This document shows positions 1-26,029 of a stretch of 26,029 nucleotides of DNA, piece after piece. The notes beneath the pieces were generated by a model, which was not told the DNA's origin, ran no database searches, and was given only the letters and a program-made list of their open reading frames with translations. Source of the stretch: a virus (taxonomy: Duplodnaviria; Caudoviricetes). Location of the stretch: positions 1 to 26,029 of the IMG/VR virus record IMGVR_UViG_3300044858_000598. One strand, written 5' to 3'. The stretch's first letter is position 1. Each line of letters begins with the position of its first letter. Made by a program: the position numbers and the translations under genes.

Positions 1-110
1 AGTTCGCTATCTGGAACATGCTCAAGCGTAGGCACATTGTAAAACGCTTTAACCTCCGCAATCTCTGCGGTTAGGTCTGCGAATAGGTCTTCATTTGCGT
101 ATGTATTCAT
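1..110 (-). CDS. Partial hypothetical protein running off the left edge (MNTYANEDLFADLTAEIAEVKAFYNVPTLEHVPDSE...)
   Basis: Manually translated open frame from ATG at 110, preceded on the minus strand by GAAAGGACAGCAAG (RBS) and a consensus-like promoter. Confidence 0.75.
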   Translation of the reverse strand, partial: MNTYANEDLFADLTAEIAEVKAFYNVPTLEHVPDSE

Positions 111-158
111 CTTGCTGTCCTTTCAGAGTTGTTGAGACCACCTCAACCAACACCGAGA

Positions 159-187
159 ATTATCCCATACCTCGAGCCGAATGTCAA
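159..187 (-). promoter_or_regulatory. Sigma70/SigA-type promoter for the leftward gene
   Basis: Minus strand TTGACA (187-182), 17-nt spacer ending in TGG (extended -10), GATAAT (164-159). Confidence 0.75.
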
Positions 188-234
188 ACACTGAGCGTAA
201 ATAGACGGAGTGTCGGCTCACTGTGCGTGTATGT

Positions 235-359
235 CATGTCATGACATGTGTGTGCCTGTGTATGTGCGAAACCCCTCATATGCGGGCGCATGTGCGCCCA
301 CACCGCATGAATTGACGGATTGGCTAGTGGCTGCTCGCATGTGCGAGCTCGTGATCACG
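235..359. repeat. Cluster of palindromes and inverted repeats in an alternating purine-pyrimidine tract
   Basis: CATGTCATGACATG 235-248; GGGCGCA-TG-TGCGCCC 284-299; GCTCGCA-TG-TGCGAGC 333-348; CGTGATCACG 350-359. Confidence 0.85.
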
Positions 360-375
360 CCTGTCTTTCTTTGAT

Positions 376-394
376 AGCAAATCAAAGATTTGCT
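376..394 (+). promoter_or_regulatory. Early-region hairpin element, copy 1
   Basis: AGCAAATC-AAA-GATTTGCT, a perfect 8-bp inverted repeat about 50 nt upstream of the first rightward gene; regulatory role is inferred. Confidence 0.75.
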
Positions 395-445
395 TTGATA
401 GATGTCGCCGAAACGGAAACTCCGAAAGGCAGAAAGTAGGACAGC

Positions 446-691
446 ATGAGAACAGTTGAAAGTAAGACACTAGTCGGCGTCGTTAAGAACGGCGTTGTTC
501 ATGTAGCCAAGGCAGATGACAAGCGTGTCTTCGCCAAGGTGCGTATCACTACCAACACCGCCAAATCTTCAAAGAAGATTGAGGCAATTCTAGCATCATT
601 CAAGGCTTATCCAAACTTCACGCTTGTAGCAGGCGAGATAGCCAAGGTTGAGCCAAAGGCTTACCTAACCATGAAGGGAAGTGTCGCCTAA
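446..691 (+). CDS. Hypothetical early protein, 81 aa
   Basis: ORF with AGGA RBS; TAATG overlap with next gene. Confidence 0.8.
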   Translation: MRTVESKTLVGVVKNGVVHVAKADDKRVFAKVRITTNTAKSSKKIEAILASFKAYPNFTLVAGEIAKVEPKAYLTMKGSVA

Positions 692-906
692 TGACTACCA
701 TCACACACCCATTCACACTTCAACTACAAAGTGTAGTTGACGAAAGCAATCCAACAATCAAGAAACTCCTTGCCCTACCTGAACAAGACAGAGTCTTGTT
801 CTTAACTCAAATGGCGCAAGACCTAATTCTACCAGAGGTAGAAAAAACACTAACCAAACTGAATGAAAACTCAGGTGGCTGGGCAAGATTGGAGGTAGTC
901 GCATGA
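691..906 (+). CDS. Hypothetical early protein, 71 aa
   Basis: ORF coupled by TAATG upstream and ATGA downstream. Confidence 0.8.
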   Translation: MTTITHPFTLQLQSVVDESNPTIKKLLALPEQDRVLFLTQMAQDLILPEVEKTLTKLNENSGGWARLEVVA

Positions 907-1031
907 CCACATTACCTTTGCTTTACACAGACCTGATTGCTGTAGCAATCGCTCTATTCGGTAGCGGTTTCGCTATCGGTTTAATCGTCGCTCGCAGGGC
1001 AGTTCGTGAGTGGCTCGCTCGTCAAAGATAG
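903..1031 (+). CDS. Small single-pass membrane protein, 42 aa (MTTLPLLYTDLIAVAIALFGSGFAIGLIVARRAVREWLARQR)
   Basis: Manually translated; GGAGGT RBS, ATGA overlap, hydrophobic stretch followed by basic tail. Confidence 0.75.
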   Translation: MTTLPLLYTDLIAVAIALFGSGFAIGLIVARRAVREWLARQR

Positions 1032-1048
1032 CAGATCAAAGATCTGCT
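1030..1048 (+). promoter_or_regulatory. Early-region hairpin element, copy 2
   Basis: AGCAGATC-AAA-GATCTGCT, overlapping the TAG stop of the preceding ORF. Confidence 0.75.
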
Positions 1049-1052
1049 TATT

Positions 1053-1084
1053 AGGGGGGGTAGCAAATCGCTATCCCCTCTTTT
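1053..1084 (+). terminator. Terminator-like RNA hairpin (or 5' stabilising hairpin)
   Basis: AGGGGGGGTAGC-AAATC-GCTATCCCCTCT with two G-U pairs, followed by TTT. Confidence 0.55.
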
Positions 1085-1106
1085 GTCGCTTCAGAAAGGA
1101 GCAACT

Positions 1107-1367
1107 ATGAGAACGCAACAAACCGCAGTAATGAATTGCCGTCGGTGTAATGAGCCGACCTACTTAACCGCTTCACCTGAGCAGTTCGCTGAGTATGCGC
1201 TTCCTCGTGGCGAGCGCAGACTCGTGCAAGAAATCTTCCCTGACTTCTCTATCGGAGATAGAGAGTTGCTTATCTCAGGCACATGTAATACCTGCTGGCA
1301 AGAGTTGTTCGGCAGTGATGAAGGTGATGACACCGACATCTACACAGAAAAGGAGGAGCAAGCATGA
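1107..1367 (+). CDS. Small zinc-binding protein (CxxC...CxxC) with acidic tail
   Basis: GAAAGGAG RBS before ATG 1107; CRRC and CNTC motifs. Confidence 0.8.
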   Translation: MRTQQTAVMNCRRCNEPTYLTASPEQFAEYALPRGERRLVQEIFPDFSIGDRELLISGTCNTCWQELFGSDEGDDTDIYTEKEEQA

Positions 1368-1594
1368 TAGTAGCAAACGCAATCAAACTCCTAAAGGAGT
1401 TAGACCCTAACGCTGAAATCGCCTGCCAATGGTATGACCAAGAGGACATGACCTATGAAGGCGACACTCTAACTACCGAAGAATGGGAGTTAGCCAACGC
1501 TATCTTCGATAGATATGAACTATCAGATATGCGATACGCAATCGAGCAAGCAATATCAGAAGCCAAGCAACGACTAGCAAAGGAGCAACAATAA
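1364..1594 (+). CDS. Hypothetical early protein, 76 aa
   Basis: GGAGGAG RBS, ATGA overlap. Confidence 0.8.
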   Translation: MIVANAIKLLKELDPNAEIACQWYDQEDMTYEGDTLTTEEWELANAIFDRYELSDMRYAIEQAISEAKQRLAKEQQ

Positions 1595-1962
1595 TGGGAG
1601 CAAGAATAAACTTCGTCTTTATACAAGACGAGGAAACAGCAACAGGCGAACCAGCATCACCAAAGGTGGTGTTGTATTCACACTGGGGCGAGACTACATG
1701 GGAGGTTGACTTGGCTTGTGCTTTGTCAGTAGCAGAGCCACGCTGGGACGACCCTTCCTATGGAACTCGTATCGTCATCTCCAATTTAATTGGAGAACAA
1801 TGGAAGTCAGAAACTGGCTTCGGTATCTACGCAACCACAGACACAGCGTCTACATGGGATACATGCGTAGAGATTGACTTCGTCAAGAAAACTGTTGACG
1901 GAGTTGCCTTTGATTTATTCGTCAAGTATGGACTAGCGAAAGGGGAATACCAAGATGCCTAA
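1594..1962 (+). CDS. Hypothetical phage protein (MGAR...LYSHWG type)
   Basis: AAGGAG RBS, TAATG overlap; N-terminal MGxR and YxHW motif seen in phage early proteins. Confidence 0.8.
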   Translation: MGARINFVFIQDEETATGEPASPKVVLYSHWGETTWEVDLACALSVAEPRWDDPSYGTRIVISNLIGEQWKSETGFGIYATTDTASTWDTCVEIDFVKKTVDGVAFDLFVKYGLAKGEYQDA

Positions 1963-2590
1963 CTGGTGCTACAACTCTCTACTAATTGAGGCAGAGCCTC
2001 AAGTAATTGCCAAGATTAAGGCGCAGTTATCTGCGCCTTATGAATCCAAACATCAAGACCTTGCGTCTGATACATGGACAACTGAAACTGTTCAAAAAGA
2101 TTTATCTTTTTGGAACATCATTCGCCCACCTGCTGACAAGATGGACGAATACCATTCAGCCAAAGGCTGGAATGATGGGAAATCATACGGCGATACCGAA
2201 TACAACTGGTATAACTGGAACACCAGCAATTGGGGTGTCAAGTGGGACGCCAGCGAGCCTGAGCTCGTGGAAGAGGACGAGACTTCCCTTAACTATAGGT
2301 TCAACACCCCTTGGGGTGTTGCTGAAGGGGCATTGACTGCTCTTTCAGAGCAATACCCTGATGTCAGTTTCAACCTTGACTTCGAGGAAGAGACAGGCTG
2401 GGGCGGTGAACTTGAGTTCATCAATGGTCAGTGTATAACAATCAACGAGTTCGCCCAGAAATGCTACGCATGTGGCAAGCAATGGGAACATGGTGATGAA
2501 TACTGGAATGAGTATGACGAAGATGAACACCAACATAAATGCGAAGCCAATGGCTACGCCATGGAAGATAAGGAGAAAACCAATGTGTGA
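1955..2590 (+). CDS. DUF1281/YubB-like ferredoxin-fold protein
   Basis: MPNWCYN start, WYNWNTSNWGVKWDA and FNTPW motifs characteristic of the family. Confidence 0.8.
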   Translation: MPNWCYNSLLIEAEPQVIAKIKAQLSAPYESKHQDLASDTWTTETVQKDLSFWNIIRPPADKMDEYHSAKGWNDGKSYGDTEYNWYNWNTSNWGVKWDASEPELVEEDETSLNYRFNTPWGVAEGALTALSEQYPDVSFNLDFEEETGWGGELEFINGQCITINEFAQKCYACGKQWEHGDEYWNEYDEDEHQHKCEANGYAMEDKEKTNV

Positions 2591-2783
2591 TATGACCAAC
2601 GCACAACTGCTCTATCTATTCGAGAGCGAGTTCGCTGAGGCAGAGATGCCTAGTGAGGATGAATTATCCTCAGCAATAGATGAAATACAAGGACGAACAG
2701 ACAATTTCTATAATGAAATTGTTGATGAAGTAATCACTCGCCTAAGAGAAGGCGAGTTCAAGGAAGAGGAGGAGCAAGCATGA
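2583..2783 (+). CDS. Acidic hypothetical protein, 66 aa
   Basis: AAGGAG RBS before ATG 2583 (the track start at 2472 is too long). Confidence 0.7.
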   Translation: MCDMTNAQLLYLFESEFAEAEMPSEDELSSAIDEIQGRTDNFYNEIVDEVITRLREGEFKEEEEQA

Positions 2784-2956
2784 TGGGCTACAAGTATGAG
2801 GATATACAGGAGTTCGGCACTGCCTTAAAGAGGGCAGAGTTTTATCTCCCGCCTAATGACACGGAGATAAAGGATGGGCTACTGAAAGTATGGGATTTCT
2901 TCGAAGGTTTACTAGCGGAGGGATACATAGATGAATGGAGAAAAACCAATGTATAA
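2780..2956 (+). CDS. Hypothetical protein, 58 aa (MMGYKYEDIQEFG...EGLLAEGYIDEWRKTNV)
   Basis: Manually translated; GGAGGAG RBS, ATGA overlap, fills the gap between neighbours. Confidence 0.75.
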   Translation: MMGYKYEDIQEFGTALKRAEFYLPPNDTEIKDGLLKVWDFFEGLLAEGYIDEWRKTNV

Positions 2957-3173
2957 ATCACGACTAACAAAGCCAAAGGTGGGTGAGGTTAAGCAATGGA
3001 TCCCGCATGATAACGGCAATGAGTATGTCCAAGTATTCACTGCTGATATCGACGACTTCTTCTTCAAGGTAGGTGGTTCTAATGTTAGAACCAAATACTT
3101 TTATGGAGAGAATGCATGGGCTGATAGCAGGCGATACGCAGATGATTTAGCGTGGGCTATACGCAATAAATAG
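2949..3173 (+). CDS. Hypothetical protein, 74 aa
   Basis: GGAG RBS before ATG 2949. Confidence 0.75.
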   Translation: MYKSRLTKPKVGEVKQWIPHDNGNEYVQVFTADIDDFFFKVGGSNVRTKYFYGENAWADSRRYADDLAWAIRNK

Positions 3174-3190
3174 CACATCAAAGATGTGCT
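3172..3190 (+). promoter_or_regulatory. Early-region hairpin element, copy 3
   Basis: AGCACATC-AAA-GATGTGCT overlapping a TAG stop, followed by TTAAATATAGGG and a CA-rich leader with GAAAGGAG. Confidence 0.75.
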
Positions 3191-3230
3191 TTAAATATAG
3201 GGCAACAACTAACCAACAGAAAGGAGCAAG

Positions 3231-3953
3231 ATGCTGTCGTTACTTAGAAGTCATGACCGCAAAGTCACCAACCTAGTCTCGCCAACTGGCAAGGCTTCAG
3301 CAATTCGCAACACCTTTGGCTTGCCAGCAGGCAAAGCCTTCTCATGTCCTGATGCCACAAGTATCTGCGAGAAGGTGTGTTATGCAGGCAAGCTCGAGCG
3401 TGTATACAAGGGAGTGAGAGAAGTTCTCATTCACAACTGGCAACTATTGAAGGACGCCGACATCAACCAAATGGTTGAACTACTTGACGACATGGTCAGT
3501 GACTTCGTCAAGGACTGTGAGAAACGGAATGCCCCGAAGTTATTCCGCATCCACTGGGACGGCGACTTCTTCAACCAAACATATGAGTATGCATGGCAGA
3601 AAGTAATCATGATGTACCCAGACGTACAGTTCTGGTGCTACACACGAGTGCGATCTGCTGCCTATTCCCTATCGGGATTAGATAATCTGTCGCTGTATTA
3701 CAGCGCAGACCAAGAGAACAAACACATTGCCGAACAAGTTCGGCGTGAGACAGACACTAAACTAGCGTGGCTGTCAGATACATTCGCAAATGCGGAGAAG
3801 GAAATGCTTCGCATAACTGGCAAGGTCGGTGCTAAATGTCCAGCATTGACCAAGCAAATCCCACTCATCTCCACCAGTGGGTCAGCCTGCGTTAGCTGCG
3901 GGCTATGCATTGTCGGCAAAGCCGACATCCGATTCAGTGCAACCAAGAGATAG
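3231..3953 (+). CDS. GP88-family (mycobacteriophage gene 88-like) Cys-rich protein
   Basis: FGLPAG...SCPDATSICEKVCYA, FRIHWDGDFF, FWCYTR, C-terminal CP...CVSCGLC. Confidence 0.8.
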   Translation: MLSLLRSHDRKVTNLVSPTGKASAIRNTFGLPAGKAFSCPDATSICEKVCYAGKLERVYKGVREVLIHNWQLLKDADINQMVELLDDMVSDFVKDCEKRNAPKLFRIHWDGDFFNQTYEYAWQKVIMMYPDVQFWCYTRVRSAAYSLSGLDNLSLYYSADQENKHIAEQVRRETDTKLAWLSDTFANAEKEMLRITGKVGAKCPALTKQIPLISTSGSACVSCGLCIVGKADIRFSATKR

Positions 3954-3961
3954 GAGCAAAC

Positions 3962-4267
3962 ATGGAAGCGTCATTCATGATCACACAGGTAGAGACAACT
4001 CTATCTAACTACACCAATCACTATCGTAGATTGGGAATGCAAGACCTTGCAATATGGCAATCGCTTGAGGATATTTACAAGCGACCTGAACTTCACGATC
4101 TAACCTTAGCGTCCACTCGTGAGGAAGCCTTTGACCAAATGGTCAAAGACAATTGGTTCGTAGATATGGGCAGTCACTACTACGGATTAGACTACGAAAC
4201 CATAGATGAACTTGTCCTTGAATATCTCAAGGACAACCAACTAGTAAAGGAGTTAGTCAATGACTGA
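3962..4267 (+). CDS. Hypothetical protein, 101 aa
   Basis: AGGAG RBS before ATG 3962. Confidence 0.75.
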   Translation: MEASFMITQVETTLSNYTNHYRRLGMQDLAIWQSLEDIYKRPELHDLTLASTREEAFDQMVKDNWFVDMGSHYYGLDYETIDELVLEYLKDNQLVKELVND

Positions 4268-4535
4268 CATAACACAATACAATTGGATAACAGTTGATGG
4301 TAAGGAATGGGGCGTTCACCTATGGGGAACGCTAGAAGAATACGAGGACGGCACACGCCAAGTCGTAGACATAGACGCACGTATCCTCCCACCTACAGGT
4401 GGAGAGTTCACATACGACGCACAAAACTGGAGCAAGTTTCCAGAAGAGGTGTGCAATCTGGCTGATGCCCTGCTTGATGACAAAGACACAAGCGATAGCA
4501 TGCTTGAGACATGGGGCGCACCTGTCTTTCATTGA
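4260..4535 (+). CDS. Acidic hypothetical protein, 91 aa
   Basis: AAGGAG RBS, overlaps previous stop. Confidence 0.75.
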   Translation: MTDITQYNWITVDGKEWGVHLWGTLEEYEDGTRQVVDIDARILPPTGGEFTYDAQNWSKFPEEVCNLADALLDDKDTSDSMLETWGAPVFH

Positions 4536-4536
4536 T

Positions 4537-4555
4537 AACAGATCAAAGATCTGTT
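4537..4555 (+). promoter_or_regulatory. Early-region hairpin element, copy 4
   Basis: AACAGATC-AAA-GATCTGTT just after the stop; 4521-4565 matches 360-404 at 38 of 45 positions. Confidence 0.75.
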
Positions 4556-4594
4556 TAGATATATGGCAGCAACACCAACCGAAAGGAGAACCAA

Positions 4595-4771
4595 ATGGAA
4601 AGCAGTATCCGAACCGAGGATATGACTGTCGGTGAACTCATGGTCTTGGCTAACCAAGCCGAGGACATGGCACACGGACTGATGCAAAAGGCAATGGATC
4701 TTCGGGTTCAAGCAAGGAATAAGCAGGTTGATATAATCAAAAAACAACTAGCGGAAGGAGCAAGTAAATGA
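4595..4771 (+). CDS. Helical hypothetical protein, 58 aa (MESSIRTEDMTVGELMVLANQAED...)
   Basis: Manually translated; GAAAGGAG RBS; ATGA overlap with next gene. Confidence 0.75.
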   Translation: MESSIRTEDMTVGELMVLANQAEDMAHGLMQKAMDLRVQARNKQVDIIKKQLAEGASK

Positions 4772-4989
4772 AAGTAAAAGTACATGACCCAAGTGGTGAT
4801 GTAATTGCTGAGGTGTATGACTACGCAGCAGGTGCATTACTCATGAGCTTGTATGGTGATGGCTCAACGATCAGACTAAAGAATGTAATTCTTTGGTTAG
4901 AAGGTGCAGATGGTGAAGGTGCAAACAGTTACGACAACACATCATTCGTCATCGAAGAACGACTAAGAAAGGTAGGTGCAATCAAATGA
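4768..4989 (+). CDS. Hypothetical protein, 73 aa
   Basis: AAGGAG RBS; ATGA coupling on both sides. Confidence 0.8.
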   Translation: MKVKVHDPSGDVIAEVYDYAAGALLMSLYGDGSTIRLKNVILWLEGADGEGANSYDNTSFVIEERLRKVGAIK

Positions 4990-5255
4990 TGTTCATCCCT
5001 CACATCGGTGACCGCATCAATAATGGTGCGGTCATAGTAGATCTCAAGAGATCTTGGGACACAGACCCAGATACATACCTAGCACTCTGTCTATGGACAG
5101 AGGACAGACAGCAGGTCGAACCAATCAAACGGATCGCTGACCTGTATGTAACATGGAGAATATATCCAAGCGAAGATGGCTTGGTGCATGCCAGAAATGG
5201 TCACTATCATGACACACTCTCAGAAGCAGTTGTTGATTTCAACAGCCGTACATGA
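4986..5255 (+). CDS. Hypothetical protein, 89 aa
   Basis: AGGT RBS; ATGA coupling. Confidence 0.75.
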   Translation: MMFIPHIGDRINNGAVIVDLKRSWDTDPDTYLALCLWTEDRQQVEPIKRIADLYVTWRIYPSEDGLVHARNGHYHDTLSEAVVDFNSRT

Positions 5256-5261
5256 GATACT
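5233..5261 (+). promoter_or_regulatory. Putative SigA-type promoter for the DUF932 operon
   Basis: TTGATT, 17-nt spacer ending TGA (extended -10), GATACT; same layout as the promoter at 159-187. Confidence 0.55.
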
Positions 5262-5292
5262 AATCCCACAACCAAACGAACAGGAGAAACAC

Positions 5293-6273
5293 ATGACACA
5301 ACAAACAATCCGCTCTCGCCGTAATGCTTATAGCATTATTGGTGAGGCAGTCACCGCTACATCTGCACGAGATGCAGCACAACAGGCTGGTCTCGACTGG
5401 CATGTACAACTGGCTGACGTACAAGCGTTAGCCGTATCGAATGATGGTGTTAATACCCTCGAAGTACCATCAACATTCGCAACAGTTCGTACCAATAAGG
5501 ACGCAACACAGTCAGTGCTTGGCACTGTCGGTGGTAGATACAAGGTGTTTCAGAATGATGAGATGTTCTCAGGTCTAGATGCACTGGTTGATTCAGGTGA
5601 TGCAAGATATGCATTCGCTGGTGAGGTTAAAGGTGGAGCGCAGGTATACATGGTGCTCGAGCTACCTAACGAAGTTAAGATAGCCAACGATCCTCATGCT
5701 TGCTACCTTGTAGCAAGAACATCACATGATGGTTCAACTGCACTGCAGATATCACCATCAATCCAACGCTTGCGTTGCACCAATCAGATAGCAGGTATCT
5801 TTGCTAAGACTGGTACATATACACTCAAGCACACAACCAATGCTGAGTTCAAGATCGAAGATATCAAGCGCATCATCCCAGTTACCTATGAAGGTATTAA
5901 GTTCTATGAACTTATCGGTAACAAACTTATCAACGAGAAGATCTCAGATGCAGAAGTGGATGCCATCTTTAATAAGATGTGGTCTATACCAAGCATCATC
6001 GAGAACTCACCTTACTCACTGTTAAGTGCAGGACAGAAGCGTCAGTACAACTCAGCAGTAGTGGCACGTCAGACTGCTAAAGCAATCTATCGTGGTGAGA
6101 CTGGTACTCAAGAAGAACTAAAAGGAAATAGATTCGGTGTGTTCCAATCTATCGTGGAGTATGCAGATCACTACAGTCACAAGGCTGATTCAGTTAGAGC
6201 CGAGCGCATCATCACAGGTTCGGCTGATCGTATCAAGAGCAAAGCTCTTGACCTACTAACGAAAGGAATCTAA
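5293..6273 (+). CDS. DUF932 / TIGR03299-type phage-plasmid protein
   Basis: AGLDWHV, SHDGS, RLRCTNQ and KHT motifs; AGGAG RBS before ATG 5293. Confidence 0.85.
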   Translation: MTQQTIRSRRNAYSIIGEAVTATSARDAAQQAGLDWHVQLADVQALAVSNDGVNTLEVPSTFATVRTNKDATQSVLGTVGGRYKVFQNDEMFSGLDALVDSGDARYAFAGEVKGGAQVYMVLELPNEVKIANDPHACYLVARTSHDGSTALQISPSIQRLRCTNQIAGIFAKTGTYTLKHTTNAEFKIEDIKRIIPVTYEGIKFYELIGNKLINEKISDAEVDAIFNKMWSIPSIIENSPYSLLSAGQKRQYNSAVVARQTAKAIYRGETGTQEELKGNRFGVFQSIVEYADHYSHKADSVRAERIITGSADRIKSKALDLLTKGI

Positions 6274-6506
6274 TGGAGAATCCATTACAGAAGTACGTTG
6301 ATGAGTTGGATAATCCAACTCCCTTCGTACCACCAAAGATATCTATTCGTATGGCTAACTATATAATCAAGGCTCTTGATTACCTGCATATTTATGCAGG
6401 AGAAAAAGATGAGCCCGAACTTATAGAGTCAGACATACACAAGGAGACAGAGGAAGCAATGGTTGACATTGTAGTTATGTCTCCAGAGGAGATACCGAAT
6501 GGGTAA
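6273..6506 (+). CDS. Hypothetical protein, 77 aa
   Basis: GAAAGGA RBS, TAATG overlap. Confidence 0.75.
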   Translation: MENPLQKYVDELDNPTPFVPPKISIRMANYIIKALDYLHIYAGEKDEPELIESDIHKETEEAMVDIVVMSPEEIPNG

Positions 6507-6780
6507 GTTAATCAATAAAGAAATCCTGCAGGCTAGACCACCTAGTCTGCAGGTTAAACAACTCGCTGGGTGGTCGTGGTACTGTGGGTATCACGACACC
6601 ATGGGAAGTGGTGACACTAGGCATGAAGTATTATGGATGGCTGGTGCTCACATGGATTACTTCTCAGAAGTAACTGATGACTGTGACATCTATGTAAGGG
6701 AACACAAGGTCGAGAAGGAGAGTGATGGGCAAGCCACGTCCAACAGAAATAAAACTAGTAGCAAAGCTACTAGATCCTGA
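6499..6780 (+). CDS. Hypothetical protein, possibly metal-binding (CxxH...H...C)
   Basis: GAGGAG RBS; WYCGYH motif. Confidence 0.7.
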   Translation: MGKLINKEILQARPPSLQVKQLAGWSWYCGYHDTMGSGDTRHEVLWMAGAHMDYFSEVTDDCDIYVREHKVEKESDGQATSNRNKTSSKATRS

Positions 6781-7045
6781 CGCCGAGAACTCCGAAGATG
6801 CTGCGGAACTAGCGGTTGAAATCATCGAGGCTCTAGATAAATCTAGAACCAAGAGAGAATCGTTTATTGTCGTAGCAAAATTGGCAGACTGGGTTCCAGT
6901 GCAAGCATGGGGTGAGTTCAGTACCCGCTTACAAGCGGAGAAGTTCTTCCCCAATCTTTCATCACCAGACACAGGTGGTAAGGGATCAATCGTTCGTCTG
7001 GAAAATCCAGATGACCTACTCAAAAGAATAGGAGTAACCAAGTAA
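6725..7045 (+). CDS. Hypothetical protein, about 106 aa
   Basis: AAGGAG RBS; TAATG coupling to next gene. Confidence 0.75.
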   Translation: MGKPRPTEIKLVAKLLDPDAENSEDAAELAVEIIEALDKSRTKRESFIVVAKLADWVPVQAWGEFSTRLQAEKFFPNLSSPDTGGKGSIVRLENPDDLLKRIGVTK

Positions 7046-7212
7046 TGTTCTACAACGGATTTACTTTGTTGATGCAGATCCTTGCGGGTCTAACTGCATA
7101 CTGGGTTGGTAACTATTATGGTTACCAACGAGGTAAGACAGAGATGTATCAGACATTAAAGAATCTAGACGCAAAGAGTAGAGAGTTCTTCTCTACCGTA
7201 TCCAAGAAATAA
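7045..7212 (+). CDS. Small membrane-anchored protein, 55 aa (MFYNGFTLLMQILAGLTAYWVGNYYGYQRGK...)
   Basis: Manually translated; AGGAG RBS, TAATG overlap, N-terminal hydrophobic helix. Confidence 0.75.
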   Translation: MFYNGFTLLMQILAGLTAYWVGNYYGYQRGKTEMYQTLKNLDAKSREFFSTVSKK

Positions 7213-7215
7213 ACT

Positions 7216-7248
7216 AAAGGCGGGGGCGTTATGCCTCCGCCTTTTTTT
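7216..7248 (+). terminator. Intrinsic terminator between convergent operons, possibly bidirectional
   Basis: AAA-GGCGGGGGC-GTTAT-GCCTCCGCC-TTTTTTT. Confidence 0.8.
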
Positions 7249-7951
7249 CTTTCCCTCGTGCAGCCATGTTGGTTACCCAATATAATTTATAGAAGTCTTC
7301 ATCAAATGCAAATCGTTTCATGTGTTGAACTGTTGCTCCAGTGTGAGCATAAAGTGGGATGCCAGCTTCCTTCATTAACATGAAGAACTGAATGTCTTCC
7401 GATATAAACTGATCGTCTTCACCAGTAGAACTCTCCATAAACAATGGTCTTTTACCATGAACCTTACGCATCTTGTCAGCCACTGATCTGTGCATGAGAA
7501 AGAATCCATAGCCAGCGTAATCAACCTTGACCATAGCGTTTGGTTCAAGTGGATGAGCGTATGACATTACATATTTATCTGTGGGATGGGCTATAAACAG
7601 CGCAGGGTATGGCTCCATAAGTGCCTGCTCATTCTGTTTAGATATGAAGTATGTGCCAGTAACTGCTGGTCTTTCTTTAGCATCAGCCATAGCCCAGAGT
7701 TTATGAGCAGCATCGTTCGTAAGAACGATGTCTGAATCTATCCATAAGATCCATTCGATATCTGTTTGTTGATGCCATGTATCAAATGCTGTTTGTCTTT
7801 GTCTGCCTATCTGATTACCTTGTACACGTTGGGCTGATGCAATGGGCAAACCACTGGTTAGAATTGTATACACCAATCCTTGCGTAAACTTTCCATCAGT
7901 GGTGCCATTGTCGCACCAAGTAATCATGATTCTATCTTTAGCTTTTGACAT
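7229..7951 (-). CDS. GT-A fold (family 2-like) glycosyltransferase
   Basis: IGRQRQ...WILWIDSDI (DxD motif), GYGFFLMHR, SEDIQF, ATVQH motifs. Confidence 0.8.
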   Translation of the reverse strand: MSKAKDRIMITWCDNGTTDGKFTQGLVYTILTSGLPIASAQRVQGNQIGRQRQTAFDTWHQQTDIEWILWIDSDIVLTNDAAHKLWAMADAKERPAVTGTYFISKQNEQALMEPYPALFIAHPTDKYVMSYAHPLEPNAMVKVDYAGYGFFLMHRSVADKMRKVHGKRPLFMESSTGEDDQFISEDIQFFMLMKEAGIPLYAHTGATVQHMKRFAFDEDFYKLYWVTNMAARGKEKKAEA

Positions 7952-8111
7952 GGTCACCACCCCATCCTCCACCTTTAAAGTGAATGGCTGGTGGTGTAAA
8001 TACTTTAGTCAGTGTGACATCACATCTCTCACACTTAGGGAACGGATCATCGGTAATGATTAGTTCAACGACTGATTCACAGTTCATACATTTGAAGTCA
8101 AAGGTTGGCAC
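7938..8111 (-). CDS. FmdB-family zinc-ribbon protein, 57 aa (MPTFDFKCMNC...CERC...PAIHFKGGGWG)
   Basis: Manually translated from GTG 8111; MPxxxxxCxxC...CxxC...FKGxGW signature. Confidence 0.85.
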   Translation of the reverse strand: MPTFDFKCMNCESVVELIITDDPFPKCERCDVTLTKVFTPPAIHFKGGGWGGDHVKS

Positions 8112-8272
8112 TATTTCTTTTTCTTTCTTGCTACCACTGCATTATCAATTAAGTTTGGGTATGGTCTACCTGCTGCCTTAGCACGAGCACGTGCTTCAGC
8201 TTTCTGTTCAGGTGTTAGTGGTGTTGATGTCTTCTTTGGATTAGTTGTTTTCCAAAATGGTTTCTTCTTCAT
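8111..8272 (-). CDS. Small basic protein, 53 aa (...ARARAKAAGRPYPNLIDN...)
   Basis: ATG 8272 in TAATG overlap with sigma factor stop; Lys/Arg rich. Confidence 0.75.
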   Translation of the reverse strand: MKKKPFWKTTNPKKTSTPLTPEQKAEARARAKAAGRPYPNLIDNAVVARKKKK

Positions 8273-8910
8273 TAGTACGGTGTCATCCCTCCGAGTTTGT
8301 CTGCTATATCTTTTATTCCTTTGGCAACCAATTGTTCCACACGCTGAGGTGAGATATCCCAAGCCTCGGCTATGTCTGCAAGTGGCATGTCGTTAACAAA
8401 CCTAGATGTCAGGATGCCTTGCATTCTGGGATCTAGTTTCTTCATTGCTCTGGATACATCAGCAATCATCGCTGCCAGATTGTTGCCTTCATTGGCTGGC
8501 TTCTTAGCCTTGACTCCATGTATATCTGGATCAAAGACTTGGTTAGCCAAGTATGATTCATTAGTACCAGCAACTTTAATTAAGTTCTCAATTAAATCTA
8601 AGCGATAGAAGTACTCATCACCTAGTTCATAACCAAGTGTGCGAGCCTTCTCTTTGCGAGCGTATCGCTCGCCAGCCCTACGCATGAACGTAGTGAATGC
8701 TTTATATCCCTGTTTAATTTCAATAGGATCTTCACGAATTAAATACTCAGCAACTTTATCTCTGCGTTTCCAAGCATACTCATTCATTGCCTGTCTAATA
8801 TCTTCAAGCTCTACAAATCTATGGTAACGCTTGGATAAACCCCAAGCCAAAGATATATTAATCTCATTAACTTCATCCCATATTGGATGATCACGGTTTA
8901 ACTCAGTCAT
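8272..8910 (-). CDS. Phage-encoded sigma-70-like (ECF-size) RNA polymerase sigma factor
   Basis: Region-2-like N terminus (ELEDIRQ...W) and region 4 HTH: LDPRMQGILTSRFVNDMPLADIAEAWDISPQRVEQLVAKGI. Confidence 0.75.
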   Translation of the reverse strand: MTELNRDHPIWDEVNEINISLAWGLSKRYHRFVELEDIRQAMNEYAWKRRDKVAEYLIREDPIEIKQGYKAFTTFMRRAGERYARKEKARTLGYELGDEYFYRLDLIENLIKVAGTNESYLANQVFDPDIHGVKAKKPANEGNNLAAMIADVSRAMKKLDPRMQGILTSRFVNDMPLADIAEAWDISPQRVEQLVAKGIKDIADKLGGMTPY

Positions 8911-9190
8911 GTTCTTTAATTAAATATGCATGCGCTGCCATTAACATCTCTGGATCATCGTTAAGTAAACCTAGTACTCTATTGTGAGGCGAACACAAGA
9001 GACCCCGCACCTTGCCAGTCTCATGATCATGATCAATATCAAGAGCACGATGTGTATATGATTTACCACAGATGTAACATCCGCCGTTTTGTTCTTCAAG
9101 CATACGATTATAATCATCAACACTTATTCCATAAGAACGGATCCTTGAGATCCGTTGCTCTTCGTAAGTCTTATTCCGATTTCTTGGCAT
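8903..9190 (-). CDS. Recombination endonuclease VII family protein
   Basis: QNGGCYICG...LDIDHDHETGKVRGLLCSPHNRVLG. Confidence 0.9.
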   Translation of the reverse strand: MPRNRNKTYEEQRISRIRSYGISVDDYNRMLEEQNGGCYICGKSYTHRALDIDHDHETGKVRGLLCSPHNRVLGLLNDDPEMLMAAHAYLIKEHD

Positions 9191-9494
9191 GCTTAGCCCA
9201 TACCCCACGCTGCACCATCAATGCAATGATTGCGTAGTTTGCAATATCAACAAACGAATCTTCTAATGATTCGTTATTAGGTTTAACATTCTTATATATC
9301 AGATTCTTTAATCGCTCCAACTTGTCTGACATACGAACCATTAACCCATTGGTTGCACCACCAGGTGCATTCCAGATATTGAATGGACCATAATCTATTT
9401 GTTTCTTTACAAGAACTGCCAGCAACTCATCATATATTTTCTGAGCATCCTCTTCGAACTCGAGGATTAGCTGGTCTGATTTTTCAGTCGCCAA
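9171..9494 (-). CDS. DUF1599 / nucleotide-modification-associated domain 1 protein
   Basis: KKQIDYG...GLMVRMSDKLERL...ESLEDSFVDIANYAII. Confidence 0.8.
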   Translation of the reverse strand: MATEKSDQLILEFEEDAQKIYDELLAVLVKKQIDYGPFNIWNAPGGATNGLMVRMSDKLERLKNLIYKNVKPNNESLEDSFVDIANYAIIALMVQRGVWAKHAKKSE

Positions 9495-9506
9495 CGGAGC
9501 ACCTTT

Positions 9507-10151
9507 CTAGTTAATTGCATTGACTAAGTCAGTCAATGCTTGCGCTCCTTGGTTACAAATTATACTATTAACATCACTGTCAGGTGGTAGCGACACACGC
9601 ACCGCTTGAGGTATTGCATCTTGTAATCTTCTAGCTAATTCCTGCCCAGGATTTGATCCATCTTCTTTAGCATCATTGTCAGTACAGATTACTACCGTAC
9701 CTATCCCATCAAAGCAACGAGCAAAGTGAGGCTTCCAAGCGTTAACTCCTGCAACAGCGACAGCAGGATGACCAATAAGTGTTGCACTGATTGCATCTAT
9801 TTCTCCTTCTACTATTAGAACTTTATTAATGGCGTTGAGTATTGCATCAACATTATATAGGTGGTGCTTCTGACCAGTAGGTATCATGTACTTAGGATCT
9901 CCGCCGTCGATACGACGGAACTTAAACCCAACCACACCAGCCTCAGTTATATATGGAATAGATAAATGGTTCTTGATTCTATCCTCATGTCCAGGTGCTA
10001 CCTCTGATACATACCCAAGCATGAACCGACTAGCACCATCAAGAATCCCACGCTCTTTTAAGTAAGCCTCTGCTGGTGAACCAGCAAGAGCATCGTGGTA
10101 TTGCTTGGCTGCCCTAGTCCAGAGTTCAATTAGCTTTGGATTAGTTCTCAT
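9507..10151 (-). CDS. DNA primase, catalytic/Toprim part
   Basis: LSIPY...GFKFRRI...PKY, IVEGEIDAIS, CTDNDA, DVN motifs; lacks a Zn finger. Confidence 0.9.
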   Translation of the reverse strand: MRTNPKLIELWTRAAKQYHDALAGSPAEAYLKERGILDGASRFMLGYVSEVAPGHEDRIKNHLSIPYITEAGVVGFKFRRIDGGDPKYMIPTGQKHHLYNVDAILNAINKVLIVEGEIDAISATLIGHPAVAVAGVNAWKPHFARCFDGIGTVVICTDNDAKEDGSNPGQELARRLQDAIPQAVRVSLPPDSDVNSIICNQGAQALTDLVNAIN

Positions 10152-10347
10152 CCCACTCCTGCTTCGCCCATTGGGTGATGTTAATATAAAATATTAGGAA
10201 ATCAAAACGTATTACTCTGGCATCTACATACTCAATCAAGTCAAGAGAATCTAAATCTTCATATACTGAAGTCATAGTATGGTAATTGATACCAAGACCC
10301 CAACAATAAAGACGGTTGAACCCTGCATATAAACTAAGTCTTCCCAC
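10141..10347 (-). CDS. Hypothetical protein, 68 aa
   Basis: GTG start overlapping upstream TAG, AGGAG RBS; fills the gap exactly. Confidence 0.65.
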   Translation of the reverse strand: MGRLSLYAGFNRLYCWGLGINYHTMTSVYEDLDSLDLIEYVDARVIRFDFLIFYINITQWAKQEWDEN

Positions 10348-10880
10348 TATCTCTTCTCCTGCCTGTGCATTATGAATGGAGGTGCAGTATACACATCATT
10401 CTTCGCTGCTATCTGCAACGCCTTACGCCAAGTTGCGCCTTGTTGTACCGCACCAACTGCGTAAGAAGATCCTGATCCTATCCCATATATACCATCATCA
10501 CGTAAGAATACCGAGAAGGTATCATCTACTTCATAGATGATCCCATTAACTGCAATTAAAAATAAAAACTCATAGTCATCTGACTTATCATCTGCTACCC
10601 AGCCATTCTCCTTTAAAGCTTCACGCATACTTGGAACTATATCTGTAATCATAAAATGATATTGATCCTTGATTGAAGGTGGTAGTGCTGGTGGTTTCCA
10701 GATGTGTTGGATCGTATCGCATGGCATAGTCGTGCCAGCTCCTGCAATTAAATACTTACCACGCTTGGTAATCTTTGTAATAATAGGATGAGAGTATGGT
10801 CTGCCCTTCTCTGTAGTTGTACGAGAGTCGGCTGCGATAACGCAGTGATCATTCTTTTGTATACCAATAATGGTTGTCAT
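10347..10880 (-). CDS. Ntn-hydrolase, proteasome beta-subunit/HslV-like protease
   Basis: M-TTIIG...AADSRTT...KI...AGAG...GIGSGSSYA; Thr1, Asp17 and Lys35 after Met removal. Confidence 0.85.
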   Translation of the reverse strand: MTTIIGIQKNDHCVIAADSRTTTEKGRPYSHPIITKITKRGKYLIAGAGTTMPCDTIQHIWKPPALPPSIKDQYHFMITDIVPSMREALKENGWVADDKSDDYEFLFLIAVNGIIYEVDDTFSVFLRDDGIYGIGSGSSYAVGAVQQGATWRKALQIAAKNDVYTAPPFIMHRQEKR

Positions 10881-11209
10881 TACTTCCGCAATCTTGGCGG
10901 TGTCCACCGACCATTGGTTCGTCTTCTGCCACGCATAGGCGTGGCAAACTCTTTACTCTTTTCTGATCCTATGTTTTTCTCTGCCCACTTACGAGCCTCT
11001 GAGTATGTTAGCTTCTCACGAGCCATGACTATCTGTATACCAGAGCCACTACCATGACAGGCATAACATACCCAGACACCCTTATCTGAATTAACTGAAG
11101 CAGACTTACGTGAATCATCATGCACAGGACAGAGAATAGATTTCTCACCTTGTGGCAAGGTTAAACCATAATGATTAAAGACTGCTTCAAGAAATTCAGG
11201 TTGATTCAT
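10880..11209 (-). CDS. DNA primase zinc-binding domain (CHC2 type), stand-alone
   Basis: CPVHDDSRKSASVN...WVCYACHGSG. Confidence 0.9.
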   Translation of the reverse strand: MNQPEFLEAVFNHYGLTLPQGEKSILCPVHDDSRKSASVNSDKGVWVCYACHGSGSGIQIVMAREKLTYSEARKWAEKNIGSEKSKEFATPMRGRRRTNGRWTPPRLRK

Positions 11210-11587
11210 TTAATACCAATTCCTTTCTTGATGGAACGACCAAGCCTCGCACCAAGTTCCGTATCGATGAAGCACATACTTGTGTGCTTCTGATGTCTGT
11301 TTTAGTATGGACCAATCTGGTTTTCCCCAGAGTAACTGCCATACTCCACGAGCACCACTCGATTTGTTGTACGAGTCGATGTTGTAACGGCTCTCTTTGT
11401 ACGCAATCTTCTTCGCACAAGCAGCCTCTCGTTTGTCTGTTGTTACCGTGCTTATTGCCAACATTAAAGCTTCTTCCTTGTTCAATGTCGGGAGAACTTT
11501 CTCCACTGTTAGAACTGGGGATGTGGCTAACGCTGGTGTTGATATTACTATCAACATAGTTAATACGGTCATTATCTTCAACCGCAT
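11210..11587 (-). CDS. Secreted lysozyme-fold lytic transglycosylase (SLT-like)
   Basis: Signal peptide ending ALA; IAYKESRYN...SGARGVWQLL...YVLHRYG...AW. Confidence 0.8.
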   Translation of the reverse strand: MRLKIMTVLTMLIVISTPALATSPVLTVEKVLPTLNKEEALMLAISTVTTDKREAACAKKIAYKESRYNIDSYNKSSGARGVWQLLWGKPDWSILKQTSEAHKYVLHRYGTWCEAWSFHQERNWY

Positions 11588-11625
11588 AGTTACCTCTTTT
11601 CATCTGATAACTAACTGTCACCTTG

Positions 11626-11979
11626 TTATCTATGTCCATTGTAACCTGCCTGTTTTAGCAGATCGACCCAGAGTTGCGCTGGCATTACTGCATACGACTC
11701 TGAGACATTTGTAGTGCCACGCTTTTTTACTAGCACCACTCCAGTCTCGGCATCTGCATGAGTCATTTCATTGTCTAACTCTTTTAGATACCCAGAGAGA
11801 TCTATCTTTTTTTCATTCTTACATTCTACTACAACACCATCTATTCCATCAATGTCACCAACATCATCATGACGACCTGCACCATACGCCCGCTCAGCAC
11901 AAGGGAAACCATTAGCGACTAACCACTTAGCTACATCACGCTCATACTGCGAGCCTTTACGTTTACTTGGTGTTGACAT
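11626..11979 (-). CDS. Holliday junction resolvase (PD-(D/E)XK, Hjc-like)
   Basis: KRKGSQYERDV...DVGDIDG...VVECKN. Confidence 0.85.
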   Translation of the reverse strand: MSTPSKRKGSQYERDVAKWLVANGFPCAERAYGAGRHDDVGDIDGIDGVVVECKNEKKIDLSGYLKELDNEMTHADAETGVVLVKKRGTTNVSESYAVMPAQLWVDLLKQAGYNGHR

Positions 11980-12238
11980 AATGATTCACTAATATCTGTT
12001 CAACTTCTATACCAAGTTTTTTTCTCATCCGCATTCTTTCTCTAGGTGAAGTGCCACCCCATATACCAAATGATTCGTGAGCAAGACCCCACTCTAAACA
12101 AGCTTGCATTACTGGACACTCCTTACAGATTGCTTTAGCTTTCCGTTCTTCACTACTAGATGCAGTGCTATGTTCTTGGTAAAAAAATTCTACTCCGATA
12201 CCTCTGCAAGTTGCACTAGTGAAGTCTGGATATTTCAT
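11963..12238 (-). CDS. whiB: WhiB-family Fe-S transcription regulator
   Basis: C...FF...AKAICKECPVMQACL...GIWGGTSPRER. Confidence 0.95.
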   Translation of the reverse strand: MKYPDFTSATCRGIGVEFFYQEHSTASSSEERKAKAICKECPVMQACLEWGLAHESFGIWGGTSPRERMRMRKKLGIEVEQILVNHYVNTK

Positions 12239-12737
12239 TAACAAGCACCTCTATTGGTTGTAGTTGATCAGCGTCCATTACTAATCGAGTGCCGTAACCA
12301 TAGTCATGTAAGTAATGATTAGCAAGAAAATTTTCTCGTGTTGTCCAACCAATAACATCAAACAAACTATCCACATGTGGAAGTTGTTTATCCCCAGAAA
12401 ACTTTACAAGTACAGCCAGATCAGAAACAAATAACTCTGGTGCATTAAATATTAATTGCGGTAGTGTCGACGTCTTAACCTGTATAGATCTTCCCAATAC
12501 CGTTTGGAGGTCGTTTCCGTTATCACCGCCAGGCGTAATCGTGTTATCCGTCGGTAGCCCAAGGAACCTAGCACATGCCACCTCACCCAAGCGACCCATA
12601 AGATTGACGGAATACGAGGAATTATTTTTATCAAACTTACGATCCGTAACATCAAACTCCTTCTTGTTCTTTCTAACCCTGTGGATAAACCTAAGTGAAT
12701 CCATAATCTCATCTTCAGTTAATTCTATTACTGCCAT
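12216..12737 (-). CDS. Putative restriction-endonuclease-fold (PD-(D/E)XK-like) protein
   Basis: GRLGEVA...GDNGNDL...SIQVKT pattern. Confidence 0.55.
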   Translation of the reverse strand: MAVIELTEDEIMDSLRFIHRVRKNKKEFDVTDRKFDKNNSSYSVNLMGRLGEVACARFLGLPTDNTITPGGDNGNDLQTVLGRSIQVKTSTLPQLIFNAPELFVSDLAVLVKFSGDKQLPHVDSLFDVIGWTTRENFLANHYLHDYGYGTRLVMDADQLQPIEVLVNEISRLH

Positions 12738-13561
12738 TGTCTCATTGTCCTTGCTCTTTGCAGTTCAGCAGGAGAGTTATATAAACTCATATGACTTGGT
12801 TCAACAGATAAAGTTACATAGTTCTCTGCTGTTGGATCAGCCTTACCATGGCGATTCTTTACAACAGCAACTCTATATGCATTGGCTATACCATCTAACG
12901 CTACGCTCAGTACCAGTTCAGGTAAGGCGGAGACCTTACCCATTAAAGCTTTACGTGGTGCTGGGTAGTTAGGCTTAGACATCTTTTCATTTTCAGATAC
13001 ATGGTGTAGAACTACGAATGCTGATTCATATTCTCTAGCCATGTAATGGAATGCAGACATTGCATCACGCAATGCTGTCCACTCATTGTCGCTAACTGCA
13101 GCGACGTTCATTAAGTTATCAATATAAATTGCTGATGGTGGAGCACCGTGCAATTCAATCCAAGCTTCAATCTCTTCTTCGATATCTTGTAAAGAAGGAG
13201 ACGGATCAAAACTAAATCGAATATGCCCAGCACCATCAGCCAGTGCATCTTCTAGGAGGACAGATGCCTCCGAGTCCATCATTCTTTCCACATCAGTTAC
13301 TGATCTATCCATAAGGATTGCGCCTGCACGAAGAGCAATCGTTCGAGAATCAGAGTCTGCTGAAAAATATAAGGCTGGAGTTTTAGATGTAATTGCGTAC
13401 CATAAAGCAAGCATGGTTTTACCACCACCTGGTTGCGCTGCAACCAAATGTAATTGTGCCTGACGGAATACAACTTGGTTGCTGGTGAGTTGAGGAAGAA
13501 TCTCAGGAAGGGCATGCCCTGCTGGAGATTCCACTCCTACTACTTGCAATAAGGTACGCAT
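12728..13561 (-). CDS. DnaB/RecA-fold replicative helicase
   Basis: Walker A AQPGGGKT, YFSAD, IYIDNL, VLHH, VKNRHG. Confidence 0.9.
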   Translation of the reverse strand: MRTLLQVVGVESPAGHALPEILPQLTSNQVVFRQAQLHLVAAQPGGGKTMLALWYAITSKTPALYFSADSDSRTIALRAGAILMDRSVTDVERMMDSEASVLLEDALADGAGHIRFSFDPSPSLQDIEEEIEAWIELHGAPPSAIYIDNLMNVAAVSDNEWTALRDAMSAFHYMAREYESAFVVLHHVSENEKMSKPNYPAPRKALMGKVSALPELVLSVALDGIANAYRVAVVKNRHGKADPTAENYVTLSVEPSHMSLYNSPAELQRARTMRQWQ

Positions 13562-13564
13562 GGA

Positions 13565-14014
13565 TTACTTAGTCCAGATTGTTTCGGCTTCTACTGCGCC
13601 TACTGTAAATGGCTTTGGTCCTTTTGCAGGATCAAACCAACCTACATAGTTTTTGCCAGCTTTGGATACGCCCTTCTTCTTAGCGTACTTGCCACGACCA
13701 TCTGGTAGATCTGGAGCATCTGGGTGTCCATATGTCCATTCATTGTTGTACTTATCTTTGACAACCTCAATAGAGGTAGGTCCAGAACTAACTACTGTTG
13801 GATTTAATCCAGCATTAGTTAATGCTTGTACCGTTTTATCCATTGATGTCATGCCACCACGACCACCTAGTGCGATCTGTAGTTCAGTTGCTGCCTTGAT
13901 TGCCTCAACTGCAGCTTGCATGTTGGTAGCAAACTCCTCAGCACTATCACCTCTTACGGTGAATAAGTCTGTGCTGTTTAGTTTACCTGTATACGAGAAC
14001 TTAGATTCAGTCAT
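13565..14014 (-). CDS. Hypothetical replication-module protein (possible ssDNA-binding or recombination accessory)
   Basis: Lies between exonuclease and helicase; GAAAGGA RBS; C-terminal KKGVSKAGKNYVGWF; function is inference. Confidence 0.7.
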   Translation of the reverse strand: MTESKFSYTGKLNSTDLFTVRGDSAEEFATNMQAAVEAIKAATELQIALGGRGGMTSMDKTVQALTNAGLNPTVVSSGPTSIEVVKDKYNNEWTYGHPDAPDLPDGRGKYAKKKGVSKAGKNYVGWFDPAKGPKPFTVGAVEAETIWTK

Positions 14015-14020
14015 CTATGT

Positions 14021-14698
14021 TCATCCTTTCTTTCCCTTGGTTGTTGGTATTTTCAGTGGGAAATCTGTACCGCCCATCGCTGGGCATTGAGATTGGAATG
14101 AACACATCCGACATGAATCACCGACGGATGGTGGAAACCATCCGTTCAATACCGAATGGTTCATTGCACCAAATACATATTCAAAATAATCTATTGTAAG
14201 GTGCGACAGATCTATAAGATCGTCAAGCGTACCTTGTCTTGTCATAAAGAATGCGCCCCACTTAGGGCGAACACCTAAAGCTTTTTCAATACCAGAGGCA
14301 TACAAGCCTGCTTGGATCATACCGAATGGTGTCCTAGAACCTGTCTTGTAATCAACGATTACCAAGTCTTCCCCTACTTGGTAGATCGCATCAACAATAA
14401 AGCGAACTGGTGTTCCCCCGAAGTGAACATCTGCTGCCCATTCAATTCCAGGACGACCATCAGGCATCGTAGCAATTTGCCAACCAGAAGACTCGTACCA
14501 TTTCTGGTACGCCTCTACCTGCTTGAGTCCATCGCTTTGCCAGAACGATAGATCTTCTCCGTCTGGGCGTAAGGTGGTCTTACGTCCAGCCGTCTTCCAC
14601 TCTGTCGAGGGAATACCAGATTTCTCTTCGGTCTCCTTGACGGCATCATTAAATACCTCAAGCCACTTCTGTGTCAAATCAATAGAGTTCATCATCAC
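14021..14698 (-). CDS. RecB/Cas4-like PD-(D/E)XK exonuclease, C-terminal catalytic part
   Basis: IE...IVDAI...IVDYKTG...QAGLYA...CRMCSFQSQC. Confidence 0.9.
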   Translation of the reverse strand: MMMNSIDLTQKWLEVFNDAVKETEEKSGIPSTEWKTAGRKTTLRPDGEDLSFWQSDGLKQVEAYQKWYESSGWQIATMPDGRPGIEWAADVHFGGTPVRFIVDAIYQVGEDLVIVDYKTGSRTPFGMIQAGLYASGIEKALGVRPKWGAFFMTRQGTLDDLIDLSHLTIDYFEYVFGAMNHSVLNGWFPPSVGDSCRMCSFQSQCPAMGGTDFPLKIPTTKGKKG

Positions 14699-14903
14699 CC
14701 TCTTTGTAATCAGGGTTATCCACAGGGGTAGGTGCGGTCATAGGCGAACCGCAGTTCGCACAGAAAGAATCAAGGAACCACATAACCAATTCATAGTCAT
14801 TAAAGATTGCACGAATAACCTGTATGTTTGAGCCACAGTTGATACACTCATTGCTTGGTATACCACGTTGATCAATTGTCAAGTTGCTTCTTATAGAACT
14901 CAT
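14679..14903 (-). CDS. Zinc-ribbon protein lying between the exonuclease halves
   Basis: CINCGS...CANCGS...TAPTPVD; start is ATG 14903 or TTG 14882. Confidence 0.75.
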   Translation of the reverse strand: MSSIRSNLTIDQRGIPSNECINCGSNIQVIRAIFNDYELVMWFLDSFCANCGSPMTAPTPVDNPDYKEGDDELY

Positions 14904-15063
14904 GGTTGAGCCACTCCAGCATGGAGTGGACAGCTGAACCAGCAGCAAGATATACCGCAGGTTTCTCTGGAACCATAGCTACTTTGCTAAGATAGTATTT
15001 CTGTGGGCAGGATTGCCAAGTAGATAACTGGCTATAGGATCTATGCGGAGGAAGTTCATTCAT
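14872..15063 (-). CDS. RecB/Cas4-like exonuclease, N-terminal part, 63 aa
   Basis: SYSQLSTWQSCPQKYYL...AGSAVHSMLE is the typical N-terminal motif of this nuclease family. Confidence 0.85.
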   Translation of the reverse strand: MNELPPHRSYSQLSTWQSCPQKYYLSKVAMVPEKPAVYLAAGSAVHSMLEWLNHEFYKKQLDN

Positions 15064-15075
15064 ACCAGAAGAGTA
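15064..15075 (-). promoter_or_regulatory. Putative -10 box for a leaderless transcript of the replication operon
   Basis: TACTCT (TANNNT) 6 nt upstream of ATG 15063; no RBS visible. Confidence 0.5.
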
Positions 15076-15199
15076 ATACAACCAAGTGACATTCCTTGGT
15101 AACGACACACTTGTAGTTCTTACCAATAATCTGATAAAGTTAAAGGGTGGTGGGTGGGAAAGGCTCGCTCAAGGCGAGCCGTGAAAAGAATAGGAAACT

Positions 15200-15775
15200 A
15201 TGACATACCCAAATTGGTTTGAAGGTAGTAATGCAAGAATAAACTTTGAAAAACATTTACTGCCATTATCGAACACAGCCTTGCGCTGTGTTCAAATAGG
15301 CGCATATACAGGAGATGCATCTAAATGGATGGTAGATAACATCCTTCAGCATGAATCCTCTAGCCTCATAGATGTAGATACATGGCAAGGGTCTGATGAA
15401 GAGATCCATAAAAATATGGATTGGAATGATGTATGGGATACATACTACCAAAAGAATAAAGAAGCTATTGAGAAGAATAAAATAATACCAACCAAAAAAA
15501 GAAGTGATGTTTTCTTTGCTATGTCTGGTGGGGGTTATGACTTTATATATGTAGATGGTGATCATTCTGCATTTGCTGTATTGCGTGATGGCATGAATGC
15601 ATATGAACAAACAGTTATTGGTGGACTAATTGCATTTGATGATTATATATGGACCATGAATAAAGGTGACTTCTATGATCCAAAATATGCAATAGATGTA
15701 TTGTGTCATTTACTTATTGGAAGAGTTGAAAAGATAGAAGACAACTCTCAGGTCTGGTTAAAAAAGATTATATAA
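15200..15775 (+). CDS. Class I SAM-dependent methyltransferase (Methyltransf_24-like)
   Basis: QIGAYTGDAS, DVDTW, YDFIYVDGDH, GGLIAFDDY. Confidence 0.85.
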   Translation: MTYPNWFEGSNARINFEKHLLPLSNTALRCVQIGAYTGDASKWMVDNILQHESSSLIDVDTWQGSDEEIHKNMDWNDVWDTYYQKNKEAIEKNKIIPTKKRSDVFFAMSGGGYDFIYVDGDHSAFAVLRDGMNAYEQTVIGGLIAFDDYIWTMNKGDFYDPKYAIDVLCHLLIGRVEKIEDNSQVWLKKII

Positions 15776-15777
15776 AT

Positions 15778-15811
15778 AAAAAAAGAGGGGGATCAATTAA
15801 GATCCCCCTCT
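15778..15811 (-). terminator. Intrinsic terminator of the late operon
   Basis: AGAGGGGGATC-AATTAA-GATCCCCCTCT with an A-tract on the left (U-tract on the minus strand). Confidence 0.85.
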
Positions 15812-15821
15812 CCTTCTAGCC

Positions 15822-16040
15822 CTACCATTCTGGTGGAGCAACTGCGAGCGCATCCAGCGTGGCTATATTGATGCACCCGACTGCTGGGATGTCATAGCGA
15901 CGCTGCAACCCTTTTAACATTTCCTGTAGGGGAGCATCAAGCACATCATCGCCAGCAACATTAAGAGCCACACGAACTTTCGTGACTAGCTCACTTCTTT
16001 CATCTGGTCCAACAAGTGTCAATAATTTATTTGTATCCAT
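15822..16040 (-). CDS. Small protein resembling a degenerate peptidoglycan-binding domain
   Basis: VRVALNV...LKGLQRRYDIPAVGCINIATLDAL resembles the PG_binding_1 helical pattern. Confidence 0.55.
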   Translation of the reverse strand: MDTNKLLTLVGPDERSELVTKVRVALNVAGDDVLDAPLQEMLKGLQRRYDIPAVGCINIATLDALAVAPPEW

Positions 16041-17947
16041 TAAGAAACAATTTGTTCAGTGTCAATAGTTTGCAACTGAAGAGTTACTATTCCTCCGAAC
16101 CCGCTCGCAAAAGTGGGAGGTGCAATTTGCTCAAACTGAATAGCACGGATAACACAGATTCTTTCTTCTCCATTTGAAAAGTCTTGGAACAATACTGCTC
16201 CACCATTCTGTTCAATACGCTCAAGGTATTGGATTCGTTCCCATGGTACTGAGATTCTGGTATTGCCATTAGGGTCACGTTCCTCTTCATAACATAGTAA
16301 TGGAATGGTTAATGTTCTAGATCTTTGTGGTGCAGGTAATGCACGTATCTGCCACTCCTCAAGTATAGGAGACTTAGTAGTATCAGATGAATCTCTAGTA
16401 AAGTTAAATGTAATTTCAAAATGATCTGCTGGTGAAACATAACCAGCTAAAGTAATTTCAATACTTGTTTCAATAGGTACAGAACCGATAGTTAATAACT
16501 GAGTACCTGGATCTTCAACTGTAAAACCAAGCGTTCCAGAACCATCTGGATCTGAATTAATTAATAAAGATACTGGTTGTTTTCTTTCACTAGTACCCCA
16601 TCTAATCCAGCCAGATTTTAAATAACCAGATGCTGCTTTAACCGTGGCTGATTCCAGCCATATTCCAGTAGATGTAGTAATAAACTTACGCCCTGTTGAG
16701 CCAATAAAGGAAACTCCAGTTACTGTACTACTATCAATAACCAAGTCAGATGCATAGGCATAGCCACTACCAACAGCCTGCCCTAGATTAATTCTCCATA
16801 AACCAGTGGATCCAGAGATTGCATAATCTCTACATGCGTATACATATGACTGATCAAATGCAATGTCGGAGACATTGCCTTCAACATTAAGTGGTCCATA
16901 TACAAATGATGTACCGTCCGTACCGACTGCACCTACACGAACACCTTTAGTTGTAGCAATAACAACAAACTCATTTAAATATAAACGAATTTGATTTAAT
17001 GTTTCGCCTCTAGGTAGTTCTGCAATAATAGTTGGATCATTAATAGCAGCTAATGGAGATGATACATTGATTGTATAAGACTGTACTTTAGATACTATAC
17101 CCTGTGTGTAACCAACTATAATAGAACCAGGTAGTTCTGATATAGAGTTAAATGTTAAAGATGTATTTGGGTAAGTAAACCTTTGCTCAGTGTTAGACAT
17201 AGTGGCAGGAGGAGAACCTGGGTTACGAGATAGTTCATATAAATACATACCAGTATTATCATGTTTAATGCCAGCAACAATACGATCTTTAACATAACCA
17301 ATTGCCTGAACGGTTATTGTTGTTACTGCGTTTGGCTTGTTCCATAGTTTACTTACAGCCAAGGCTGTGCTCACCTGATAGATGCCATCAGTAGCACCAA
17401 CAATTGCAAAGGTACCATCTGATGTTAATGATTGTGCGGTAGTAGATGTTCCTAAAGAAGTTGATGTATTTGTAGTTCCATCATAAAAATTTACGTTACC
17501 GCCTGATATAAAAAATGTACCACCTGATACAGTTGCTGGGTGACTTGCTGCTGATGTACTTAACTGTGTAGTTGCTGGTAATAACTTAAGCTCACCAAGA
17601 GTCCAAGGATCTACGTTGTTTGATTCATAGAATCTAAATAGATCAGATGACTCGGCGTCATAGAATCTTTCGCCAGCACCATGGTGCCATGAGGTAGCAG
17701 ATCTTAACCACCAGTTAGATAGCGACTGCTCACCAGCAGTTGCGCTTTGGTCAATACGTTCTTTCTGGTATGTCGTAGTAATACGACTAATACGGTTGTT
17801 GTCAGATGCAGCTGATAGCCAAGGAGTATTACCTATGGCATAACTAGCAGCAAAATCCTCACGTTGGTATCTAACCAACGCAGTAGGAATATTGGTGCTG
17901 ATTGCAATAGGCAAATCACCTTTAAGATATTTATTGGTAGTTGCCAT
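16040..17947 (-). CDS. Virion tail protein (tail tubular B/nozzle-like, beta-rich), 635 aa
   Basis: Long beta-strand-rich ORF in the structural module; specific role is inferred. Confidence 0.65.
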   Translation of the reverse strand: MATTNKYLKGDLPIAISTNIPTALVRYQREDFAASYAIGNTPWLSAASDNNRISRITTTYQKERIDQSATAGEQSLSNWWLRSATSWHHGAGERFYDAESSDLFRFYESNNVDPWTLGELKLLPATTQLSTSAASHPATVSGGTFFISGGNVNFYDGTTNTSTSLGTSTTAQSLTSDGTFAIVGATDGIYQVSTALAVSKLWNKPNAVTTITVQAIGYVKDRIVAGIKHDNTGMYLYELSRNPGSPPATMSNTEQRFTYPNTSLTFNSISELPGSIIVGYTQGIVSKVQSYTINVSSPLAAINDPTIIAELPRGETLNQIRLYLNEFVVIATTKGVRVGAVGTDGTSFVYGPLNVEGNVSDIAFDQSYVYACRDYAISGSTGLWRINLGQAVGSGYAYASDLVIDSSTVTGVSFIGSTGRKFITTSTGIWLESATVKAASGYLKSGWIRWGTSERKQPVSLLINSDPDGSGTLGFTVEDPGTQLLTIGSVPIETSIEITLAGYVSPADHFEITFNFTRDSSDTTKSPILEEWQIRALPAPQRSRTLTIPLLCYEEERDPNGNTRISVPWERIQYLERIEQNGGAVLFQDFSNGEERICVIRAIQFEQIAPPTFASGFGGIVTLQLQTIDTEQIVS

Positions 17948-17957
17948 GCTTTATCTC

Positions 17958-18359
17958 CTACTTCTTTTTTGGTTGTTCAATCCATTTAAACCATGGTGAT
18001 GTATCATTAGCGCATTCATCTTTAATAGATATATGTAAATGTTTTACGTGCTTATTGGAGCCAGTATATTTTCTATCGCCTTTTTGTTTAGACCAAATGC
18101 GACCATCAAATATTAAATAAGAAACTCTATTATCTTCTTTAAGTCGATTGTAAATATCTTTACAATCTACTCCACCAACAGGATCATGAGTTAAGTCTGC
18201 TGCTAGACCAGTGTTGTGATCTGAATCAGGACTGGCTTGTAGGTGAGCAGCAGATGGTAGTAGACCATCGCTTGCTTTCTTCCTCTTGGGAAACAATGCC
18301 GTCGCTTGGCGCAGCACAGCAATTGCAGCAGGTGTGGCTTTCTTGACTACAGGTTTCAT
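17958..18359 (-). CDS. Endolysin-like zinc peptidase (M15/DD-peptidase fold)
   Basis: SDHNTGLAADL...HVKHLHISI (H...D...H ligands); adjacent to two membrane-protein genes. Confidence 0.7.
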   Translation of the reverse strand: MKPVVKKATPAAIAVLRQATALFPKRKKASDGLLPSAAHLQASPDSDHNTGLAADLTHDPVGGVDCKDIYNRLKEDNRVSYLIFDGRIWSKQKGDRKYTGSNKHVKHLHISIKDECANDTSPWFKWIEQPKKK

Positions 18360-18559
18360 TCATTACTCTTTCCTGCCACTAGTTCAAACAAATTGTCAAT
18401 TCTAGTTTCTAATCTAGAAATGGAATCTTTTATCGAGCTACCCCCATTCGGGCGAAGTTCATTAAGGTAATGCTTTACCAGCCAACGAACTGAGCCAGCA
18501 AAGCTGGCGACTATTGTGGTTACCGCTACTGCGATACCAGCCCATTCGTTGGTAGACAT
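18356..18559 (-). CDS. Lysis-cassette membrane protein (single TM plus NGGSSIKD coiled coil)
   Basis: N-terminal hydrophobic helix; PNGGSSxxD motif common in actinophage lysis-region proteins. Confidence 0.7.
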   Translation of the reverse strand: MSTNEWAGIAVAVTTIVASFAGSVRWLVKHYLNELRPNGGSSIKDSISRLETRIDNLFELVAGKSNE

Positions 18560-18765
18560 TAGTTTTCTGAACCTATTCCGTATTCATCTTCAGTTTTGTC
18601 CAAAGCTTTGGCTGCAGGACCAGCGATAGCAGCAACGGCAATAGATACAATTGGATCTAATCCAAGTTCATTGCTTGCTAAGAATCCTAAGAATGAAACT
18701 AATACACCACGAAGGTATGACTTAAGTATTGCCTTTTGCTTTGTTGTTAGCTTTAATCTGTCCAT
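18559..18765 (-). CDS. Putative holin
   Basis: Two hydrophobic segments, charged termini, upstream of the endolysin. Confidence 0.65.
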   Translation of the reverse strand: MDRLKLTTKQKAILKSYLRGVLVSFLGFLASNELGLDPIVSIAVAAIAGPAAKALDKTEDEYGIGSEN

Positions 18766-18806
18766 TTATTTCTCCTTTAGTTTATTATAAAAAATTTATT
18801 TTTATT

Positions 18807-19103
18807 TTAAAGTTCTATTAAAAGATTAGCTTCTTCTTGAGAAAGATAAGCTCCAAATCTTATTTTCTCCCTTAATCTCATAATTTGTTTTAGTTTAATT
18901 TCTTCTTCCGTTAAGTCTCTAACTTCCCAAACAGATACCCAACGACCATTTATATTTTCAGGTGGTAGTTGATAAAAAATTTGGTTACTTTCAATTGCTG
19001 GTGGATCTGTCTGCTCCACCTCTTGCCAGTTTGCGGTTGGATTTAACTCAACATCTCCTGGATATCTTGGATATTCCATAGTATCTAGATTTATATATGC
19101 CAT
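18807..19103 (-). CDS. Hypothetical protein, possible fibre assembly protein
   Basis: YPRY...P..INGRWVSVWEVRDLTEEE; follows the fibre gene. Confidence 0.6.
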   Translation of the reverse strand: MAYINLDTMEYPRYPGDVELNPTANWQEVEQTDPPAIESNQIFYQLPPENINGRWVSVWEVRDLTEEEIKLKQIMRLREKIRFGAYLSQEEANLLIEL

Positions 19104-19111
19104 TTTTTCTC

Positions 19112-20668
19112 CTATATCGATGTAACAGATCTTGTTAACAATTTACTGTTATTTGTAGTGTTTCCACTTGTTGTTTCAGTCCAGTTGTTTGCCACATCTG
19201 AATAACTAAGCGTTGATTTTGAAAAAGTGCCAGCTGCATCTGTTAAAGATGCTGTAGAATACACCATAGTTATTCCGCCAACAGTATATGTTCCAGTTTT
19301 GGATCCATCAGCAGGAACTTTTGATAATACATGTTGAGTTGCTGTATTTCCTAAGAAATGTAAAGATCCAGAATTATGCACGGATTGAGCAAACCTGTTA
19401 TTTGTTATTTTTCTTTGTAGTTGTAATGTTCCCGAAGAATTATATTTAAACCAGGTAGAGTCAGTACCATCACTTCCAGAAATATAAATATTTCCACTAC
19501 TATCAAAAGTAGGTTGGTAATACCAACCTGTGCCATTTATAAACTTTCTTTGCCAAACAATGTCTCCACTTGTATTAAGTTTTAAAAGTGTTGAAATTGT
19601 TGATGTCGTAGTTCCTACTTCTCCAGTTGCATATAAATTATCATTACTATCTATATTTAGATTGTATAAACCTCCACCAAGAGTTCCTTCATTGTATTGA
19701 TACTGCCATTGCAAAACTCCTGAAGAGTTATATTTAATTACATATCCTCTATAAGAAGAAGCTGTTCCCAATGTGCCTTTCGCTCCAGCAACATAAATAT
19801 TACCTGAAGAATCACAAACAGTCCCATAGCCAATGAAATCTTCAGGAGAAGTTCCATATCGTCTTTGCCATTGAAGTGCGCCACTTGAGTTAAATTTCAT
19901 TGTTGTAAGCTGCCATCCACCAGACCCATCATAATATCCTCTTCCAGATACAATAATATTTCCACTTGGATCTACTGTAGAAGATGTTATGTATCCATTA
20001 CCACTGCCAGGATTATAATTTCTAGAATAAGCAAACGTTCCATCTGAATTTACTTTGGAAATACGAAGACTTTGCGAACCATAATCTGGATTTGAAATAT
20101 TGTAAACATTATTTGATGAATCTACAACAGTTCCTATAGAATACTCATATCTTGATCCAGAACTTCTATAAAATGTTCTACCCCAACTTCTTGTTCCATT
20201 ACTTGAATATTTATTTATTTGAGAATCTCTATTTGTGCCATCTACAACACCTCCACATGTGTATATTGTGCCATTACTTTCAAGTCTAAGGTCGTACATG
20301 TATGCAATAGAACTTGTTCTGGTTTCAATAGATAAAAAGTTATTTACTGATGCTGATTGAGGTGTAATAGAATTAGATGCTGCACTTGAAGGTGAATTTC
20401 CAAGAGCATTAGAAGCATATACAGTAAATGTATATGCTGTTCCATTTGTTAAGCCAGTGACAGTAAGTGGCGATGATGCACCAGTTGCACTAATTGAACC
20501 TGGTGAAGACACAGCAGTAAATGATGTTGCAACTGGTCCAGAGGCTGCAGCTGTAAACGTAACCGTAGCACTTGCATCACCAGCAGTTGCTGTTCCAATT
20601 GTTGGTGCATTTGGAGTTAAGTTTCCACTTATCCCAGAGGCAATAACTCCAGTTAGAATAGGAGACAT
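19112..20668 (-). CDS. Putative receptor-binding protein: fibronectin type III domain plus beta-propeller repeats
   Basis: PNAPTIGTATAG...VTGLTNGTAYTFTVYASNALG (FN3); repeated DSSGNIYVAG...KYNSSGxLQWQ blades. Confidence 0.8.
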   Translation of the reverse strand: MSPILTGVIASGISGNLTPNAPTIGTATAGDASATVTFTAAASGPVATSFTAVSSPGSISATGASSPLTVTGLTNGTAYTFTVYASNALGNSPSSAASNSITPQSASVNNFLSIETRTSSIAYMYDLRLESNGTIYTCGGVVDGTNRDSQINKYSSNGTRSWGRTFYRSSGSRYEYSIGTVVDSSNNVYNISNPDYGSQSLRISKVNSDGTFAYSRNYNPGSGNGYITSSTVDPSGNIIVSGRGYYDGSGGWQLTTMKFNSSGALQWQRRYGTSPEDFIGYGTVCDSSGNIYVAGAKGTLGTASSYRGYVIKYNSSGVLQWQYQYNEGTLGGGLYNLNIDSNDNLYATGEVGTTTSTISTLLKLNTSGDIVWQRKFINGTGWYYQPTFDSSGNIYISGSDGTDSTWFKYNSSGTLQLQRKITNNRFAQSVHNSGSLHFLGNTATQHVLSKVPADGSKTGTYTVGGITMVYSTASLTDAAGTFSKSTLSYSDVANNWTETTSGNTTNNSKLLTRSVTSI

Positions 20669-21126
20669 TAGGCGATGTCACCTACTACGTAGAATACTGT
20701 TCCTGATTCAGCCACAATAGTCGCTGCTGAGTAACGTGCTCTCAACTTTGGAGCAGTTGCTGTAGCACCAGTAGAGTTAATGGTAACTCCTGAACCTTGT
20801 GCAAATGTAACTTGACCAGCACCCTTTTGAATAACAGTAATGCGATCCCCTGCCGTAAACACTGACGGTGGAATTGTTACTGTAATTGCACCAGCATTGT
20901 TTGCTGTGACTATATTGTCCGCATCAGTTAATGCAAGTGTGTATGTTGTACCTGTTTGAGCAGAGATGAAGTTGCGTTGCTTAGATAGCGGAAAGCCACC
21001 AGCTGTTGAACCGTCATGTACTACTACTACTTCCTTATCTGTATCAACTGTAAGTTCTGCTAGAAGACCAGTAAAGGAGTCATGCTGTGAGGTTGTACCT
21101 CGACGTCGTTGAAATGCAAAAGCCAT
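20668..21126 (-). CDS. Tail fibre-associated protein with Mtd N-terminal-like motif
   Basis: FQRRRGTT...FTGLLAELTVDTD...HDGSTAGGFPL, then QTGTTYTLALTDA. Confidence 0.7.
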   Translation of the reverse strand: MAFAFQRRRGTTSQHDSFTGLLAELTVDTDKEVVVVHDGSTAGGFPLSKQRNFISAQTGTTYTLALTDADNIVTANNAGAITVTIPPSVFTAGDRITVIQKGAGQVTFAQGSGVTINSTGATATAPKLRARYSAATIVAESGTVFYVVGDIA

Positions 21127-22868
21127 TATATTATTGTTCCCCAATCTGATAGGCTTGCCCAATTAGCGGAAGTTCCATTATTAGTTAAGAAATACCCACT
21201 TACTCCTGCAGAGATAGCAGGTATAAATCCTGCTGCTGCAGAAGCACTAGCAGCAGCTGAGCTTGCTGAAGTTGCTGCTGAAGACGCTGATGTTGCTGCA
21301 CTTGCTGCAGATGTAGCAGCATTTGTTTCGCTAGTTGCAGCAGAGTTGGCACTTGTTAGTGCATTACTTGCATATGTAGAAGCAGATCCAACTGAAGTTG
21401 CTGCTGAACTTGCACTTGTTGCTGCACTGGTAGCCGAAGTTGCTGCAGCCAAAGCATGATACTTAGCAGAATATTCTCCACCTGCTACAGTACCAATTGT
21501 TTTGGTTGCCCAGTCATTTGCTAATGTTGCAGATGCTGTTGCATCTGTTGAACTTGAAGCAGCGGCGGTAGCACTATTAGCAGCCGATGTCGCACTTGTA
21601 GCAGCAGCAGTGGCACTATTGGCTGCAGAGGTTGCTGATGTGGCAGCAGCAGTTGCATAACTTGCAATGGTTGCAACAGAAGCAGCAGCAGTGGTTGCTG
21701 ATGATTCAGCACTTGATGCAGCGGTAGTAGCGGAAGCAGCAGAAGTTGCAGCACTTGTAGCAGAGTTGGCAGCAGAAGAAGCTGAAGTTGCAGCAGAAGA
21801 AGCTGAAGTTGCAGCACTAGATGCTGAAGCATTTACGTTGGCTTCTATGGAAGATAATGAAACCCATGTACCAGTACTTGTGTCAGTATCTACAACAGAT
21901 CCCATATCACGAATAAGGCTATTTGCAACTTGACCAGCAACTGTTGTTGCAGAGTTTGCTGCACTGGTTGCGGAGGTGGCTGCTGCGGTAGCAGAACTTG
22001 CTGCTGCTGTTGCAGATGACGCTGCTGCCGTGGCTGAGTTGGCTGCACTAGTAGCACTAGTTTCAGCAGATGATGCTGAGGTTGCAGCACTGGTAGCAAA
22101 TGTAGATGCACTAGATTGTGATGTATTTGCTGCAGTGGCAGAGGCTGCTGCCGATGTTGCTGATGTTGCAGCAGCGGTAGCAGATGCTGCAGCGGATGTG
22201 GCTGAAGTGGCTGCTGCGGTTGCTTGAGTTGCTGCTGAAGAAAAACTTGTTGCTGCGCTAGATGCGCTTGTGGCTGCGGATGAAGCTGATGTAGCAGCAC
22301 TAGCTGCGCTAGTTGCTGCAGCGGTTGCGCTATTGGCTGCATCAGTAGCAGACCCAGAAATGCTAGTTACATATGCTTGGTTAACTGCATCAGTAGAACT
22401 TGTTGGCGTAGTAGGTACATTTGTAATACGGTATGTAGCCATATTAAGATTACCAGCAGCAGTAATAATTGCTGAAGATAATGTTTTAGTACCACTTAAT
22501 GTTTGAGAACCGCCTGTACCAACAACATCACCAGATACACCGTGAACACTGGTAGTTGCTACTTCATGTGCTCTTGATTCTGTAAAGTCTCTAGCCGATA
22601 CACCGTGTTCGACGTTAGCACCAACAGCGTGTGCCTTAGCACCAGATGAGTCAATGTTACGTGTGATCTGATAAGAAGAACCTACAAGACCAGTTACCTC
22701 AATAACCTCTTCATTGGCTGTATCCTTTTCAAGGATCAGTGTGTAAGGATATTGTGCGGGTAAATTAGATGCAGCAGACAGCGTTAAGCTGGTTGCTGAA
22801 GAAGATATTGAATCCGCTAAAGTTGTCTTAGCAGCATTCGAACTATAATAGCGTGACGGTGTTGGCAT
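21126..22868 (-). CDS. Long tail fibre with Ala/Ser/Thr-rich repeats
   Basis: Extended AATSATSA-type repeats, as in side tail fibres; DAVNQAYV and YSAKYHA motifs. Confidence 0.8.
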   Translation of the reverse strand: MPTPSRYYSSNAAKTTLADSISSSATSLTLSAASNLPAQYPYTLILEKDTANEEVIEVTGLVGSSYQITRNIDSSGAKAHAVGANVEHGVSARDFTESRAHEVATTSVHGVSGDVVGTGGSQTLSGTKTLSSAIITAAGNLNMATYRITNVPTTPTSSTDAVNQAYVTSISGSATDAANSATAAATSAASAATSASSAATSASSAATSFSSAATQATAAATSATSAAASATAAATSATSAAASATAANTSQSSASTFATSAATSASSAETSATSAANSATAAASSATAAASSATAAATSATSAANSATTVAGQVANSLIRDMGSVVDTDTSTGTWVSLSSIEANVNASASSAATSASSAATSASSAANSATSAATSAASATTAASSAESSATTAAASVATIASYATAAATSATSAANSATAAATSATSAANSATAAASSSTDATASATLANDWATKTIGTVAGGEYSAKYHALAAATSATSAATSASSAATSVGSASTYASNALTSANSAATSETNAATSAASAATSASSAATSASSAAASASAAAGFIPAISAGVSGYFLTNNGTSANWASLSDWGTII

Positions 22869-22871
22869 TTA

Positions 22872-23765
22872 TTACCTCGAGTACTGGATAGTGTTTAGGA
22901 AGTTGTCTTGTTGCTTTGCTACCTCTTCCGCTAAGCGGACGGTATAAAGCTGGAAAATATATTTTGCTGTATTTGTAGAAGCACCAGCTGAAACAGGTTG
23001 ATCTAAAGCATCAGCAGATACCGATGTAGCAATTACCTTACCTGGGTCGACTGTTGATAACAGTCGATACATAGCACCAAGACGAACTACATCTTCGCAC
23101 GATGTTGGTAAACCACTTACTGTTAACTCTTGGTTATCAGTAATAGTTGTTGGAAACTTTGTGTATTGAACACGAACGGTCTGACCAGGCATAGGAGCTT
23201 CATTTAAAATCAAAGCTTGCTTGGTAGATCCACTATCTAGATAATTAGTATCTAATCTCCAACGTTTAATTAAGCCCCAGACTCCTGAAGAATCTGGTAG
23301 TTCCCAAGATACTCCAGTAACATCTACTAAAGCATCAGGCATTATGTAAGAATAATCAGTACCATTAAATGTAAATGATTCATTAGCAATAACAGGAAAG
23401 TTCATTCCCTTGATTGTTTCTAAAATTGCTCGTTTAACTTGAGACCTTGGGAACATAGGGTTGTTCTTAACAACCGATCCAGATACATGGCTAGTGGCGG
23501 TAGTACCACGCCACCCTCTACCAGATGGATTAGCATTTGTTCCTAAAACCTGAACTGTTCCTGATGCTACAACTGATTTCTTTACATATATTAATTCATC
23601 ATCAATTTCAATAATACCTTTACTTAAAGCAGAGGCATCATCTACTGTTATTGATACATCACCAGCAGCAACAGTATTAGTTGCAATAGTTACTGACTCT
23701 TGGTTCTTAACATAACCACTAACTTCACCAAGCGTTTGTTCTGTTAATTGATTTAACGTAGCCAT
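22872..23765 (-). CDS. Head-tail adaptor / tail tubular A-like protein
   Basis: MATLNQL start, position after capsid genes, C-terminal helical segment; role is inferred. Confidence 0.6.
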   Translation of the reverse strand: MATLNQLTEQTLGEVSGYVKNQESVTIATNTVAAGDVSITVDDASALSKGIIEIDDELIYVKKSVVASGTVQVLGTNANPSGRGWRGTTATSHVSGSVVKNNPMFPRSQVKRAILETIKGMNFPVIANESFTFNGTDYSYIMPDALVDVTGVSWELPDSSGVWGLIKRWRLDTNYLDSGSTKQALILNEAPMPGQTVRVQYTKFPTTITDNQELTVSGLPTSCEDVVRLGAMYRLLSTVDPGKVIATSVSADALDQPVSAGASTNTAKYIFQLYTVRLAEEVAKQQDNFLNTIQYSR

Positions 23766-24007
23766 TATGCTTGAACCGCCTTTCCTAAAGTATCGGATGC
23801 CATAACAGCAGCCTTGATATCATGCATCTTTGTGGATCTAGGTTGAATACCTTGTTTTCTTGCATTTCTGTATGCGTCTAATTCTGAATTGGCTTGCTTG
23901 GATACCGCATTAGCCAGTGGATCTGTAATACTAAAATTTGCTGCTCTTGCACATTCGCCCCAGTTAGCATGGTCTTGGGTCTTACAACCAGATCTACAGT
24001 TACTCAT
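23765..24007 (-). CDS. Small Cys/His protein (MSNCRSGCKTQDHANWGEC...)
   Basis: GGAG RBS; TAATG coupling downstream. Confidence 0.75.
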   Translation of the reverse strand: MSNCRSGCKTQDHANWGECARAANFSITDPLANAVSKQANSELDAYRNARKQGIQPRSTKMHDIKAAVMASDTLGKAVQA

Positions 24008-24254
24008 CCCAGATGTAATCTCCATAACCTGCTGCTGTTAGCTCAGCAGCTTCAGCGTCCGTAATAATATTGTCATACCCGCCACGCAATACACGTTGGT
24101 ATGTAGCAAGATCGCTGTCTTTAGGGACAACAACTGTTGACCATGTTCCATTATTCTTGATTACACTCTTACCAATTGGATAAGATACAAACCAAAGATC
24201 ATTAGGACGACCAAGTTTGTAGCGGTAAGTAGGTCCACGAAATATCTTTGTCAT
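24000..24254 (-). CDS. Hypothetical late protein, 84 aa
   Basis: TAATG coupling; AAELTAAGYG motif. Confidence 0.75.
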   Translation of the reverse strand: MTKIFRGPTYRYKLGRPNDLWFVSYPIGKSVIKNNGTWSTVVVPKDSDLATYQRVLRGGYDNIITDAEAAELTAAGYGDYIWDE

Positions 24255-24529
24255 TACCACTTAACCTTATCTGCCCAATATGCTGCTGACATAACACCTT
24301 TGTTAATGTTTTTAGCATGACGTGCCTTGAAAGACTGACGTCTTTGTCGGTAAGATTTTGTCTCACCAGATTTCTTTGGAGAGCCAGATACGCCCTGTTG
24401 ACCAAACCTAATTGTTTTTACTTGGGAGCCAGACTTGGCTACAACTACATGAGATTTTTTAGGATGTGTCGGTGTTCTCTTTGGTTTATTAAAACCAGAT
24501 ACACCTGCTCTTTTAAGCCTTGGGTCCAT
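24254..24529 (-). CDS. Basic phage protein (IRFGQQG...SFKARH...SAAYWA..W type)
   Basis: Lys/Arg rich; motif pattern recurrent in aquatic phages. Confidence 0.75.
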   Translation of the reverse strand: MDPRLKRAGVSGFNKPKRTPTHPKKSHVVVAKSGSQVKTIRFGQQGVSGSPKKSGETKSYRQRRQSFKARHAKNINKGVMSAAYWADKVKW

Positions 24530-24662
24530 TCTTCTTGTACTCTCCAACTTTTCCGAGTATTGATTTGATACGTCCGTCTTTGTTTATACGAACTACCATT
24601 CCATTTTTAATCTGCATTGGGTTAAAACCATCATGGCGTTTATAAGTGCCACTAGAAGACAT
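24513..24662 (-). CDS. Small basic protein, 49 aa (MSSSGTYKRHDGFNPMQIKNGMVVRINKDGRIK...)
   Basis: Manually translated; TAATG coupling. Confidence 0.7.
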   Translation of the reverse strand: MSSSGTYKRHDGFNPMQIKNGMVVRINKDGRIKSILGKVGEYKKNGPKA

Positions 24663-24808
24663 TACTTCTTCTTACCCATTTTCTTAACCATTGCTTTTTT
24701 CATAGCAGGTTTTACTACCATTTTCTTGCCTGACTTCTTGGCTGCTTTCTTAGCCATAGCCATTCCCATTGGGGAATAACTAAATTCTTTTCCGCCTACA
24801 TTTGGCAT
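24662..24808 (-). CDS. Lys-rich peptide, 48 aa (MPNVGGKEFSYSPMGMAMAKKAAKKSGKKMVVKPAMKKAMVKKMGKKK)
   Basis: Manually translated; AAAGGAG RBS; 15 of 48 residues are Lys. Confidence 0.8.
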   Translation of the reverse strand: MPNVGGKEFSYSPMGMAMAKKAAKKSGKKMVVKPAMKKAMVKKMGKKK

Positions 24809-24835
24809 TGCCTTCTCCTTTTATTGTTGTTGGGT

Positions 24836-24863
24836 GAAGAGGGGCTGTTGCCAGCCCCTCTTC
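24836..24863 (-). terminator. Stable hairpin after the capsid gene (terminator or mRNA stabiliser)
   Basis: 12-bp stem GAAGAGGGGCTG/CAGCCCCTCTTC, GCAA tetraloop on the minus strand, no clear U-tract. Confidence 0.7.
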
Positions 24864-24870
24864 TTTATAA

Positions 24871-25845
24871 CTATTGTGCGATGCTTGACTTCGTCTGGAT
24901 GACGTAACGTGCTTCCTTGCGGAAGATGTTCCATCCAATAAGAGCCTTCCATCCAGCTGGACGGAAACGCATCAACTTATCAGTTACTGGACCGATAACG
25001 GTCTTTGGCTCATAAGTAACTGCTTCAATAAGAGCTTGCTTACCAAGAAGAACAGTTGCGTATACCTTTGATGTGCCAGAACCTGAGATAGATTCTGCAC
25101 GAGGTGTCTCAATGTAACGAACCTGATCAAAGATTCCGATCTCACCTGTCCATAGGTTACCAACACCAGCTTCGGTGTAGGTATGAGGTAGTTGCCATAC
25201 AGCAGATCCGCTTGATTGTGCTTCTGAACGAAGGTCATAAGACACATCTGGGTGGATAAGTGCTGTGTAGAAGCCACCATCACGAGGTTGAACATTTGCA
25301 CCACGTAGTCTTGCAACGCCTTTACGAGAAAGTGCTGCAGTCATATTTGCTGCGCTTGTGCTTGAAGAAACGTTCTCACCATTAATGGTTGATTCATCAG
25401 CAGATGAAGTTCCTGTGTAACGTCCTGTTGCAAGTGATGTCAATTTGCTCCATACTAGAGAATCTAGTGAGTCACGCATGTTGAAAGACAACATGTCGGC
25501 AACTGCTGGATCAATTGCAGACAAAGACTCTAGAGCAAGTTTTTCAGTTGTGATAACAGCATTACCGTACTCGTTAACTGTTACGTTAACACGGTTAGTG
25601 TTGCTCAACTGTACTGCATCTGGATCTTCAGTCTGGGTTAGTGCTGTTGTTTGACGTGATAGATCTGTGTAGACCTGGAATACGACAGTGTTACCTGGGT
25701 TTGTTACATCGACAGGACGCTTGTCCGCAAACTTGCGGAACATTGGCTCTGAGCGAAGGTTAAACTCGATATACTTATCATACGCAGTCTGGATCAAGTT
25801 CGACATTGTTGATGTCGTAGTTGATGTTGCTGGGGTTATAGGCAT
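24871..25845 (-). CDS. Major capsid protein (N4-gp56-like family)
   Basis: VTVNEYGNAV, IHPDVSYDLR, GEIG, GPVTDKLMRFRPAGW; 324 aa; followed by a strong hairpin. Confidence 0.9.
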   Translation of the reverse strand: MPITPATSTTTSTMSNLIQTAYDKYIEFNLRSEPMFRKFADKRPVDVTNPGNTVVFQVYTDLSRQTTALTQTEDPDAVQLSNTNRVNVTVNEYGNAVITTEKLALESLSAIDPAVADMLSFNMRDSLDSLVWSKLTSLATGRYTGTSSADESTINGENVSSSTSAANMTAALSRKGVARLRGANVQPRDGGFYTALIHPDVSYDLRSEAQSSGSAVWQLPHTYTEAGVGNLWTGEIGIFDQVRYIETPRAESISGSGTSKVYATVLLGKQALIEAVTYEPKTVIGPVTDKLMRFRPAGWKALIGWNIFRKEARYVIQTKSSIAQ

Positions 25846-25877
25846 AATTTCCTTCTATTAGGGTTTGATATGGACTA

Positions 25878-26029
25878 TCAGCGTTTTAAGAAATTGGTTA
25901 ATTCTTCTGGACTTGATGCGTTAGCAATAAGTGAAGAGATGTCTCGACCCACATTCGGATCAACATCACCATTCTCAAAATCTGATATTTGCTCAAAAGA
26001 TTGAGCGTCAGCGTCTGGTTCATAACCAG
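25878..26029 (-). CDS. C-terminus of probable capsid scaffolding protein (...ISSLIANASSPEELTNFLKR)
   Basis: Manually translated acidic open frame directly upstream of the capsid gene. Confidence 0.6.
   Translation of the reverse strand, partial: GYEPDADAQSFEQISDFENGDVDPNVGRDISSLIANASSPEELTNFLKR

What the first reader, a model, noticed from the sequence alone, without database searches (positions are those of the whole stretch)
360..4565. Four-copy hairpin element with fully compensated stem changes punctuates the early region
Seen: AGCAAATC-AAA-GATTTGCT (376-394), AGCAGATC-AAA-GATCTGCT (1030-1048), AGCACATC-AAA-GATGTGCT (3172-3190) and AACAGATC-AAA-GATCTGTT (4537-4555). Every stem substitution is compensated (A-T, G-C, C-G at one pair; G-C, A-T at another) while the ATC-AAA-GAT core is invariant. 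Copies 1 and 4 match at 38 of 45 nt (360-404 vs 4521-4565), and 4 of the 7 differences are the compensating pairs. All copies face the same way. Three sit at a stop codon, and all four lie 40-60 nt upstream of the next RBS-led start, followed by an AT-rich stretch and G (TTGATAGATG, TATTAGGG, TTAAATATAGGG, TAGATATATGG). In copies 1 and 4, TTGATA precedes the 17-nt palindrome core, but no TANNNT -10 box follows. Inference: pairing itself is under selection, which a plain double-stranded operator would not need. Candidates are an extruded-hairpin or ssDNA promoter (conceptually like N4 virion RNAP promoters or plasmid Frpo), a promoter class for the phage sigma factor, an RNA processing site, or a cassette recombination site. 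This is the best candidate for an undescribed system here.
Basis: partly seen in the sequence, partly recalled or inferred. Interest (0 to 1): 0.85.

Follow-up and report, generated by a model that had tools for sequence, protein, structure and literature searches.

The report
Strictly paired hairpins before phage genes
Freshwater phages related to Streptomyces podoviruses carry four or five short palindromes just ahead of their early gene blocks whose arms change sequence and length yet stay perfectly paired, which likely means they loop out as DNA hairpins and likely serve as start signals for the host's RNA polymerase.

Summary
The four copies are real and belong to a family in ~41-kb freshwater actinophage-like phages: 4-5 per complete genome, in the early module. 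A scan blind to the inner stem gave 151 perfect copies (37 cores, 22 arm sequences) and no mismatched copy with a downstream RBS; other palindromes stay perfect in only 138 of 2345 changed orthologues. The ATC-AAA-GAT core is not invariant: cores are 15-18 nt, triloops are R-N-A (128 of 136) or the reverse complement, and G.T pairs are absent (0 of 255). This argues against an operator, a -35/-10 spacer and, less firmly, an RNA stem, and for an extruded DNA hairpin built like N4 early promoters. No phage RNA polymerase was found. Looping the core out joins the flanks into NANNNT in 143 of 151 copies, mostly GATAWT. Best reading: hairpin start signal for host polymerase (0.45); main rival RNA processing (0.25), as cultured cluster BF relatives have RNA-type stems at like sites. 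No transcript start is shown. The scan's index held only a different palindromic promoter in another phage.

The parts
376..394 (+). Hairpin copy 1, ahead of the first early gene (446-691); flanks TTTGAT-A and T-TTGATAG; predicted start near A402 (inferred)
1030..1048 (+). Hairpin copy 2, overlapping the stop (TAG 1029-1031) of a 42-aa ORF; predicted start near G1056 (inferred)
1056..1078 (+). Leader hairpin after copy 2 with a G.U pair (RNA type); its first base is the predicted +1
   Evidence: sequence; leader hairpins as a class
3172..3190 (+). Hairpin copy 3, at the stop of ORF 2931-3173, ahead of the GP88-family gene (3231-3953)
4537..4555 (+). Hairpin copy 4, after TGA 4533-4535, ahead of the block 4595-7212 that includes the DUF932 gene; predicted start near A4563 (inferred)
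446..7212 (+). Early module of small co-oriented genes divided into four blocks by the hairpins; ends at a terminator-like stem 7216-7244
159..187 (-). Canonical sigma-A-type promoter TTGACA-17-GATAAT facing away from the early module; internal reference for the host -10

Best explanation
The element is a 15-18-nt perfect palindrome with conserved outer arms (RCA...TGY) and AT-rich flanks at the head of each early gene block, and it likely works as an extruded DNA hairpin (cruciform) that marks a transcription start for the host RNA polymerase. Shown: strict pairing under changing sequence and length, a narrow loop set, position, confinement to the early module.
For: Blind outer-arm search: 129 of 267 unique plus-strand contexts pair at all 4 inner positions, only 4 at 3 of 4; minus-strand control 2 of 143. 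Flank-only profile, free spacer: 151 perfect of 159 hits; of the other 8, one is a perfect copy mis-spaced by the script and 7 lack an RBS. Collection-wide blind patterns: 41 of 41 RBS-linked contexts perfect. Changed orthologues stay perfect in 88 of 88 true elements versus 138 of 2345 other palindromes. DNA rather than RNA: G.T in 0 of 255 core pairs versus G.U in 104 of 737 predicted leader pairs; triloops R-N-A 128, reverse complement 8, other 0 of 136 (65) versus 109 'other' of 228 background palindromes; GAA/TTC and AAA/TTT swap at matching sites. C-closed GNA loops are the DNA mini-hairpin class and RNA versions are weaker (PMC13037366, passages); N4 promoters have conserved plus free-but-paired stem bases and extrude under supercoiling (PMC4496689 section 2.1). 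Start signal: 32-60 nt before the next start in all but 25 of up to 185 copies; no strong plus-strand sigma-A promoter in window 1-8300; loop-out gives NANNNT in 143 of 151, shuffles 88.5 +/- 5.6, max 107, and the AT tract ends 8-11 nt past the stem in 129 of 151.
Against: No transcript start is mapped. The commonest loop, AAA (73 of 151), is not in the GNA class that alone passed the 64-triloop screen. The purine loop is mostly on the coding strand, unlike N4. No -35 or extended -10 appears after loop-out, and how sigma would accept a hairpin inside the -10 is untested; the NANNNT count leans on a profile trained on those flanks, on alternating TA tracts and on related genomes. The early mRNA is rich in sense-strand stems with G.T above A.C (11 versus 3 in the window), and cluster BF relatives have long RNA-type stems with GCA...TGC arms and UCCG loops at like positions. 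One RNA-library contig runs across copy 3, which read-through or DNA could also give.
Confidence: 0.45

Rival explanations
1. RNA hairpin that punctuates one long early transcript: it shields the 3' end of the upstream message and directs a host nuclease to the AU tract beyond it, a cut-down version of the long stems in cluster BF phages and of T7 early processing sites (T7 comparison recalled).
For: Sits on stop codons; BF phages have 14-20-bp imperfect stems with UCCG/UUCG loops between early genes, several with GCA...UGC arms; early region shows sense-strand G.T excess; stem length can vary freely in RNA.
Against: No lower stem: own flanks pair no better than swapped or shuffled ones; 0 of 255 G.T; loops confined to R-N-A, its reverse complement, TTTA and CAAG, with no UNCG or GNRA; no strong upstream plus-strand promoter for a single transcript.
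Confidence: 0.25
2. DNA hairpin bound by a structure-specific phage or host protein for another purpose: an off-switch for early transcription, or a genome-entry or replication signal.
For: All DNA-level evidence above; an N4 hairpin placed in a promoter spacer abolishes activity when extruded; mini-hairpins mark primase sites; either strand may carry the purine loop (78).
Against: Does not explain the fixed distance to start codons, the oriented flanks, or the lack of another promoter for each block.
Confidence: 0.13
3. Double-stranded operator for a dimeric phage regulator, kept symmetric by template-switch repair rather than by selection on pairing.
For: Conserved RCA/TGY half-sites; cluster O phages have a 7-3-7 repeat with AAA/TTT spacer read as a dimer site (PMC4351075 section 8); loop flips and a 35-versus-0.8 excess of palindromes suggest palindrome-perfecting mutation is active.
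Against: Half-site spacing varies from 9 to 12 nt; other palindromes in the same genomes decay in 2207 of 2345 cases; cluster O arms are invariant, these are not.
Confidence: 0.1
4. PeSL-like cassette boundary or terminator: sites of recombination that shuffle early genes.
For: Identical cores, including the TTC variant, recur at several positions of one genome, so copies likely exchange sequence; early gene content varies.
Against: Gains and losses are mostly inside blocks; no integrase in 5 of 5 complete genomes, control rang; no U-tract or sigma-70 promoter as in PeSLs (PMC2839356 passages).
Confidence: 0.07

Closest known systems
Coliphage N4 virion-RNA-polymerase early promoters P1-P3
   Same: A few copies in the early module; short stem with conserved and free-but-paired bases; 3-nt loop, mostly C:G closed; short AT stretch, then purine (PMC4496689).
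   Different: No virion polymerase found; purine loop mostly on the coding strand and able to flip; AAA commonest; stem 6-8 bp and loop 2-4 nt.
DNA mini-hairpins (GNA triloop closed by C:G)
   Same: C-GAA-G 24 and C-GTA-G 15 of 151 copies; some cores hold GCGAAGC itself (PMC13037366).
   Different: C-AAA-G, T-TT-A and A-GAA-T loops fall outside that class; compact AAA and TTTA DNA loops are recalled from older NMR work, not checked here.
Cluster O mycobacteriophage 17-bp repeat (7-3-7)
   Same: Same geometry, AAA/TTT spacer, actinophage (PMC4351075).
   Different: There arms are invariant, over 30 copies genome-wide, not tied to starts; here arms covary, spacing varies, 4-5 oriented copies.
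PeSL cassettes of T4-type phages
   Same: Repeated intergenic stem-loops in a variable early region that can recombine (PMC2839356).
   Different: PeSLs join a consensus sigma-70 promoter to a terminator over about 100 bp; neither is present here.
Intergenic early stems of Streptomyces cluster BF podoviruses (FlowerPower, Immanuel3)
   Same: Closest cultured kin (capsid 42-45% identity, like gene order); stems between early genes, some with GCA...TGC arms.
   Different: Longer, imperfect, with G.U pairs and UCCG/UUCG loops; the 7-3-7 element was not seen in the 2 genomes read.

Membership tests
N4-type virion RNAP hairpin promoter | Inverted repeat with conserved and free-but-paired stem bases and 3-nt loop | tested here: met
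N4-type virion RNAP hairpin promoter | C:G-closed 5'-G..A-3' loop on the template strand | tested here: not met
   purine loop on coding strand in 128 of 136 triloops; template GAA in 7, template AAA in 1 (65)
N4-type virion RNAP hairpin promoter | Phage-encoded virion RNA polymerase | tested here: not met
   none by Pfam/PHROGs; PF00562 0 of 5, control rang; PF00940 0 of 5, control silent; the 1644-aa protein lacks conserved polymerase motifs and a model of residues 301-1400 has no PDB match; a very divergent enzyme is not excluded
N4-type virion RNAP hairpin promoter | Supercoil-dependent extrusion and mapped start | not testable with these tools
   needs probing and 5'-end mapping
Sigma-A/sigma-70 promoter with palindromic spacer | TANNNT 16-18 nt after a -35 hexamer | tested here: not met
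   TANNNT downstream in 7 of 126 (52); core length 15-18 (65); scan finds none at the copies
Dimeric-repressor operator (cluster O type) | Constant arms and fixed spacer | tested here: not met
   22 arm sequences, spacer 9-12 nt (62, 65)
RNase III-type processing stem | Long duplex with lower stem; G.U tolerated (features recalled) | tested here: not met
PeSL cassette | Consensus early promoter plus terminator stem-loop | tested here: not met
Known structured RNA family (Rfam) | Match at gathering score | tested here: not met
   4 weak hits in window 1-8500, none at a copy, all below cut-off

The most novel reading that the evidence does not exclude
A split -10 promoter: the -10 hexamer is interrupted by a palindrome and exists only when the palindrome extrudes, giving host RNA polymerase a supercoiling-gated early promoter that is silent on relaxed DNA and needs no phage polymerase. 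Stem length is free because it is looped out.
Probability: 0.17. Interest if true: 0.92.

Novelty: new variant of a known kind. Interest (0 to 1): 0.68.

Why it matters
Regulatory DNA hairpins with proven function are few, N4 being the textbook case and tied to its own polymerase. This family gives a natural mutagenesis set (37 cores, none mismatched) in a common freshwater phage group that seems to lack such a polymerase. If it starts transcription, it would show that a host polymerase can use short extruded hairpins, a compact supercoiling-sensitive promoter that can be tested in vitro without culturing phage or host.

Tried and rejected
Invariant core: rejected. Extended RNA stem: none. Canonical promoter around the core: none. 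Virion polymerase in the 1644-aa protein: no motifs, atlas neighbours carry LPD38/LPD3, no PDB sequence or fold hit, viral fold hits are orthologues including one of Streptomyces phage Manuel; the wider fold comparison could not be run, and residues 1-300 and 1401-1644 were not modelled. RNA data: three RNA runs hold only 6-7% of words, as contigs of relatives; two contigs stop in the leader roughly 23 and 27 nt past copy 1 (matched by eye to L138 and L137) and one crosses copy 3; contigs cannot show starts, so none of this counts as evidence, and a laying on a closer relative was not obtained. First early protein: no family. Rfam: nothing. GenBank phages: only the GP88 gene matches at DNA level. 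Prokaryote genomes: 52 pattern hits, one true copy. Dropped before counts: 3 coding AGCATGGT-type palindromes (17 to 39) and 8 pairs of a coding DUF932 palindrome mis-tagged as element. One coding palindrome with a CTA loop fits the loose pattern outside the early module in G001 and G002. Nine literature searches showed no description of this element; the library lacks most subscription papers, and supplements were not read.
Full report
Observation.

What the DNA is. The window is the whole record held (26,029 nt). It encodes WhiB, a sigma-like protein, primase, helicase, resolvases, tail proteins and a capsid; the plus-strand module 446-7212 holds small genes including GP88 and DUF932. Complete relatives are 41-42 kb. 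The closest cultured phages by capsid are Streptomyces cluster BF phages (42-45% identity; like gene order), podoviruses with 253-bp terminal repeats (PMC9753666, passages). An actinobacterial host is inferred from WhiB, this kinship and one copy in a Nanopelagicus bin.

The family. I fetched 156 loci through two early proteins; the more distant GP88 relatives mostly lack the element. A search fixing only the outer arms gave 410 unique contexts: on the plus strand 129 of 267 pair at all four inner positions and 4 at three; on the minus strand 2 of 143. Three coding hits were dropped. A profile of flanks and outer arms with a free spacer gave 159 hits, 151 perfect, in 37 cores of 15-18 nt with 22 arm sequences; of the 8 others one is a perfect copy mis-spaced by the script and 7 have no RBS. 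Two collection-wide patterns blind to the inner part gave 33 and 81 unique contexts; all 41 with an RBS are perfect, and none of the 71 imperfect ones has an RBS (scan 75 stopped at 52 of 64 parts). Five complete genomes hold 4, 4, 4, 4 and 5 copies, all in the early module. These genomes are related, so counts overstate independence, but 22 arm types need at least 21 symmetric changes.

Is symmetry neutral? The early module is full of perfect palindromes (35 against 0.8) and loops flip between GAA and TTC at matching sites of close relatives, so palindrome-perfecting mutation is probably active (mechanism recalled; one search found no paper). Yet other palindromes stay perfect in only 138 of 2345 changed orthologues, the element in 88 of 88 (after removing 8 mis-tagged coding pairs). 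Selection on pairing is needed.

DNA or RNA? For DNA: no G.T in 255 core pairs against 104 G.U in 737 predicted leader pairs; triloops are R-N-A or the reverse complement and never anything else, while 109 of 228 background palindromes have other loops; with one stem, TTC (20) outnumbers GAA (6) among 71 matches, so either strand may carry the purine loop, as a cruciform allows; there is no lower stem. C-closed GNA loops form unusually stable DNA hairpins and RNA versions are much weaker (PMC13037366, passages). For RNA: AAA, the commonest loop, is outside that class; early mRNA shows G.T above A.C stems; cluster BF phages carry long RNA-type stems with UCCG loops, some with GCA...TGC arms, in like places. 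I put a DNA-level structure near 0.6.

What it does. Copies lie 32-60 nt before the next start in all but 25 of up to 185 cases. The window has a canonical promoter, TTGACA-17-GATAAT, but it faces away; only two 9-of-12 sites face the early genes. The copies are not ordinary promoters, and variable core length rules out a fixed spacer or operator. Removing the core joins the flanks into GATATT (59) or GATAAT (41); NANNNT arises in 143 of 151 over two registers against 88.5 +/- 5.6 in 2000 shuffles, and the AT tract ends 8-11 nt past the stem in 129 of 151, where +1 would fall. In copy 2 that base opens the leader hairpin 1056-1078. No -35 appears. This is suggestive only: the flanks helped define the set and TA alternation could give part of the signal.

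Who reads it. No RNA polymerase or integrase was found (the PF00940 control was silent). The one very large protein (1644 aa) has no conserved polymerase motif in 40 homologues, and a model of residues 301-1400 (pLDDT 67, pTM 0.52) matches nothing in the PDB and mainly orthologues among viral models. Host polymerase is the default.

Known systems. It works most like N4 early promoters (PMC4496689, passages and part 1 of section 2.1) but fails membership on polymerase and loop strand. It shares geometry with the cluster O repeat (PMC4351075, passages and section 8) and position with PeSLs (PMC2839356, passages) but not their defining features. The COBRA preprint on whiB actinophages has no mention of promoters, hairpins or palindromes in its main text. 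Nine searches showed no description; other listed papers were seen as listings only. The scan's index had no look-alike and one different palindromic promoter in another actinophage, not tested here.

Verdict. A real, apparently undescribed structural element with unusually clean covariation. Hairpin start signal for host polymerase 0.45; RNA processing 0.25; other DNA-hairpin role 0.13; operator 0.10; cassette or terminator 0.07. Interest 0.68; 0.92 if the split -10 holds (probability 0.17). No transcript end supports any of these yet.

Noticed in passing
window 360-7210: 35 perfect palindromes (stem 7 or more, loop 3-5) against about 0.8 expected, many in coding sequence and often with C-R-N-A-G loops; the rest of the window is about 5-7-fold enriched; same trend in G003 and FlowerPower.
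   Followed up: partly
window 159-187, minus strand: Canonical TTGACA-17-GATAAT promoter for a small leftward gene starting near 107, towards the terminase; a like site in 11 of 18 loci read.
   Followed up: partly
window about 225-265 and relatives: CATGA/CACATGA repeat tract between the divergent promoter and copy 1 (59); possible genome end or origin feature.
   Followed up: no
L550: A true copy plus the start of the first early gene on a 2-kb contig binned in a Ca. Nanopelagicus genome; weak host hint, as the GP88 gene was not found in that bin.
   Followed up: partly
L262:1163, L242:6726 and kin: Copy 2 in these clades is followed by a conserved CACTGGG motif and often a longer leader; possible small RNA or short ORF.
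   Followed up: no
L297 and L298, intergenic 38000-44800, minus strand: Cluster BF Streptomyces phages have long imperfect stems with UCCG/UUCG loops before early genes, candidate RNase III sites.
   Followed up: partly
window 369-399: Both TTTGAT flanks of copy 1 can pair with the core's ATCAAAG, giving two alternative 7-bp hairpins.
   Followed up: no
window 14021-15126 and 9507-11209, minus strand: Exonuclease and primase each appear as two ORFs; the primase is also annotated as two genes in Immanuel3 (47).
   Followed up: no
L291:1505-6439: 1644-aa mostly helical protein of unknown function, conserved in 102 relatives and matching a cluster BF protein by fold; likely an ejected virion protein.
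   Followed up: partly
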